Shown in pieces: positions 1 to 64,000 of a stretch of 64,000 nt of DNA. The stretch covers positions 19,350-83,349 of the forward strand of contig QKHC01000114.1 of NCBI GenBank assembly GCA_003251175.1, read 5' to 3'. Origin of the DNA: Gemmatimonadota bacterium (GTDB lineage Bacteria > Gemmatimonadota > Gemmatimonadetes > Gemmatimonadales > GWC2-71-9). The translations under genes and the position numbers were made by a program. The notes below the pieces were generated by a model. It was given only the letters and a program-made list of their open reading frames with translations, was not told the DNA's origin and searched no databases. How positions within the stretch are numbered: the stretch's first letter is position 1; every line of letters starts with the position of its first letter.

Positions 1-1
1 G

Positions 2-154
2 CTGGCGCGCCTGCAGTGGTTCCCGAACCTCAACCACCTGTTCATGACGGTCGAGGGCGCGTCCACCGGCGCCGAGTACGGGCGGGCCGGGACGGTGGAT
101 GGCGCGGTGATCGCGGCCATCGCGACCTGGGTTCGGGAGACGGGCACGCAGTAA
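2..154 (+). CDS. 3' end (about 50 codons) of a CDS beginning upstream of the window; product unknown
   Basis: Frame 2 is open from the window edge to TAA at 152-154. Third positions are strongly G/C biased (ctg gcg cgc ctg cag tgg ttc ccg ...). Peptide ends ..LFMTVEGASTGAEYGRAGTVDGAVIAAIATWVRETGTQ*. No family recognised. Confidence 0.4.
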   Translation: MARLQWFPNLNHLFMTVEGASTGAEYGRAGTVDGAVIAAIATWVRETGTQ

Positions 155-172
155 CTTTGCATCAAAAAGTAC

Positions 173-201
173 TTGACAGAAAGCGGTCCCCGTCGTATCC
201 T
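173..201 (+). promoter_or_regulatory. sigma70-type promoter: TTGACA (173-178), 17-nt spacer, TATCCT (196-201), 6 nt before GTG 208 (leaderless layout)
   Basis: Read directly from an AT-rich island in a GC-rich context. The 8-bp palindrome AAGTACTT (167-174) overlaps the -35 element. Confidence 0.5.
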
Positions 202-207
202 GGAACC

Positions 208-792
208 GTGGCCACGCCGCAACCGCTGCACGACCGCGCGATCGCCGACCTCCGCTTCATCCGGGACACGATGGAGCGAGCCGGGTCGTTCACCGCCGTG
301 CCCGGCTGGGGCATGGTGGCGGTCGGCCTCACGGCCCTCCTGGCGGCGGTCCTCGCCGCGCGGCAGCCGGGACCGTTGCCCTGGATGCTCGTCTGGGTGG
401 CGGAAGCCGTCGTGGCGATCGCCATCGCCGGCTGGGCGATGGTCCGCAAGGCGCGCGCCGGGCACACGCCGCTGTGGTCAGGGCCGGCCCGTCGCTTCGG
501 CCTCGCCTTCCTGCCGCCGCTCGTGGCCGGCGGACTGCTCACCGTGGCGCTCTACTTCTCCGCCCAGCCGCGCTTCATTCCTGGAGTGTGGACGCTGCTG
601 TATGGCACCGCCGTGATGACGGGCGGCGCGCTCTCGGTCCGCGTGGTTCCACTCATGGGCCTCGCCTTCGTGGCCATCGGCGCCGCCGCGTTGTTCGGTC
701 CGGCGGCATGGGGTAATGGCTGTCTGGCTGCCGGATTCGGCGGGCTCCACGTGGTGTTCGGCCTCGTCATCGCGCGGCGGTACGGTGGCTAG
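208..792 (+). CDS. integral membrane protein, unknown function
   Basis: In frame with ORF 16..792. The part before 208 overlaps the previous gene's end and the promoter, so GTG 208 is preferred. Several hydrophobic helices: GWGMVAVGLTALLAAVLAA, WMLVWVAEAVVAIAIAGWAMV, FGLAFLPPLVAGGLLTVALYF, LMGLAFVAIGAAALFG. Confidence 0.6.
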   Translation: MATPQPLHDRAIADLRFIRDTMERAGSFTAVPGWGMVAVGLTALLAAVLAARQPGPLPWMLVWVAEAVVAIAIAGWAMVRKARAGHTPLWSGPARRFGLAFLPPLVAGGLLTVALYFSAQPRFIPGVWTLLYGTAVMTGGALSVRVVPLMGLAFVAIGAAALFGPAAWGNGCLAAGFGGLHVVFGLVIARRYGG

Positions 793-1159
793 ATCCAGCG
801 CTGCCCGCCGACCCGGTCGTGCCGAGCAACCCGGGAGCGCCGCCGCAGGTCGGCCCGGCGCCGCCGCGCTGCAGCTCGACCGCCTCATCCACGAGCGCAT
901 GCGCCTCGGCATCGTCAGCGCACTGGCCGCCGGGGATGGACTCACCTTCAACGAGCTGAAAGCCCTGCTCCGCACCACCGATGGGAACCTCAGCGTCCAC
1001 GCCCGCAAGCTCGAGGATGCCGGGTACGTCACCTGCGCGAAGACCTTCGTGGAGCGTGTCCCGCAGACGACCTACCGGCTCACCGCAGCCGGGCGCCGAG
1101 CGCTGCAGCGCTATCTCGACCACATGGAAGCGGTCATCCGCACTGCCCGGACCGCCTGA
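785..1159 (+). CDS. winged-helix transcriptional regulator (ArsR/MarR-like small wHTH family)
   Basis: LDRLIHERMRLGIVSALAAGDGLTFNELKALLRTTDGNLSVHARKLEDAGYVTCAKTFVERVPQTTYRLTAAGRRALQRYLDHM is a typical wHTH. Start is uncertain: GTG 785 (8-nt overlap with the upstream stop) or ATG 716. Confidence 0.75.
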   Translation: MARSSAARRPGRAEQPGSAAAGRPGAAALQLDRLIHERMRLGIVSALAAGDGLTFNELKALLRTTDGNLSVHARKLEDAGYVTCAKTFVERVPQTTYRLTAAGRRALQRYLDHMEAVIRTARTA

Positions 1160-1171
1160 GGGAGTATTTTT

Positions 1172-1831
1172 TTGCCACTGCACTTTTCCCCACAAAGTAC
1201 ATTGCACGTCGCTGTCATCATGGACGGCAACGGTCGCTGGGCTACCCGCCGCGGGCTGCCGCGCAGCGCGGGCCATCGCGCCGGGGCCCGGGCCGTCCGC
1301 CGCCTGGTCGAGGCGGCCGCGCGCCACCCCGCCATCGCCGCCCTGACCCTCTACGCCTTCTCCAGCGACAACTGGCGCCGCCCCGCAGACGAGGTTGCCG
1401 CCCTGATGCGCCTGTTCGAGCGCCACCTCCGGATCGAGTCGCCCCGGTGCGCCGCGAACAGCGTCCGCCTCGAGATCGTCGGGCGCCGGGACCGACTCGA
1501 CCCGCGGCTGCGCGCCGCGATCGATGCCGCGGAGCTGGCCACCCGCGGCGGGGCACATCTGCACCTGCGCATCGCCGTGGACTACTCGGCGCGCGACGCG
1601 ATCGCGGCACGCCAGCTACTGCCCGACGTCGACCTCCTCATCCGCACCGGGGGCGAGCGGCGCCTCAGCGACTTTCTGCTGTGGGAGAGTGCATACGCCG
1701 AGCTCGTCTTCGTCGAACAGATGTGGCCCGACTTCACCGCGGCTGACCTCGCTGCCGCTCTCACGGAGTTCCACACCCGCGCGCGCCGCTTCGGCGCACT
1801 GCCCGCGGCGGCCCTCGGAGCCACCTCGTGA
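1172..1831 (+). CDS. uppS: undecaprenyl-diphosphate synthase (cis-prenyltransferase)
   Basis: [27 protein letters not shown] and [27 protein letters not shown] are family signatures. TTG 1172 is preceded by GAGGGAG (1158-1164). Confidence 0.95.
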
Positions 1832-2490
1832 CCACACCCGGCCTCGGCATCCTCATGATCCTCGTCACCGCGCTCCTGCTGTTCGGCTCGCTGGCGGTAG
1901 TGCTGCTCGCGCTGCTGCGCGGCCGCCGACCTCGCCTCGTCCGACTGGCGATCGGACTCAGCGCGTGGGTGGCGCTCTACACGGCGGCGCTCGTGACGAC
2001 CTCGCTCGCCAGTGAGCCACGTGTGCTCGGTCTCAACGAGTCCAAGAGGTTCTGCGGCTTCTATCTCGACTGCCATACCCAGGTCGCCATCGCCCGCGTG
2101 GAACGGCTGGACCACATCGGCGCCACTCGTGCCGCGGGCACCTTTCACGTGATCACCCTGCGGGTCGCGAACGACGCGCGCGCGGCGCGCCTGCGGCTCG
2201 CCGGCACCCGGATCACCATCACCGATTCCGCGGGTCACCGCTACATGCGCTCGTCCGCCGGCGAAGCGGCGCTGGCGGAGAACCGCGGGCCACCAGTCCC
2301 CCTCACCGAACCGATCGCCCCCGGGGGGTCGTTCCTCACCACCGTCGTGTTCGACCTGCCGGGCGACGCGCGAGCACCGCGCCTGCACGTCACCGATGGC
2401 TGGTGGGCCGACCGGCTGCTCGAGTTCTTTTTGGTTGGTGACGAGGATAGTTTCCTGCACCGGAAGACGTCATTCCGGCTGACCACCTGA
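1828..2490 (+). CDS. membrane-anchored protein, unknown function (N-terminal TM helices plus a beta-rich domain)
   Basis: GTG 1828 overlaps the uppS stop (GTGA). N-terminus is [25 protein letters not shown]. No family assigned with confidence. Confidence 0.6.
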
Positions 2491-2505
2491 TGCGGGAGTC
2501 TCGCC

Positions 2506-3300
2506 GTGCCCCACCGCGTGGTGCAGGTCGATGCCTTCACCGCCACTCCCTTCACGGGCAACCCGGCGGCAGTCTGCGTTCTGGCGGCGTTTCCGGACGC
2601 GGCCTGGATGCAGCACGTCGCGCGGGAGATGAACCTGTCGGAAACCGCGTTCCTCGTACGCCACGACGATGGCTATGAGCTGCGCTGGTTCACGCCGAGC
2701 GTCGAGGTCGACCTCTGCGGCCACGCGACGCTGGCGGCGGCGCATGTGCTGTGGGAAGACGGCCACCTCCCCGCCGATCACCCAGCTCGCTTCCACACCC
2801 GCAGTGGCCTCCTGACCGCGGCGCGACGCGGTGCCTGGATCGAAATGGACTTTCCGACTGAGCCTGCCGAGGCGGCACCCGCGCCCGCCGAGCTGATGGA
2901 TGCGCTCGGCGTCACCCCCGAGTGGACGGGCCGTAATCGGCTCGATTGGCTGATCGCCGTCCGGGATGCCGCGACCGTCCGCGCGGCCACGCCCGACTTC
3001 GGGCGACTCGCCCGCCTCACGACGCGCGGGGCGATGGTGACGGCTCCCGACGACGATGGGGCGCACGACTTCGTTTCCCGCTTCTTTGCTCCGGCGGCTG
3101 GCGTGGACGAGGATCCGGTCACGGGATCGGCGCACTGCGCGCTGGGACCTTTCTGGGCCGCCCGGCTGGGCCGGTCGGTACTCGTCGGCCACCAGGTGTC
3201 GGCACGCGGGGGTGTGGTGCGGGTGCAGATGGCGAACGATCGCGTGGTGCTGAGCGGCCAGGCCGTCACCGTACTGCGCGGAGAGCTGGCGGTCAGCTGA
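2506..3300 (+). CDS. PhzF-family isomerase-like protein
   Basis: VVQVDAFTATPFTGNPAAVC, LSETAFL, LRWFTPSVEVDLCGHATLAAAHVL and DPVTGSAHCAL are PhzF/YddE signatures. Confidence 0.85.
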   Translation: MPHRVVQVDAFTATPFTGNPAAVCVLAAFPDAAWMQHVAREMNLSETAFLVRHDDGYELRWFTPSVEVDLCGHATLAAAHVLWEDGHLPADHPARFHTRSGLLTAARRGAWIEMDFPTEPAEAAPAPAELMDALGVTPEWTGRNRLDWLIAVRDAATVRAATPDFGRLARLTTRGAMVTAPDDDGAHDFVSRFFAPAAGVDEDPVTGSAHCALGPFWAARLGRSVLVGHQVSARGGVVRVQMANDRVVLSGQAVTVLRGELAVS

Positions 3301-3350
3301 CCGCGACCGCCGGCCTAGCCGGACCCTGAGCGCCGGTCTATCGTAGGGCG

Positions 3351-4295
3351 ATGACGCCGCCAGCAGCGGGCCGGACCGCCCGGCTCTCCGGGTATCTGTT
3401 CGCGCTCGCGGCAGGCAGCCTGTGGGGCACCACGGGACCGCTCTCGACCAGACTGTACGCTGAGGGTGCCGCCATCACCGGCATCGGCTTTTGGCGCGTC
3501 CTGCTCGGAATGGGAGGACTGGCCCTGTACGGCGCGGCCGCCGATCACACCTTGTTCCGCATCGACCGCCGGGGCTTGTTGCTGATCGCTGGAGGCGGCG
3601 GCGCGCTGGTTGCGCTGTTCGAGGTGGCATACCAATTCGGCATCGCCGGGGCCGGCGTGGCGGGCGCCGCGGCGCTGCTATACACAGCGCCGGTTCTCGT
3701 CGCCATCCTGGCGGCCCCGCTCCTCGGCGAGCATCTCACCGTGCCGCGGCTCGCGCTCGCGATCATCGTGATGGTCGGCGCGGCGCTCGCCGTCACCGGC
3801 GGCAGCAGTGGCATGAGTGGGGGACCCCCGGCTGGCGCGAGCCTCGCTGCCGGGGTGACGGGGGGAGGCCTCGCAGCTGTGAGCTACGCGGGCACGACGT
3901 TGCTTGCACGGTACGCCGTCCCGCTCTATGGCGCCGTGCGGGTGCTGTTCTATGAGGTTGTCGGCGGCACGGCGATCCTTGGCTTGGTGCTGCCACTCAC
4001 CGGCCACGCGCCCGCCCTGCCTCCGACACCCGGGGCGTGGGCGCATACCCTCGCGCTCACATTGGGCACCGTCCTGTTGGCCAACTTCGCCTTCTTCGCC
4101 GCGGTGCGGCGGATCGAGGCCGCCCCGACGGCCGTCGCTGCCACGATCGAGCCCGTCGTCGGTGCCCTGCTGGCCCTGTCGCTGCTGGGCCAGCGTTTGA
4201 CCACGCCGGGCTGGCTCGGTCTCCTGATGGTCGTCATCGGAGTAGCGGCGGGATACTGGCGCGAAGCCCTGCCGGAGACCACGGAGCGGAGATGA
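3351..4295 (+). CDS. EamA/DMT-family transporter
   Basis: About 10 hydrophobic helices in a two-repeat architecture, Gly/Ala-rich, typical length (314 aa). Confidence 0.75.
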   Translation: MTPPAAGRTARLSGYLFALAAGSLWGTTGPLSTRLYAEGAAITGIGFWRVLLGMGGLALYGAAADHTLFRIDRRGLLLIAGGGGALVALFEVAYQFGIAGAGVAGAAALLYTAPVLVAILAAPLLGEHLTVPRLALAIIVMVGAALAVTGGSSGMSGGPPAGASLAAGVTGGGLAAVSYAGTTLLARYAVPLYGAVRVLFYEVVGGTAILGLVLPLTGHAPALPPTPGAWAHTLALTLGTVLLANFAFFAAVRRIEAAPTAVAATIEPVVGALLALSLLGQRLTTPGWLGLLMVVIGVAAGYWREALPETTERR

Positions 4296-4897
4296 CCAAC
4301 CAGGGCCCCGCGTACCTCGGATTCCCGCAGGCGACACCGCCCCTGGACGAGCCGTGGTATTTCCCCGTGTCCGTCCCGAAGCTGTTCGTAATGTCGATCG
4401 CCAGCTTTGGCCTGTATCAGGTCTATTGGCACTACCGCAACTGGCGGCGTTATCGTGCCCGCAGCACCCACCGGTTCTCCGTGCTGCTGCGCACGCTGCT
4501 CGGTCCCCTGTTCAGCTTCCGCCTCTTCGAGCGGATGCACCACGACCTGCGTGAGGCCGGGCGACCAGGCCTGCCGGAGCCGGGGGTGTTGGCACTCGTC
4601 TACCTGGGGCTCAACGCGCTGCTCGGCCTGCCCGATCCGTGGTGGGTACTCGCTTTCCTGAATGTCGTGCCGTTGATGGTGGCGCAGGCGGGGGTCAACC
4701 GCCTGCACGCCGCGGTGGCCCCCGGTGCGCCGCGCAACGATAGCTATTCGGGAATGAACGTCGCGCTGATCGTCCTCGGGACGCTCCTCTTTCTCGCGAT
4801 GCTCGTAGGCCTGTTTGTTCAGACGCAGCAGCCCGAAATCCGAGAAGGGGTGCCGGTTCGCTCGGTGACCGTCGGGAGCGCTGATCCGGCGACGTAA
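4292..4897 (+). CDS. membrane protein (DUF4234-like)
   Basis: ATG 4292 overlaps the EamA stop (ATGA). The motif SIASFGLYQVYWHYRNW resembles the DUF4234 GxYxxYW motif. The ORF-track start 4037 lies inside the previous gene. Confidence 0.6.
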   Translation: MTNQGPAYLGFPQATPPLDEPWYFPVSVPKLFVMSIASFGLYQVYWHYRNWRRYRARSTHRFSVLLRTLLGPLFSFRLFERMHHDLREAGRPGLPEPGVLALVYLGLNALLGLPDPWWVLAFLNVVPLMVAQAGVNRLHAAVAPGAPRNDSYSGMNVALIVLGTLLFLAMLVGLFVQTQQPEIREGVPVRSVTVGSADPAT

Positions 4898-5005
4898 CAC
4901 GCTGTGCAACAGGCGGTTACGAAATGGAACACGTTCTTGCCTTCCCTCCCGCGGCGTGGGTAGCATTCCCGCCACTCACGACTGCGAATGCATGGAGGTA
5001 GGGGG

Positions 5006-5653
5006 ATGACCCGCAAGCCTATCGGCTTGCTGGCTGCCGGCGTCGCGCTGGCCGCCAGCCTGTCTTGCTATCCCGGTGATGTGCAGAGTCTTCAGGAGCT
5101 GGACCTCTCCGTCGCCATCCGCAACCCGAACGTGCCGGAGAGCGAGTTCGCGAACATCGTGACCTACGCACTCCCGGACACCATCATCCACGTGTACCCG
5201 GATACGACGGATACGAATCCACCCGAGATCTCGCGGGACTACGACTCGTACATCCTGGGTCTCGTCGTCAGCCACATCGACGCACGGGGGTACCAGCGCG
5301 TCGCGGTCGATCCGGCCAACCCGCCCGACGTACTCGTGCTGGTCACGGCAACAGCGCGCACGATGACCGGTGCCACCTGGTATCCCGGATACTGGTGGGG
5401 CGGCTACTGGCCGCCGTGGGGGCCCTGCTACTACTGCTACTATCCGCCGCCTGTCACCGTGTATCAGTGGGACCAGGGTTCGTTGCAGATCACGCTGGTC
5501 GATCCGAGCGTGGCGTCGGACAGCACCATCAGGGCCCTGTGGATGGGCGGCGTGACCGGAGTGCTCGGTTCCTCCGGCAACGCCACCAGCAGCCGGTTGG
5601 AGACGGGCATCAACCGCGTGTTCGACCTGTCCCCATACCTGCGCCGCAACTAG
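5006..5653 (+). CDS. lipoprotein, DUF4136-like
   Basis: SD GGAGGT sits 6 nt before ATG 5006. Lipobox is LAASLSC. The C-terminal part (GSLQITLVD..) resembles DUF4136. Contains an unusual aromatic/Pro run GYWWGGYWPPWGPCYYCYYPPP. Confidence 0.65.
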   Translation: MTRKPIGLLAAGVALAASLSCYPGDVQSLQELDLSVAIRNPNVPESEFANIVTYALPDTIIHVYPDTTDTNPPEISRDYDSYILGLVVSHIDARGYQRVAVDPANPPDVLVLVTATARTMTGATWYPGYWWGGYWPPWGPCYYCYYPPPVTVYQWDQGSLQITLVDPSVASDSTIRALWMGGVTGVLGSSGNATSSRLETGINRVFDLSPYLRRN

Positions 5654-5683
5654 CGGCCCGACCAGAAACGGAGCGAACCAGCC

Positions 5684-6274
5684 ATGCGCATACTCTTTTC
5701 CGCGGCGCTCGCCCTGGCTCTGAGCGGTCAGGTCGCGGCGCAGACGTTCGGGCGCCTCTATTACAGCACCGCCGCTCCGAGCGGCGACATGAAGGACTAC
5801 ATCGACCAGTTCAGCTGGCGCGGCATCACGTTCGAGTCCGGGAAGTATGTCCGGGACAACGTGACGGCGGCGATTTCACTCGGTTGGACAGTGTTCAACA
5901 AGAAGACCGACGAGCCGGTGAGCATCGGCGACGCGGCGGCGGCGCAGGGCACCCAGTACCGTTATGTCAACGCGTTTCCCATCCTCGCGCAGCTGCAACT
6001 GCATCGTCAGCCCAATCGCGGCGCCGACATGTACCTCGGCCTGAACGGAGGCGTGTACTACATCGAGCGGCGCACCGACGTCAGCGTCGTGTCGCTCGTG
6101 TCGGACAACTGGCATTTCGGGCTGGCCCCGCAGGCCGGCATCATCTTCCCCATGGACTACGGCCGCAGCGCGGGATCGATTGACGTCCGGTACAACCACG
6201 CGTTCGAGGCCGGCGGTCAGTCCTACAGCTGGTGGACGTTCAGCATCGGGTTCGCCTACGGCCGGCTGTATTAG
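5684..6274 (+). CDS. outer-membrane beta-barrel protein
   Basis: Signal peptide MRILFSAALALALSGQVAAQ, alternating beta-strand pattern, aromatic C-terminus ..FSIGFAYGRLY. Confidence 0.7.
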   Translation: MRILFSAALALALSGQVAAQTFGRLYYSTAAPSGDMKDYIDQFSWRGITFESGKYVRDNVTAAISLGWTVFNKKTDEPVSIGDAAAAQGTQYRYVNAFPILAQLQLHRQPNRGADMYLGLNGGVYYIERRTDVSVVSLVSDNWHFGLAPQAGIIFPMDYGRSAGSIDVRYNHAFEAGGQSYSWWTFSIGFAYGRLY

Positions 6275-6297
6275 CCGCGACGGGACGCCGAACGAAG

Positions 6298-6330
6298 ACA
6301 GGCCCGGATGGGAGTTCCATCCGGGCCTGT
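6298..6330. terminator. perfect 14-bp hairpin between convergent genes (bidirectional terminator candidate)
   Basis: ACAGGCCCGGATGG-gagtt-CCATCCGGGCCTGT lies between the stops at 6274 (+) and 6358 (-). There is no strong U-tract. Confidence 0.55.
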
Positions 6331-6357
6331 GTGTTCCGAGTGATCCGATGGGAGCGG

Positions 6358-6825
6358 CTACTCCGGCTTGTGCAGCAGCGGCAGCTCTGAGGCGATCTGG
6401 ATCCGGACCAGCAGATCGATCTGATTCTCCACCTGGAGAAACCGCCCGGCGATGACGGGGGTGAGCGCCTTGGACATGCGGTCGAAGTACTTGCGACGCA
6501 GCTTCACGCCGTCCTCTTCGAGGCGCAGGGCCTGCTGGGCCAGGTCCTTGGCCTTCTGATCGGTCATGATTTGGTAGCTGTCCGCGTAGTCCTTGATGAG
6601 CGCCAGTCGCCGGTCCCACAGGGCCGTGAGCTCGGCCTGGTACTCGCGGTACACCGGCCAGAACGTCGACGACTGCCCCTCGTCGAGCTGCATCGCCGCC
6701 GTTACGATCGCCACCTTCTGCGTGCGGAAATCCGAGCGGGCCAGCTCGAGCAGCGGACTCTCCTGGGCGGCAGCCGGCCCGACGACGAGCAGCGCGGCGG
6801 CCAGCGCGAGCATCTGCGTTTTCAT
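6358..6825 (-). CDS. secreted/periplasmic all-helical protein, unknown function
   Basis: Signal peptide MKTQMLALAAALLVVGPAAAQ. SD GAGGA lies upstream. The rest is helical and charged. Confidence 0.65.
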   Translation of the reverse strand: MKTQMLALAAALLVVGPAAAQESPLLELARSDFRTQKVAIVTAAMQLDEGQSSTFWPVYREYQAELTALWDRRLALIKDYADSYQIMTDQKAKDLAQQALRLEEDGVKLRRKYFDRMSKALTPVIAGRFLQVENQIDLLVRIQIASELPLLHKPE

Positions 6826-7007
6826 CGTTGCAATCCTCGAAAAAGGTATGGACAGGTCCCGTCAAGCCGCCGGGAGGATAGACATGGCACGCGAGCGGGT
6901 CAACCGGCCCGCCGCGTGGCCCCTCGCAACTGGCGAGGGTGGACCTATCTTTGGTCCGGCACAGCAGTTCGCATCATCCACTGTGTTCTCGAACAGGAGA
7001 GAGCAGC

Positions 7008-8057
7008 ATGACCTCGTTGCGAATCCGGGTCCTGGGGCCGTTCGTGATGGCCGGCGCGATGCTCTGGGTCGTCCCACCCACTAGCGCTGCGCAACGTGCC
7101 GCCACCGAGATGGGTGGGAGCGCGCGCGAGCTGGGTGGGCACCGCTTCGTTCCCAACACGGTGCTGGGGGATCCGTTTCTCGCGTCGCGATTCACGACGT
7201 CCATCGGCTTCGGCGGTGCCCGCGACCTCGCGGTGCCGATCTACAACGCCGACGACAGCCTGGTACAGACGCTCACGGGAGATCTCGGATTCCTCGCGAT
7301 CGACTTCGCGTACCAGCAACAGGTCACGGGGTGGCTCGCACTGCGCGGCGGCCTCGGCGCGATCGCCCGCCTGGGCGTCGATCGCTTCGCCTTCGCCGCG
7401 GAAGGGGTCTCGACTGTCTATGGATTTGATGTGGGAGCAACGGGTCGCCTCTGGGGCACCAGCCGCCTGCAGCTCGCTGTCGCCCTCGACTATTCGTCGA
7501 GTGCGCTGTACGGCGTTCAGCCCCTCACGTACCTCCAGGGCATCGCGGGAGAAGTGCGATCCGCGGTGGATTCGGTGCTGGCCGGTGGGGGGCCGGTCGA
7601 CAGCACGACGGTTGACAGTATCCTCGCCCGGATCGACCTCTCCAAGTACGATGTAATCAAACAAGGTTCAGCCGACCGCACCAACGTCGGCCTGCGGCTC
7701 GCCTACGCCGCGACCCCCTGGCTCGGCTTCACCGCGGCCACCCAGACTGGCGTCGGCCAGCTCCTGGACAACACGGGGGATCTCGGCATCATCGACGTGG
7801 GGGCCGCGGCGAGCCTCGATCTGGGCGTGCTGTGGAAGGTGCCGATCGGTGTCGCCCTGAGCGCCAGGTACCAGAACATCAACGAGCGCGCGAGCGACGT
7901 CGCGGCAGATGTCACGACGTTTGGTGCGTTCGTTTCGTACGCGGCACGGCGCGACCTGTCGCTCGGTCTCGAAATCGCCAACTCCAGCCTCGGCCAGCCA
8001 ACGGGGGGCTCACTGCGCGCGTCGCGCGGCGTGATCAACATGATCTACTACTTCTAG
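7008..8057 (+). CDS. outer-membrane beta-barrel protein, unknown function
   Basis: SD GGAGAG precedes ATG 7008. Signal peptide ends ..VVPPTSAAQ. Has a beta-strand pattern and ends ..INMIYYF (C-terminal Phe). Confidence 0.65.
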   Translation: MTSLRIRVLGPFVMAGAMLWVVPPTSAAQRAATEMGGSARELGGHRFVPNTVLGDPFLASRFTTSIGFGGARDLAVPIYNADDSLVQTLTGDLGFLAIDFAYQQQVTGWLALRGGLGAIARLGVDRFAFAAEGVSTVYGFDVGATGRLWGTSRLQLAVALDYSSSALYGVQPLTYLQGIAGEVRSAVDSVLAGGGPVDSTTVDSILARIDLSKYDVIKQGSADRTNVGLRLAYAATPWLGFTAATQTGVGQLLDNTGDLGIIDVGAAASLDLGVLWKVPIGVALSARYQNINERASDVAADVTTFGAFVSYAARRDLSLGLEIANSSLGQPTGGSLRASRGVINMIYYF

Positions 8058-8067
8058 TAGCCGGACC

Positions 8068-9165
8068 ATGCGGATCGCGGTAGCGGTCGCGCTGGCCGGC
8101 TGCCTGGCATTCGCCGCAGCCGGAGCTCAAGAGCCCGACACGGCGGCGACCCAGCCGCGCCGGCGAGTTCGCGTGTTCGGCTACCCGTACGCGTTCTACT
8201 CGCCGGAGACGGACTTCGCCTTCGGTGTCGGCGGCATCGTGTCGTTCCACGCGGGCCGCGACACGGCGCTGCGGCCATCCAAGGTGCTGCTCAGCGCGTA
8301 CTACACCGCCAACCGCCAGTATAAGATGACCCTGTCCCACGACCTGTTCGCGGCGGCGAACCGCACCGCCGGCGGGCTCGATGCGTCATTCGGCAGGTTC
8401 ATCGACAAGTTCTACGGCACTGGGCCCGCGTCCCCCGACACGGGGAAGCCCGACTATCTGCTCGAGCTGCTCGCACTCGATGCCAGCCTGACCCGCATGG
8501 TGAGTCAAGCGCACGGCCTCCAGGCCGGCGCGGTCGTCCGGGTGCATCGCCAGGCCAACATCGACAAGCGCGACAACGGGTTCCTGCTGGGCGATTCGGT
8601 AACCGGCAGCGGCGGCGGCTGGGTGACCGGCCTGGGACTCGACCTGGTGCGCGATACGCGCGACAACGTGTTCTATCCCACGCACGGCGTGTATTCGGAG
8701 CTGCGGGCGGTGACCTACACGACCGCCCTGGGTGGCGACTTCGAGTTCACCGAGATCGTCGCCGATCTCCGGGGCTATCGGACGCTGGGCTCCGGCCAGG
8801 TGCTGGGGCTGCAGCTCTACGGCGCCTTCTCGGGCGGCGACCCACCGTATTTCAAGCTCCCCAAGCTCGGCGGCGGCTCGCGCATGCGCGGCTACTACGA
8901 GGGCCGCTACCGCGACCGGCACTACGTCATGGGACAGGCTGAGTACCGCACCCGGCTGTTCGGCCGTTTCGGCGGCGTCCTGTTCGCGGGCGTCGGAACC
9001 GTCGGGCCAACGGTCAACAAGCTGTCGTTGGGAAACCTTCATGCTGGATATGGATTCGGCCTGCGCTACCTGTTCGACCGACAGGAGCACATCAACGTTC
9101 GTGCGGATGTCGGATTCGGGCCTGGGACATCGGGCGTGTATTTCTCGATCGAAGAGGCGTTCTGA
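8068..9165 (+). CDS. Omp85/BamA-family (bacterial surface antigen D15) barrel protein without obvious POTRA repeats
   Basis: Signal peptide MRIAVAVALAGCLAFAAAGAQ. The C-terminal region GGGSRMRGYYEGRYRD..YGFGLRYL..VRADVGF is typical of the Bac_surface_Ag barrel. Confidence 0.7.
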   Translation: MRIAVAVALAGCLAFAAAGAQEPDTAATQPRRRVRVFGYPYAFYSPETDFAFGVGGIVSFHAGRDTALRPSKVLLSAYYTANRQYKMTLSHDLFAAANRTAGGLDASFGRFIDKFYGTGPASPDTGKPDYLLELLALDASLTRMVSQAHGLQAGAVVRVHRQANIDKRDNGFLLGDSVTGSGGGWVTGLGLDLVRDTRDNVFYPTHGVYSELRAVTYTTALGGDFEFTEIVADLRGYRTLGSGQVLGLQLYGAFSGGDPPYFKLPKLGGGSRMRGYYEGRYRDRHYVMGQAEYRTRLFGRFGGVLFAGVGTVGPTVNKLSLGNLHAGYGFGLRYLFDRQEHINVRADVGFGPGTSGVYFSIEEAF

Positions 9166-9183
9166 GTTGCCTGGCCACAGACC

Positions 9184-10418
9184 TCAGGCCGGTGGCGTCA
9201 CGATCCGGTAGGTGTCGCGCGCGATGAGCAGCTCCTCGTCGGTGGGGATCACGAAGGCACGCAACGTCGACCCCGCAGCGCTGATCTCGCCGGTGCGACC
9301 GTCGACGGTGGCTTCGTTCCGTTCCTCGTCGAGGCGCAGACCCAGGCATTCAAGCCCCTGAAGGGCCCGCCGGCGGATCTCCGGTGCGTTGGCTCCGATC
9401 CCGCCGGTGAACAGCACCGCGTCCGCCCCACCCAGCACCGCCACGTACGCCCCGATGTACTTGCGCACCCGGTAGCAGAAGATCTCAATGGCGAGCCGCG
9501 CCCGGCGGTCGCCCGTCTCCGCGGACTCGGCCAGCAGATCCCGCATGTCGCCCGTCAGTCCCGAGACACCGAGCAGTCCCGACTGCTTGTTGAGCATCGA
9601 GTCGATTTCAGGGAGGGACATCCCTTCCTTGTGGCTCAGGTACTCGAGGATCGACGCATCGAGATCGCCCGCCCGGGTGCCCATCAGCAGGCCCTCGAGC
9701 GGTGTGAATCCCATGGTGGTATCCACGGACTCACCGCCCCGGATCGCGCACGCGGAGCACCCGTTACCCAAGTGCAGACTGACCACGGTCACCTGATCGC
9801 GCGCCAAGCCGAGGAGCCTGCGATAGCGGTACGCCGCGTACCGGTGCGACGTGCCGTGGAAGCCGTAGCGGCGGATGCGGTGGCGCCGATAGTGCGCGTA
9901 GGGAATCCCGTAGACGTAGGCGACCTCGGGCATGGTGGCATGGAACGCGGTGTCGAACACGGCGACCTGCGGCACGCCGGGCCCGAGCAGCTCGGTGGCG
10001 GCCCGGATGCCCTTCAGGTTGGCAGGATTGTGGAGCGGCGCCAGCTCGATGCACTCCTCGATCCCGGCCAGCACGTCGGCGTCGATCCGGGCGGAGCGCC
10101 GGAAGCGCTCACCACCGTGGACGACGCGGTGTCCCACCGCGTGGATCTCCGACAGCGAGCGGATGCCGTCGATACCGGACTCGTCAGAGGCGATCCAGCG
10201 CAGGAACAGGTCGACGGCGGCCCGGTGATCGCGCAATGGTGCATCCCACCGCTCGGGCCCGCGTCCGGTCGCTTCACAGGTGATCAGCGAGTGGCTCCCG
10301 ATGCGCTCCACGATTCCTCGCACCAGGCATTGGTCACGGTCGCCAGCAATCCGCTCGTGATCGGTGTTGATGACCTGGAATTTCACCGACGACGAGCCGC
10401 AATTGAGTACGAGTACGT

Positions 10419-10422
<4 letters not shown>
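9184..10422 (-). CDS. ackA: acetate kinase
   Basis: [40 protein letters not shown] and GIGAN are motifs of the family. ATG 10422 overlaps the metH stop (ATGA). The upstream 60 codons of the ORF track are an artefact. Confidence 0.95.
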
Positions 10423-14128
<3,706 letters not shown>

Positions 14129-14132
<4 letters not shown>

Positions 14133-14821
14133 AAGGTCAGAAACAGCCCCCCCGACACGTCGCCCTGAAAGTACCCGTACGCACCGACCGCAACGGAACA
14201 GCCCCCAGGCCCGCACCACATGCCACCGCCACCCGCGCCGACGAGGGTCATCCAGCCGCGCAGCTGCGCCCGAACGCCCATGTGCTCGCTCGCGTAGGCC
14301 TTCGCCCCCAGCCCGGCCCCCAGCGAGAAGCGCGTCGAGCTCCCGTAGCGGCTGCTCTCGGGATCGAAGACGGTGAGCCCCAGACTGCCCACCCCGAATC
14401 CCCGCACGCGCTCGGTGCCGCGCTCCACCTCGGCCCCGAGGTGCACGTAGTGGACCGTCACATTGAACAGGGTCGAGTCGGGGAACAGGCCGCGGTCGGT
14501 CACCTTGACGACGGTCTGCTGCTGATTCCACACGATGCCGATCAGCTTGTCCCGCTGGACCCGGAACATCAGCGCGGCGCCGAAGTTCACATCGGCCGGC
14601 GTGCTGAGATGAACATTGGGGTTTTGCGGATCGATGTAGATGTTGCTCATACCACCGCCGAACTGCCAGCCGCCCCAGGCTGACAGCTGGATACGCTCGT
14701 CGAGCGGTCCGGCGCTGCCGACCGAACGCCCAGCGCGCCGCTGCGCGTCGGCACTGTGAAATGCCGGCCCACCCGCCACGACCATGGCAAGCGCCAGCCA
14801 CACGGTGGTTTCCCGCTTCAT
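14129..14821 (-). CDS. outer-membrane beta-barrel protein (about 230 aa)
   Basis: Signal peptide [27 protein letters not shown], alternating strands, ends ..GGLFLTF. The ORF-track start 15211 is an extension across the divergent gene. Confidence 0.7.
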
Positions 14822-14942
14822 CAGGTATTCCCGTCCAAGGTGAGCAAGTATCGCCGCGCTACCCCGACCAGCACAACCCTCCCGGCTTGCGGAACCGATG
14901 CCCGCGGCTCCAAGCTTGTGCCCGGGAGGAGGCACGCCACCG

Positions 14943-15251
14943 ATGGACATGCCCACCGATACCCGCGTCCGGTCGGTCTCGCGCCTGGTGGCATCACCGG
15001 GCAAGCAGGAGGAGTTGCGGACGCTGCTCGAGCGAGCCGGCGCGGCGATCCGCACCATGCCCGGCTGCATTTCGTGGCACTTGATGGTGAACACCCGCCA
15101 TGCTGCGGAGTTCGTGGTCGTCGCCGAGTGGGTCAGCGAGGAGGCATATCGTGCCCGCATCGGAACGCCCGAGTGGATCGAAACCACCGGCCAGCTGCCC
15201 GACGTAACCACGGGTGAGATCCACCACGACCTCTTCCGGCTGATCGCGTGA
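14943..15251 (+). CDS. antibiotic-biosynthesis-monooxygenase (ABM/YgiN-like) domain protein
   Basis: SD GGAGGAGG lies upstream. Shows a ferredoxin-like ABM pattern: VASPGKQEELRTLLE..MPGCISWHLMVNTRHAAEFVVVAEWVSEEAY. Confidence 0.7.
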   Translation: MDMPTDTRVRSVSRLVASPGKQEELRTLLERAGAAIRTMPGCISWHLMVNTRHAAEFVVVAEWVSEEAYRARIGTPEWIETTGQLPDVTTGEIHHDLFRLIA

Positions 15252-15436
15252 CTCTCTCCGTGCGCGCGTACCTCCGGACACTTCGCGACGAGCGCCGCCA
15301 GCTGGGGTGGAAGGGTCTGTTCCGCCGGCGCGGCTGGAAGCTCGTGGCGGTGGTGGTCCTCTATTACCTGATCCGCGACACCATCCTCTACGTGCTGATC
15401 CCGCTGGCCATCGCGGCAGGCGTGTTGCAGCGCTAG
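15248..15436 (+). CDS. small membrane protein (62 aa)
   Basis: GTG overlaps the ABM stop (GTGA). Basic N-terminus followed by WKLVAVVVLYYLIRDTILYVLIPLAIAAGVL. Confidence 0.5.
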   Translation: MTLSVRAYLRTLRDERRQLGWKGLFRRRGWKLVAVVVLYYLIRDTILYVLIPLAIAAGVLQR

Positions 15437-18180
15437 AAACCGACTTCCATCCCCAGCCGCAGCAGTCGCCGCGTTCCGTAGAAGAACACCGGTTGGGTGA
15501 AGTCGCGCGCCGCCGCTTCGTACATCGGCAGCAGCTCGGCCGCCCCCGCGATCACTCCGTCGCGATTGAGGTCGGCCGCGGGCCGGTAGCGGGGCGACTC
15601 GTAGGGAATAGGCTCCGGATGCGCCCGGTAGGCGGCGTCAGCCATCTCGGCGACCGCTTGCTCGGTCGGTCTCGTGTCGCCATTGTCCCGCCGCACCGCC
15701 TCGACATTCCGCCGATTGAGGACGTTGCGCACATCGAGGTAGACCGCCCCGCGCATGCCCGCAGCCCGCAGGGGCAAGCGCACCAGAGCGTCGAGCGCGT
15801 GATTCGGGGGCAGCCGCCAACTGTTGGGAAGTCCGACCAATGTGTCACCGGTCGCGTTGGTGCGCGTGAACGGTAGACCCGAGTTGTATCGGAAGATCGC
15901 GGCCGCTTCGAGCCCGCCGAAGGGCCGGCCGCCCGCGATGCGAGGTCCCGCCCGATCCGGCACGCGCCCCTGTAGGACCACCAGCAGCCCGTGGCGCCGG
16001 TCGTAGTCGAGCGGGTACTCGACCCGCGCCGGGTTGATCGTATCCCCCCCGGGGTCGATCCGAATGCGCCGCGTCAGCTGATAGGCATCGCTCGCGGTCG
16101 CCTGCGCCGTCTGGAGCGTGTAGGCGAGCCGCGCGCCCCACCCACCCCGCAACTCACGCTCGACGATCAGCTCGAGCCCCCGCACCGTGCCGTAGTCCGC
16201 GTTGCCGAACACCGTCGAATCGGGATCCAGACCGAGCGGTACGGACGCGACCAGCCCGTCGAGCTCCTTGATGTAGACGTTGACTCGCGTCGTCAGCTCC
16301 CGGCTGGGACGCGCACGAAGGCTGAACTCGTACTGCGTGGCGTGCTCAAACCCCAGATTGGGATTGCCGCGACGGAACCGCCCGGTGCGTGTGCTGTCAT
16401 CGAACGCCGCATCGACCAGGAACTGATAGTCGGGAGTCTGGCTGAACCGGCCCCAGCTCGCCACGAAGGTAGCGCCCGGCAGCACGGTCGAGAACGCGAA
16501 CCGCGGGTTGACGCTGGCGCGCGCGGCACCGGCTCCCGGCACGTCGCTCCCCGGCGCGAAACGATCGTACCGCAGCCCACCCGTGACCACGAAGTCCCCA
16601 CCGCGCAGACTCGCCTCAGCGTACGCCGCCCCGAGGAGCGGGCGGAAATCCGCCGCCGTGGGCGGCGGAGCCCCGGCATCCGCCGGCAGGTAGGCGAGCA
16701 CGCGCTGAAACGTCCGTACCCGCTGACGCGTCGCCTCGGCGCCGACGTTCACGTCCACGGCCGATCCGGCACCGAAGGCCACGTCGAGCTGGCCGCGCAA
16801 CTCGTCGTAGCGGTTCCACGCCACCTCACCCCGGGGTGCCCCCCCCACGAAAAACGCCGGCACACCCCACGGAGTGCGCTCGCTGTAGTCGGGGATCCCG
16901 AACCCCGGAATCGGCGCCCGCGCCGCGGCCGTATCCTGGTGCCTCGCCAGGTCCTCTCCGAGAAACCGGAACGTCGTGCCGGTGAACGCACCGAACGCGT
17001 AGTCCGGCGGCTGGACCAGGGCACCGCGGAGGAATTCGCGCTGGAACCAGCCGATCCGCACGTCCGCCACGAACGCGTCGGCGACGTGCTGCAGGTGACC
17101 CGACGCGAGCGTTCCTCGCACCCGCTGCGCCGGCGCATCATCGAGGTCGTACTTGTAGGTCGGATCGTACAGCAACCGCTGCTCGGCCGATCGCAGTGCG
17201 AAGAGGCGCAGCGTCTGGCGTCGCCCGAGCGACAGCCGCAGCTTGGCACCCAGGTCGAGGCGCTCGCCACTGTTGTGCGGCAGCATCGCCGGATTGGCAG
17301 CACGCGGGTCGCGAGGATCGTCGGGGGGCGGTGCCTGAACGGGGTCCGCGTCGAGCCGCCCTTCCGCGTCGGCGACGGCGACGAAGCCACCGCTTCGACC
17401 CACCGGGCCCTCGACGGCGGCGACCAGGCGGTCGAGCCCCAGATCTCCCGCGCCAGCGAACAGCCGGTCGCTCTCGTAGGCGACCCGCCCCCACCATGGC
17501 TCCCCGCCGTCACGAGTCACGACATTGACCAGCCCGGACACCGCCTGCCCGTATCGCGCCGAGAAGCCGTTGGTGACGAGCGACGCCTCGGTGAGCATGT
17601 CGGGTGGCACACGCACGCCCAGCGGTCCCGACGCCGCGTCGAGCTGGTTCTTGACCCCGAGGCCGTCGATGATGAACGCCTGCTGCCCGAGGCGGCCGCC
17701 TCGGTAGCTCTCCCCAACGGTGCCGGCGGTGAGCGCGATGGCCTCGTCTAGGGTCGTGAGGGGCAGGCGTCGGATCTCATCAGCCGTGATCCGCTGGACG
17801 TCGGCCGTGACCAGTGGATCGAGCACGGGATCGGAGACGGCCTCGACGACGACTGCGGTGTCCACCTGCAGCGCCGCGGGCTGGAGCGCCACGTCCACGA
17901 TGGACGTCTCGCCGCTGCGGACCAACACGCTGTCGCGGCGGGCACCGCGATAGCCGATCACATCCACTCGCAGGGCGTGCCACCCCGCGCGGACCGCGCG
18001 GATGCGATACGCCCCGGAGGAGTCGGTGAGAGCACCCTGCGGCCCCCCGTCGAGTACGACGCGGGCCATCGCGATTGGCTGCGCCGTCGACGCGTTCCGC
18101 ACATGGCCCGCAATCGCCCCGCTGGTTTGTGCACGAAGCGAGCCGGCAACCAGCAGCAGCGCGGCGAGGTGGCGGCTCAC
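15433..18180 (-). CDS. TonB-dependent receptor with N-terminal carboxypeptidase-regulatory-like domain
   Basis: Signal peptide, then GHVRNASTAQPIAMARVVLDGG..SGAYRIRAVRAGWHALRV (CarboxypepD_reg), a plug region, and a long barrel ending ..LLRLGMEVGF. GTG 18180 overlaps the upstream stop (GTGA). Confidence 0.9.
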   Translation of the reverse strand: MSRHLAALLLVAGSLRAQTSGAIAGHVRNASTAQPIAMARVVLDGGPQGALTDSSGAYRIRAVRAGWHALRVDVIGYRGARRDSVLVRSGETSIVDVALQPAALQVDTAVVVEAVSDPVLDPLVTADVQRITADEIRRLPLTTLDEAIALTAGTVGESYRGGRLGQQAFIIDGLGVKNQLDAASGPLGVRVPPDMLTEASLVTNGFSARYGQAVSGLVNVVTRDGGEPWWGRVAYESDRLFAGAGDLGLDRLVAAVEGPVGRSGGFVAVADAEGRLDADPVQAPPPDDPRDPRAANPAMLPHNSGERLDLGAKLRLSLGRRQTLRLFALRSAEQRLLYDPTYKYDLDDAPAQRVRGTLASGHLQHVADAFVADVRIGWFQREFLRGALVQPPDYAFGAFTGTTFRFLGEDLARHQDTAAARAPIPGFGIPDYSERTPWGVPAFFVGGAPRGEVAWNRYDELRGQLDVAFGAGSAVDVNVGAEATRQRVRTFQRVLAYLPADAGAPPPTAADFRPLLGAAYAEASLRGGDFVVTGGLRYDRFAPGSDVPGAGAARASVNPRFAFSTVLPGATFVASWGRFSQTPDYQFLVDAAFDDSTRTGRFRRGNPNLGFEHATQYEFSLRARPSRELTTRVNVYIKELDGLVASVPLGLDPDSTVFGNADYGTVRGLELIVERELRGGWGARLAYTLQTAQATASDAYQLTRRIRIDPGGDTINPARVEYPLDYDRRHGLLVVLQGRVPDRAGPRIAGGRPFGGLEAAAIFRYNSGLPFTRTNATGDTLVGLPNSWRLPPNHALDALVRLPLRAAGMRGAVYLDVRNVLNRRNVEAVRRDNGDTRPTEQAVAEMADAAYRAHPEPIPYESPRYRPAADLNRDGVIAGAAELLPMYEAAARDFTQPVFFYGTRRLLRLGMEVGF

Positions 18181-19247
18181 GGCAGCTCAGCCAGCCAAAG
18201 GTCCGACCCGCCCGGCCCCCGCAGCTCCGCCACGATGCGCCGTCCATCGGGTGACAACGCGGGGCGGCGGAACCGGGCGGAGTCGGACACCAGCATCGGC
18301 GCGCCGCCCGGGAAGTCCATCCAGTAGAGCCACCCCCCCTCATCGTTCTGTACCAGTGCGCCGAGATTCACATCCCACGCGGCGGTCACGCTCCCGCCGA
18401 CGACGGCAACCAAGCGACCGGCTCGGACCTGCACATCGCGCGCGACGCCGAGTGTCCCAAAGTCGTAGATTGTCGCCGTATCGCCCGTCGCGCGGTCACG
18501 CCGGAACACACGCGAATCGCCGTTCAGCGTGTAGTACAGGACTCCGGCCGTGTCCCCCACGCTCACCGAGGACGCCCAGTCGGTGTCGGGAATGCGCTCG
18601 GGGACCGCGGCGCCGAGCACCATGGTTTCGATGCCCACACCCGTCTCGATCGTGTCCCGGATCCCGGCGAGATCGTTCTGCACGTAGATCCACAACTCGG
18701 CGATGAACACCAGCGTGTCGCCGCCGAGCCACCGCACTTGGGTCGCACGGTCGAAGCCGCGACGACCCAGTGGCGGACTGGGCAGACGCAGAATGCGCTG
18801 CGGATCTCCCCCGTCGGCGGACGTAACCGTCAGCTGTCCACCATACGGCGTGACCGCGCCGATCCGACCGTTGACGTGCACGTACGCGAGGCGACCATCA
18901 GCGGCCGGTGCCGGCGCCTCGAGTACGTCGGTCGAGTCCTCAGCAGCGAGGGTCAGGTGACAGCGGGTCTCGACGCGCGCGCCGCCCCCCGCGGGGAGCC
19001 GGCCGAGACAGTGGTCGAGATCCTGGCGATCGTTGCGCTCCGCAGAATACCAGATCCACTCCCCGTCCGGCGTCCAGGCAGGCGTGCGGTCGTCCCGGGG
19101 GTTGAGCGTGAGACGAGAGAGCGACGACGGATTGAACGGACCCTCGGGTCCGTAGGTGCCCGGCCGGAACGGCTGCTCGTGTCCGCATGCAAGGAAGACG
19201 AGGGCGCCGGCGATGGCAAGAACCCGGGGCCGCGGGCGCACGCTCAC
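18177..19247 (-). CDS. lipoprotein with TolB-like (PD40/WD40-like) beta-propeller repeats
   Basis: GTG 19247 (GTGA overlap). Lipobox is ALVFLACG. Shows repeated P.WSPDG-type motifs (TPAWTPDGEWIWYS, PALSPDGRRIVAE). Confidence 0.75.
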   Translation of the reverse strand: MSVRPRPRVLAIAGALVFLACGHEQPFRPGTYGPEGPFNPSSLSRLTLNPRDDRTPAWTPDGEWIWYSAERNDRQDLDHCLGRLPAGGGARVETRCHLTLAAEDSTDVLEAPAPAADGRLAYVHVNGRIGAVTPYGGQLTVTSADGGDPQRILRLPSPPLGRRGFDRATQVRWLGGDTLVFIAELWIYVQNDLAGIRDTIETGVGIETMVLGAAVPERIPDTDWASSVSVGDTAGVLYYTLNGDSRVFRRDRATGDTATIYDFGTLGVARDVQVRAGRLVAVVGGSVTAAWDVNLGALVQNDEGGWLYWMDFPGGAPMLVSDSARFRRPALSPDGRRIVAELRGPGGSDLWLAELP

Positions 19248-19657
19248 ATGGGTACTCGACCGAAGAAATCCGAGCGACCGCGCAGGGCGAGCCCGCCGTG
19301 CAGCACGAGCTCCACCGCGACGAGGAACACCCCCCCCCACACGAGCGGGGGCAGGTCGGCCGTGTCCCGTCCGTACAGGCGCCACAGCACCCGCCCCGCG
19401 AGATACGCCCACAGCCCCGCCGCAAACCAACCCGCGACCCGCACCAGCCGTCCACCACCCGTGCGGATGCCCGGAACGAGGGCGAGCGCACGCTCCGCCG
19501 CGTAGCCGAGGAACGCGAAGCAGAGACCCACGGTGACGGCATCGAGATAGTCTCGACCCAGTGCGCCGCTTCGCGGCAGGATGGTGGCCAGCAACGCGCC
19601 GAGGACCAGACCGAGGAGCGTGTTCCGCGCCAGCACCGCTCCGAAGGGGTCGCTCAC
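19244..19657 (-). CDS. small polytopic membrane protein (137 aa), unknown function
   Basis: GTG 19657 overlaps the peptidase stop (GTGA). Four hydrophobic segments. Confidence 0.6.
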   Translation of the reverse strand: MSDPFGAVLARNTLLGLVLGALLATILPRSGALGRDYLDAVTVGLCFAFLGYAAERALALVPGIRTGGGRLVRVAGWFAAGLWAYLAGRVLWRLYGRDTADLPPLVWGGVFLVAVELVLHGGLALRGRSDFFGRVPM

Positions 19658-21675
19658 CGGAGATACTGCTCCAGCCAGTCGAGCACGGTGCTCCACCACA
19701 CACGGCGGTTGCGCGGGCGCAGCACCCAGTGACCCTCGTCGGGGAAATAGAGGAACTTCGCCGGCACACCCATCTCGCGCAGTGCCGTGAACGCCTGCAG
19801 TCCCTCGGAGAGATCGACGCGGTAGTCGAGCTGGCCGTGTACTACGAGCATCGGCGTCTTCCAGGCGCTGACGTGGTTCAGCGGCGACCATCGCTCGAAC
19901 AGCTCGCGGTTGTCATAGGGAGATCCGCCGAACTCCCAGTGGGGGAACCACAGCTCTTCGGTGGAGCCGTACATGCTCACAGGGTTGAACACACCATCGT
20001 GGGCGACCAGCGCGCGGAACCGAGTCGTCTGACCGGCGAGCCAGAAGATCATGTAACCCCCGTATGAGGCGCCGGCGGCCCCCAGGCGGGTGGAATCCAC
20101 GTAGGGAAGTCGCGCGACCACATCCAGCCCGGTCATCAGGTCCTGCAACGGCACGTCGCCCCAGTGCTGCGAAATGGCGTCCGTGAACGCCTGTCCGTAG
20201 CCCGTCGAGCCGTGGAAGTTCACCGCCGCGACCACGAAGCCGCGCGACGCGAACATCTGGTAGTTCCAGCGAGCATGCCAGTTGTCTACCCACGCCCCCT
20301 GGGGACCACCATGCACGAGGTACACCAGTGGATACCGACGCGCGCCGTCGAAGCCCGGTGGCTTGAGTGTCCACCCGAAGACCGAGTCACCGCGCGCCCC
20401 CACGAACCCGAATTCCTCGAGCGGATGGAGGTCGAGTGTGGCGACGATGGAGTCCGTGTGGTGCGTCAGGGCCTTGCCCGCGTTCCAAATCTCAGCCGGC
20501 TGGGTGTTGCTCTGATGCAGGTACACCAGCGTGCGCCCGTCTTTGGCCACCTGTACACCCGTATTGACGCCGCCCGCGACGGCACGGACGCGGCGGAACG
20601 ACGGAATGTCAATCCGATAGATGTTGTCACGACCGCGCTCCTCAACGACCGCGTACACACACTTGGCATCGGGACACCACGCGAAGGAGCCCACCGACAA
20701 GTCCCAGCCCGCGGTAGCCTCGACCGCCGGACCGCCGGTCCGGCCGTCTCGCCGGGGCACCACCATCAGCCGATTCCGATCCGCCTCGAAGGTCGCGCGC
20801 TCCATGGAGAGATACGCGAGCCACTTGCCGTCGGGCGAGAATCGGGGCGTGTGATCGGCGCCGGGACTAGTGGAGATCACGCGGGAGACAGCCTCCGACT
20901 CGCCAGCGCTGCCCAGCAGGTACACGTCCGTATTGGTCCCGCGCGCGATGGCGGCACCATCACGCTCCGCCCGTACGGCCACAGCGATCTCGCCTCCGTC
21001 GGGAGCAATGGCGACATCGCCCGCCCCACCCGTCGCGATCGTCGGCACGTCGCGATCGACCGGCGTGAGATCGGTGGCCACGCCGTCGTCGAGGCGGACA
21101 CGGAGCAGGTGTTGCCTCCGCCCCGCGCGCCACTCGTCCCAGTGGCGATAGAACAGATCCGTCCAAATGCGGGCTTCGGTCGGGTAGTCGCCGTTGCGCC
21201 GGTCGATCTCCTGGTCGGCGGGCCACTTGACGTCGCTCACCGCGAGAAATCCCGAGCCGTCCGGAAGCCAGAGAAATTCACCGACGCCGTCGGGAAGGTG
21301 CGAGATCTGGCGTGCTTCACCGCCGGCCACGGACAGAACCCAGATCTGGGGACTCCCCTGGCGTGACGCGATGAACGCCAGGGCCCGGCCGTCGGGCGAC
21401 CAGCGGGGGCTGCGGTCCGAGCCGGGGCCGCCCGTGAAGGGGCGCGCCTCACCCGTGAGGCGATCGGTGACCCATACACGGCTGGTGCCGCGATTGGCCT
21501 CGAGTGCGTAGGTCGTCACCGTGTAGGCGACGGTGCGGCCGTCGGGTGACAGCTGCGGGTCGGCCACCACCGGCAGAGCCAGGAAGTCGTCGAATGTGAT
21601 CGCCCGGCGCTGCGCAACGACGTTGGCCGTCAGGGCGATCAGTCCGATCGCGAGCGAGGTGAGCATGCGGTTCAT
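19654..21675 (-). CDS. S9-family serine peptidase (prolyl oligopeptidase / dipeptidyl-peptidase type) with N-terminal PD40 propeller
   Basis: Signal peptide MNRMLTSLAIGLIALTANVVAQ. Propeller motifs are SPDGRTVAY and SPRWSPDGRALAF. Catalytic motifs are GASYGGYM and FPDEGHWV. An alternative start is ATG 21696. Confidence 0.9.
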   Translation of the reverse strand: MNRMLTSLAIGLIALTANVVAQRRAITFDDFLALPVVADPQLSPDGRTVAYTVTTYALEANRGTSRVWVTDRLTGEARPFTGGPGSDRSPRWSPDGRALAFIASRQGSPQIWVLSVAGGEARQISHLPDGVGEFLWLPDGSGFLAVSDVKWPADQEIDRRNGDYPTEARIWTDLFYRHWDEWRAGRRQHLLRVRLDDGVATDLTPVDRDVPTIATGGAGDVAIAPDGGEIAVAVRAERDGAAIARGTNTDVYLLGSAGESEAVSRVISTSPGADHTPRFSPDGKWLAYLSMERATFEADRNRLMVVPRRDGRTGGPAVEATAGWDLSVGSFAWCPDAKCVYAVVEERGRDNIYRIDIPSFRRVRAVAGGVNTGVQVAKDGRTLVYLHQSNTQPAEIWNAGKALTHHTDSIVATLDLHPLEEFGFVGARGDSVFGWTLKPPGFDGARRYPLVYLVHGGPQGAWVDNWHARWNYQMFASRGFVVAAVNFHGSTGYGQAFTDAISQHWGDVPLQDLMTGLDVVARLPYVDSTRLGAAGASYGGYMIFWLAGQTTRFRALVAHDGVFNPVSMYGSTEELWFPHWEFGGSPYDNRELFERWSPLNHVSAWKTPMLVVHGQLDYRVDLSEGLQAFTALREMGVPAKFLYFPDEGHWVLRPRNRRVWWSTVLDWLEQYLR

Positions 21676-21795
21676 GGGAATGGATGACTCGGGCATTCGG
21701 GTGAGCGGTGTGGCGATACGCCTTGCCAGAACGTCAGGTCTGCGAAATCTTCCCCCGAGCACGGGTCTCCGCAACCTGAACAGAAAAAAGGCGAC

Positions 21796-22788
21796 ATGCC
21801 GCGAACCGAGTTCATTGCCACGGGGTTCTACGTTCCGCCGCGGGTGGTCACGAATGACGAGCTCGCGGGGATGATGGACACGTCTGACGAGTGGATCACC
21901 CAGCGCAGCGGGATCAAGACGCGGCGCTGGGTTGAGCCAGGAACGACGTGTGCGGCGGTAGCGTTCGAGGCGACGACCACGGCCCTGACCCGGGCAGGAA
22001 TGAAGGCCGCGGACCTCGACTGCATCGTCTTCGCGACGACGACGCCCGACCACTTCTTCCCTGGAAACGGTGTCTACCTACAGCGAATGCTGGGCATTCC
22101 GGGGATTCCCGCGCTCGACGTACGCGACCAGTGCAGCGGGTTCATCTACGGGCTGTCGGTCGCCGACGCCTGGATCCGGACGGGTCAATACCGGCGCATT
22201 CTGCTCGTCGGGGCGGAGATCCAGTCGCCCGGCCTCGACCTCACCACCGCCGGCCGGGACACGGCGGTTCTGTTTGGAGACGGCGCCGGCGTCGCCATCC
22301 TGGGACCGACCGACGCGGATCGGGGAGTGTTGTCCACGCACCTCTATGCGGACGGGCAGCACGCGGAGAAGCTGTGGATGGATGGTCCGGGTGTGTCGCA
22401 CGTCCCCTGGATTTCGTCCGAGCTGATCGCAGCCGGCAAGCATCGAGTGCGCATGGAAGGCCGCGAGGTGTTCAAGCACGCGAGCACCTGCATGCCACAA
22501 TCAGTGATGACCGCGCTCCACGCCAATGGCCTCACGCCGGCCGATATCACGTTGCTGATCCCCCACCAGGCGAACCTGCGAATCTCCGAGATGGTGCAGA
22601 AGCAGCTTGGGCTGCGCGATGACCAAGTGGTGAACAACATCCAGAAGTACGGCAACACCACCGCGGCATCGATTCCCATCGCGCTGGACGAGGCGATAGC
22701 TGATGGTCGCCTCAAGCGCGGCGACCTGCTGGTGTTGACGGCGTTCGGCTCGGGATTCACCTGGGCCAGCGCTGCCATCCGATGGTAG
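21796..22788 (+). CDS. fabH: beta-ketoacyl-ACP synthase III
   Basis: TSDEWITQRSGIKTRR, DQCSGFIYGL, HQANLRI and GNTTAASIPIAL are KAS III signatures. Confidence 0.95.
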   Translation: MPRTEFIATGFYVPPRVVTNDELAGMMDTSDEWITQRSGIKTRRWVEPGTTCAAVAFEATTTALTRAGMKAADLDCIVFATTTPDHFFPGNGVYLQRMLGIPGIPALDVRDQCSGFIYGLSVADAWIRTGQYRRILLVGAEIQSPGLDLTTAGRDTAVLFGDGAGVAILGPTDADRGVLSTHLYADGQHAEKLWMDGPGVSHVPWISSELIAAGKHRVRMEGREVFKHASTCMPQSVMTALHANGLTPADITLLIPHQANLRISEMVQKQLGLRDDQVVNNIQKYGNTTAASIPIALDEAIADGRLKRGDLLVLTAFGSGFTWASAAIRW

Positions 22789-23354
22789 GCCGCGTTGCGG
22801 GACGCGGCTGCCCCTTCGCCGCGATGGTGCTGGGTTTGGCGGCCACGCCGCTCGCCGCACAGGATTCGAGCGCGCTCGCGGCACCCCGGCCTGCCGCCGC
22901 GGCGGACGTGGCGTCGATCGACGCAGTCATCGCGGCCCTGTACGATGTGATCTCCGGTCCCGCCGGAGAGGCACGGGACTGGGACCGATTTCGGTCGCTT
23001 TTCGCTGCAGGCGCGCGCCTCATCCCCACCCGCCCCACCGCCACGGGTGGGACGGACATGCGGATGCTCGACCCGCAGGGCTACATCGATCGCGCGCGGC
23101 CGTTGCTCGAAGGTGCCGGGTTTTTCGAGCGCGAGATCGGACGGGTCACCGAGGAGTTCGGCAACATCGCGCACGTCTTCAGCGCCTACGCATCCTTCCG
23201 GTCAGCGGGGGACTCGGTGCCCTTCCAGCGCGGCATCAACAGTATCCAACTGCTGAAGGACGGCGATCAGTGGCGCATCGTGACGGTCATGTGGGATGCC
23301 GAGCGCCCCGGCGTCACGATCCCTGATCGCTACCTTCGCGCTTCAGCTCCATGA
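22782..23354 (+). CDS. secreted NTF2-like (SnoaL/DUF4440-type) domain protein
   Basis: Signal peptide ..MVLGLAATPLAAQ. The assignment rests on ..IDAVIAALYDVISG..WDRFRSLF.. and the C-terminal ..SIQLLKDGDQWRIVTVMWD. The family call is tentative. Confidence 0.5.
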   Translation: MVGRVAGRGCPFAAMVLGLAATPLAAQDSSALAAPRPAAAADVASIDAVIAALYDVISGPAGEARDWDRFRSLFAAGARLIPTRPTATGGTDMRMLDPQGYIDRARPLLEGAGFFEREIGRVTEEFGNIAHVFSAYASFRSAGDSVPFQRGINSIQLLKDGDQWRIVTVMWDAERPGVTIPDRYLRASAP

Positions 23355-24027
23355 GCTCGCGCCGCGCCGCCTCCCCGGCCGCGGAGCCACGAAACCGCTC
23401 GGCGAAGTGGGCCAGCTCGACGATGAGGCGGTCCCGGCGGCCCGTGCGACGGTAGAGGTCGATCAGTCCATTGGTGGCCGCGGTTTCCCCCTCGGGAGAC
23501 GGGTGGCGGGACTGCACTTCCTTGTACAACGCTTCCGCTCCGGCGTCATCGGCGAGCCGGGTCTCGAGCAGGTGCGCGAGGCGAAGGCGGGCCTCAGTGT
23601 CATCGGGTTCGACCACCAGGTGATCACGGAAGTAGGCCGCAGCCTCGGCGTACTCACCGCGCGCGATGAGCATCTCCTGTCGCACGTAGGTCGGCCGGCG
23701 ATCTCTCCTGCCCGCGGTCGCCATGCCACCCAACGGGTCACCCGCATGGCGCGTGGCCAGGGCGTTGATCACCAGCACGCCGATGGCGGCGAGCGGGAAA
23801 TCCACGACCAGGAAAATCCCGAACTGGGCGCCGCTGATCGTTCCGATGATCCAGAGTCGATACCATGCGAACGACAGGATGAGGATACACGCCGGTGCGA
23901 ACCAGAACGTAATGCGCAGCAGGCTCGCGACGTCGCGTGCGTCGATGTTGGTCAAGCGACCCGTCCGATGTGCGGGCCCGCGCGCCGCTGTGGGTCGCGA
24001 CGTCCGCTGCGACGGGTTCCGGGCCAT
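23314..24027 (-). CDS. membrane protein with 2 TM helices and a C-terminal TPR-like helical domain (paralog B)
   Basis: FWFAPACILILSFAWY.., VVDFPLAAIGVLVINA. The C-terminus YFRDHLVVEPDDTEARLRLAHLL..GAEALYKEV..NGLIDLYRRTGRRDRLIVELAHFAERFRGSAAGEAARREL is near-identical in blocks to the adjacent gene. Confidence 0.7.
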   Translation of the reverse strand: MARNPSQRTSRPTAARGPAHRTGRLTNIDARDVASLLRITFWFAPACILILSFAWYRLWIIGTISGAQFGIFLVVDFPLAAIGVLVINALATRHAGDPLGGMATAGRRDRRPTYVRQEMLIARGEYAEAAAYFRDHLVVEPDDTEARLRLAHLLETRLADDAGAEALYKEVQSRHPSPEGETAATNGLIDLYRRTGRRDRLIVELAHFAERFRGSAAGEAARRELMELKREGSDQGS

Positions 24028-24030
24028 GGA

Positions 24031-24735
24031 TCAGGACGCCTCGTCGGCCTTCAAGGCGACGAGCTCGCGCTGCGCCGCGTCGCCTGCGGCGGACCCTCGA
24101 TGGCGCTCGGCAAATCGCGCCAGCTCAACCATCAGCCGACCACGCTGACCGGTGCGTCGGTACAGGTCGATGAGTCCGTTCGCGGCGGCCGTCGCTTCAC
24201 TGGGGGTCGGCACGCGGAGCCGGACTTCTTTATAGAGCGCCTCCGCGCCCGTCGGATCGTCGAGGTGTGCCTCGAGGAGCGCGGCGAGCCGCAGGCGCGC
24301 CCCGTTGTCATCGGGCTCCACCACCAGGTGATCGCGGAAATACCCGGCCGCTTCGGCGTACTGCCCGCGGGCGATCATCACCTCCTGGCGGGGGTACGCC
24401 CGCGGAGGTGGTAGATCGCGGGCCGAATAGACCGTGCGGATCAACCCCGACGCAGCCCCGTGCACCCCGGCATGGATCGCGAAGACGCCAATGGCCGCAA
24501 TGGGAAAGTTCAGGAAGACCAGCAGTGTGAACACTCCGCCGGAAATCCAACCGCGTGCGAAACAGAAATACCACAGGAACGACAGCATGATGACGCATGC
24601 CGGCGCGAACAAGAACCCGATCTTCATGAGTTCCGCGGCCTCGGACAGATCCCGATCGCGCGGGCGGAGCGGATCGGGGTTTGGCGGCTCCGGCGACGAC
24701 GGCCGGCGAATCGGCTCCTGATAGGGCACCGGCAT
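24031..24735 (-). CDS. membrane protein with 2 TM helices and a C-terminal TPR-like helical domain (paralog A)
   Basis: ATG 24735 shares one base with the nitrilase stop (TGATG). Peptide MPVPYQEP..IGFLFAPACVIMLSFLWY.., [63 protein letters not shown]. Confidence 0.7.
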   Translation of the reverse strand: MPVPYQEPIRRPSSPEPPNPDPLRPRDRDLSEAAELMKIGFLFAPACVIMLSFLWYFCFARGWISGGVFTLLVFLNFPIAAIGVFAIHAGVHGAASGLIRTVYSARDLPPPRAYPRQEVMIARGQYAEAAGYFRDHLVVEPDDNGARLRLAALLEAHLDDPTGAEALYKEVRLRVPTPSEATAAANGLIDLYRRTGQRGRLMVELARFAERHRGSAAGDAAQRELVALKADEAS

Positions 24736-25670
24736 CACGGCGCTCCCGCCCGGGGCTGGCGCAAGCGAAAGTCGAACAGATCCGGCCGGGCGTAGTGACC
24801 GCTCACGTCCAGCGTCAGCGACTCGCGCACAATCTCTCCCAGATCGCAGTCCGCCACCACGACGGTCTCCTCGTCGAAGACCGGTCCGGCCAGGTACCGA
24901 CCATCCGGAGCGATCACCGCACTGCCGCCGCGGTACAACAGCGCCTCCGGATCGGCTGCCTTGTCGGGACGCACAGGCAGCTCGGGGGGAAGATCTCGCA
25001 CTCGCAGCTGCTGCCCGGCCGCGATCACGAAGCAGCGGCCCTCGAAGGCGTAGTGGCGCGACGCCAGCTGGTGCAACTCGTGTACCGCTGGCCACGCCGC
25101 CACGTGGATGTCCTCACCGGCGTCATGCATGACCTGCCGGACGAGCGGCATCCAGTGTTCCCAGCAGATGAGGCCACCGATCCGCACATCGCCGACCCGC
25201 GGTGCCGCCAGTCCCCGACCGTCCCCCAGGCCCCAGATGAGCCGCTCCTGGTAGGTCGGCACCAGCTTGCGATGATGGTTCGCCAGCGTGCCGTCGGGAG
25301 CGAAGGTGAGGAGGGAATTGTAGAGCGTGCGGCCCGCCCGCTCATGGACTCCCACTACGAGCGCCACGCCGCACTGGCGAGCGGCGGCAGCGATCCGGAC
25401 CGTGGCCGGCCCCGGAACCGCAACACTGTTCTCGTACAGGCGCTGGAACACGGCGCGCGCGCCGGGGTGGTCCCAGAGGGCTGCGCCGGGGGATTCGTCG
25501 AGCCAGCCGGGATATCCGGGGAGCCAGGCTTCGGGAAACACGACGATCGCCGCTCCCTGGTCCGCGGCGCGCGCCGTCCACGCCTCGAGGCGCGTCAGCG
25601 TCGCGGCGAGGTCGAGGAACGCGGGCCCGGCTTGGACCGCGGCCACACGCACGGTTCCTGCTGCCTTCAT
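24735..25670 (-). CDS. nitrilase / carbon-nitrogen hydrolase family enzyme
   Basis: VRVAAVQAGPAFLD, VVFPEAWLPGYP, HRKLVPT and IGGLICWEHWMP give the Glu-Lys-Cys triad context. ATG 25670; the upstream part of the ORF track is an extension. Confidence 0.85.
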   Translation of the reverse strand: MKAAGTVRVAAVQAGPAFLDLAATLTRLEAWTARAADQGAAIVVFPEAWLPGYPGWLDESPGAALWDHPGARAVFQRLYENSVAVPGPATVRIAAAARQCGVALVVGVHERAGRTLYNSLLTFAPDGTLANHHRKLVPTYQERLIWGLGDGRGLAAPRVGDVRIGGLICWEHWMPLVRQVMHDAGEDIHVAAWPAVHELHQLASRHYAFEGRCFVIAAGQQLRVRDLPPELPVRPDKAADPEALLYRGGSAVIAPDGRYLAGPVFDEETVVVADCDLGEIVRESLTLDVSGHYARPDLFDFRLRQPRAGAP

Positions 25671-25745
25671 GCCGACGCCAGATTGCGGGCGAAACGCGGG
25701 CGGCGCAAGTTCCGTAGGTAGTCTTGGAGCAGTACGGAGGGACTG

Positions 25746-26003
25746 ATGCTCAGCCTGATACTGGGAAGTGCAGCCTTGGGAGCCGGATTCTATTACACGC
25801 GCCGCTTCGTGCGCGAGCGCTTGCGGTTCGTCACCGCCGTCCAGCGCCCGGCGGCACCCGTCGTGGCCGGTGTGGTGGCGACGGCGCTGGCCGTGCCGGT
25901 GGTGGCGCTGCTGCCGATTGTCGGCGCGGGAACGGCGGTCGCCACGGGTGTCGGTGTTGCCGTTGGCGTTGCCACCGGACGCCGTGACCATCCGGAGCCC
26001 TGA
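25746..26003 (+). CDS. small membrane protein (85 aa, Gly/Ala/Val-rich)
   Basis: SD GGAGGG precedes ATG 25746. Two hydrophobic segments including a GVGVAVGVATG glycine-zipper-like run. Confidence 0.5.
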   Translation: MLSLILGSAALGAGFYYTRRFVRERLRFVTAVQRPAAPVVAGVVATALAVPVVALLPIVGAGTAVATGVGVAVGVATGRRDHPEP

Positions 26004-26018
26004 CCCGCACCCGCCCCG

Positions 26019-26456
26019 ATGCCGTCTCGCGCCGCCGTCATCCTGCTCACCCTGGCTGCGATCGGATCGACGTCGGCGCCCACCCAGACGCGTTGGGAAC
26101 GCCAGGTCAGCGACCAGCTACGGGTAATCGCCACCGACATCGCGGCGGCAGGATGGCGCCGCGCTGGCGATCCGCTCACCGGCGAGCTGCGCCAGGGGCA
26201 GGACGAGACGCTACGCGTGCCACTGCGGGGAGATGTCGAGTACGCACTCGTGGCGCTCTGTGACGAGGATTGTCGTGACATCGAGCTGACAGTCCTCGGC
26301 GCAGGCGACACCGTCCTGGCCCGCAGCGAGGGATGGAGCGCCCGGCCGATGCTCGAGTTGCGGCCGAGCGAGAGCGGGAAGTACCGCGTCGTCGTGACGA
26401 TGTCGCACTGCAGCACCAGCCCGTGCGCCTACGGGGTCGGCCTCTTCCAGAAGTAG
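26019..26456 (+). CDS. secreted protein, unknown function
   Basis: Signal peptide MPSRAAVILLTLAAIGSTSA. Cys-containing beta-rich domain (..LCDEDCRDIELTV.., ..MSHCSTSPCAYGVGLF). Confidence 0.55.
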   Translation: MPSRAAVILLTLAAIGSTSAPTQTRWERQVSDQLRVIATDIAAAGWRRAGDPLTGELRQGQDETLRVPLRGDVEYALVALCDEDCRDIELTVLGAGDTVLARSEGWSARPMLELRPSESGKYRVVVTMSHCSTSPCAYGVGLFQK

Positions 26457-26466
26457 CGTTCCGCGA

Positions 26467-27675
26467 CTAGCCGCCTCCCAGCTCGTCGGCAACCCGCTCC
26501 GCCGCCCGCAACACCCGCAGCACGTTCAGACCCGCCAGTTTCTGAAGATCCGTATCGCTCCAACCACGGCGCGCCAACTCGACCAGCAGATCGGGAAACT
26601 TCGACACGTTCTCCAAGCCGACGGGCACCGAGCTGATGCCGTCGAAGTCCGACCCCAGTCCAACGCAATCGATGCCGCACAGCTGTCGGATGTGCTCAAC
26701 GTGATCGGCGACCTGCGCGAGCGTGGCGCGCGGGGCGCGGGACTCCCACACGCGCAGCGAGTCACGCGCCGTGGCGGTATCGGCCCCGGCGGCGACCAGC
26801 GCAATGACCCGCGGCCCGGTGAATCCCCATTCTTCGTCGTATTGTCGCGCTTCCTCCGACACGAAGAAGGGAGCGAAATTGACCATCACCACCCCGCCCT
26901 GCGCGCCCACCATCTCGAGGATCGAGTCAGGCACGTTGCGCACGTGGTGCGTGACCGCGCGCGCGGACGAATGCGAATAGATGACCGGGGCGCGCGACAC
27001 GCGCAGCGCATCCATCATCGTGGCATCGGACACGTGAGACAGATCCACCAGCATGCCGAGCCGGTTCATTTCTCGCACGACATCTTCCCCGAACGGGGTC
27101 AGGCCATCATGGCGGGCTGTGTCTGTTGCGGCGTCCGCCCAGTCATGGCCCAGCCAGTGGGTGAGGGTCATGTACCGCACCCCCAGCTCGGCGAACGCTC
27201 GCAGCACACCCAGCGAGCTCTCGATGGCGTGGCCGCCTTCGACGCCGATCAGACAGGAGATCTTCCCTGCCTTGCGATTGCGCTCGATTTCCGCAGCCGT
27301 ACGCGCCGCCGCGAAGGTGTCCGGGTAGCGCGCGCACATCCGGTGAATCAGCTCGATTTGCTCGAGGGCGAACACCGCCGGGTGGGTTCCCGCGCGCATG
27401 GTGCTCACCGGAACATACGCCGCCCAGAACTGGGCGCCCACGCCTCCCGCGCGGAGGCGCGCGATGTCCGTGTGCAAGCCAGGCTGAGGGCTCGCGAGAT
27501 CGACCGAATCGAGGCCGCCGCGGTCGCGGATCGCATCCGGCAGGTCGTTGTGGCCGTCGACCACGGGAACGGACCGCAGCAGTCGCTGCACACGATCGCG
27601 TTCCGGGGTCTGACCCGACAGCGGTGCGGTCACGAGGAGCGCGAGGACGGCGGCGGCTATCGTGGGACGTAGCAT
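26467..27675 (-). CDS. membrane (renal-type) dipeptidase, peptidase family M19
   Basis: Signal peptide, then VVDGHNDLP, FWAAYV, IGVEGGH, MTLTHW, VDLSHVS, YSHSSAR and DFDG are family motifs. Confidence 0.9.
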   Translation of the reverse strand: MLRPTIAAAVLALLVTAPLSGQTPERDRVQRLLRSVPVVDGHNDLPDAIRDRGGLDSVDLASPQPGLHTDIARLRAGGVGAQFWAAYVPVSTMRAGTHPAVFALEQIELIHRMCARYPDTFAAARTAAEIERNRKAGKISCLIGVEGGHAIESSLGVLRAFAELGVRYMTLTHWLGHDWADAATDTARHDGLTPFGEDVVREMNRLGMLVDLSHVSDATMMDALRVSRAPVIYSHSSARAVTHHVRNVPDSILEMVGAQGGVVMVNFAPFFVSEEARQYDEEWGFTGPRVIALVAAGADTATARDSLRVWESRAPRATLAQVADHVEHIRQLCGIDCVGLGSDFDGISSVPVGLENVSKFPDLLVELARRGWSDTDLQKLAGLNVLRVLRAAERVADELGGG

Positions 27676-27782
27676 CAGGGCTTCCGTGTGGGAATGCCGA
27701 AAGGTGGCACCTCATGGGGGAGCGTTCAATGGCCCGGCTACCGCCGGTGCCGGCGTGAGACGGCGACGTTACCTTACCAGCG

Positions 27783-28301
27783 ATGACCGACCCGAAGGCT
27801 GTAATCGCTCTCACCGTCAATGGCGAGCCGGTCGAAGTGGCCTTCGCGCCGCACAAGACACTGCTCGAAGTGCTGCGCGAGGACCTGGGGCTCACCGGTA
27901 CGAAGCACGGTTGCGAGCTGGGGGAGTGCGGCACCTGCGCGGTGCTGGTGGACGGGAAGCCGGTGCTGTCCTGCCTGGTGCTGGGGTTGACCTGCGCCGG
28001 TCGGCAGGTGCGCACCGTCGAAGGAATGGTGCGGGACGGCCAGCTGCACCCGCTTCAGGCGGCCTTCGCGGACCTGGGTGCGGCACAGTGCGGCTACTGC
28101 ACACCCGGCTTTCTGTTGACGGCCGAGGCGTTGCTCGCGACCGACCCCGCCCCGACCCGGGAGCGGATCAAGGAGGCGCTCGCCGGCAACCTCTGCCGGT
28201 GCACGGGCTACCTCAAGATCTACGAGGCGGTCGAGCTGGCCGCCGCCCGGATGCGGGGCGAGGACGCCGAGCCGGCACCGGAGACGCTGTATGGCAACTG
28301 A
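27783..28301 (+). CDS. molybdenum hydroxylase small subunit, [2Fe-2S]-binding (CoxS/XdhC-iron-sulfur type)
   Basis: GCELGECGTCAVLVDGKPVLSC and QCGYCTPGFLL..NLCRCTGY are the two Fe-S cluster motifs. Confidence 0.9.
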   Translation: MTDPKAVIALTVNGEPVEVAFAPHKTLLEVLREDLGLTGTKHGCELGECGTCAVLVDGKPVLSCLVLGLTCAGRQVRTVEGMVRDGQLHPLQAAFADLGAAQCGYCTPGFLLTAEALLATDPAPTRERIKEALAGNLCRCTGYLKIYEAVELAAARMRGEDAEPAPETLYGN

Positions 28302-30816
28302 CGGGCGGTCAGGCGGTCAGGCGGTCGAGCGGTCGAGCGCCGGAGAGGCGACCGCCGGTCCGCCTGTCCGCCCACCCGCCGTCATCGGCAAAGCGCTCCG
28401 CAAAGTTGACGCGGTGGCCAAGGTCACCGGTCGCACACGGTTCGCGGACGACCTGTCGCTTCCGCGGATGCTCTACTGCAGGCTGCTGCGCAGCCCGCAT
28501 CCGCACGCCGAGATCGCGCGCGTGGACGTCTCGCGGGCGCTCGTGGCCGACGGGGTGCGGGCAGTCATCACCGGGCGCGACCTGCCCATTCCCTTCGGCA
28601 TCCTCCCTGTGAGCCAGGACGAGCACGCCCTCTGCCCGGATCGTGTCCGTTTCGTCGGCGATCCGGTGGCGGCTGTCGCGGCGACGTCGGAGGAGGCGGC
28701 CACGGCCGCGCTCGATCTGGTTGCGGTCGACTACCGGGTGCTGCCGGCCATCGCCTCCCCCGCCGAAGCCGTCGCCACACCCGAGCCCCGAATTCACGAC
28801 TACGGCGACGACGGCAACCTGCACAAACTGATCGACCTCGAGTTCGGAACCGTGGACGAGGGATTCGCGCAGGCGGATGCCGTGCGCGAAGATCTCTTCT
28901 TCTTTGGCGGCAACACTCACCTGCCCATGGAGCAGCACGCCGCCCTGGCGGAGTGGTCGCCGGACGGCAAGCTGACGATCTGGTCCTCGACCCAAACGCC
29001 GCACTACCTCCATCGGGCGCTCGCCAAGGTGCTGGAGCTGCCGCCCGCCAGGATCCGGGTGGTCGCCACGCCGAATGGCGGCGGCTTCGGCGGCAAGAGT
29101 GATCCATTCAACCACGAGATCGTGGTCGCGAAGCTCGCCATGATGACGGGCCGGCCGGTCAAGATCACCCTGACCCGCGAAGAGGTGTTCTACTGCCATC
29201 GCGGGCGTCATCCGACACTGATGTGGGTCCGGACCGGCGTGAAGCGAGACGGCGCGATCACCGCGATGCACTTCAAGTCACTGCTCGACGGTGGCGGGTA
29301 CGGCTCCTATGGCGTGGCGAGCACCTACTACACGGGAGCCCTTCAGACAGTCACCTACCAGGTGCCCCGCTATCGGTTCCAGGGTGCCCGGGCGTTCACC
29401 AACAAGCCCCCGTGTGGGCCGAAGCGCGGACACGGCACGCCGCAGCCCCGCTTCGCGCTCGAAGTTCAGATCGACAAGCTCGCCGAGCAGCTGGGACTCG
29501 ATCCGGCCGAGATGCGGCTCAGGCACCTCCAGCCTCCCAATGGGGTCACCGCCAACTGGCTGCGGATCGGCTCGATGGGCCTGGGACCCTGTATCGAGCG
29601 CGTTGTGGCGGGCTCGGACTGGAAGTCACGATTCCGCCAGCTGCCCGAGGGCCGCGGACTCGGCCTCGCCTGCTCATCGTACATCTCCGGGGCGGGACTG
29701 CCGATCTACTGGAACAACATGCCGCACTCGGGCGTGCAACTGAAGTGCGATCGCGGTGGGGGGGTCACCGTATTCTGCGGCTCCACTGAGATCGGCCAGG
29801 GGTCCGACTCGGTGCTCGCCTACATCGTGGCGGAGGTGCTGGGCCTCGATCCGTTCGACGTCACCGTGGTCACCGCCGACACCGATCTGACCCCCGTCGA
29901 CCTGGGCTCCTACTCGAGCCGGGTGACGCTGATGACTGGTAATGCGGCGCTGCAGGCAGCGGAACGCGCGCGGGAAGTCATCACGGCAGCGGTCGCCCGC
30001 AAGCTGCAGCTGCCGACGCCACGCATCGTCTTCGCCGCCGGGCGTGTCTTCGACACGCAGGCCCCCGACGCCGGCATGTCGTTCGCCGAGGCCGTGCAGC
30101 TGGCGGAGGCCGCCGGCGGGACGGTGGGGACCGTCGGTTCGTATACGCCACCCCGCAGTCCCGGTCGCTACCGGGGAGCTGGCGTGGGACCCTCGCCCGC
30201 GTACTCCTACAGCGCGTGCGTCGCCGAGGTCACCGTGGATCCGGCCACCGGTATCGTCGCCGTCCCCAAGGTCTGGATCGCTCATGACATCGGACGCTCG
30301 ATCAACGCGGCAGCCGTGATGGGCCAGGTGGAAGGGTCCATCTACATGGGACTGGGCGAAGCGCTCATGGAAGAGATGGTGCACCGCGACCATGAGCGGC
30401 GTCTGGTGCACAAGTGGCCCAGCCTGCTCGAGTACAAGAGTCCGACAACGCTCGAAATGTGCGATGTGGTGACGTACCTGGTCGAGGACCCCGATCCCAA
30501 TGGCCCGTTTGGAGCCAAGGAAGTGGGCCAGGGTCCCCTGCTGCCGGTCATGCCGGCGGTGGCGAACGCCGTCTACGACGCCGTCGGGGTGCGGGTGGAC
30601 GAAGTCCCCATCACACCGGAGAAGGTCCTGAGGGCGCTGAAACGGAAGGCCAAGGGAGAAGACCCGCGGGTCGGGCCCGCCGGATTCCCTGACATCCGCT
30701 GGCCGGAGCCCACGCGCGTGCCGACCCCCTGGGAGGGCGGTGACGGCAAGGCGCTGGGGCAGACCACGAAGTCGGAGACGACTACCGCGAAAGTCCGGCC
30801 CGAGCGACAACACTGA
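28291..30816 (+). CDS. molybdenum hydroxylase large subunit, molybdopterin-binding (CoxL/XDH family); substrate unknown
   Basis: GKALRKVDAVAKVTGRTRFADD, the Ald_Xan_dh_C-type core, GGGFGGKS and GEALMEEM. ATG 28291 overlaps the small-subunit end by 11 nt. Confidence 0.9.
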   Translation: MATDGRSGGQAVERSSAGEATAGPPVRPPAVIGKALRKVDAVAKVTGRTRFADDLSLPRMLYCRLLRSPHPHAEIARVDVSRALVADGVRAVITGRDLPIPFGILPVSQDEHALCPDRVRFVGDPVAAVAATSEEAATAALDLVAVDYRVLPAIASPAEAVATPEPRIHDYGDDGNLHKLIDLEFGTVDEGFAQADAVREDLFFFGGNTHLPMEQHAALAEWSPDGKLTIWSSTQTPHYLHRALAKVLELPPARIRVVATPNGGGFGGKSDPFNHEIVVAKLAMMTGRPVKITLTREEVFYCHRGRHPTLMWVRTGVKRDGAITAMHFKSLLDGGGYGSYGVASTYYTGALQTVTYQVPRYRFQGARAFTNKPPCGPKRGHGTPQPRFALEVQIDKLAEQLGLDPAEMRLRHLQPPNGVTANWLRIGSMGLGPCIERVVAGSDWKSRFRQLPEGRGLGLACSSYISGAGLPIYWNNMPHSGVQLKCDRGGGVTVFCGSTEIGQGSDSVLAYIVAEVLGLDPFDVTVVTADTDLTPVDLGSYSSRVTLMTGNAALQAAERAREVITAAVARKLQLPTPRIVFAAGRVFDTQAPDAGMSFAEAVQLAEAAGGTVGTVGSYTPPRSPGRYRGAGVGPSPAYSYSACVAEVTVDPATGIVAVPKVWIAHDIGRSINAAAVMGQVEGSIYMGLGEALMEEMVHRDHERRLVHKWPSLLEYKSPTTLEMCDVVTYLVEDPDPNGPFGAKEVGQGPLLPVMPAVANAVYDAVGVRVDEVPITPEKVLRALKRKAKGEDPRVGPAGFPDIRWPEPTRVPTPWEGGDGKALGQTTKSETTTAKVRPERQH
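28304..28335 (+). repeat. octanucleotide tandem repeat, 4 units: GGCGGTCA GGCGGTCA GGCGGTCG AGCGGTCG
   Basis: Read directly. It lies 13 nt into the large-subunit ORF, immediately after the small-subunit stop. It shares the 14-mer GGGCGGTCAGGCGG with the repeat at 36065-36094. Confidence 0.8.
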
Positions 30817-30902
30817 GTGATCCACGGGAGCCCCGCACATGCCACTGTCGGGAGCAGCTACCCCCAAGCAGCAATTCCTCGACACCTCCGGGCCCCAAGG
30901 TC

Positions 30903-31049
30903 TTGGGAAGCGTCACCCGCCGATGGCTGTTGTGGTTCCTCCTGCATGACGAGATCCATCACCGGGGCCAGTTTTCGGTGTACCTGCGAATGGCCGGAGG
31001 CCAGGTCCCGTCGATCTACGGTCCGAGTGGGGATGAGCCGTGGCTGTGA
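30903..31049 (+). pseudogene. remnant of a DinB-superfamily gene (C-terminal approx 45 codons only)
   Basis: The frame reads ..RRWLLWFLLHDEIHHRGQFSVYLRMAGGQVPSIYGPSGDEPWL*, the typical last helix and tail of DinB/YfiT-like proteins (HHRGQ..YLR..G..VPSIYGPS). The N-terminal two thirds are absent because the large-subunit stop is only about 90 nt upstream. Confidence 0.5.
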
Positions 31050-31097
31050 ACGCAAGCGAGCGGTGCGCCGGCTGATCGATGCACGCGGTGCCCGCGC

Positions 31098-31760
31098 TCA
31101 CCGCTCTCCGATCCGGCGGTGGAGGTGTCGGACCGCGAGCGTACTGAGCGCAATCCCGGCGATGCCAAGGCCGACCAGCAGGAGGTAGTCCCCGCGAACG
31201 AAGCTCTGCCCCAGGTACACCGCGCCGATGGCGAACGGGAGCTCCGCGAGGGCCAGTGCCACCGCGTACACGCCGGGGCGGCAGCGCACCACCCCCAGCA
31301 CATACCCGGGGATCTCCGACGGCAAGGCGAGTTGGAACAGCAGAATCATGCGAAATTCCGCACGGTCACTGATGCGCGCGGCGTAGTAGGACAACCGGGC
31401 GGGCGAGATGGCCCACGCCGCCACCCGGTGTCCCAGCGTGCGGCCGATGAGATACGATGCCAGGCCGCCCAGGAACCACGCACCCCACAACAGCACCAGG
31501 GTGGTCAGCTTCCCCCACGCGTACACCGCAACGGGGACGATCACCGCGCTCGAAAAGAAGGCGAGCATCGCCGACAGCACGGATACCAGAACGAAGACGA
31601 TCTTCCCCAGACTCGGGTGAGCCAGGATGATCACCCGCGCTTGTTCCAAGCCGTCGCGCAGCACGGTGCGTACGGCATCGGAGGCTGCGAGACCGGCCGC
31701 GGCAGCCAGCAGCAGCGCGAGAACCCAGACCCGGTGCTGGTATGCGGCCCGTTCGGGCAT
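31098..31760 (-). CDS. TVP38/TMEM64 (DedA-related, SNARE-associated) family membrane protein
   Basis: Polytopic membrane protein. Family-like stretches are ..FFSSAVIVPVAVYAWGKL.., LLFQLALPSEIPGYVLGV. ATG 31760 is preceded by TATCAT at a 6-nt distance. Confidence 0.65.
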   Translation of the reverse strand: MPERAAYQHRVWVLALLLAAAAGLAASDAVRTVLRDGLEQARVIILAHPSLGKIVFVLVSVLSAMLAFFSSAVIVPVAVYAWGKLTTLVLLWGAWFLGGLASYLIGRTLGHRVAAWAISPARLSYYAARISDRAEFRMILLFQLALPSEIPGYVLGVVRCRPGVYAVALALAELPFAIGAVYLGQSFVRGDYLLLVGLGIAGIALSTLAVRHLHRRIGER

Positions 31761-31861
31761 GGTCCAATGATAACGGACGAGCGCGGCGCAGCGGCGCAGT
31801 AGCACCGCCACTCGTCCTTCGTGCCGACCCACCAGTCCCGGGGCGGCCCACAGGGTATTGC

Positions 31862-32473
31862 TCAGGCGCTCTGCCGCACCTGCAACTCCGGGGGCAAGGC
31901 CGCGAGAACGGGCTGCGACACCTTCCAGGAGCGCCGCGCCCGGGTGACGGTGATCTCCACCGTCAGGCCGCCGTCGCGACTGCGTTGCAGCTGCCCGCCG
32001 ACCCGCTCGAAGAGAGCGAGGGCGTCCAGGTGACCGGCGAACAGCGACGCGGTGAGATGCTCGACGCCGGAGTGCAACGCGTCGGCCATCAGGGTCTCGA
32101 GCAGCATGGTCCCGAGGCCCACCCCGCGGTAGTCGTCGGTGACGACGATCGTCAGCTCGGCCCGCGCGGGATCGGCCGCGTCACGTACGAACCGCGCAGC
32201 GGCCACGCCGGGCGCGTCCCTGTCGAGGGCGAAGGCGCCCCAGGCGTTGCCGGCGCCACCGGTCTCACCGGTCATGGCAGTGAGCCACCGATGGTACTGG
32301 AGGTACCTCGACCTGGGGCTGAGCCCGCGCAGACCGGCCAGCAGGCACCGGCGGTCCTCGGGGCCGATCGGTCGAATTCGCACCCGCCGGCCGTCCCTCA
32401 GTCTGGCATCGAAGGGACGCATCCGAGCCTGGCGCAACAGGGACCGGCCGCTCGGCCGGGGAATGCTCGTCAT
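31862..32473 (-). CDS. GNAT-family N-acetyltransferase
   Basis: RIRPIGPEDRRCLLAGL.., VVTDDYRGVGLGTMLLETL is the acetyl-CoA-binding R/Q-x-x-G-x-G/A motif. Confidence 0.75.
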   Translation of the reverse strand: MTSIPRPSGRSLLRQARMRPFDARLRDGRRVRIRPIGPEDRRCLLAGLRGLSPRSRYLQYHRWLTAMTGETGGAGNAWGAFALDRDAPGVAAARFVRDAADPARAELTIVVTDDYRGVGLGTMLLETLMADALHSGVEHLTASLFAGHLDALALFERVGGQLQRSRDGGLTVEITVTRARRSWKVSQPVLAALPPELQVRQSA

Positions 32474-32623
32474 GGTTGTCGCCCCCGTGGCTGAGTGTGG
32501 GAAGGGCAGAGGTTCGCGCTCACCAGTAGAGGCGCAGCAAGGCGCCGTTCCGGCTCACGCTGCTGGCGGCCGACCCAGGGGCCAGCTTTATTGGGGACGG
32601 GTCCGAAACCATCCCGAACCGTT

Positions 32624-33177
32624 ATGCCCGAAGCCGATATCACCCAGATGCTGCTCGAGCTCTCCGGTGGGAACCGCGAGGCGATGGATCGGCTGCTGCC
32701 CGCCATCTATGAGCAACTGCGGGGGATGGCGCGGCGAGAGTTGCGACGCGAGCGGCCGGGGCACACGCTGACCCCGACGGGGCTGGTGCATGAAGCATAT
32801 CTCAAGCTCGTACAGCTGGAGCGGGTGGACTGGCGGGGCCGGGCGCACTTCTTCGGCGCGTGCGCGCAGGAGATGCGTCGCGTTCTCATCAGCCACGCAC
32901 GGAAGAAAAAGGCGGACAAGCGCGGCGGGGGGGTAAGCCCGGTGACGCTCGACAACGTTTTGGTCGCCGCCGAGTCCCGTCCCCAGGAACTGCTCGCCCT
33001 GGACGAGGCACTCGTCAAGCTCGAGGCGTTGAGCAAACGGCAGGCGAGGATCGTGGAGTGTCGGTTCTTCGCCGGCATGAGCGTCGAGGAGACGGCGGCG
33101 GCCCTCGAGATCTCCCCTGCGACGGTGAAACGGGAGTGGACGGCGGCCAGGGCGTGGCTGAACCGGGAACTGACCAC

Positions 33178-33181
<4 letters not shown>
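32624..33181 (+). CDS. ECF sigma factor of the kinase-associated type (TIGR02999/ECF43-like)
   Basis: DITQMLLELSGGNREAMDRLLPAIYEQLRGMARRELRRERPGHTLTPTGLVHEAYLKL is the hallmark N-terminus of this ECF group. Region 4 is ..RIVECRFFAGMSVEETAAALEISPATVKREW. Confidence 0.85.
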
Positions 33182-35871
<2,690 letters not shown>

Positions 35872-35880
35872 GGTTCCCAT

Positions 35881-36891
35881 ATGCTGCGCTTGCCCACCTT
35901 CCGCTACCGCGAGCCGCGCACCCTCGCCGACGCCCTCCGCATGAAGACCGACGCGGGAACCGATGGCATGTACGTCGCCGGCGGGACGGATCTCTATCCC
36001 AACATGAAGCGGCGGCACCAGGAGCCGAGGACCGTGATCTCGTTGATGGGGATCGCGGAGCTGCGGGCGGTCGGGCGGTCGGGCGGTCAGGCGGGCGGCG
36101 CCGTGGTCGGGGCGGGAATCACGCTCACCGACTTGACCGCCTGTGCGCCGGTCCGCCTGACCGCCCCTGTTGTCGTCCAGGCCGCGGAGCTCGTCTCCAC
36201 CCCCCTGCTCCGCAACATGGGCACGCTGGGCGGCAATCTCTGCCTCGACACGCGGTGCAACTACTACAACCAGAACTACGAGTGGCGGAAGGCGATCGAC
36301 TTCTGCATGAAGAAGGACGGCGCGATCTGCTGGGTCGCGCCGTCGTCACCGCGCTGCTGGGCCGTGTCGTCGACCGACGTGGCGCCGGTCATGGTGGCGA
36401 TCGGCGCGGAGTATCGCCTGGTCGGCCCGCAGGGCGAGCGGGTCGTCCCGGCCGGGCGGTTCTATCACAATGACGGGATCAACTATCTCACCAAGCAGCC
36501 CGACGAAGTCCTGGTGGACGTCCGCCTGCCCGCTCCGAACGGCTGGAACGCCGTGTATCACAAGCTGCGGCGGCGGGGCGCGTTCGATTTTCCGGTGCTC
36601 GGGGTGGCGGCGTGGGTGAAGTGGGAGCAGGGAGCAGGGAGTGTGGAGCGGGTGGTGCGCGAGGCGCGCATCGTGCTGGGTGGCGTCGCGAGCTATCCGC
36701 AGGATGTGCCCGAGGCGGGGGCGGCGCTCGTCGGCACCCGCCTCGAGGATGACGCGATCGCGGCCGCGGCGGAGGCCGCCTACCGGCCCGCGAAGCCGAT
36801 GGACAACACGGACTTCGAGTTGTCGTGGAGAAAGCAGATGACGCGGGTGTACGTGACGCGTGCGCTGACGGACCTGCGCGTGCGCCGATGA
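35881..36891 (+). CDS. molybdenum hydroxylase medium subunit, FAD-binding (CoxM type)
   Basis: FRYREPRTLADAL..AGGTDLYPNMK, GTLGGNL and the CO_deh_flav_C-like C-terminus. Starts 9 nt after the kinase stop. Confidence 0.85.
   Translation: MLRLPTFRYREPRTLADALRMKTDAGTDGMYVAGGTDLYPNMKRRHQEPRTVISLMGIAELRAVGRSGGQAGGAVVGAGITLTDLTACAPVRLTAPVVVQAAELVSTPLLRNMGTLGGNLCLDTRCNYYNQNYEWRKAIDFCMKKDGAICWVAPSSPRCWAVSSTDVAPVMVAIGAEYRLVGPQGERVVPAGRFYHNDGINYLTKQPDEVLVDVRLPAPNGWNAVYHKLRRRGAFDFPVLGVAAWVKWEQGAGSVERVVREARIVLGGVASYPQDVPEAGAALVGTRLEDDAIAAAAEAAYRPAKPMDNTDFELSWRKQMTRVYVTRALTDLRVRR
36065..36088 (+). repeat. octanucleotide tandem repeat: 3 perfect units of GGGCGGTC, plus a degenerate 4th unit to 36096
   Basis: Read directly inside the FAD-subunit ORF (encodes ..VGRSGGQAGG..). 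Shares the 14-mer GGGCGGTCAGGCGG with 28303-28316. Confidence 0.8.
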
Positions 36892-37133
36892 CCACTGGTG
36901 AACGGCGGCACCCAACTGATCGACGCCACAACCCGACGCATTCCCGAGACAACCGCAACTCGTAGCGCGACGGGCGAGCCACGCCAGCCGCCCACGACGG
37001 CGTCACGCCCACGAATTCACGACTTGAGCGCTCGGCTTTTGCCGACACCCGGTCTCACGCGCCGCGTCCGACCGGCGTAGCTTGTCGCGATTCCGAAGCG
37101 CGCACGTGGACGCCGAGTCGGGAGCCTCGCGAC

Positions 37134-38354
37134 ATGACGCATCCCATACCCATGCGACCGCCGTTGCTGCTGGTCACTCTCCTCTTCACGGCGCCGTTGG
37201 CGGCCTGGGGACAGGAATCCGCCAGCGCCCGACTGTCCGGGCAGCTCCGCCTGCGGGGGGAGTTCGACGACCGGACCGCGAGCGCCTCGCCCGACGCCGC
37301 CGTGCTGTCGCGCATCCGACTCGGAGTCGCCGTCGATCCAGAGCCCTGGGTTCGGGCCTTCGTCCAATTGCAGGACGCCCGCGCATGGGGAACGGAAACC
37401 AACACGCTCACGGACGCATCGGCCGACCAATTCGACCTGCACCAGGGATACGTGGAGTTGGGGGCGACGGATGACGCAGTCCTCGCGCGGCTGGGGCGCC
37501 AGGAGGTGGTGCTGGCCGATGAGCGCCTCGTCGGCGCGGTGGGCTGGACCAACACCGGCAGGAGTTTCGACGGCGCCCACGTCTCGCTGGGGCGCGGACT
37601 TCGCGCCCGGATCTTCGGCTTCGCGATCGCCGAACGTGAGGCCCTGATCCCGACCGGGCTCGACCCACAGCAGAACGCGGACGGACAGCCGGATGGCATG
37701 CTCGCTGGCACGTTCGTCGAGCGGAGCGTGAGCGGTGCGGCGGTGCAGTTCACCGCCCTGTACGACCGCCACGCCGCCACCGACGAAAGCTATACGCTCA
37801 ATCTGCGGGCGCTCCACCGCGATGGCCGCTGGATCTGGGAGGCGGCCGCCGCGTATCAGTTCGGACCGCAACGCGCCGCGGCTTTCGCCAGCGGCCGCTT
37901 CGGACGGGCGTTGGGTGCCATCACGGCCGAGGTCGGCGCGGACTACCTGTCGGGTGACGACGATCCAGCCAGCGGCCGGCGCACCGCGTTCAATACGCTG
38001 TACACCACCGGCCACAAGTTCTACGGATGGATGGACTACATGGTCAGCTTTCCCGCCGCCACAGGGGACCGTGGCCTACTCGACGCCCTCGCGCAAGTCA
38101 CCTGGCAGCCCGGGCATTGGCGCCTTCGTACCGATCTCCATCGGTTCACGTTGGCGGAGAATCGCGGTGGCGAGAGCCTGTTGGGGTGGGAGCTCGACCT
38201 GGACGCGGCACGCCAACTCGTGCCTTCGGTCAGACTCGAAGGCGGGGCCAGCATGTTCAGCGCGGGCGACGCGGCCCCCGTCGTGCTTCCAGCGTTCGCG
38301 GCCGGGAAGGGTACGACGACGTGGGCCTGGGCACAGCTCACGGTGACGTTCTGA
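37134..38354 (+). CDS. outer-membrane porin, alginate-export (AlgE)-like family
   Basis: Signal peptide ..LLFTAPLAAWGQ. LRLRGEFDDR..RIRLGVAVDP..FVQLQDAR is a typical family N-terminus. Ends ..AWAQLTVTF. Confidence 0.6.
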   Translation: MTHPIPMRPPLLLVTLLFTAPLAAWGQESASARLSGQLRLRGEFDDRTASASPDAAVLSRIRLGVAVDPEPWVRAFVQLQDARAWGTETNTLTDASADQFDLHQGYVELGATDDAVLARLGRQEVVLADERLVGAVGWTNTGRSFDGAHVSLGRGLRARIFGFAIAEREALIPTGLDPQQNADGQPDGMLAGTFVERSVSGAAVQFTALYDRHAATDESYTLNLRALHRDGRWIWEAAAAYQFGPQRAAAFASGRFGRALGAITAEVGADYLSGDDDPASGRRTAFNTLYTTGHKFYGWMDYMVSFPAATGDRGLLDALAQVTWQPGHWRLRTDLHRFTLAENRGGESLLGWELDLDAARQLVPSVRLEGGASMFSAGDAAPVVLPAFAAGKGTTTWAWAQLTVTF

Positions 38355-38379
38355 CTCGGGAGGGTTGGCAAGCGATCCG

Positions 38380-39318
38380 CTACGCCAGCAGGCTCCGTGC
38401 GATGAACCATAGGTTCGCGGGCCGCTCGGCGAGGCGCCGCAGGTACCACGCGAACCAGGCGCTGCCGTAGCTGATGAGCACCCGCGCGCGATGCCCGCGG
38501 CCCACCAGGCGCCGCAGGTCCTCATTGCGCACCCCATACAGCATGTGCACCTCCCAACCGTCGCGCGGTACGCCCAGCGTGCCCGCCGCCCCCTGGATCC
38601 GCTCGATCAGCGCGAGGTCGTGGGTGCCGCACACCAACCGCACGGGCTGGCCCGCGGCCCGCGCCTCGAGCAGGGTCCGCGCCAGGGCGAAGTACTGGAG
38701 GTCCACCGCCCGCTTCTGGGGGTAGGCGATCGTTCGCGGCTCGGCGTAGGCACCCTTCACGAGCCGGATCGTCGGGTGCAGCGGCAGCAATTCGCCGAGA
38801 TCCTGCGGGGTGCGGCGCAGGTACGCCTGGAGCGCGAGCCCGACGCGCGGGATCCGCGCTTGGACCTTGCGGAAGATCGCGATGGTCACGTCGGTGTAGA
38901 CCGATCCCTCCATATCGATCCACAGGGTCGTGTTGCGTTGCGCCGCATGCGCGGCGAGCTCCAGGGTCAGGGTCTCGCAGGCATCCCGCCGAATATCGAG
39001 GCCCAGGTGGGTGAGCTTGATCGACGGCTCGGCGTCGAGACCACGCCGTGCCGATTCGTCGATTGCGGCGCGATAGCCGGCGGCGACCTGCTCGGCCTGC
39101 GGCAGTGTCGTCACGTTCTCACCGAGTTCTGTGAGCACCGCGCCGATCCCGCCCTGCGCGAGACGCCCCGCGGCGTCGAGGGCCTCGGCCAAGGTTTCCC
39201 CCGGCAAGAACTTCCGCACGGCGCGGCGCGCGAACGGCCAGGTGGGGGCTCGACGGGCCAGCCAGCTGGATTGGGAGGCGCGGAGCAGCAGCGATCGCAA
39301 TGGGTTCATACCGATCAA
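38380..39318 (-). CDS. proline dehydrogenase (monofunctional PutA-type)
   Basis: FLPGETLEALDA, SIKLTHLGL, VWIDME and LQAYLRRT..VRLVKGAY are family motifs. Position 39318 is a TTG; ATG 39309 is an equally good start. Confidence 0.85.
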   Translation of the reverse strand: MIGMNPLRSLLLRASQSSWLARRAPTWPFARRAVRKFLPGETLAEALDAAGRLAQGGIGAVLTELGENVTTLPQAEQVAAGYRAAIDESARRGLDAEPSIKLTHLGLDIRRDACETLTLELAAHAAQRNTTLWIDMEGSVYTDVTIAIFRKVQARIPRVGLALQAYLRRTPQDLGELLPLHPTIRLVKGAYAEPRTIAYPQKRAVDLQYFALARTLLEARAAGQPVRLVCGTHDLALIERIQGAAGTLGVPRDGWEVHMLYGVRNEDLRRLVGRGHRARVLISYGSAWFAWYLRRLAERPANLWFIARSLLA

Positions 39319-39410
39319 GGCTCCACGCTGGCGGGCCGGCCGTCAAGGACGGCCGATGCGAAGCCGCCCCCCGGGCCGTAGATTCCCGGCAACGGCTAAG
39401 GGAGCAGTCG

Positions 39411-39998
39411 ATGCGTAATCTCCTGAGCACGGTGATCGGATCTGCGGCCATACTCGCGGGCGGTGTGACAGCGCAGCAGGCGAGTCCCGACACGGCTCCA
39501 CCGCTCGAGGTGGGCGCGCCGGCGCCGGAGTTCGCGCTCCCCGCCGCCACGCGCTGGGGAATCCTGAGGAATCCGCTCCGTTTGTCCGATTACCGAGGTA
39601 AAACCGTCGTGCTGGCGTTCTTCTTCCGCGCGCGGACCCCTGGCTGAACGATCCAGATGGAGGCGTACCGTGATCAGTACGCCACGCTGTTTCACGGGGG
39701 CCGCGACGTGGTGCTGATCGCGATCAGCGCCGATCCGGTCGAGGCGTTGCAGTCGTGGGCGCGCGACGCCGAATTCCCGTTCGTGATGGCGAGCGATTCC
39801 GCCACGGCGGTGGGTCGCACGTACGGCGCGCTGGCCCGGCGGCCTGGCATGACCAACCGCAACCTGTTCGTGGTCGGCCCCGACGGCCGCATCGCGTACC
39901 GGGCCGTTCCGTTCCGCGAGACGGACCCGACGGCCTACGAAGAGCTGGGCGCGGCGATCGACCAACTGGTGCCGGCGCCGGGGGATGGCGGGCCCTAG
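39411..39998 (+). CDS. secreted AhpC/TSA (Bcp/PrxQ-like) peroxiredoxin with in-frame TGA (39645-39647) at the peroxidatic-Cys position: candidate selenoprotein, or nonsense pseudogene
   Basis: SD AAGGGAG precedes ATG 39411. Signal peptide is MRNLLSTVIGSAAILAGGVTAQ. Peptide reads APAPEFALP..LSDYRGKTVVLAFFFRARTPG[TGA]TIQMEAYRDQY..VVLIAISADP..FPFVMASD. ORFs 39300..39647 and 39657..39998 are in the same frame, separated only by TGA plus 3 codons. Confidence 0.7.
39662..39683 (+). promoter_or_regulatory. hairpin 14 nt downstream of the in-frame TGA (candidate bacterial SECIS element)
   Basis: GGCGTAC-cgtgatca-GTACGCC: 7 perfect base pairs with an 8-nt loop that has G at its second position. The loop starts 21 nt after the TGA. 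Confidence 0.4.
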
Positions 39999-41004
39999 CC
40001 TCCCGCGATCGGTCGCGCGGCGCGTGGCTGCAGCGCGATTCGCGCTGGGGCTGACCCTCGCGGCACTCGGTCCCCCAGCGGTCGGTGCGCAGCGCGTTGT
40101 GGAGGAGTACCGCCCCACGCCCGGTCTCCTCCCGATCGGCCCCGGCCCCAGCGACGCAATCGCGCTGACCGACAAGGGCTATACGCTGCGGCTCCCGGGC
40201 GACGGCGACACCCTGCGCGGCGTCGTCGTGCTGATCGACCCGCGGCGGCCGGCGGACACACCTCCCGACTCCGCCAGCTTCGACGCCCACGCGCTGGTAC
40301 GTGGCGTGGCCGTGCTCCACATCACGACGGGCAATCCGCTCGACTTTCTGTTCGCGGACGACAGCGTCGCACACCTCGCCGAGCGTATCCAGGTCGTACT
40401 CGCGCAGCACGGCGCGCGGGAAGTTCCGGTGTACGTCGCCGGCATGTCGCTCGGCGGTACACGCGCGCTGCGACTCGCCGTCTTCCTGGCCCGGCATCCG
40501 GATGCGTACTGGTTGCGGCTCTCGGCGGTGGCGGTCGTGGACGCGCCCCTCGACATGGCGCGCCTCTGGGACGCCGAACGCCGCGCCATCGTCGCGGACT
40601 TCCATCCCAGCGCCGCGGGCGAGGGCCGATGGGTCACCTACATGCTCGAACGGGCCCTCGGCGGGCCGCCGGCCACCCACGCTGCGCGCTACGCTGCGTA
40701 CTCGCCCTTCACGCATGCCGAGCCAGATGGCGGCAACGCCCGGCACCTCGTCCGGCTGCCGCTGCGCGCCTACCATGAGCCCGATGTGGATTGGTGGATC
40801 GAGCATCGCCGCAAGGACTACTATGCGATGAACTCGCTCGACCTGGCGGCGCTGATCAACCAGCTCCGCCTGCTGGGAAGCACCACCGCCGAGCTGATCA
40901 CCACGCATCGACAGCGCGCCGGAGTGGATGCCGGATCCTCCCCGCACACCTGGTCCATCGTCGACGACCGTGAGCTCGTAGGGTGGTTTGTCCGTTGGCC
41001 CTGA
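39985..41004 (+). CDS. secreted alpha/beta-hydrolase-fold protein (esterase-like)
   Basis: Signal-like N-terminus ..FALGLTLAALGPPAVGAQ. Nucleophile-elbow-like motif VAGMSLGG. Overlaps the peroxiredoxin end by 14 nt. Confidence 0.6.
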   Translation: MAGPSLPRSVARRVAAARFALGLTLAALGPPAVGAQRVVEEYRPTPGLLPIGPGPSDAIALTDKGYTLRLPGDGDTLRGVVVLIDPRRPADTPPDSASFDAHALVRGVAVLHITTGNPLDFLFADDSVAHLAERIQVVLAQHGAREVPVYVAGMSLGGTRALRLAVFLARHPDAYWLRLSAVAVVDAPLDMARLWDAERRAIVADFHPSAAGEGRWVTYMLERALGGPPATHAARYAAYSPFTHAEPDGGNARHLVRLPLRAYHEPDVDWWIEHRRKDYYAMNSLDLAALINQLRLLGSTTAELITTHRQRAGVDAGSSPHTWSIVDDRELVGWFVRWP

Positions 41005-41011
41005 CGACCGG

Positions 41012-41539
41012 CTAGGGCCCGGAGTCGACCACGCGCTCCAGTGCCGACTCGAGATCCTGGTCGCTCCCCACGCCGGTGTACACCACGCGTCCGGCGGCGT
41101 CGAGCACGACCACGTACGACGTCGTCAGCGCGTCGAAGGCGCGGACCGCCCTGCCGCGGGTATCCCACAGCACTACAAACGGCATCGGGTGCTTCTCGAG
41201 GTACCGCCTGATCGAGCGCTGCGACTGATTCACGGCGACCGCGATGACCACGAACGCTACCCTGTCGCGGAACCGCTGGTGAGCCGCCTCCATCCGAGGG
41301 AACAACCCGGCGCAGTTGGGACACCACGTAGCCCAGAATTCGAACAGGACCGGTTGTTTTCCGATCCATTGTCCGAGATCCACGGTGTCGCCGTCGAGGT
41401 TTTCGATGGTGACGGGCGACGGCACCGACCCAATCGGAAGGCCGACATCCTGTGCTCGCAGCGCCTCGGCGCCCAGGGCGACCAACCCGGTCAGCGCCAG
41501 CGCCGCCCAGCGGCCCCGCGCCATGGATTGCCAACTCAT
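41012..41539 (-). CDS. TlpA/ResA-like periplasmic thiol:disulfide oxidoreductase
   Basis: Signal peptide, then PVLFEFWATWCPNCAGLFP (thioredoxin fold, WCxxC). ATG 41539 overlaps the ccdA stop (ATGA). Confidence 0.85.
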   Translation of the reverse strand: MSWQSMARGRWAALALTGLVALGAEALRAQDVGLPIGSVPSPVTIENLDGDTVDLGQWIGKQPVLFEFWATWCPNCAGLFPRMEAAHQRFRDRVAFVVIAVAVNQSQRSIRRYLEKHPMPFVVLWDTRGRAVRAFDALTTSYVVVLDAAGRVVYTGVGSDQDLESALERVVDSGP

Positions 41540-42231
41540 CGCACCGTCCATGCCTGCCACACATAGTATGCGGCCATGATCAGCAGCAGGGTGCCGCCGG
41601 CGCGCTGGACGCGGACCATCCACGAACCCGCGCGCGGCAGCCGCGTCACCACGCCGGACGAGATTCCCACGGCGAGCAGCAGCGTGGTCATACCCAGCGA
41701 GAAGGCCAGCAGGTACACAAATCCCCAGCCAGCCGAGCGTGTTGTCGCCACCCATGTGAGCACCGCTGCAAACGCAGGCGCACCACATGGTGCCGCGACG
41801 ATCCCCGACGTTGCCCCCAGCAGCAGCGCAGCTGCAATGGAGCCGCCCCGCAACCCCGCCGCCCATCGAGCCAAGCTGGCTGGCACCGGGACGGACACCA
41901 CGTCGAGCATTGCGAGCCCGAAGACGGCGAGCAACCCCGCGATCGCGAGTCGTGCCCACCAGCTCGATCCCACCGTGCCGAACAGCGAGCCGGTGAGTCC
42001 CGCGAGCAAACCGAGCAGTGCGTACAGGAATGCGAGCCCGAGCACATACACGAGCGCGAGGACCACCACCCGTCGTCGTGACTGCTTCGCGTCCGCCGTT
42101 CCCGAGAGCAGGCCGATGGTGATGGGGATCATCGGGTACACACACGGGCTGAGACTCGTCACCACCCCCGCGCCGTAGAGCGCGACGATCGCGGAGACCG
42201 GATGCTGTGGCAACGCATCACCGAGCACCAT
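41536..42231 (-). CDS. ccdA: cytochrome c biogenesis / thiol-reductant transfer protein CcdA (DsbD family)
   Basis: GVVTSLSPCVYPMIPITIG and GIVAAPCGAPAFAAVL are the two conserved Cys-containing motifs. Six TM segments. Confidence 0.85.
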   Translation of the reverse strand: MVLGDALPQHPVSAIVALYGAGVVTSLSPCVYPMIPITIGLLSGTADAKQSRRRVVVLALVYVLGLAFLYALLGLLAGLTGSLFGTVGSSWWARLAIAGLLAVFGLAMLDVVSVPVPASLARWAAGLRGGSIAAALLLGATSGIVAAPCGAPAFAAVLTWVATTRSAGWGFVYLLAFSLGMTTLLLAVGISSGVVTRLPRAGSWMVRVQRAGGTLLLIMAAYYVWQAWTVR

Positions 42232-42296
42232 CGCTGAAAGCTAACCGGCCGCGCCACAGCTTGACGCCTGATCGACGGCGGCGGCAAGTTGCCGCT

Positions 42297-42776
42297 ATGA
42301 GCCGCAGTGGTCCGGGTAGCGACGGCGCGGGGACCCGCCGGCCGGTGGTCTTCGAAATGCCGGTGCGGGTTGCACCAGCCGACATCGACGAGCTGGGACA
42401 CGTCAACAACGTCGTGTACCTGCGCTGGGTGCAGGAGGTGGCCACCGCGCACTGGCTGGCGGAGGCCGGCGCTGACCTCGTCGCGGCGGTGAAGTGGGTC
42501 GTGTTGCGCCACGAAATCGACTATCGGCGTCCGGCGCTCGCGAGCGACGAGCTGCTGGCACGCACCTGGGTAGGGGGAGCGAGCGGCACCCGCTTCGAGC
42601 GCCACGTGGAGATCGTGCGGGCGTCGGATGGAGTGGCCCTGGCACAGGCTCGTACCGTGTGGTGCCCGGTGGACGCGCACACCGGCCGTCTGAAGCGCCT
42701 CGATCCCTCCGTCAACGATCGGTTCCGGGAGCCAGCGGTGATCGACGACGCCCGCGGCGACGCCCCGCGTGGCTGA
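42297..42776 (+). CDS. acyl-CoA thioesterase, 4HBT (hotdog) family
   Basis: VRVAPADIDELGHVNNVVYLRWVQE..VLRHEIDYRRPA is typical of YbgC/4HBT. Confidence 0.8.
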   Translation: MSRSGPGSDGAGTRRPVVFEMPVRVAPADIDELGHVNNVVYLRWVQEVATAHWLAEAGADLVAAVKWVVLRHEIDYRRPALASDELLARTWVGGASGTRFERHVEIVRASDGVALAQARTVWCPVDAHTGRLKRLDPSVNDRFREPAVIDDARGDAPRG

Positions 42777-43236
42777 CAGGCCGCAACAGTCCTGCTGGCC
42801 TGTCAGAGCTGGCGTCGCGATGGCAGTGATCGGCCTGTGCGTGCTCGGGAGCTGCACCGCCGACACGTCGCGCCTCGACGACGAGCAGGAGGCCCGGCTC
42901 GCGGCGCAGGGGATCGTGTTGCGCGCGGACAACCTCCTGTTCCGGCACAGCGAGGACGTCGGCCGACGGGATGAGCGGTGGCGTGAACGGGTCGCGTCGA
43001 TCGTGGTGACGCAGGAGACGGTCCTGATCCACGAAAACGGCTACGTCGACTTTCTGATCCAGCCCACCACCCGCCGCTGGGTGGAGGTGCACCGCGACCG
43101 GGACCGCGTACGTATCAATGCGGGGACGCGTGGCAATACCGAAGTGTGGTCGTTTCAGCCACCGGGCGATGCCGCAGCGTGGGCGGAGGCGATCCGCGCG
43201 GTCATTCGCGCGTCGCGAAGCGCGGCGAACTCATGA
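42769..43236 (+). CDS. lipoprotein, unknown function
   Basis: Lipobox ..MAVIGLCVLGSC. Start is either GTG 42769 (overlapping the thioesterase stop) or ATG 42820. Confidence 0.55.
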   Translation: MADRPQQSCWPVRAGVAMAVIGLCVLGSCTADTSRLDDEQEARLAAQGIVLRADNLLFRHSEDVGRRDERWRERVASIVVTQETVLIHENGYVDFLIQPTTRRWVEVHRDRDRVRINAGTRGNTEVWSFQPPGDAAAWAEAIRAVIRASRSAANS

Positions 43237-43359
43237 CGCGGGACTACGACCGGTCCGGGGCCTGGCGGCGTGACCTGCGCGCCGCGCACGAGGTCGTCAT
43301 ACAGGGCGTCCGGTCAACGGGACCCGGGACGCCAGCTCACTCTCGCGACGAGGCACGTG

Positions 43360-43893
43360 ATGCGGGTCATGGCTGATGCGACGAGTGCGGGACGCATGGG
43401 ATCGGGGCGATACCCGCACGGCGCAGCAGCAGCCGCACCGCGGGCACGGCCGATGGTCTGCGGCGCGGTCGTCGTGCTGATGGCGTTCGCCTGCACCACC
43501 GGAGGGGAGCTCCCCGACGGCGGCGCAGCGGTGACGATCGACCAGGCCGTGGGGTTGCCCAGCTCGGGGCTGCGGCAGCGAATCACGCTCACTCCTGCCG
43601 TCCCCGCCTCCGGCGATACTGTGGAGGTGCGCTCGGCGCTCCGGAACGTGGGCACGGGCGTCGTCCCGGTCACGTCCACCATCTGCGGCCTGCATCTGCG
43701 CGGGTCGCTGTCATTCGTGGATCCGTTCACGCGTTGCGCCGGCTACAGTGTGAGCACCGAACTCGCCGCCGGCGACTCGGTGTTGGACGCGCGGCGCGTG
43801 GTGGTCACGGCCGGATCCGGGCACTGGGTGCTCGAGGTGCGCCAGTTGCTGGACCCGTCCGCGTGGGTCGCGGTACCGGTACACGTTCAGTAG
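43360..43893 (+). CDS. lipoprotein, unknown function (beta-sandwich-like)
   Basis: GAGG lies 6 nt before ATG 43360. Lipobox is VVVLMAFAC. Alternative starts are 43396 and 43453. Confidence 0.55.
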   Translation: MRVMADATSAGRMGSGRYPHGAAAAAPRARPMVCGAVVVLMAFACTTGGELPDGGAAVTIDQAVGLPSSGLRQRITLTPAVPASGDTVEVRSALRNVGTGVVPVTSTICGLHLRGSLSFVDPFTRCAGYSVSTELAAGDSVLDARRVVVTAGSGHWVLEVRQLLDPSAWVAVPVHVQ

Positions 43894-43933
43894 CGCGTTT
43901 GCGCGCTGCGCGTGTGCAGGACACCTTGCCGTC

Positions 43934-44338
43934 ATGCATGCGACAGTAGGAGCCGTGGGGGCGCTGCTCGCGGGCGGCCTCGCGGTCGCCGCGCGTCGGC
44001 GCGGGCCGCGCCGTGAAGCACAGATCCTGGCAATCGGCCTGGTCGTCGCGGCCACCATCTACGGCGTGTTCGCGGCCGTGGGCGGCGCCGCGGCCCGCTG
44101 GCTGGGGATCGAAACCGCGGGGGTATTGCTGTACGGCGCGGTCGCGTGGATCGGGCTCCGCCGCGATCCGCTGTGGCTCGCCGCGGGCTGGCTGCTGCAT
44201 ATCGCGTGGGACGTCGGCCTGCACGGGGCAGCGACGGCATTCGTGCCGTTGTGGTATCCGCCCCTGTGTGTCGGCTTCGACCTGGCCATCGGGCTGTGGG
44301 TGATGGTCCGACGGCGCGACTTGTCGCTGCCGACCTAG
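43934..44338 (+). CDS. small polytopic membrane protein, unknown function
   Basis: Four hydrophobic segments (..ILAIGLVVAATIYGVFAAVGG.., ..GVLLYGAVAWIGL.., ..LAAGWLLHIAWDVGLH..). Confidence 0.5.
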   Translation: MHATVGAVGALLAGGLAVAARRRGPRREAQILAIGLVVAATIYGVFAAVGGAAARWLGIETAGVLLYGAVAWIGLRRDPLWLAAGWLLHIAWDVGLHGAATAFVPLWYPPLCVGFDLAIGLWVMVRRRDLSLPT

Positions 44339-44400
44339 GCACGCGGGTTCGCGGCATGGGGCGCGTGGTCAGAGTACCGGGCACCCCCCTAGATTGGGGC

Positions 44401-44943
44401 ATGCGCGTGTCACTGTGGTTTCTCCCGCTCGCTGGCAGCCTCCTCACCGCCAACTCCCTCGCCGCACAGACGTCCAAATGGCGGCTCGTCGAGACACAGG
44501 ATGAGCTGTCCGGGGATAGCGTGCGCGACAAGCGTCTCATTCTCCGCGCCGATGGGTGGACCACCGGAGGCGCGACCCTGGTGGTGGTCTGCGGCGACCG
44601 CATTCCTGGCGACGCACACCGCACGATGCTGTTCAACGCCGGCGAGCCGCTGGAGCCGTTCGGGGGCGAGGCCCGCGCGTACGTCGAGGTGTCATTCGAC
44701 GGCGGCCGCGGCTGGGAGCGTCACTACTGGTCGCTGACCGAACGTGCCAGCACGCCTGTGGCGTACGTGGGCGACGAGGGCACCCCGTTCTCGGTGGCCT
44801 TGTTCGTCCGATTGCAGTCGGCCCGGACGGCGATTGTCCGCTACCGGGTGATCGGCGGTGACCGCACGGCGCGCTTCGACCTGACCGGCTTGCGAGACGA
44901 GCTCCGTCATCTGTCGGCGTGCACCTGGCCCGCTCCCTCATGA
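44401..44943 (+). CDS. secreted protein, unknown function
   Basis: Signal peptide MRVSLWFLPLAGSLLTANSLAAQ. TAGATT lies 5 nt before the ATG. The ORF-track start 44146 runs through the previous gene. Confidence 0.55.
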   Translation: MRVSLWFLPLAGSLLTANSLAAQTSKWRLVETQDELSGDSVRDKRLILRADGWTTGGATLVVVCGDRIPGDAHRTMLFNAGEPLEPFGGEARAYVEVSFDGGRGWERHYWSLTERASTPVAYVGDEGTPFSVALFVRLQSARTAIVRYRVIGGDRTARFDLTGLRDELRHLSACTWPAPS

Positions 44944-45470
44944 CCGGCCTGGTTCTGGAACGGCCGGGCCCCGGCGAGTACGCCGACTTCTACGCGCGCT
45001 ACATCGCGCGTGTGCCGGACGGCGATGTGGTGGCGCAGCTGGCCACACAGATCGCAGACACGCGACGCGCGCTGCACGCTCTGCCGGCCGCCCGCGCGTC
45101 GCATCGCTACGCTGCCGGCAAGTGGAACGTGACAGAGGTGGTGGGCCACCTCGCCGACGCGGAGCGCGTATTTGCATATCGCGCGCTGCGGTTCGCGCGC
45201 GGTGACGAAACGCCCCTGCCCGGTTTCGACGAGACCGTCTACGTTCCCGCCGGGGAGTTTGCCGACCGCTCGATTGCCTCGGTGGTCGACGAGTTCGCCG
45301 CCGTGCGGTCGGCGACCCTGGTCCTCTTCAGCGCCCTGCCGGCCCATGCCGCCCGGCGCAGCGGTCCGGCCAACGGCCAAACCGTCAGTGTGCGCGCCAT
45401 CGCCTGGATCATCGCCGGGCATGAGCTCCACCACCGCGCGATCCTGCGGGAGCGCTACGGGGTCGGTTGA
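44940..45470 (+). CDS. DinB-family protein (DinB_2-like)
   Basis: ATG overlaps the upstream stop (ATGA). GKWNVTEVVGHLADAERVFAYRAL.. and ..IIAGHELHHRAIL carry the His triad of the DinB fold. Confidence 0.8.
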   Translation: MTGLVLERPGPGEYADFYARYIARVPDGDVVAQLATQIADTRRALHALPAARASHRYAAGKWNVTEVVGHLADAERVFAYRALRFARGDETPLPGFDETVYVPAGEFADRSIASVVDEFAAVRSATLVLFSALPAHAARRSGPANGQTVSVRAIAWIIAGHELHHRAILRERYGVG

Positions 45471-46294
45471 GCGCGCCCGTGACCGGCCCCACCCCGGACG
45501 ACCGCGCGCACTATGGCGCCGCCTACCGCGGCGCGGCAACCACCATTCTGGTGCATGTGCTGGTGCTGTACGCCGCGTTCACGGTCCTGGCGGTGGTGTT
45601 CGGATTTCCGGACGTGCTGCGGCGCTCCGCCGCGGAACGTCTCGACCTCTTCCAGCGGGCCGCGTCCGTGGTCCGACCTGTCTATTGGGTGCTCGCGCTC
45701 ACCGGGTTCACGCAAATCGGCATGGCGGTGTTCCTGTTCCAGTCCTGGCGGGACCGAGGGCGCACGCTGGCGCTGTTCGGTCTCGTTTTCGGCGTGGTGA
45801 CCGGCGTGTTGCAGACACTGGGGTTCATCCGCTGGGTGATCCTGATCCCGTACCTCGCGCGCGCGATGAGCGACCCCCGTGTTGCCGCTGAGACGCGGGA
45901 GGCGATCACGCTGGTCGAAGGCTCGTTCAACCGCTACGCGGGCATGGCGGTGGGGGAGCATGCCGCCAACCTGTGTCTGGGCCTGTGGACGCTGTCGCTG
46001 GCGCTGATGATGCGCCGCACACCGCTGTTCGACCGGAGGCTGGGCACGGTCGGCCTGGTTCTCTCACCAGCCGCGTTCGCGGTCGCGCTGGAGCAACTCG
46101 AGCTCGGAGCGGGATGGCTCGACCGCCTCGTCAACGTGGCGTTTCCGGCATGGCTGGTGTGGCTGGTGGTGATCGCGGCGTCGCTGCTGCGCACCGATCC
46201 CGCCCACGGTCACGGGCCGCGCCTGACGTGGCGCACCGCCACCTGGGCGGGGATTCTCTACGCGCTGCTGGCCGTGCCGATGCTCGCGAGCTGA
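45467..46294 (+). CDS. polytopic membrane protein (DUF4386-like)
   Basis: TTG 45467 overlaps the DinB stop (TTGA). Six or more TM segments. The family call is tentative. Confidence 0.55.
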   Translation: MSAPVTGPTPDDRAHYGAAYRGAATTILVHVLVLYAAFTVLAVVFGFPDVLRRSAAERLDLFQRAASVVRPVYWVLALTGFTQIGMAVFLFQSWRDRGRTLALFGLVFGVVTGVLQTLGFIRWVILIPYLARAMSDPRVAAETREAITLVEGSFNRYAGMAVGEHAANLCLGLWTLSLALMMRRTPLFDRRLGTVGLVLSPAAFAVALEQLELGAGWLDRLVNVAFPAWLVWLVVIAASLLRTDPAHGHGPRLTWRTATWAGILYALLAVPMLAS

Positions 46295-46375
46295 CCGCCA
46301 GCCCCTGGCGGTCGGCACCGCCGGGCAGCAAGTTGCCATTGACACACCGAGCTGTCACTTGCACGGGAGGAATCC

Positions 46376-46543
46376 ATGGCCGGTAAGAGCCGCCGCACGA
46401 CGCACCGCAGCGCTTCGGGAAAGAAGCTCTACGCTGTTCGCGATGCGAAGGGTCGCTTCAAGGACATTCAGACCTATGAGCGCGCGCACCGCGCCGACCT
46501 CAAGCGCAAGAGCCGCAAAGAGAAGCCACGCCGCGGCAAGTAG
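46376..46543 (+). CDS. small highly basic protein (55 aa), not in the ORF track
   Basis: GGGAGG lies 5 nt before ATG 46376. Peptide is MAGKSRRTTHRSASGKKLYAVRDAKGRFKDIQTYERAHRADLKRKSRKEKPRRGK*. Third positions are G/C biased like the neighbouring genes. Confidence 0.5.
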   Translation: MAGKSRRTTHRSASGKKLYAVRDAKGRFKDIQTYERAHRADLKRKSRKEKPRRGK

Positions 46544-46549
46544 TCCGCG

Positions 46550-47104
46550 TCAGTGCGCCGTCTCCGCGCGCGTGGCGTCGATCTCGTCGGCGGCGCGCTG
46601 CAGGGCATCGACTACCCGCCGTCGCACTGTGTCGCTCCGCGAACGCCACGCCGTGCGGTACGCCGTCTTCACGACGCGGCGCACGGCATCGTGGACCTCC
46701 CCCATCGCGCCGCCGACGGCCTGCTCGATGCCCTCGCGCACGCGCTCGAAGATGTCCTCGACCACGTCACGATGCTCGTCGAGAAACGCGCGTCCGGCGT
46801 CGGTGATGGTGTACACCTTCTTGCCGCCCACCTCCTGCGCGGAAACCAGGCCCTCGTCCTCGAGCCACTGCAGTGTCGGATACACGGTTCCGGGGGACGG
46901 TGAATAGCATCCCTGGAACCGCTCCTCCAGCGCTTTCATGACTTCGTACCCGTGGCGCGGTTTGTCACGGACCAGCTCGAGGATCACGTACTTCATGTCG
47001 CCGGCTTCGAACCATTGCCGGCGGCGCCTCCGCGGGCCTCCCCACATGAACACCCCGCTCGGGCCCACCCCGAAGCCGAAGCCGCCCCAGTCGCGTCGTC
47101 GCAT
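46550..47104 (-). CDS. PadR-family transcriptional regulator
   Basis: YVILELVRDKPRHGYEVMKALEERFQGCYSPSPGTVYPTLQWLEDEGLV..KKVYTITDAGRAFL. GGAGGGG lies 7 nt before ATG 47104. The ORF-track start 47131 is a TTG. Confidence 0.85.
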   Translation of the reverse strand: MRRRDWGGFGFGVGPSGVFMWGGPRRRRRQWFEAGDMKYVILELVRDKPRHGYEVMKALEERFQGCYSPSPGTVYPTLQWLEDEGLVSAQEVGGKKVYTITDAGRAFLDEHRDVVEDIFERVREGIEQAVGGAMGEVHDAVRRVVKTAYRTAWRSRSDTVRRRVVDALQRAADEIDATRAETAH

Positions 47105-47135
47105 GCCTGCCCCTCCGCGTTCGCTGTCCAAGTTA

Positions 47136-47177
47136 ACGATACATTGTCACGATATATCGGGACGATCGGTCTGGCAA
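47136..47177 (-). promoter_or_regulatory. padR promoter/operator region: TTGCCA, 17-nt spacer, TATCGT; repeats ACGATA/ACGATA/ACGATC at 13-bp spacing; 10-bp palindrome CGATATATCG
   Basis: AT-rich island. On the plus strand, the -35 is tggcaa at 47172-47177 and the -10 is acgata at 47149-47154. The repeats are at 47136, 47149 and 47162. Confidence 0.45.
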
Positions 47178-47216
47178 TCCCCCGTTCCAAGACCACTCAA
47201 CGGACTGTGGCCTGGC

Positions 47217-47254
47217 AAAAAAAACCCGGAGCCACCGGCGAGGTGGCCCCGGGT
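47217..47254 (-). terminator. rho-independent terminator of the sigma/anti-sigma/PDZ operon
   Basis: Minus strand reads ACCCGGGGCCACC-tcgcc-GGTGGCTCCGGGT followed by TTTTTTTT, about 22 nt after the stop at 47277. Confidence 0.8.
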
Positions 47255-47276
47255 CCACATGCGACGCCGGGTTGGG

Positions 47277-48200
47277 TTAGCCCTCTTCGGAGCGCTCCGG
47301 ACGCGGTGCTCGCGGCGCCGCCCGCGGGGTGCGGACGCGCACCCGCTCGCGCTCAGGCACCGTCCAGGTCACCGTCTCCTTCCGCTGCTTGCGCTGGATC
47401 TCGAGCGACACGCGCTCTCCCGCTTCATAGGAGCGCAGAATCCGCAGCGCATGCGACGGTGAGGTCGGCTTCCGCCCGTCGATGGCGAGGATGACGTCCC
47501 CCGACTTGAGGGGCATGGCCGAATCCGACCGCACCTTGACCACGAGCAGTCCGTCCGAGACGCCGAAGTACTCGCCCAGGTCGCGATCGAGCGTGACCAG
47601 CTCGACGCCGCCCCAGGGCGACGCCAGTCCGGCGAGCTCGACCTCGATGCGCCGCATGGCATCGTCCGCCTCGGGCGCATAGCGGAGCTTCGGTGCGACC
47701 TCGATGTCCGGCACCAGGGGCCCGGCCCACACGCCCCCGGGCATTCGCGCCAGTCCTCTCCACCCGATGTCCGCGGCCACGATGGTAGCCGTCTTGGTAT
47801 CGTTGCCGCGGCGATACTCCAGCCGCACCGAGTCCCCCGGCTCGAGGGCGCGCGCCAGCTCGAGCAGCTTCATGCCGGGGCCGGACTCATCCGCCTCCTC
47901 CGCCTTGGCGCCGCCCAAGGCGGTGGTGTTGAACTTGGTGATGATGTCGCCCGCCTTCATCCCCGCCCGCTCCGCCGGCCCTCCCGGGGTAACACCCTCG
48001 ATCCGCGCACCGAGGCGGTCGGTCGACGCATCGGCCTCGGTCGAGACGATGACGCCGATGCGACCGCGATTGTCGTTCCAGGTGAACACCCGGTAGGCGT
48101 CGCGGGCGCGGTCCCGAGAGCTCGGCGGCGGCTCCTGCGCCGGCGCAATGGTAGAGACGGCGAACATCGTCGTCGCCGCCAGCAATGTCATGCGGTTCAT
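47277..48200 (-). CDS. periplasmic protein with two PDZ domains (no protease domain)
   Basis: Signal peptide MNRMTLLAATTMFAVSTIAPAQ. PDZ-like segments are GARIEGVTPGGPAERAGMKAGDIITKF and GLLVVKVRSDSAMPLKSGDVILAIDG. Confidence 0.75.
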   Translation of the reverse strand: MNRMTLLAATTMFAVSTIAPAQEPPPSSRDRARDAYRVFTWNDNRGRIGVIVSTEADASTDRLGARIEGVTPGGPAERAGMKAGDIITKFNTTALGGAKAEEADESGPGMKLLELARALEPGDSVRLEYRRGNDTKTATIVAADIGWRGLARMPGGVWAGPLVPDIEVAPKLRYAPEADDAMRRIEVELAGLASPWGGVELVTLDRDLGEYFGVSDGLLVVKVRSDSAMPLKSGDVILAIDGRKPTSPSHALRILRSYEAGERVSLEIQRKQRKETVTWTVPERERVRVRTPRAAPRAPRPERSEEG

Positions 48201-48234
48201 GAGAAACACATCCTTTCCGATCCGGTACACCGGC

Positions 48235-48813
48235 TCAAAACGCCACGTAGGCGGCGCGGGTGACGCGGACCGTATAGAGTTGCCGCATCAATTCCACGCG
48301 CTGCTGCCAGAGCTCCAGGAGCTGGGCTTCCTGTGACACTTCGGGCAGCGCTCCATCGATGACGGCAATCCGATCTTCCAGTTCAGCGGCGATCGCGGCT
48401 TCGCGGCCCGACATCACCCGTCCGGGCCCTTCCCACGTCGCCAATTGCTCTTCGAGCGCCGCGGACGCCTCCTTCGCCTCCGCAAGGTCCGCGGCGTAGG
48501 CTGGTGTGACCGCAGGTCCCAACGACCGGCCAAGGAGTAGGCCCGCCGCCACCGCCGCGGCAGCCAGCCCCGACCACCGCATCAGCCGCCGCCGGCGAGC
48601 CGCACGGCGCTCCACCGCGAGCAGGGTGCGCACTGCGGGCCACCGATCGCGGCTTGCGTGACGCGGGGGGAGCGCGCGCAGCCCTGCGACTCGCTGGTGC
48701 AGCGCATCGAGTTCGCCGCCACAGTGCGCGCACTCGGCGACGTGCTGGCGCCCCCACGGCGACCCCTCGCCGTCCCGCAGGGCGATCAACTGATCCATCG
48801 TGCAGTGCGTCAT
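48235..48813 (-). CDS. anti-sigma factor (zinc-finger HC2 type) with one TM helix
   Basis: ATG 48813 overlaps the sigma stop (ATGA). ZAS-like motif HVAECAHCGGEL. TM helix is WSGLAAAAVAAGLLLG. Confidence 0.7.
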   Translation of the reverse strand: MTHCTMDQLIALRDGEGSPWGRQHVAECAHCGGELDALHQRVAGLRALPPRHASRDRWPAVRTLLAVERRAARRRRLMRWSGLAAAAVAAGLLLGRSLGPAVTPAYAADLAEAKEASAALEEQLATWEGPGRVMSGREAAIAAELEDRIAVIDGALPEVSQEAQLLELWQQRVELMRQLYTVRVTRAAYVAF

Positions 48814-49352
48814 GGCGACCTTCCTTCTCCCTCCGAGCCCAGCAGGCGCCGCAGCCGCGCATGCGCCCGCGAGAGCTGGGACTTCGAAAAGCTCGCCGTC
48901 TTGCCCATCATCTCGGCGATCTCTTCGTGCGTATACCCTTCCACATCGTGCAGCCACACCACGGCGCGTGACGTCTCGCTCAACGACTCGAAGGCTCGCT
49001 CGAGGTCCAGCGTGAGACCCACCGGCGGCCCGGATCGCCCCGTACTCTCCTCGAGCAGCTCCTCGGTCGTCCGGATCTGCTCGCGTCGAATGCGCATCAG
49101 CGCCTTGGACGCCGCGATCCGCCGCACCCACCCCCACAGCGCGCCGTCACCACGGTACGCGCCGATGCTGCGCACCACCTCGAGAAAGGTCTCCTGCAGC
49201 ACATCCTCGGCGTCCTCAGAGCTGCGCAGCATGCGGCGCGCCAGGTTGTAGACGGGCGTCTCGAAGGCCCGGAAGAGAGCCTCCAGCGCCTCCTCGTCCC
49301 CGGCCTTGGCGCGCGCCACCAGGATGTCCGGTACCGCGAGAGACAGCGTCAT
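48810..49352 (-). CDS. ECF (RpoE-like) sigma factor
   Basis: Region 2 is ..ALFRAFETPVYNLARRML..AEDVLQETFLEVV... Region 4 is ..VVWLHDVEGYTHEEIAEMMGKTASFSKSQLSRA. Confidence 0.85.
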   Translation of the reverse strand: MTLSLAVPDILVARAKAGDEEALEALFRAFETPVYNLARRMLRSSEDAEDVLQETFLEVVRSIGAYRGDGALWGWVRRIAASKALMRIRREQIRTTEELLEESTGRSGPPVGLTLDLERAFESLSETSRAVVWLHDVEGYTHEEIAEMMGKTASFSKSQLSRAHARLRRLLGSEGEGRSP

Positions 49353-49480
49353 GGTCTGCAAGTTATGATGCGACAGGGGGCTCGAGCGTCGCAGCCGGAA
49401 CCCTCCGGACCTACCACGATTCGGAACCTCGCGCCGCACCACACCCCGGCCACATACCGGTCCGTAAATAGTTGAGAAGC

Positions 49481-49508
49481 TTGCACTTGCATCTGACGGT
49501 TCTATCTT
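49481..49508 (+). promoter_or_regulatory. sigma70-type promoter: TTGCAC, 16-nt spacer, TATCTT, 8 nt before ATG 49517 (leaderless layout)
   Basis: Read directly. There is no SD between the -10 element and the ATG. Confidence 0.45.
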
Positions 49509-49516
49509 CCCCCACC

Positions 49517-50629
49517 ATGACCGTCCCCGACCTCGCGTCCTGGCTGCACCACTATCAGGACGAGGCGGACGCCGCGTTCCTGTATCGCACGCTGGCGTCT
49601 GCGGAGCGCGACGACCACCGTCGCGACGTCTATCGTCGCCTGGCGGAGGTTGAGGAGCGCCATACAGCCATCTGGGCCAGGTTGCTGGAAGAGCACGGGC
49701 ACCGCACGTCCGCGACGGGACCAGGGCCCAGCCTGCAGGCCCGTGTTACCGCGCGGCTGGGGCGGTGGCTCGGCTCCGGGTTCCTGCTCCCGTTCCTGCT
49801 GCGCGAAGAGGGACGCGAGGTCAGGAGCTATCTCCATCTGCATCGCCGGTCCACCGGTGGCCCGGCGCAGGAAGTGGCACTCACTCTCGCCCGCGAATCG
49901 GCGCAGCACGCGGAGACACTAGCGGGGATCACGGGACAACCGGGGGAGCCCTGGCACCGCACCGGATCAGGCGGGTTTCTCCGCAACGTGGTGTACGGCT
50001 TCAACGATGGCCTGACGGCGAACTTCGGACTGGTGGCGGGCGTGATCGGCGCCGCAGTGGCACCGCACGTCGTGCTCATCTCCGGAGTCGCGGGGATGCT
50101 CGCCGACGCCCTCTCCATGGGATCGTCGGGCTATCTCGCGGCGAAGAGCGAGCAGGAGGTGTACGCCCACGAGATCGCGATGGAGCGCGAGGAGATCCGC
50201 CTCATGCCCGAGGTCGAGGAGGAAGAACTGGCGTTGGTCTACGAGGCCAAGGGCATCGACCGCCACCGTGCACGCCAGATGGCGGCGGAGGTGATGCGCG
50301 ACCCGGCACAGGCCCTGGCCGAGAAGGTGCGTGAGGAGTTGAAGATCGCTGAGGCCCACAGCACGCCGCTGCGGGAGGGCTGGATCACCGGGCTCGCGAC
50401 CGCGGTCGGGGCATTCATTCCTGTGGCCCCCTTCCTGGTGCTCCGCAGCGAGGCGGCGATCTGGACGGCGTTTGCGCTGGCGATGGTGTCCCATTTCGCC
50501 GTCGGCGCCGCCCGCAGCTTCTTCACCGGTCGCGGGATCCTGCGCTCTGGCATCGACATGTTCGTGGTCGGACTCGGGGTCGCTGGTGTGGGTTACCTCG
50601 TCGGCGACCTCGTAGCTCGATGGTTGTGA
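49517..50629 (+). CDS. VIT1/CCC1-family iron/manganese transporter with N-terminal ferritin/rubrerythrin-like domain
   Basis: The N-terminal region ..YQDEADAAFLYRTLA..EERH.. is ferritin-like. The C-terminal region VVYGFNDGLTANFGLVAGV.. plus TM helices is the VIT1 core. Confidence 0.85.
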   Translation: MTVPDLASWLHHYQDEADAAFLYRTLASAERDDHRRDVYRRLAEVEERHTAIWARLLEEHGHRTSATGPGPSLQARVTARLGRWLGSGFLLPFLLREEGREVRSYLHLHRRSTGGPAQEVALTLARESAQHAETLAGITGQPGEPWHRTGSGGFLRNVVYGFNDGLTANFGLVAGVIGAAVAPHVVLISGVAGMLADALSMGSSGYLAAKSEQEVYAHEIAMEREEIRLMPEVEEEELALVYEAKGIDRHRARQMAAEVMRDPAQALAEKVREELKIAEAHSTPLREGWITGLATAVGAFIPVAPFLVLRSEAAIWTAFALAMVSHFAVGAARSFFTGRGILRSGIDMFVVGLGVAGVGYLVGDLVARWL

Positions 50630-50633
50630 GCGA

Positions 50634-53045
50634 TCACACGACCAGGTTCACCAGTCGGTCGGGTACGTAAACGACTTTGCGTACCGGCTTCCCGTCGATG
50701 AACTTGCGGACCCCCGCCTCGGCCCGGGCGCGCTCCAGTGCGGCCGCCTCGGTCAGCCCGCGCGGCACCGTGAGTCTCGCGCGCAGCTTGCCGTTGACCT
50801 GCACGACCAGCTCGATTTCCTCCGCGGTGGCCAGCGTCTCGTCGTAGCTCGGCCAGCGCCCCGCGATGAAGATCGAGTCCGGGTGCCCCGCAGCGGACCA
50901 CAACTCTTCAGCCAGGTGCGGCGCGAAGGGTGCCAGCATCACGAGCAGCGGCTCCACCGCGGTCGGCAGCGTGCACTCGGCGCTGCGCAGCTCGTTGACG
51001 TACTCCATCATGGCCGCGATGGCGGTGTTGTAGCGCAGAGCGTCGGTGTCCGCAGTGACCTTGCGAATGGTCTGATGCAGCTTGCGCTCGACCCCCGCCG
51101 GCAGCGCGGCGGACCCGGCGCGCGCCGCCTCGTGTCCGAGGACCCAGACCCGATCGAGGAACCGGCGGATGCCCGTGATCCCCTCGTCGCGGAAGTCGCC
51201 GCCCTCCTGAAACGGACCCAGGAACATCAGGTACATGCGGAACGTGTCGGCGCCCCACTGCTGAATGTAGGCGTCGGGGACCACCACGTTGCCGCGCGAC
51301 TTTGACATCTTGGCGCCGTCCTTCACGATCAGCCCGTGTGCGCGGAGCTTGGGGAACGGCTCCTCGAAGCTGGTGTGGCCCAGCTCGTGCAGCACCATCG
51401 TGATGAAGCGAGAGTAGAGCAGGTGCAGCACGGCGTGCTCATTCCCCCCGATATACGTGCTCACGGGCAACCACGTCGCGGTGCGGGCGGGGTCGAACGC
51501 GCGATCGGCGAACTCCGTCGACGGATATCGCAGGAAGTACCACGACGAATCCAGGAACGTGTCGGATACGTCGGTTTCCCGCCGCGCCGCGGCACCGCAC
51601 CGCGGGCAAGGGACGTGATACCACTCCGCGTGGCGCGCCAGGGGCGACACCCCCGAATCATCGGGCTTGAAGTCCTCCACGAAGGGCAGCTCGACGGGCA
51701 GATCCTCGTCGGGGACGGCGACGGGACCGCACGCCCCACAGTGGATGATCGGAATCGGCGGGCCCCAGTATCGCTGGCGGGAGATGCACCAGTCGTGCAG
51801 GCGATACTGGACCTCGCGGTGGGCGCTGCCACTGCGCTCCAGCCACTCGACGATCTCGCGGGCCGCACGGTCGCAGGGCATACCGTCGAACGGCGCCGAC
51901 TGCATCAAGGTGCCGCTCGTCGAGACGATCGGGAGCGACTCTCCCTCGACCCGCACGACCTGCCGGATGGGCAGGTCGAACTCCTGGGCGAACTCGAAGT
52001 CGCGCTTGTCGTGCGCCGGCACCGCCATGATGGCGCCCGTCCCGTACTCCATCAGGACGTAGTCGGCGATCCACACGGGGATCGATTCGCCGGTCGCGGG
52101 ATTGCGCGCGTAGGTTCCGGTGAACACCCCCGTCTTGGCGCGGTCGCCCACCTTGCGCGATACGATGTCCTTGCCCTGCACCACGCGCTTGTATTCGCGG
52201 ACCTCGTGGCGCCGCTCCTCCAGCGTCAAGGCATCGACGAGGGGGTGTTCCGGTGCCAGCACAAGGTAGGTGGCGCCGAAAACGGTGTCGGGACGGGTGG
52301 TGAAGACGGCAATCGAATCACCGGTCGGCGTCTCGAACACCAGCGTCGCCCCTTCACTGCGACCGATCCAATTGCGTTGCAGTGTGACCGTGCTCTCGGA
52401 CCAGTCGAGCGAGTCGAGATTGTCCAGCAGACGCTGGGCGTAGCGCGTGATGCCGAAGAACCACTGCTCGAGAAACCGCTGCTCGACCTTGGTATCGGGA
52501 TGTCGCTCACAGTAACCGTTGACCACCTGCTCGTTGGCGAGCACCGTCTTGCACGTCGGGCACCAGTTCACCGCCGCTCGCTTGCGGTATGCCAGGCCAT
52601 GCTTGAACAGCTGCACGAACAGCCACTGCGTCCACTTGTAGTACGCCGGGTCCGTTGTGGAGAGCTCGTGCCGCCAGTCGAACATGCCGCCGAAACGCCG
52701 CAATTGCCTGCGGAAGGCATCGATGTTCCGGGGGATGAGCTTTGCCGGATGGGTGCCCACCGCAAGGGCATAGTTCTCGGAATGGATGCCGAATGCGTCG
52801 AAACCGATCGGCTCGAAGACCTCGAAGCCCTGGAGGCGGCGAAAGCGACCGAAGATGTCGGCCCCGGTGAATGCGAACAGGTTCCCGACGTGAAGCCCCT
52901 CGGCTGACGGATAGGGAAACATCATGAGGTTGTAGAACGGCCGCCGTGGATGATCGAGATCGGGCTCGTTCACGTGACGATCGGCCCAGCGTGCCTGCCA
53001 CGCCGCTTCGACAACCTGGGGATCGTAGACGGGGATGCTCGACAT
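50634..53045 (-). CDS. leuS: leucine--tRNA ligase
   Basis: Motifs MFPYPSAEGLHVGN (HIGH) and KMSKSRGN (KMSKS), plus the editing-domain insertion. 803 aa. Confidence 0.97.
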   Translation of the reverse strand: MSSIPVYDPQVVEAAWQARWADRHVNEPDLDHPRRPFYNLMMFPYPSAEGLHVGNLFAFTGADIFGRFRRLQGFEVFEPIGFDAFGIHSENYALAVGTHPAKLIPRNIDAFRRQLRRFGGMFDWRHELSTTDPAYYKWTQWLFVQLFKHGLAYRKRAAVNWCPTCKTVLANEQVVNGYCERHPDTKVEQRFLEQWFFGITRYAQRLLDNLDSLDWSESTVTLQRNWIGRSEGATLVFETPTGDSIAVFTTRPDTVFGATYLVLAPEHPLVDALTLEERRHEVREYKRVVQGKDIVSRKVGDRAKTGVFTGTYARNPATGESIPVWIADYVLMEYGTGAIMAVPAHDKRDFEFAQEFDLPIRQVVRVEGESLPIVSTSGTLMQSAPFDGMPCDRAAREIVEWLERSGSAHREVQYRLHDWCISRQRYWGPPIPIIHCGACGPVAVPDEDLPVELPFVEDFKPDDSGVSPLARHAEWYHVPCPRCGAAARRETDVSDTFLDSSWYFLRYPSTEFADRAFDPARTATWLPVSTYIGGNEHAVLHLLYSRFITMVLHELGHTSFEEPFPKLRAHGLIVKDGAKMSKSRGNVVVPDAYIQQWGADTFRMYLMFLGPFQEGGDFRDEGITGIRRFLDRVWVLGHEAARAGSAALPAGVERKLHQTIRKVTADTDALRYNTAIAAMMEYVNELRSAECTLPTAVEPLLVMLAPFAPHLAEELWSAAGHPDSIFIAGRWPSYDETLATAEEIELVVQVNGKLRARLTVPRGLTEAAALERARAEAGVRKFIDGKPVRKVVYVPDRLVNLVV

Positions 53046-53146
53046 AAGTGTTTGAAATTACACAGGATTGCGCCCGTGACCAATCGCCCGTAGCTTGCCG
53101 CTCACCGGTGTCCGTTCCAACCGCATCCCCCGACTAGCGCCGCGCG

Positions 53147-55228
53147 ATGGCCACCCGCACGCCACAGCTCCGACGCCGCTTTCTCGTCGCAGCCACGACG
53201 CTGGCCTTCCTCCTGGCGGGGGGCGCCGGCCTCATTGCGCGCCGCAGCGTCCGGGCCACCGTAGGGCGCCTGGCTGCCCAGCGGGGCTTGGAGGTGGCCA
53301 GCCACGCCGCGACCGCGCTCGGCCACTACACCCAGGCACAGCGCAGACTCACGGAGGTCCTGGCGGCCTCGCCAGAAGTCGCGGCGGCGGTCGACGCGGC
53401 CGCCGCCCGTGCGGTCACGATGGGGCTCGACCGTCCCGACGCCCAGGGACGACCACCCCTCGATGCCGCGCTGGGGCGCTATCTCAGCGATGCGTCGCGG
53501 CGCGCTGGCTTCGCGCAGGCCACGCTGACCGAGCGGTATGGCCATGTCGTCGCAACGACTGCGCCGCTCACGTCGTTCGTTCCCGCCGACCAACCGTGGT
53601 GGCAGGAGGCGATGACAAGCGGTCAGACTGCTGTCACGGCACAGTATGACTCGGCGCTCGGGAGCGTGGCGCTGAACGTTGCCACCGGAGTTCGCGGTGC
53701 TCGCGGCCAGACCGTCGGGGTCATCGGGACAGTCTCACCACTCGCCGACCTCGCGGCGTTGCTCACTCGTGCAGTGGCCGGCGACGGCGCATCGCTCACC
53801 GTGGTCGACGGCCCCGGTCGCCTCGTGATCGCGTCCGAGGCCGCCGTGTCGCTGCAGCCCCTGGCGGACGCGGACGTCGTGCCGCGTGCGGCTGAGCCGA
53901 CTGTGAAATCGATTGTAACGTCCCGCGGGACCGAATTGATTGCCTCGGTCCCCGTACCCGACCGCGATTGGTGGGTCGTGTTCCGCCAACCCGGGAGGGC
54001 TGTGTTTGCCGACGCGGCCACGACGCTGCGCGCCATCTACGGTGGTCTGGTCGTGCTGCTCGCGGCCGCGGGCGCCCTCCTGTGGCAGCTCCTGCGCTGG
54101 GTCGACCGGCGCGTCACGCGCCCCGTGCATCGAGCCGGAGCAGTGGCGGCCCGGGTCGCAGACGGGGACCTCACCGTGACGGTGGCCGCTGAAGAGGGGG
54201 AGACGGCGGAGGTCGCGGAGCTGAGCGGGGCCCTGCGGGGCATGCTCGCCGCCCTGCGGCGCCTGGTGGGTACCATCCGCACCACAGCCGAGGAAGCGGC
54301 CGCCATGGCTGCCGAGATTTCCGCCTCTACCCAGCAGATGACCGCGTCCACCGAAGAGATGGCGTCGACGTGCCAGGATCTGTCGCAGCGCTCGGGTGAC
54401 CAGGCGCAGCTCGTGCGGGCGGCGGCGGAGGATGCCACGAAGGTGCTGGAGATCGCGTCAGTCCTCGCCAGCGGGGCGGAGGACTCCGTGCGTCGCAACA
54501 CCGCGCTGGCGGCCACCGCCCAGGAGCATCGGACACATCTCGACCAGAGCGCGCAGGCACTGGCCCGGCTGGCGGACGAGGTGGAGCGAGGCTTTCAGGA
54601 GGCGGACGCGCTGGCGCGGGCGTCGGAGCAGATCCAGAAGTTCGTGACGCAAACGAAGTCCATCGCGATGCAGACAAACATGCTGGCGTTGAATGCCGCG
54701 ATCGAGGCGGCGCGGGCCGGCCAGCAGGGTCGCGGCTTTGCGGTAGTCGCCGACGAAGTGCGCAAGCTGGCATCGGTGGCCGCGGTCGCCGCCACGGAGA
54801 CAGCCGAAACTATGGGCGGGGTGCTCGCCCGGGTCCGCGCCAATCGAGACCGGCTGGAGCGACTCGCGGAGGGCGGAGCAGCGGCCCGCGCCGTGGCCGA
54901 GGGCGCGGCGCGCGGATTAGGTGCCGTCACCAGTGAAGCGCAGGCGAACGACGCGTGGAGCCGGGAAATCGCGATGTCGGCCGGGGAGGTCCGGGCCCTG
55001 GTGGACGAGATCGTGCAACGACTTCAGGCCCTCGCGCAGGGCACGGACTCCCTGCTCGCCTCGACCGAAGAGATCGCCGCCTCGAGCCAGGAGCAGAGCG
55101 CCTCCACGGAGGAAATCGCCTCGTCGGCCAACCAACTGGCCACCGCGGCCGATCAGCTCACGGCGGCCGTGAAGTCCTTCCGCTTGTCCGACACCGCCGG
55201 AACGGACGCAACCCCACGTACGCGGTGA
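53147..55228 (+). CDS. methyl-accepting chemotaxis protein (periplasmic sensor domain, HAMP, MA domain)
   Basis: N-terminal TM helix, an approx 270-aa periplasmic domain, a second TM helix, HAMP, and the highly conserved ..[37 protein letters not shown].. Confidence 0.9.
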
Positions 55229-55245
55229 CCGCACGATCGTCGATC

Positions 55246-56802
55246 ATGCGTTCGGTCACGCAGCGCGGAGGAATGCTGATGCTTGCTTCACCGTCCAACC
55301 TCTCTCGAAGCTTCCCGATCGCGCTCCTGGTGCTCGCCAGCCCCCTCGTCGGCCAGCAGCTAACCGATGCCCCGTGCGACTTCAGCCACGTTCCGGGTGT
55401 CATCTGGTGGGGTACCGACACGACCATGTCGCTGGCACAGCTGGCGTCCTACGCGGCTCCCATCTACTGGTTCTCTCCCGACGAGCCGCTGCTGCGGGGG
55501 CGCCGCGGCGCCGACATCCGAATTCCGGAAGTGATCCCGGGGGAGTCTCCGGCCGACGGTCCGGTCGTCTATTACCAGGTCAACCGCGTGCTGTCCAAGC
55601 CCGAGGCCACCCGAGCCGCCTTCAGGCGAGACAGCACCGACCCGGGCCGTGGGGTCGTTCACCTCGCGAGCGTCGGCGCCATCAGCCTGATCTACGTTGC
55701 CTACCTCTCGCAGGAAACCGGCCTCGGTGCGCATCAACACGATACGGAGACCACCGAGTTCCGCATCATCGTGGTACCGAGCACGTGGTCGAAACTCGAG
55801 CAATTCCCCGGCACGCGGTGTGCGCGAACGAACCAGGTGCTGATCGTCACCCGGGTGTCGGCCAAGGCCCACGGCCTGGTCTGGTTCTGGAACGTGATCG
55901 AGACCCGGGAGGATGAAGCGATCGAGTTTCCGATGCACCTGCTGGTCGAGGAAGGCAAACACGGGATCGGTACCGACAAGAATGGCGACGGCTACTTCAC
56001 GCCGGGGTATGACGTGAACGTGAGGGTCAACGACGCCTGGGGGGTGCGCGACAACCTGCGCACGGGGCTGCTCGGCTCCGGCGGGTATCAGCCGTGGATG
56101 ACGAAAGTGCGGCGTCCCGAGCACCGGGTGTTTCCGCCGCTGCCGGATGACAGCCCGTTGCGCGCGGGCCTGGCCGAGACGATCGGCGACCAACCCCACG
56201 CCGTCTACCAATTGCGGCCGTACCCGTCGGCGGCGATCGCCGGGAACGACCACGGCCTGGCCCACATGATCGCAAACCACGCGGTGCCCGGGTGGCCCGA
56301 GGTGGGCGGGCTCCATGACACCCGGCAGTGGGCCAAATGGGTGAACGACGGCGCCGCGCTCAAGTCATTGTCGATCGCTGCCCGTCTCGACGGCACCACA
56401 GTCGGCCTGTCATGGGTGTTCCCGTTCTTCGTCGTCCGGCATCTCGAGGAACCGATCGCCGGCGGTTACATCGTGCAGCGCATGTACCTCAGCGACAAAG
56501 GGTGGCGGGACTTCGGCTGGATGGCGATGTACACGCCTTCGGCGTCGCGTTGGCTGGACACCTATCTGGCGGCCGGCGGCGAACACGATGTCGAAGCGGA
56601 TTCGATCGGGACTGAGACTGGGAAATGGGATTTCGTGTTCGAGACGGGACTCAAGTTCCGCGTCAACGTCGAGCACTCGCCGCTCAAGTTCCTGTCGTTC
56701 GCCACACCGTACTGGGGACTGCGCGCGGGAATCAAGAACCGGGGCTTTTTCGACGTCAATCGCCTAACCTACGTGCTCGAGTTCGGCGCCGGCTCGTTCT
56801 GA
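55246..56802 (+). CDS. large secreted / outer-membrane-like protein, unknown function (518 aa)
   Basis: Signal-like N-terminus ..FPIALLVLASPLVGQQ. The C-terminal third has a beta-strand pattern ending ..YVLEFGAGSF (terminal Phe). Alternative start is ATG 55273. No family recognised. Confidence 0.6.
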   Translation: MRSVTQRGGMLMLASPSNLSRSFPIALLVLASPLVGQQLTDAPCDFSHVPGVIWWGTDTTMSLAQLASYAAPIYWFSPDEPLLRGRRGADIRIPEVIPGESPADGPVVYYQVNRVLSKPEATRAAFRRDSTDPGRGVVHLASVGAISLIYVAYLSQETGLGAHQHDTETTEFRIIVVPSTWSKLEQFPGTRCARTNQVLIVTRVSAKAHGLVWFWNVIETREDEAIEFPMHLLVEEGKHGIGTDKNGDGYFTPGYDVNVRVNDAWGVRDNLRTGLLGSGGYQPWMTKVRRPEHRVFPPLPDDSPLRAGLAETIGDQPHAVYQLRPYPSAAIAGNDHGLAHMIANHAVPGWPEVGGLHDTRQWAKWVNDGAALKSLSIAARLDGTTVGLSWVFPFFVVRHLEEPIAGGYIVQRMYLSDKGWRDFGWMAMYTPSASRWLDTYLAAGGEHDVEADSIGTETGKWDFVFETGLKFRVNVEHSPLKFLSFATPYWGLRAGIKNRGFFDVNRLTYVLEFGAGSF

Positions 56803-58415
56803 GCCGCATCCGGCTCCGGACTGCGCAGGTCGGCGAGCCGGACACGGACGACGTCCGTCTGGCCCGCCAGCGCCCGCAGCACGTCGTCCGTGACGGGCTG
56901 GTCGACCGTGATCGCCGCCAACGCATCGCCGGCGGCGGCGGGATGGCGGGACTGGTGGTAGCTGCTGATGTTGATCCCCGCCTGCCCCAGCACCGTACCG
57001 ACTCGGCCGATGACTCCGGGCACGTCGCGATTGCGGATCACCAGCATCCAGCCCTCGGGCGCCACGTCCACCTCGAACTCGTCGATGCGAATCACCCGCC
57101 CCGTGCGGCCCCCGGTGAGGGCCCCCATCACCTGCGTGCGCCCCTGTGGTGTCTCGACCCGCACACCCACGGTTGCTTCGAAACCCGCTTCCGGCGCGCC
57201 GACCTTGCGCGCCACCTCAATGCCGCGCTCCTCCGCGATGAGCAACGCGTTGACCATGCTCACGGGCGTCGCGCCGTTGGCGCTCGAGAGCAGACCCTCC
57301 ACCGCCGCTACCGTGAGGGGACGCAGGGCAGGCTCGTCCTTCCCACCGTAGGCGACTTCCACTCGCTGCACCGGACCACTCGATAGCTCCATCCCCAGGC
57401 GGCCCAGGCTCCGGGCCAGCTCCATCAGCGGGGCCAGCCGCCGCAGCAGGTCCCCCGACACGCCCGGCACGTTGATCGCGGACGAGTAGTCACCTTCGAG
57501 CAGCGCATCCCTGACCGCGACGCAGATCTCCTGCGCCACGCGCTCCTGCGCTTCCGCCGTCGACGCGGCCAGGTGGGGCGTGAGGATCACCCGGTCGAGC
57601 TGTCGGAGGGGCGAGTCGGCGGGGAGCGGCTCCACAGCGAAGACGTCGATTGCGGCACCCGCGATGCGCTGATCGCGGATCGCCGCCGCCAGCGCGGCCT
57701 CATCCACCAGCTCTCCGCGCGCCGTGTTCACGAGTACCGCCGTGGGTTTCACCAGCACCAGGCGTTCAGCGTTGATCAGATGACGGGTCGCTTCGGTCAG
57801 CGCCACGTGCAGACTGATCACATCGGACACACCCAGCAGCTGCTCCAACGGCAGCACCTTCACCTGCAACTCCGTCGCACGCTCGGCCGGCAGGAACGGG
57901 TCGTGCGCGACCACGTTCATGCCGAATGCCCTGGCCAGCTGCGCCACGTGGCCACCGATGCGCCCCAGCCCCACGATACCGATCGTCTTACCACGCAGCT
58001 CGCGTCCTTCGAACCGCTTCCGATCCCACTCCCCCCGTCGCATCGCCTCCGCCGCCCATGGAATGTGCCGCAGCAGCGCCAGCAGCAGCCCCAGCGTGTG
58101 CTCGGCGGCGCTCACCGTGTTGGCCCCCGGCGTGTTCATCACCGCGACTCCGCGGCGCGTGGCCGCCGCGACGTCGATCGTGTCCACTCCGGTCCCCGCG
58201 CGGGCCACCAGCCGCAGATGAGGCGCCCGGGACAGCAGCTCGGCCGTCACGCGGGTCTCGCTCCGCACGATCAGGGCCTGGGCCGACGCGAGCGCGAGCT
58301 CGAGCGCTTCCTTTCCCTTCCCGGCGACGTTGACGGTCTCGATGCCCGAACTCTCGGCGAGCACCGCCACGCCCGTGGCGGCCACCCGGTCCGCGATAAC
58401 GACGCGCCGGGTCAT
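56769..58415 (-). CDS. serA: D-3-phosphoglycerate dehydrogenase (long form with ACT domain)
   Basis: GKTIGIVGLGRIGGHVA (NAD binding), the ..RGELVDEAAL.. and ..TPHLAAST.. motifs, and a C-terminal ASB and ACT region. Confidence 0.95.
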   Translation of the reverse strand: MTRRVVIADRVAATGVAVLAESSGIETVNVAGKGKEALELALASAQALIVRSETRVTAELLSRAPHLRLVARAGTGVDTIDVAAATRRGVAVMNTPGANTVSAAEHTLGLLLALLRHIPWAAEAMRRGEWDRKRFEGRELRGKTIGIVGLGRIGGHVAQLARAFGMNVVAHDPFLPAERATELQVKVLPLEQLLGVSDVISLHVALTEATRHLINAERLVLVKPTAVLVNTARGELVDEAALAAAIRDQRIAGAAIDVFAVEPLPADSPLRQLDRVILTPHLAASTAEAQERVAQEICVAVRDALLEGDYSSAINVPGVSGDLLRRLAPLMELARSLGRLGMELSSGPVQRVEVAYGGKDEPALRPLTVAAVEGLLSSANGATPVSMVNALLIAEERGIEVARKVGAPEAGFEATVGVRVETPQGRTQVMGALTGGRTGRVIRIDEFEVDVAPEGWMLVIRNRDVPGVIGRVGTVLGQAGINISSYHQSRHPAAAGDALAAITVDQPVTDDVLRALAGQTDVVRVRLADLRSPEPDAAQNEPAPNSST

Positions 58416-59515
58416 CTCAGCTCACCCTCAACCAGCGCGAGCAGCTCGTCGAGCGCCGCCAACGTGTGGTCCCCCATGTGCCCGATGCGAATGGTGGAAT
58501 CCTTGAGGGGCCCATATCCCGATCCGATCGTCCAGCCGGCACGCTTGAGCGCGGCCGTGACATCCTTGGCGACCTTCCCTTCGGGCAGGCGGAGACACGA
58601 CACCGTCCAGCTGCGCCGCCCCGGTGGAGGCAGGTAGGCGACGCCGCGGTCCGACGCCCACGTTTCGACGCGACGCCGCATCGCATCGTGCCGGGCCCAG
58701 CGCGCTTCGATGCCGCCCTCCCGCTCGATCCGGGCGAGTTGCGTCTCGAGCGCGAACAGCAGTGAAATCGCTGGCGTGTTGGTCGGCTGGAACCGCCGCA
58801 TCGCCGCTTCGAAACTCACCAGATCGAAGTACAGGCCCCGCGCGGGCAGCGAGTCGGCCCGCTCGCGCATCCGGTCGGAGGCGACGGCCAGCGCCAGACC
58901 GGGCGGCAGCGCCAGCGCCTTCTGGGAACCAGTGAGGGTGAAATCGAGGCCCCACGCATCGGGCTCCACCGGCGATCCGGCGAGAGAGGTGACCGCATCC
59001 ACCAGCAGCAGCACGTCGTCGAACTCCTGCACCACCTCGGCAAAGCCCGCGACGTCCTGGAGGACCCCAGTCGAGGTTTCGGAATGAACCACGGTGACCG
59101 CGTCCACGCGGTTGCGCCGCAAGGCATCGCGCAGCATGTCCGGCTCCACCGCCGTCCCCAACGGGACCTCCAGCCGTACGCTGTGCTTGCCGCAGGCCGT
59201 CACCAGCTTGGCAAAGCGGTCGCTGAAGGATCCGTTCACGATGGACAGGGCCCGCTCCCGCACGCCGTTGCGGACCGCCATTTCCATGAAGCCCGTGGCC
59301 GAGGTCGTGCCGACCAGCACCACCCCCCGCGTGCGGAATAGCGCGCCGAGCGGAGCCGCGATGCGCTCCAGCAGCTCCTCCATCGCGCGGGAGCGATGAC
59401 CGATCATCGGCCGTTGCATCGCCGCCAACACTTCGGGATGAACGTCGGTCGGGCCGGGAAGAAAGAACTTGCCGAACGCGGGGGTAACCGCGGGAGGGGA
59501 CTGCAGGGCCGTCAT
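58412..59515 (-). CDS. class-V aminotransferase (AGXT/SerC-like; probably phosphoserine aminotransferase given coupling to serA)
   Basis: FLPGPTDVHPEVL, VVHSETSTGV and TGSQKALALPPG (PLP lysine). GGAG lies 8 nt before ATG 59515. The stop overlaps the serA start (ATGA). Confidence 0.85.
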   Translation of the reverse strand: MTALQSPPAVTPAFGKFFLPGPTDVHPEVLAAMQRPMIGHRSRAMEELLERIAAPLGALFRTRGVVLVGTTSATGFMEMAVRNGVRERALSIVNGSFSDRFAKLVTACGKHSVRLEVPLGTAVEPDMLRDALRRNRVDAVTVVHSETSTGVLQDVAGFAEVVQEFDDVLLLVDAVTSLAGSPVEPDAWGLDFTLTGSQKALALPPGLALAVASDRMRERADSLPARGLYFDLVSFEAAMRRFQPTNTPAISLLFALETQLARIEREGGIEARWARHDAMRRRVETWASDRGVAYLPPPGRRSWTVSCLRLPEGKVAKDVTAALKRAGWTIGSGYGPLKDSTIRIGHMGDHTLAALDELLALVEGELR

Positions 59516-59723
59516 ACGCATCGCTCCGCGGGCGCGATCGCGCGCGCCCGCCGACATTGTCATCGGTCGTTGCCAACTCGACACCGCGCCCGTGCCGGCC
59601 CCGGTCGGCACCCTGGGCGCCGACCAGCCGCCGTCCCGTCGCATGAGTCGGCGACGGCAATCTATCGGGGTTGGGGAGCGGGTGGCAGTGCGTCGACCGC
59701 CGGCAGCCCGCCGAGATCCGGGA

Positions 59724-60239
59724 TCAGGCCGGCAGCGGCAGCACCACCGCCACCTCGTCGCAGGCATCCTGCCGCGGACAGCGCGCGCAGTCGGCCCACA
59801 CCTTGAGCGGGAAGTGGCTGCGTTCGGCCGGGAAGAACCCCAGCCGGGCGAAGAACAGCGGCTGTCGCGTCAGGGCAAAAACCTCGGCAACGGCGAGGCT
59901 TCGCGCCTCCGCGATGGCGGCCTCGCAGAGCCGACGCCCTACCCCCCTGCCCTGCCATTCGGTCTGCACCGCCAGCGCCGCCAGCTCGGCGAGGTCGAGC
60001 GAGTAGAGCTTCAGCGCCACACAGCCGATGAGACCCCCATCGGGGGCGACCGCCACGTGGTACTCACGGATGTGCCGGCAGAGGTCGTAGCGGCTGCGGG
60101 GCAACAGCTCTCCCGCCTCGACCCACGGTGCCTGCAGGGCCTCGATGGACGGAGCATCCGACAGTCGCGCCTCCCGCAGGATCGGCGAGGGTGATGGGGC
60201 CGCGGGCCCCGGCGGTGGTGCCAGCGGCAGCACGCTCAC
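59724..60239 (-). CDS. short GNAT acetyltransferase, ArgA-like (candidate single-domain N-acetylglutamate synthase)
   Basis: GTG 60239 overlaps the argD stop (GTGA). AVQTEWQGRGVGRRLCEAAI is the acetyl-CoA motif. The C-terminal KVWADCARCPRQDACDEVAV matches the Cys-rich tail seen in COG1246-type ArgA proteins (from memory). Confidence 0.65.
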   Translation of the reverse strand: MSVLPLAPPPGPAAPSPSPILREARLSDAPSIEALQAPWVEAGELLPRSRYDLCRHIREYHVAVAPDGGLIGCVALKLYSLDLAELAALAVQTEWQGRGVGRRLCEAAIAEARSLAVAEVFALTRQPLFFARLGFFPAERSHFPLKVWADCARCPRQDACDEVAVVLPLPA

Positions 60240-61393
60240 GCCAGGACCTCCTCCAGCACCCCGACACCGCGGTCGAGGGCGGCCGTATCGACGATCAATG
60301 GTGGTACGAGCCGTATCACGTTGGCGCCGGCGGACAGCACCAGGACGCCGCCCGCGCGGGCCGCCGCGATGACCGGTGCCGCCGGCTCGTGCAGCTCCAT
60401 CCCCCACATCAGGCCCACTCCCCGCACCTCCCTGATCCGACGGCGGCGCGCCGCCAGCGCCCGCAACCGCGTCCCCAACCAGGTTCCGGTGGTGCGTACC
60501 GCCTCGAGGAACCCGGGGTCGGCGATCGTGGTGACGACCGCCCGCGCAACCGAAGCTACGAGCGGGCCACCACCGAACGTCGTGGCATGATCGCCGGGCT
60601 CGATCGCCTCCGCGACATCAGGCCCGAGCAGCACGGCGCCCATCGGGAATCCCCCGGCGAGCGGCTTGGCGAGGGTGAGCAGATCCGGAACGACGCCGCT
60701 GTGCTCGTAGGCAAACAGCACACCGGTGCGCCCCAGCCCGCACTGCACCTCGTCGAAGATCAGTGCCACCCCGCGGTCGTCGCACAAGCGACGCAGATAC
60801 CCGAGCCACTCCGGCGACACGGGGCGGACGCCGCCTTCACCCTGCACGGGCTCAATGATCACCGCCGCGGTGCCGTCGGTGCGCACCGCCCGCTCTGTGG
60901 CGGCGCGATCACCCAGCGGCACGATCTGCACGCCGCCCAGCAACGGCTCGAACGGCCGGCGGTAGTCGGGGCGGTCGGTCGCCGCGAGGGAAGCAAAGAG
61001 GCGGCCGTGGAATCCGCCGCTGAACGCGACGATGTCGGTCTTGCCGGTCCAGCGCCGCGCGAACTTGAACGCCCCCTCGTTTGCCTCCGCTCCGGAATTG
61101 CAGAAGAAGACGGCGCTGGCGAACGAGTGGCGAGCGAGCAGCTCGGCGAGGCGCTCGGCGGGATCCGAGTGATAGAGGTTGGAAAGGTGGACCAGCCCTG
61201 TCGCCAGGGCCGCATCCACGGCGGCGCGGATCACGGGATGTCCATACCCGAGGGCGTTGACCGCGATGCCGGCGGTGAGATCGAGGTAGCGGGTGCCATC
61301 GGCGGCCACCAACTCGCACCCCTCACCGGCGACGAACGTGGGGCCGACGCGCGGATACACCCCCAGCAGGGCGGAGGCTGCGATGGTGGTCAT
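60236..61393 (-). CDS. argD: acetylornithine aminotransferase
   Basis: Class-III aminotransferase motifs: DLTAGIAVNALGYGHP, FCNSGAEANEGA, IFDEVQCGLGRTG and TLAKPLAGG. Confidence 0.93.
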   Translation of the reverse strand: MTTIAASALLGVYPRVGPTFVAGEGCELVAADGTRYLDLTAGIAVNALGYGHPVIRAAVDAALATGLVHLSNLYHSDPAERLAELLARHSFASAVFFCNSGAEANEGAFKFARRWTGKTDIVAFSGGFHGRLFASLAATDRPDYRRPFEPLLGGVQIVPLGDRAATERAVRTDGTAAVIIEPVQGEGGVRPVSPEWLGYLRRLCDDRGVALIFDEVQCGLGRTGVLFAYEHSGVVPDLLTLAKPLAGGFPMGAVLLGPDVAEAIEPGDHATTFGGGPLVASVARAVVTTIADPGFLEAVRTTGTWLGTRLRALAARRRRIREVRGVGLMWGMELHEPAAPVIAAARAGGVLVLSAGANVIRLVPPLIVDTAALDRGVGVLEEVLA

Positions 61394-61396
61394 GAA

Positions 61397-62167
61397 TCAG
61401 GCGGCGCGCGCGGCCGTGGCCAGGACGCGCGTCCCGGCGGTCGGGGTGGTCAGCAACTCGAGGTCGCCGATGCGGACAGCCACGGTGCCACCCGCGAGGG
61501 CAGCGGCGGCGGCATCGAGCTTGGCGACCATGCCGCTGTGCACACTGCCCCCCGCGACGAGGTGCGGCACTTCGGACAGCTGCAGTGCCGCGCGAACATC
61601 ACCGTTCACGATGACGCCTGCCACATCCGACACGAGCAGGAGCTCCGCCGCGCCGAGGGCGCCTGCAATCGCCGCCGCAGCGTGATCGGCATTCACATTC
61701 AACGGTGGTCCGGCGTCGGCGCCAGCTGTCGGTGCCATCGGGGCGATGACCGGTGTGAGCCCGGCGAGCATGAGACTGTGCAGCAACGCGGCGCGGACCT
61801 CGGTGATGCGACCCACGTGTCCGAGGCCGGGCTCGAGGGGCACCGCCGTGAGAAGTCCGCCGTCCACGCCGCACAGCCCGAGCGCGTCCATGCCCGCCAG
61901 ACGCAGCGCCGCCACCACCTGGCGGTTGACCGGTCCAGCGAGCGCCATCTCCACCGCCGCCGCGATACCCGGCGACGTCACGCGCAGGCCATCCCGCTTG
62001 TCGGTGGGCAGTCCCAGCCTGGCGGACAGCTCGGTGATGGCCCGCCCACCACCGTGTACGACGACCACGGGGTGCGTCGACTGCGCGATCAGCCGGGCGC
62101 ACCGGGCGAGCCACCCGGCGTGCTCGAGCTCATGGCCGCCGAGCTTGACGACACGTATGCCGTTCAC
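61397..62167 (-). CDS. argB: acetylglutamate kinase
   Basis: VVKLGG, VVVHGGG, and an amino-acid-kinase fold ..NVNADHAAAAIAGAL.. of typical length. Confidence 0.9.
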   Translation of the reverse strand: MNGIRVVKLGGHELEHAGWLARCARLIAQSTHPVVVVHGGGRAITELSARLGLPTDKRDGLRVTSPGIAAAVEMALAGPVNRQVVAALRLAGMDALGLCGVDGGLLTAVPLEPGLGHVGRITEVRAALLHSLMLAGLTPVIAPMAPTAGADAGPPLNVNADHAAAAIAGALGAAELLLVSDVAGVIVNGDVRAALQLSEVPHLVAGGSVHSGMVAKLDAAAAALAGGTVAVRIGDLELLTTPTAGTRVLATAARAA

Positions 62168-62186
62168 CGCACGGCTCCGGTCCGGC

Positions 62187-63146
62187 TCAGCACGGCAGCC
62201 CCGCAGTTTCGGGGAACGCCATCATCAGGTTCATGTTCTGAACAGCCTGACCGGCGGCACCCTTTACCAGGTTGTCGATTGCCGCCACGACGGTCAGCCG
62301 CGGCCGACGCACTCGCGCCACGGCCGCCACCCCCAGCGCCACGATGTTGCGGTAGACGACGTCACGGAGAGCTGGTAGGCGCTGGGGCAGGATGCGCACG
62401 AAGGGCTCATCCGCATACGCGGCGGCGAAAATGCCCTCTGCCGTGGACTGATCAACGACGCGGGTGAGCGGGACGTGGATCGTCTCGAGGATTCCGCGGC
62501 GGACCGGCAGGAGGTGCGGAGTGAAGACTACGTCCCCCGCAAACCCGCCGACGCGCGCCAGCATGCCCTGAAGCTCGGGAAGGTGGCGGTGGCTGTTGCC
62601 CGCCGCGTATGCTCGGTAGTCCTCGGCGACCTCGCCGAACAGCAGCTCGCGGGTCGGGCTGCGACCCGCTCCCGTCACACCCGACGCCGCGTCCACGATG
62701 ATTTCCCGGGATGCATCGAGGAGGCCCTGATGCGCCAGCGGCAGCAGCGCGAGCAGCGCCGCGGTGGGATAGCAGCCCGGATTGGCGACCAGTGCCGCGT
62801 CGGCCAGCTGGGGCCGGGCGAACTCGGTGAGACCGTAGACGGCCTCGTCGGACAGGCGCAGATCAGCCGACAGATCGACGACGCGTCGCCCCGCCTCCCG
62901 CGCAGCCCTGACATAGGGCGCCGATACGCCGTGCGGAAGGCACGACAGGACGGCCTCCGCCCGATGCAGCGGGGCGTCTGCGGCGCGGACCAGCGGCACT
63001 CCTTCGAGGTCGCCACCGGCGGCCGATTCCGCAGTGGCGAACGCAACGGTGGCATGGGGGTGCCCCGCCAGCAACCGCAGCAGCTCGCGGCCGACGTACC
63101 CAGATGCGCCGAAAACGCCCACCGGCACACGTGTATTTATATGCAT
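62187..63146 (-). CDS. argC: N-acetyl-gamma-glutamyl-phosphate reductase
   Basis: GVFGASGYVGRELLRLL and VANPGCYPTAALLAL (catalytic Cys). Start is ATG 63146, or a downstream GTG at 63128. Confidence 0.9.
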   Translation of the reverse strand: MHINTRVPVGVFGASGYVGRELLRLLAGHPHATVAFATAESAAGGDLEGVPLVRAADAPLHRAEAVLSCLPHGVSAPYVRAAREAGRRVVDLSADLRLSDEAVYGLTEFARPQLADAALVANPGCYPTAALLALLPLAHQGLLDASREIIVDAASGVTGAGRSPTRELLFGEVAEDYRAYAAGNSHRHLPELQGMLARVGGFAGDVVFTPHLLPVRRGILETIHVPLTRVVDQSTAEGIFAAAYADEPFVRILPQRLPALRDVVYRNIVALGVAAVARVRRPRLTVVAAIDNLVKGAAGQAVQNMNLMMAFPETAGLPC

Positions 63147-63170
63147 TAGACGGCAAAAATATGCATTCCG
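63131..63170 (-). promoter_or_regulatory. pair of ARG-box-like AT-rich elements at the argC start/promoter (9-bp repeat ATATGCATT at 63139-63147 and 63159-63167, 20 bp apart)
   Basis: Read directly. This is the only AT-rich island in the area. Each repeat sits in an imperfect palindrome of TGCAT/ATRCA half-sites separated by A/T (minus strand AATGCATATAAATACA and AATGCATATTTTTGCC). Confidence 0.4.
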
Positions 63171-63200
63171 GCAGGGAGCGCAAGGGCGCCGGCGGTCGGC

Positions 63201-63659
63201 CTACGGCGGCAGGCGCCGAGCGATGCGCAGCTCGCTGGAATCGGGGTACTTCACCAGCAGCCGGTCCAGCAGGGCATCCGCGCGCGGCTTGTCGTAGAGC
63301 CGCTCCCGGTAGATCTCGGCCAGCCGGATGCTCGCGAGGATCTCGCGCCGCCGCGGCAACCCGGGCCGTGCGAGTCGCGCTTCCAGGTCGGCGATCTCGT
63401 CATCCAGCGTGATCACCGACCCCGTGAAAAGCTGGCGGTGCAGGAATCGACCGAGCGGTTCGATCGCCACCTCGTAGACCTGGGCGCTGAACACCCACAG
63501 GGTCCACAACCCGCCCAGCAGACCGAGCCCCCGCCAGGGAATGGTGCCGGAGGCGCCAGCAGCCACCACAATCCCGATCGCAACTACCGCCATCGCGCCG
63601 AGAAAGAATCCTCGGACGATGGCGAGGGGCCCCGGCGGATCGAGGGGATCGAACGACAT
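63201..63659 (-). CDS. membrane protein with 2 TM helices and a C-terminal helical (TPR-like) tail, unknown function
   Basis: Peptide MSFDPLDPPGPLAIVRGFFLGAMAVVAIGIVVAAG.., LLGGLWTLWVFSAQVY.., then ..LAEIYRERLYDKPRADALLDRLLVKYPDS.. Architecture resembles the 23314-24735 paralogs. Confidence 0.6.
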   Translation of the reverse strand: MSFDPLDPPGPLAIVRGFFLGAMAVVAIGIVVAAGASGTIPWRGLGLLGGLWTLWVFSAQVYEVAIEPLGRFLHRQLFTGSVITLDDEIADLEARLARPGLPRRREILASIRLAEIYRERLYDKPRADALLDRLLVKYPDSSELRIARRLPP

Positions 63660-63665
63660 GCTCCG

Positions 63666-63694
63666 ATTGTAGGAACCGCTCGGCGGCGCATCAA
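63666..63694 (-). promoter_or_regulatory. sigma70-type promoter: TTGATG, 17-nt spacer, TACAAT, 6 nt before ATG 63659 (leaderless layout)
   Basis: On the plus strand these read catcaa at 63689-63694 and attgta at 63666-63671. Read directly. Confidence 0.5.
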
Positions 63695-63695
63695 G

Positions 63696-63724
63696 TTGAC
63701 ACCCGGCGGGAGCCGGGCTAAAAC
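63696..63724 (+). promoter_or_regulatory. divergent promoter candidate: TTGACA, 17-nt spacer, TAAAAC
   Basis: TTGACA at 63696-63701 and TAAAAC at 63719-63724, about 40 nt before GTG 63765. It lies back-to-back with the minus-strand -35 element. Confidence 0.35.
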
Positions 63725-63764
63725 CATAGCCATCCTCCACCGGTGCGGTCCCCTGGTGTCACAC

Positions 63765-64000
63765 CCGTTCTCTCGTCGGACCTTCCTGACGGCTGCGGCC
63801 GGGAGCGTGGCTGCGGGCAGGACCCTTGGCATTCCGCACGCGCTGCGGGAAGCCCGACCGCTGTCGCCGAGCCGCTGGGCCGCTCGGCCGGTTGCGATTT
63901 CGAGCGCCAATTCGCTCGCTCCGGTGCAGCGCGCCTTCGAGCTGCTGACCGGAGGCGCCGATCCGCTCGACGCCATCGTGGAAGCGGTGAAGATCCAGGA
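63765..64000 (+). CDS. 5' part of a Tat-exported Ntn-hydrolase (isoaspartyl peptidase / L-asparaginase / glycosylasparaginase family); continues beyond the window
   Basis: GTG 63765. Twin-arginine signal is FSRRTFLTAAAGSVAAG. Then ..PVAISSANSLAPVQRAFELLTGGADPLDAIVEAVKIQ, the typical N-terminus of the asparaginase_2 family. Confidence 0.65.

What the first reader, a model, noticed from the sequence alone, without database searches (positions are those of the whole stretch)
39411..39998. Peroxiredoxin with an in-frame TGA exactly at the catalytic cysteine codon, followed by a hairpin: candidate selenocysteine peroxiredoxin
ORFs 39300..39647 and 39657..39998 are in the same frame. Joined, they give one full-length secreted AhpC/Bcp-type peroxiredoxin. 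The only interruption is TGA 39645-39647, and it falls where every family member has the peroxidatic Cys. The consensus is ..VVL.F(Y/F)P...TPGCT.E...(Y/F)RD.., and here the sequence reads ..VVLAFFFRARTPG-TGA-TIQMEAYRD..

Fourteen nt after the TGA, a perfect 7-bp stem forms with an 8-nt loop (GGCGTAC cgtgatca GTACGCC, 39662-39683). The loop begins 21 nt after the UGA and has G in its second position. As far as I recall, this fits the loose bacterial SECIS model (upper stem-loop 16-37 nt from the UGA, G early in the loop).

Sec-for-Cys replacement at the peroxidatic residue is established for a few anaerobe peroxiredoxins (for example PrxU of Eubacterium acidaminophilum). The gene would be mis-annotated as two fragments or as a pseudogene by standard pipelines. 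No second Cys lies at +5, so it would be a 1-Cys/1-Sec type. The alternative is a simple TGC-to-TGA nonsense mutation.
Basis: partly seen in the sequence, partly recalled or inferred. Interest (0 to 1): 0.8.

Follow-up and report, generated by a model that had tools for sequence, protein, structure and literature searches.

The report
Secreted selenocysteine peroxiredoxin of Gemmatimonadota
The apparent stop codon inside this peroxide-detoxifying enzyme gene is almost certainly read as selenocysteine, because about 160 related Gemmatimonadota genes keep the same codon and the same RNA hairpin, yet public annotations split the gene into two fragments.

Summary
Window 39411-39998 (+) is one reading frame for a 195-residue, signal-peptide-bearing BCP/PrxQ-type peroxiredoxin. 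Its only interruption is TGA 39645-39647, which sits exactly at the peroxidatic-Cys column. A 7-bp/8-nt-loop hairpin follows at 39662-39683.

The Sec interpretation is strongly supported:
- All 78 readable species-level Gemmatimonadota genome loci, and 78 of 80 metagenome loci, carry TGA here. This holds down to 57% protein identity, with both halves intact.
- Across 159 unique genes the hairpin codons are almost frozen at synonymous sites (0.08 bit, against 1.16 bit at other conserved residues).
- The seventh base pair covaries through two wobble positions (C-G 60, U-A 51, G-C 32).
- All four published bacterial SECIS constraints are met.
- Cys-type homologues relax these codons and lose the stem.

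The main gap is that selA/B/C/D could not be examined. None lies in the window, and the rest of the genome was out of reach.

Sec-peroxiredoxins are a known selenoprotein family. This clade is only 33% identical to the known Sec-Bcp, matches no NCBIfam model, and is annotated everywhere as two fragments. It also replaces the canonical Pro of PxxxTxxC with Phe/Tyr, while Cys relatives keep Pro. This Sec/aromatic versus Cys/Pro pairing recurs in several lineages.

The parts
39398..39404 (+). Shine-Dalgarno-like AAGGGAG, 6 nt upstream of the ATG
   Evidence: Read directly from the sequence. Inferred function.
39411..39998 (+). Complete selenoperoxiredoxin gene: 195 codons including UGA-Sec79, terminal TAG
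   Evidence: Single frame. Pfam AhpC-TSA 95.5 bits. PDB BCP/PrxQ/AhpE hits with E down to 1e-11. Both halves are intact and conserved in 150 complete related loci.
39411..39473 (+). Predicted Sec-type signal peptide (MRNLLSTVIGSAAILAGGVTA | QQ)
   Evidence: Judged by inspection only: basic N-terminus, hydrophobic core, small residues at -3/-1. Homologues have equivalent N-termini. No signal-peptide predictor was available.
39624..39626 (+). Phe72 codon (TTC), in the position of the conserved Pro of the peroxiredoxin PxxxTxxC motif
   Evidence: Alignment to 2ywn. In 159 unique Sec forms this residue is F 112, Y 44, P 2, S 1. In the aligned Cys forms it is P in 80 of 83.
39636..39638 (+). Thr76 codon, the conserved active-site Thr (TxxU)
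   Evidence: Alignments. T in 95% of Sec forms.
39645..39647 (+). In-frame UGA read as selenocysteine 79, the peroxidatic residue
   Evidence: Aligned to Cp of solved peroxiredoxins and to TGC of Cys-type homologues. TGA in 167 of 169 related loci.
39662..39683 (+). SECIS hairpin: 7-bp stem (39662-39668 / 39677-39683) and 8-nt loop CGUGAUCA (39669-39676), embedded in codons E84-A91
   Evidence: -11.8 kcal/mol, z = -3.2. RNAalifold predicts the same helix. Six pairs are invariant in 159 sequences. The seventh covaries: C-G 60, U-A 51, G-C 32. Codon entropy is 0.08 bit against 1.16 bit elsewhere. It meets the bSECIS constraints quoted in PMC13188914.
39858..39860 (+). Arg150 codon, the conserved active-site Arg of peroxiredoxins
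   Evidence: Aligned with the Arg of 2ywn and of WP_011365628.1.
41012..41539 (-). TlpA/ResA-like periplasmic thioredoxin (WCPNC motif, signal peptide), candidate reductant of the enzyme
   Evidence: Pfam Redoxin, AhpC-TSA, Thioredoxin and Thioredoxin_8. A convergent homologue lies directly downstream of the Sec-Prx in 31 of 62 genome loci and next to Cys forms. The functional link is inferred.
41536..42231 (-). CcdA/DsbD-type transmembrane electron transporter, overlapping the TlpA-like gene by 4 nt
   Evidence: Pfam DsbD_TM, E = 3e-40. It co-occurs with the TlpA-like gene in 31 of 62 loci. The functional link is inferred.

Best explanation
The gene encodes an exported, 1-Sec peroxiredoxin of the BCP/PrxQ type.

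**Proposed mechanism**
1. Translation starts at ATG 39411.
2. When UGA 39645-39647 reaches the ribosomal A site, the hairpin 39662-39683 acts as a bacterial SECIS. It recruits SelB-GTP-Sec-tRNA(Sec), and selenocysteine is inserted as residue 79. This hairpin is formed by the codons for E84-A-Y-R-D-Q-Y-A91.
3. The signal peptide takes the protein to the periplasm.
4. There the selenolate of Sec79, assisted by Thr76 and Arg150, reduces peroxides and becomes a selenenic acid.
5. No resolving Cys exists. The enzyme is most likely recycled by the neighbouring TlpA-like periplasmic thioredoxin, which is kept reduced by the CcdA/DsbD membrane electron shuttle.

**Shown here**
- Conservation of the UGA at the catalytic column.
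- Purifying selection on both halves of the gene.
- Nucleotide-level conservation and covariation of the hairpin.
- Fit to the bSECIS model.
- Loss of the hairpin in Cys forms.
- Synteny with the TlpA-like and CcdA genes.

**Inferred**
- Presence of SelA/B/C/D in the genome.
- Actual selenium incorporation.
- Export to the periplasm.
- Identity of the reductant.
- The functional meaning of the Pro-to-Phe/Tyr replacement at residue 72.
For: **The stop sits on the catalytic residue**
- The TGA aligns to the peroxidatic Cys of solved peroxiredoxins and lies in an AhpC-TSA domain.

**The TGA is conserved across the phylum**
- Close relatives in the protein database (80-96% identity) are all called as 110-113-aa C-terminal fragments starting MEAYRDQ. 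Their DNA has the same TGA.
- A scan of GTDB species-representative genomes gave 80 loci. All are Gemmatimonadota MAGs except two records labelled only 'uncultured bacterium' (L053, L071) and one 1.5-kb contig from a 'Phycisphaerae' bin (L078). TGA is present in 78 of the 78 that are readable, down to 57% identity.
- A metagenome scan seeded with Cys-type proteins still returned 78 TGA against 2 TGC.
- In 150 complete loci both halves are open. The downstream part is 105-130 codons long.
- Synonymous/non-synonymous codon differences are 2649/2247 upstream and 4783/4383 downstream of the TGA.

**The hairpin is constrained at the RNA level**
- In 159 unique genes the hairpin codons are GCG 159, TAC 159, CGT 150 / CGG 9, GAT 155 / GAC 4, CAG 159, TAC 159.
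- Ala, Arg and Gln codons elsewhere in the gene vary freely. Mean codon entropy is 0.08 bit against 1.16 bit, with a minimum of 0.36 bit, at 55 other conserved residues.
- The closing pair covaries through two wobble positions, with 143 of 159 paired in three Watson-Crick types.
- 0 of 500 shuffles reach the observed covariation, and slid controls collapse.
- RNAalifold recovers the helix independently.

**It fits the published bSECIS model (PMC13188914 Fig. 2 legend)**
- Loop of 3-9 nt: 8 nt here.
- Stem of 4-16 bp: 7 bp here.
- G in the first two loop positions, followed by G or U: C-G-U, with the only variant being C-G-G.
- 16-37 nt from the UGA to the loop: 21 nt here.
- MFE of -7.5 kcal/mol or lower: -11.8 kcal/mol.

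**Cys forms lose the constraint**
- They use TAT, CGC, CGG and GAC, and most lose the 3' arm.
- Two apparently recent Cys forms (L171, L184) keep a relic of the stem.

**TGA is not reassigned genome-wide**
- TGA is the ordinary stop of at least 12 confident genes in the window.

**Reductant**
- Convergent TlpA-like and CcdA genes lie immediately downstream in 31 of 62 genome loci. In the window they are separated from the gene by one inserted ORF.
Against: - No selA, selB, selD or tRNA-Sec gene was found in the window. None was found in 1.44 Mb of related loci either.
- The rest of the genome could not be searched, so the Sec machinery is assumed, not shown.
- I found no literature reporting Sec use in Gemmatimonadota.
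- A recent review states that aerobic bacteria rarely retain selenoproteins.
- Single-sequence folding of a 66-nt context is no better than shuffles.
- The loop is 8 nt, one more than the 'most common' loop pattern in the bSECIS model allows.
- No second selenoprotein gene was seen in the window or the related loci.
- The signal peptide and the redox partner are predictions only.
Confidence: 0.9

Rival explanations
1. SelB-independent or non-Sec recoding. The conserved UGA would be decoded as Cys or another amino acid, for example by a tRNA-Sec-like Cys-accepting tRNA, an allo-tRNA with a UCA anticodon, or hairpin-stimulated near-cognate read-through.
For: The Sec machinery was not demonstrated. 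Sec-tRNA-like tRNAs that insert Cys at UGA have been described in some bacteria; this rests on my own recollection of the literature and was not checked here. The phylum is mostly known as aerobic, where Sec is said to be rare.
Against: The hairpin satisfies every bSECIS constraint, including the G[G|U] loop signature that SelB-binding elements share. Frequent replacement of the UGA by Cys codons, followed by hairpin decay, is the classical Sec/Cys exchange pattern. If Cys were inserted there would be little reason to maintain a costly UGA plus hairpin across a phylum.
Confidence: 0.05
2. Split protein. Translation terminates at the UGA and restarts at AUG 39657, giving a 78-aa secreted peptide and a 113-aa cytoplasmic fragment. 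The hairpin would modulate the restart.
For: An ATG (Met83) lies 9 nt after the TGA in 158 of 159 genes, and gene callers use it.
Against: Met83 is equally conserved in uninterrupted Cys forms (CTIQM), so it is a protein-level constraint. A split would delete the catalytic residue and put the two halves of one thioredoxin fold into different compartments. No Shine-Dalgarno sequence precedes 39657. The stop sits exactly on the Cys column.
Confidence: 0.02
3. Pseudogene: a TGC-to-TGA nonsense mutation in a decaying peroxiredoxin gene, with a chance hairpin.
For: A single nucleotide separates TGA from TGC. The AYRDQYA peptide, which Cys forms also have, tends to encode part of the stem by codon bias alone (L171).
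Against: The same TGA occurs in 167 of 169 loci from at least 78 species, with intact flanking ORFs, purifying selection on both sides, frozen synonymous sites and a compensatory base pair.
Confidence: 0.01
4. Genome-wide reassignment of TGA to a sense codon (as in genetic codes 4 or 25).
For: One JGI product (P0004) shows Trp at the site.
Against: That Trp is a TGA mis-translated by the pipeline; the DNA reads TGA. TGA ends at least 12 confident genes in the window and 61 of the related peroxiredoxin genes themselves.
Confidence: 0.005

Closest known systems
Sec-containing Bcp-type peroxiredoxin, the 'Prx' selenoprotein family (PF00578/COG1225, TxxU). Its representative is WP_011365628.1, as listed in the deep-Sep supplement and in PMC13188914.
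   Same: Same fold and subfamily. Sec replaces the peroxidatic Cys in a T-P-G-U-T context. It is also a 1-Sec enzyme, with the SECIS inside the coding region directly after the UGA.
   Different: Only 33% identity over 133 residues. The known protein keeps the canonical Pro (FYPKDSTPGUT) and has no signal peptide. The window protein has FFFRARTPGUT and an N-terminal signal peptide, and belongs to Gemmatimonadota. I found no literature reporting selenoproteins in that phylum.
PrxU of Eubacterium acidaminophilum (NCBIfam NF040737 peroxi_PrxU; Sohling et al. 2001, cited in PMC13188914)
   Same: An experimentally established peroxiredoxin with Sec at the peroxidatic position.
   Different: PrxU is a typical AhpC/Prx1-like protein from an anaerobic Firmicute, with the motif FYPGDFTFVU. 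The window protein scores 56.9 bits against a cutoff of 270, so it is not an equivalog.
Cys-type paralogues/orthologues in Gemmatimonadota (for example P0001, P0006, P0071, annotated 'peroxiredoxin Q/BCP')
   Same: Up to 74% identical to the window protein, and 89% to other Sec forms. They have the same signal peptide, length and AYRDQY helix, and often the same TlpA-like/CcdA neighbours.
   Different: They carry TGC instead of TGA, and Pro instead of Phe/Tyr seven residues upstream. Their codons in the hairpin region are relaxed, and the stem is lost or only a relic.
E. coli fdhF-type bacterial SECIS / bSECISearch consensus
   Same: A stem-loop just 3' of the UGA inside the ORF, with G followed by U or G at the start of a small apical loop. 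Spacing and stability are within the model.
   Different: No sequence similarity to the fdhF element. The loop is 8 nt with no bulged U, and no conserved lower stem was found. No Rfam family matches.

Membership tests
Peroxiredoxin (AhpC/TSA, BCP/PrxQ subfamily) | Thioredoxin-fold AhpC-TSA domain | tested here: met
   Pfam PF00578, 95.5 bits against a cutoff of 26, covering positions 1-123 of 124. PDB BCP/PrxQ/AhpE hits with E = 1e-11 to 1e-9.
Peroxiredoxin (AhpC/TSA, BCP/PrxQ subfamily) | Peroxidatic Cys (or Sec) in the PxxxTxxC motif: the Cys/Sec and Thr positions | tested here: met
   UGA79 aligns with Cp, and Thr76 with the motif Thr.
Peroxiredoxin (AhpC/TSA, BCP/PrxQ subfamily) | Conserved Pro of PxxxTxxC | tested here: not met
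   Phe72 occupies this position. Across Sec forms the residue is F 112, Y 44, P 2, S 1. Cys forms keep Pro.
Peroxiredoxin (AhpC/TSA, BCP/PrxQ subfamily) | Conserved active-site Arg | tested here: met
   Arg150 (TNRNLFVV) aligns with the Arg of 2ywn and WP_011365628.1.
Peroxiredoxin (AhpC/TSA, BCP/PrxQ subfamily) | Peroxidase activity | not testable with these tools
   Requires enzymology.
Bacterial SECIS/SelB-dependent selenoprotein | In-frame UGA aligned with a redox Cys in homologues and conserved among orthologues | tested here: met
   167 TGA and 2 TGC among 169 loci. TGC occurs in the Cys forms at the same column.
Bacterial SECIS/SelB-dependent selenoprotein | Coding conservation continues downstream of the UGA | tested here: met
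   The downstream ORF of 105-130 codons is intact in 166 loci. Identity to the window is 58-98%, with a synonymous:non-synonymous ratio like that of the upstream half.
Bacterial SECIS/SelB-dependent selenoprotein | bSECIS element (loop 3-9 nt, stem 4-16 bp, G in the first two loop positions, 16-37 nt from the UGA, MFE of -7.5 kcal/mol or lower) | tested here: met
   8-nt loop CGUGAUCA, 7 bp, 21 nt, -11.8 kcal/mol. Conserved and covarying.
Bacterial SECIS/SelB-dependent selenoprotein | selA, selB, selC (tRNA-Sec) and selD present in the same genome | not testable with these tools
   None in the 64-kb window or in 1.44 Mb of related loci. The tblastn queries were E. coli sequences recalled from memory. 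The remainder of the genomes could not be fetched because the collection scans were exhausted.
Bacterial SECIS/SelB-dependent selenoprotein | Selenium actually incorporated at the UGA | not testable with these tools
   Needs 75Se labelling or mass spectrometry.
PrxU equivalog (NCBIfam NF040737) | Score above the curated cutoff | tested here: not met
   56.9 bits against a cutoff of 270. No NCBIfam model reaches its cutoff.
Known Sec-Bcp 'Prx' selenoprotein family (PxxxTxxU) | PxxxTxxU motif and close sequence similarity to known members | tested here: inconclusive
   TxxU is met, Pro is not met, and identity to WP_011365628.1 is 33%. Same superfamily, distinct clade.

The most novel reading that the evidence does not exclude
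In this clade the choice of Sec or Cys at the catalytic position may be functionally tied to the residue that replaces the 'invariant' active-site Pro.

- Sec goes with Phe/Tyr (156 of 159). Cys goes with Pro (80 of 83).
- At least five or six Cys+Pro lineages have a Sec+Phe form as their nearest relative.
- Intermediates exist: Cys+Phe with an intact SECIS relic, Sec+Ser, and Sec+Pro.

If this pairing reflects chemistry, it would be an unrecognised design rule for selenoenzymes. One possibility is that an aromatic side chain shields or tunes the selenolate/selenenic acid, as Trp does in glutathione peroxidase. It would also make the clade a natural mutational series for the long-standing 'why selenium' question.

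A further implication is that an abundant, largely aerobic soil phylum depends on selenium for periplasmic peroxide defence.
Probability: 0.35. Interest if true: 0.65.

Novelty: new variant of a known kind. Interest (0 to 1): 0.5.

Why it matters
**Annotation.** A conserved gene in at least 78 Gemmatimonadota species, and in many soil metagenomes, is systematically split into 78-aa and 113-aa fragments or translated with Trp. No NCBIfam model captures it. A dedicated model would repair hundreds of records.

**Biology.** I found no report of selenocysteine use in Gemmatimonadota, a ubiquitous soil phylum. The finding also runs against the generalisation that aerobes rarely keep selenoproteins. 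It predicts that selenium supply influences their oxidative-stress tolerance.

**Mechanism.** The clade offers many natural Sec/Cys pairs with a coupled Pro-to-aromatic exchange, and a SECIS written into a conserved helix. This is convenient material for testing what Sec buys a thiol peroxidase, and how SECIS elements arise and decay.

**What is not new.** The basic phenomenon, a Sec-containing peroxiredoxin, is already established.

Tried and rejected
- **Single-sequence folding.** Folding 39645-39710 gave z = 0.11 and a competing fold. It was uninformative, so I replaced it with comparative analysis.
- **Rfam.** The gathering scan of the window found nothing. No bacterial SECIS family matches.
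- **tRNA-Sec.** ARAGORN found no tRNA in the window. The first 60 genome loci hold only ordinary tRNAs.
- **Sel genes.** tblastn with E. coli SelA/SelB/SelD sequences recalled from memory found no hit in the window or in any of the 180 held sequences. This says nothing about the rest of the genomes.
- **Remaining large protein searches.**
- **Literature.** I searched for selenoproteins or sel genes in Gemmatimonadota and found nothing relevant.
- **Second selenoprotein.** I scanned the window and all loci for other in-frame TGA candidates. Only adjacent genes and antisense artefacts turned up.
- **Lower SECIS stem.** The lower stem seen in the 46-nt fold of the window has no conserved or covarying pairs across the family.
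- **Leu or Trp at the site.** Database proteins with Leu or Trp there looked like counter-examples. The Trp is a TGA mis-translated by the pipeline. The one Leu form whose DNA was checked (P0003) is a TTA in a 1.6x-coverage contig with an intact hairpin. The second Leu form (P0009) was not checked.
- **Structure prediction.** Not run, because the tool returns no coordinates and so could not show the geometry of Phe72 relative to Sec79.
- **Promoter/terminator scan.** Nothing useful.
Full report
**1. The observation**

Window 39411-39998 (+) translates in one frame. It has a single internal stop, TGA 39645-39647, and a terminal TAG.

With Cys placed at the stop, the 195-residue product matches Pfam AhpC-TSA (95.5 bits, cutoff 26) and Redoxin. 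It also matches solved BCP/PrxQ/AhpE peroxiredoxins (E down to 1e-11). The stop falls exactly on the peroxidatic Cys...VVLAFFFRARTPG-*-TIQM... aligns with 2ywn ...VVLAFYPAAFTQV-C-TKEM....

The active-site Thr (T76) and Arg (R150) are present. The protein contains no Cys at all.

- 5' arm GGCGTAC, 39662-39668.
- Loop CGTGATCA, 39669-39676.
- 3' arm GTACGCC, 39677-39683.
- The stem starts 14 nt after the TGA.

As an isolated 27-mer it folds at -11.8 kcal/mol (z = -3.2, 0 of 200 shuffles as good). In a 66-nt context the MFE is no better than shuffles and adopts another fold. Single-sequence folding alone would not have settled anything.

**2. Comparative evidence for the UGA**

*Protein database.* The search returned full-length Cys-containing homologues at no more than 74% identity. 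The closer relatives (80-96% identity) are all 110-113-residue fragments that start at the Met just after the stop. Their contigs show an upstream ORF ending 10 nt before each fragment. The DNA has the same TGA.

*Species-representative genomes.* The scan returned 80 loci. All but three are labelled Gemmatimonadota MAGs (Gemmatimonadales, Gemmatimonadaceae, Longimicrobiales, Palauibacterales). Two are labelled only 'uncultured bacterium', and a 1.5-kb contig from a 'Phycisphaerae' bin looks mis-binned. In all 78 loci where the position is readable the codon is TGA, at protein identities from 82% down to 57%.

*Metagenomes.* A scan seeded with an alignment of Cys-type proteins still gave 78 TGA against 2 TGC.

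*Gene integrity.*
- In 150 complete loci both halves are open.
- The downstream half is 105-130 codons long and ends with TAG, TGA or TAA.
- Counts of synonymous and non-synonymous codon differences are similar on the two sides of the UGA: 2649/2247 upstream and 4783/4383 downstream.

*Stop-codon usage.* TGA is the ordinary stop of at least 12 confident genes in the window, so the code is not reassigned.

*Caveat.* The scans rank by similarity to the query and use peptide patterns. The Sec:Cys ratio is therefore not an unbiased census.

A pseudogene is excluded.

**3. Comparative evidence for the hairpin**

In 159 unique Sec-type genes the codons forming the hairpin are nearly frozen:

| Residue | Codon usage |
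|---|---|
| A85 | GCG 159/159 |
| Y86 | TAC 159/159 |
| R87 | CGT 150, CGG 9 |
| D88 | GAT 155, GAC 4 |
| Q89 | CAG 159/159 |
| Y90 | TAC 159/159 |

Ala, Arg, Gln and Asp codons elsewhere in the same genes vary freely. Q82, for example, is CAA 107 / CAG 52. Mean codon entropy is 0.08 bit in the hairpin, against 1.16 bit (minimum 0.36) at 55 other positions with a conserved amino acid.

Six base pairs never vary. The seventh pair is formed by the wobble base of codon 84 and the wobble base of Ala91, and it covaries:
- C-G 60, U-A 51, G-C 32, A.A 13, other 3.
- For example, AAC/CAC/GAC goes with GCG, AAT/CAT with GCA, and GAG/CGG with GCC.

On a 48-sequence alignment, 0 of 500 shuffles reach the observed covariation, and slid controls collapse. 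RNAalifold predicts exactly this helix.

The element meets all four constraints of the published bacterial SECIS model, as quoted in the Fig. 2 legend of PMC13188914:
- Loop of 3-9 nt: 8 nt here.
- Stem of 4-16 bp: 7 bp here.
- G within the first two loop positions, typically followed by G or U: C-G-U here, and the only variant seen is C-G-G.
- 16-37 nt between the UGA and the loop: 21 nt here.
- MFE of -7.5 kcal/mol or lower: -11.8 kcal/mol here.

No conserved lower stem was found.

**4. Control: the Cys forms**

DNA of Cys-type homologues shows TGC at the site (L106, L112, L171, L173, L175, L177). The same AYRDQY peptide is encoded with relaxed codons (TAT, CGC, CGG, GAC). The 3' arm is usually destroyed.

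Two Cys forms look like recent conversions:
- L171 is 89% identical to a Sec form and keeps a 6-bp relic with CGC in the loop.
- L184 (P0117) has TGC followed by the intact SECIS core GCGTACCGTGATCAGTACGC.

The nucleotide constraint is therefore specific to UGA-bearing genes. Because every Sec form shares the identical SECIS core, the Sec state most likely arose once and reverted to Cys several times. This direction is an inference.

**5. An unexpected correlate**

The residue seven positions before the catalytic one is the Pro of the PxxxTxxC motif. The review cited above gives the Sec version as a 'highly conserved PxxxTxxU'.

| Form | Residue at U/C minus 7 |
|---|---|
| Sec forms (159 unique) | Phe 112, Tyr 44, Pro 2, Ser 1 |
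| Cys forms (83 aligned) | Pro 80 |

Evidence that the pairing recurs independently:
- On a crude NJ tree there are about nine Sec/Cys changes. Nearly every Cys clade has Pro, with a few single-sequence exceptions.
- Independently of the tree, six Cys+Pro lineages are closer to a Sec+Phe form than to any Cys form outside their own group. P0001 is 0.89 against 0.73 and P0006 is 0.83 against 0.74. P0040, P0092, P0048 and P0071 behave the same way.
- Apparent intermediates exist: Cys+Phe (P0117), Cys+Tyr (P0046), Sec+Pro (L009, L054) and Sec+Ser (L034).

Phe or Tyr to Pro needs two nucleotide changes, so repeated recovery of Pro implies selection.

I do not know the reason. An aromatic side chain tuning or shielding the selenolate or selenenic acid is a hypothesis only.

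**6. Context and likely mechanism**

*Start and export.* The gene has a Shine-Dalgarno-like AAGGGAG at 39398-39404. The N-terminus looks like a Sec-type signal peptide (MRNLLSTVIGSAAILAGGVTA|QQ). This is by inspection; homologues are similar.

*Neighbours in the window.*
- A 339-aa ORF with no Pfam match (39985-41004) lies downstream and overlaps the stop by 14 nt.
- Next, on the opposite strand, come a TlpA/ResA-like thioredoxin (41012-41539, WCPNC) and a CcdA/DsbD_TM protein (41536-42231).

*Neighbours elsewhere.* This convergent TlpA-like + CcdA pair lies immediately after the peroxiredoxin in 31 of 62 genome loci with enough flank. It also lies beside Cys forms.

*Proposed pathway (inferred).* Electrons flow from cytoplasmic thioredoxin to CcdA, then to the TlpA-like protein, then to the selenenic acid of the exported 1-Sec peroxiredoxin.

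*Rest of the window.* It is ordinary chromosome: proline dehydrogenase, LeuRS, SerA, aminotransferases, a xanthine-dehydrogenase-family enzyme, a Ser/Thr kinase, an ECF sigma factor.

**7. What could not be shown**

- No selA, selB, selD or tRNA-Sec is present in the window or in the 1.44 Mb of related loci.
- No other selenoprotein candidate was found nearby.
- Literature searches found no statement about selenocysteine in Gemmatimonadota.

The existence of the machinery is therefore inferred from the conservation pattern. No other known mechanism explains that pattern as well.

**8. Comparison with what is known**

Sec-containing peroxiredoxins are an established selenoprotein family. PrxU of E. 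acidaminophilum is one example. A Bcp-type 'Prx' family (PF00578/COG1225, TxxU) ranks among the top bacterial selenoprotein families.

The window protein works like these, but it is not a close member:
- It is 33% identical to the Bcp-type representative WP_011365628.1, which keeps FYPKDSTPGUT and has no signal peptide.
- It scores 56.9 bits against a cutoff of 270 for the PrxU equivalog, and passes no NCBIfam cutoff.
- No full-length Sec-form product exists in the 5.8-billion-protein collection. Only fragments are present, plus one product with TGA translated as Trp and two products with Leu at the site, one of which was confirmed as a TTA variant.
- An identical copy of the gene is called as 78-aa and 113-aa pieces by JGI, and the NCBI record (GCA_975969335.1) carries the 113-aa fragment.

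**9. Verdict**

- It is a real, phylum-wide, un-annotated selenoprotein gene of a known kind.
- It forms a distinct clade that is exported and has no Pro in the active-site motif, with Sec/aromatic and Cys/Pro pairing that recurs.
- Interest is moderate (0.5). The core phenomenon is known. The phylum, the scale of the mis-annotation and the coupled active-site substitution are new and testable.

Noticed in passing
window 39985-41004 (+): A 339-aa ORF whose start overlaps the peroxiredoxin stop by 14 nt. It has no Pfam family, a signal-peptide-like N-terminus and a GMSLGG (GxSxG) motif suggesting a secreted alpha/beta-hydrolase. It sits between the Sec-Prx and the TlpA/CcdA pair here, but is found downstream of the Prx in only 1 of 62 other genome loci.
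   Followed up: partly
L179 (JGI 3300075618, protein P0004): The public product has Trp at the Sec position, but the DNA reads TGA and the tool reports 'translates to query: no'. The annotation pipeline apparently used a TGA=Trp table for this contig. P0081 shows the same pattern and was not checked.
   Followed up: yes
L178 (ENA ERZ15664656, protein P0003): TTA (Leu) in place of TGA, with the SECIS hairpin fully intact, on a contig with 1.6x coverage. This is either a sequencing error or a rare inactive allele. P0009 also has Leu and was not checked.
   Followed up: partly
L184 1246-1818 (protein P0117): A Cys form (TGC) that still has Phe at the Pro position and the exact SECIS core GCGTACCGTGATCAGTACGC. 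It looks like a very recent Sec-to-Cys conversion.
   Followed up: yes
L013 (CAVRRH010000009.1), upstream of position 1205: The in-frame open stretch upstream of the TGA is only 35 codons, against a median of 106. This is probably a frameshift or assembly error in this MAG, not a different gene structure.
   Followed up: no
L078 (JACMML010000384.1, 'Phycisphaerae bacterium' bin): A 1.5-kb contig in a Planctomycetota bin carries this otherwise Gemmatimonadota-restricted gene, cut at its 5' end. It is likely mis-binned.
   Followed up: no
window 39669-39676 and all related loci: The conserved SECIS loop CGTGATCA contains the palindrome TGATCA (with GATC), and the stem arms contain GTAC. The whole element is a near-palindrome at the DNA level. 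I do not know whether this matters, for example for methylation or RNA dimerisation.
   Followed up: no
window 27783-30816 (+) and 35881-36891 (+): Subunits of a xanthine-dehydrogenase-family molybdenum hydroxylase: 2Fe-2S, a/b-hammerhead plus MoCo-binding, and a separate FAD-binding/CO_deh_flav_C subunit. The two sets are about 5 kb apart, with several genes between them, including a 1003-aa Ser/Thr kinase-TPR protein (32860-35871). Some enzymes of this family use a labile selenium cofactor; nothing here shows that this one does.
   Followed up: no
window 4988-5653 and 5684-6274 (+): Two high-GC3 ORFs in the same frame, separated by a single TAG. The second begins with its own signal peptide (MRILFSAALALALSGQVAAQ), so these are most likely two adjacent genes and not an interrupted one.
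   Followed up: partly
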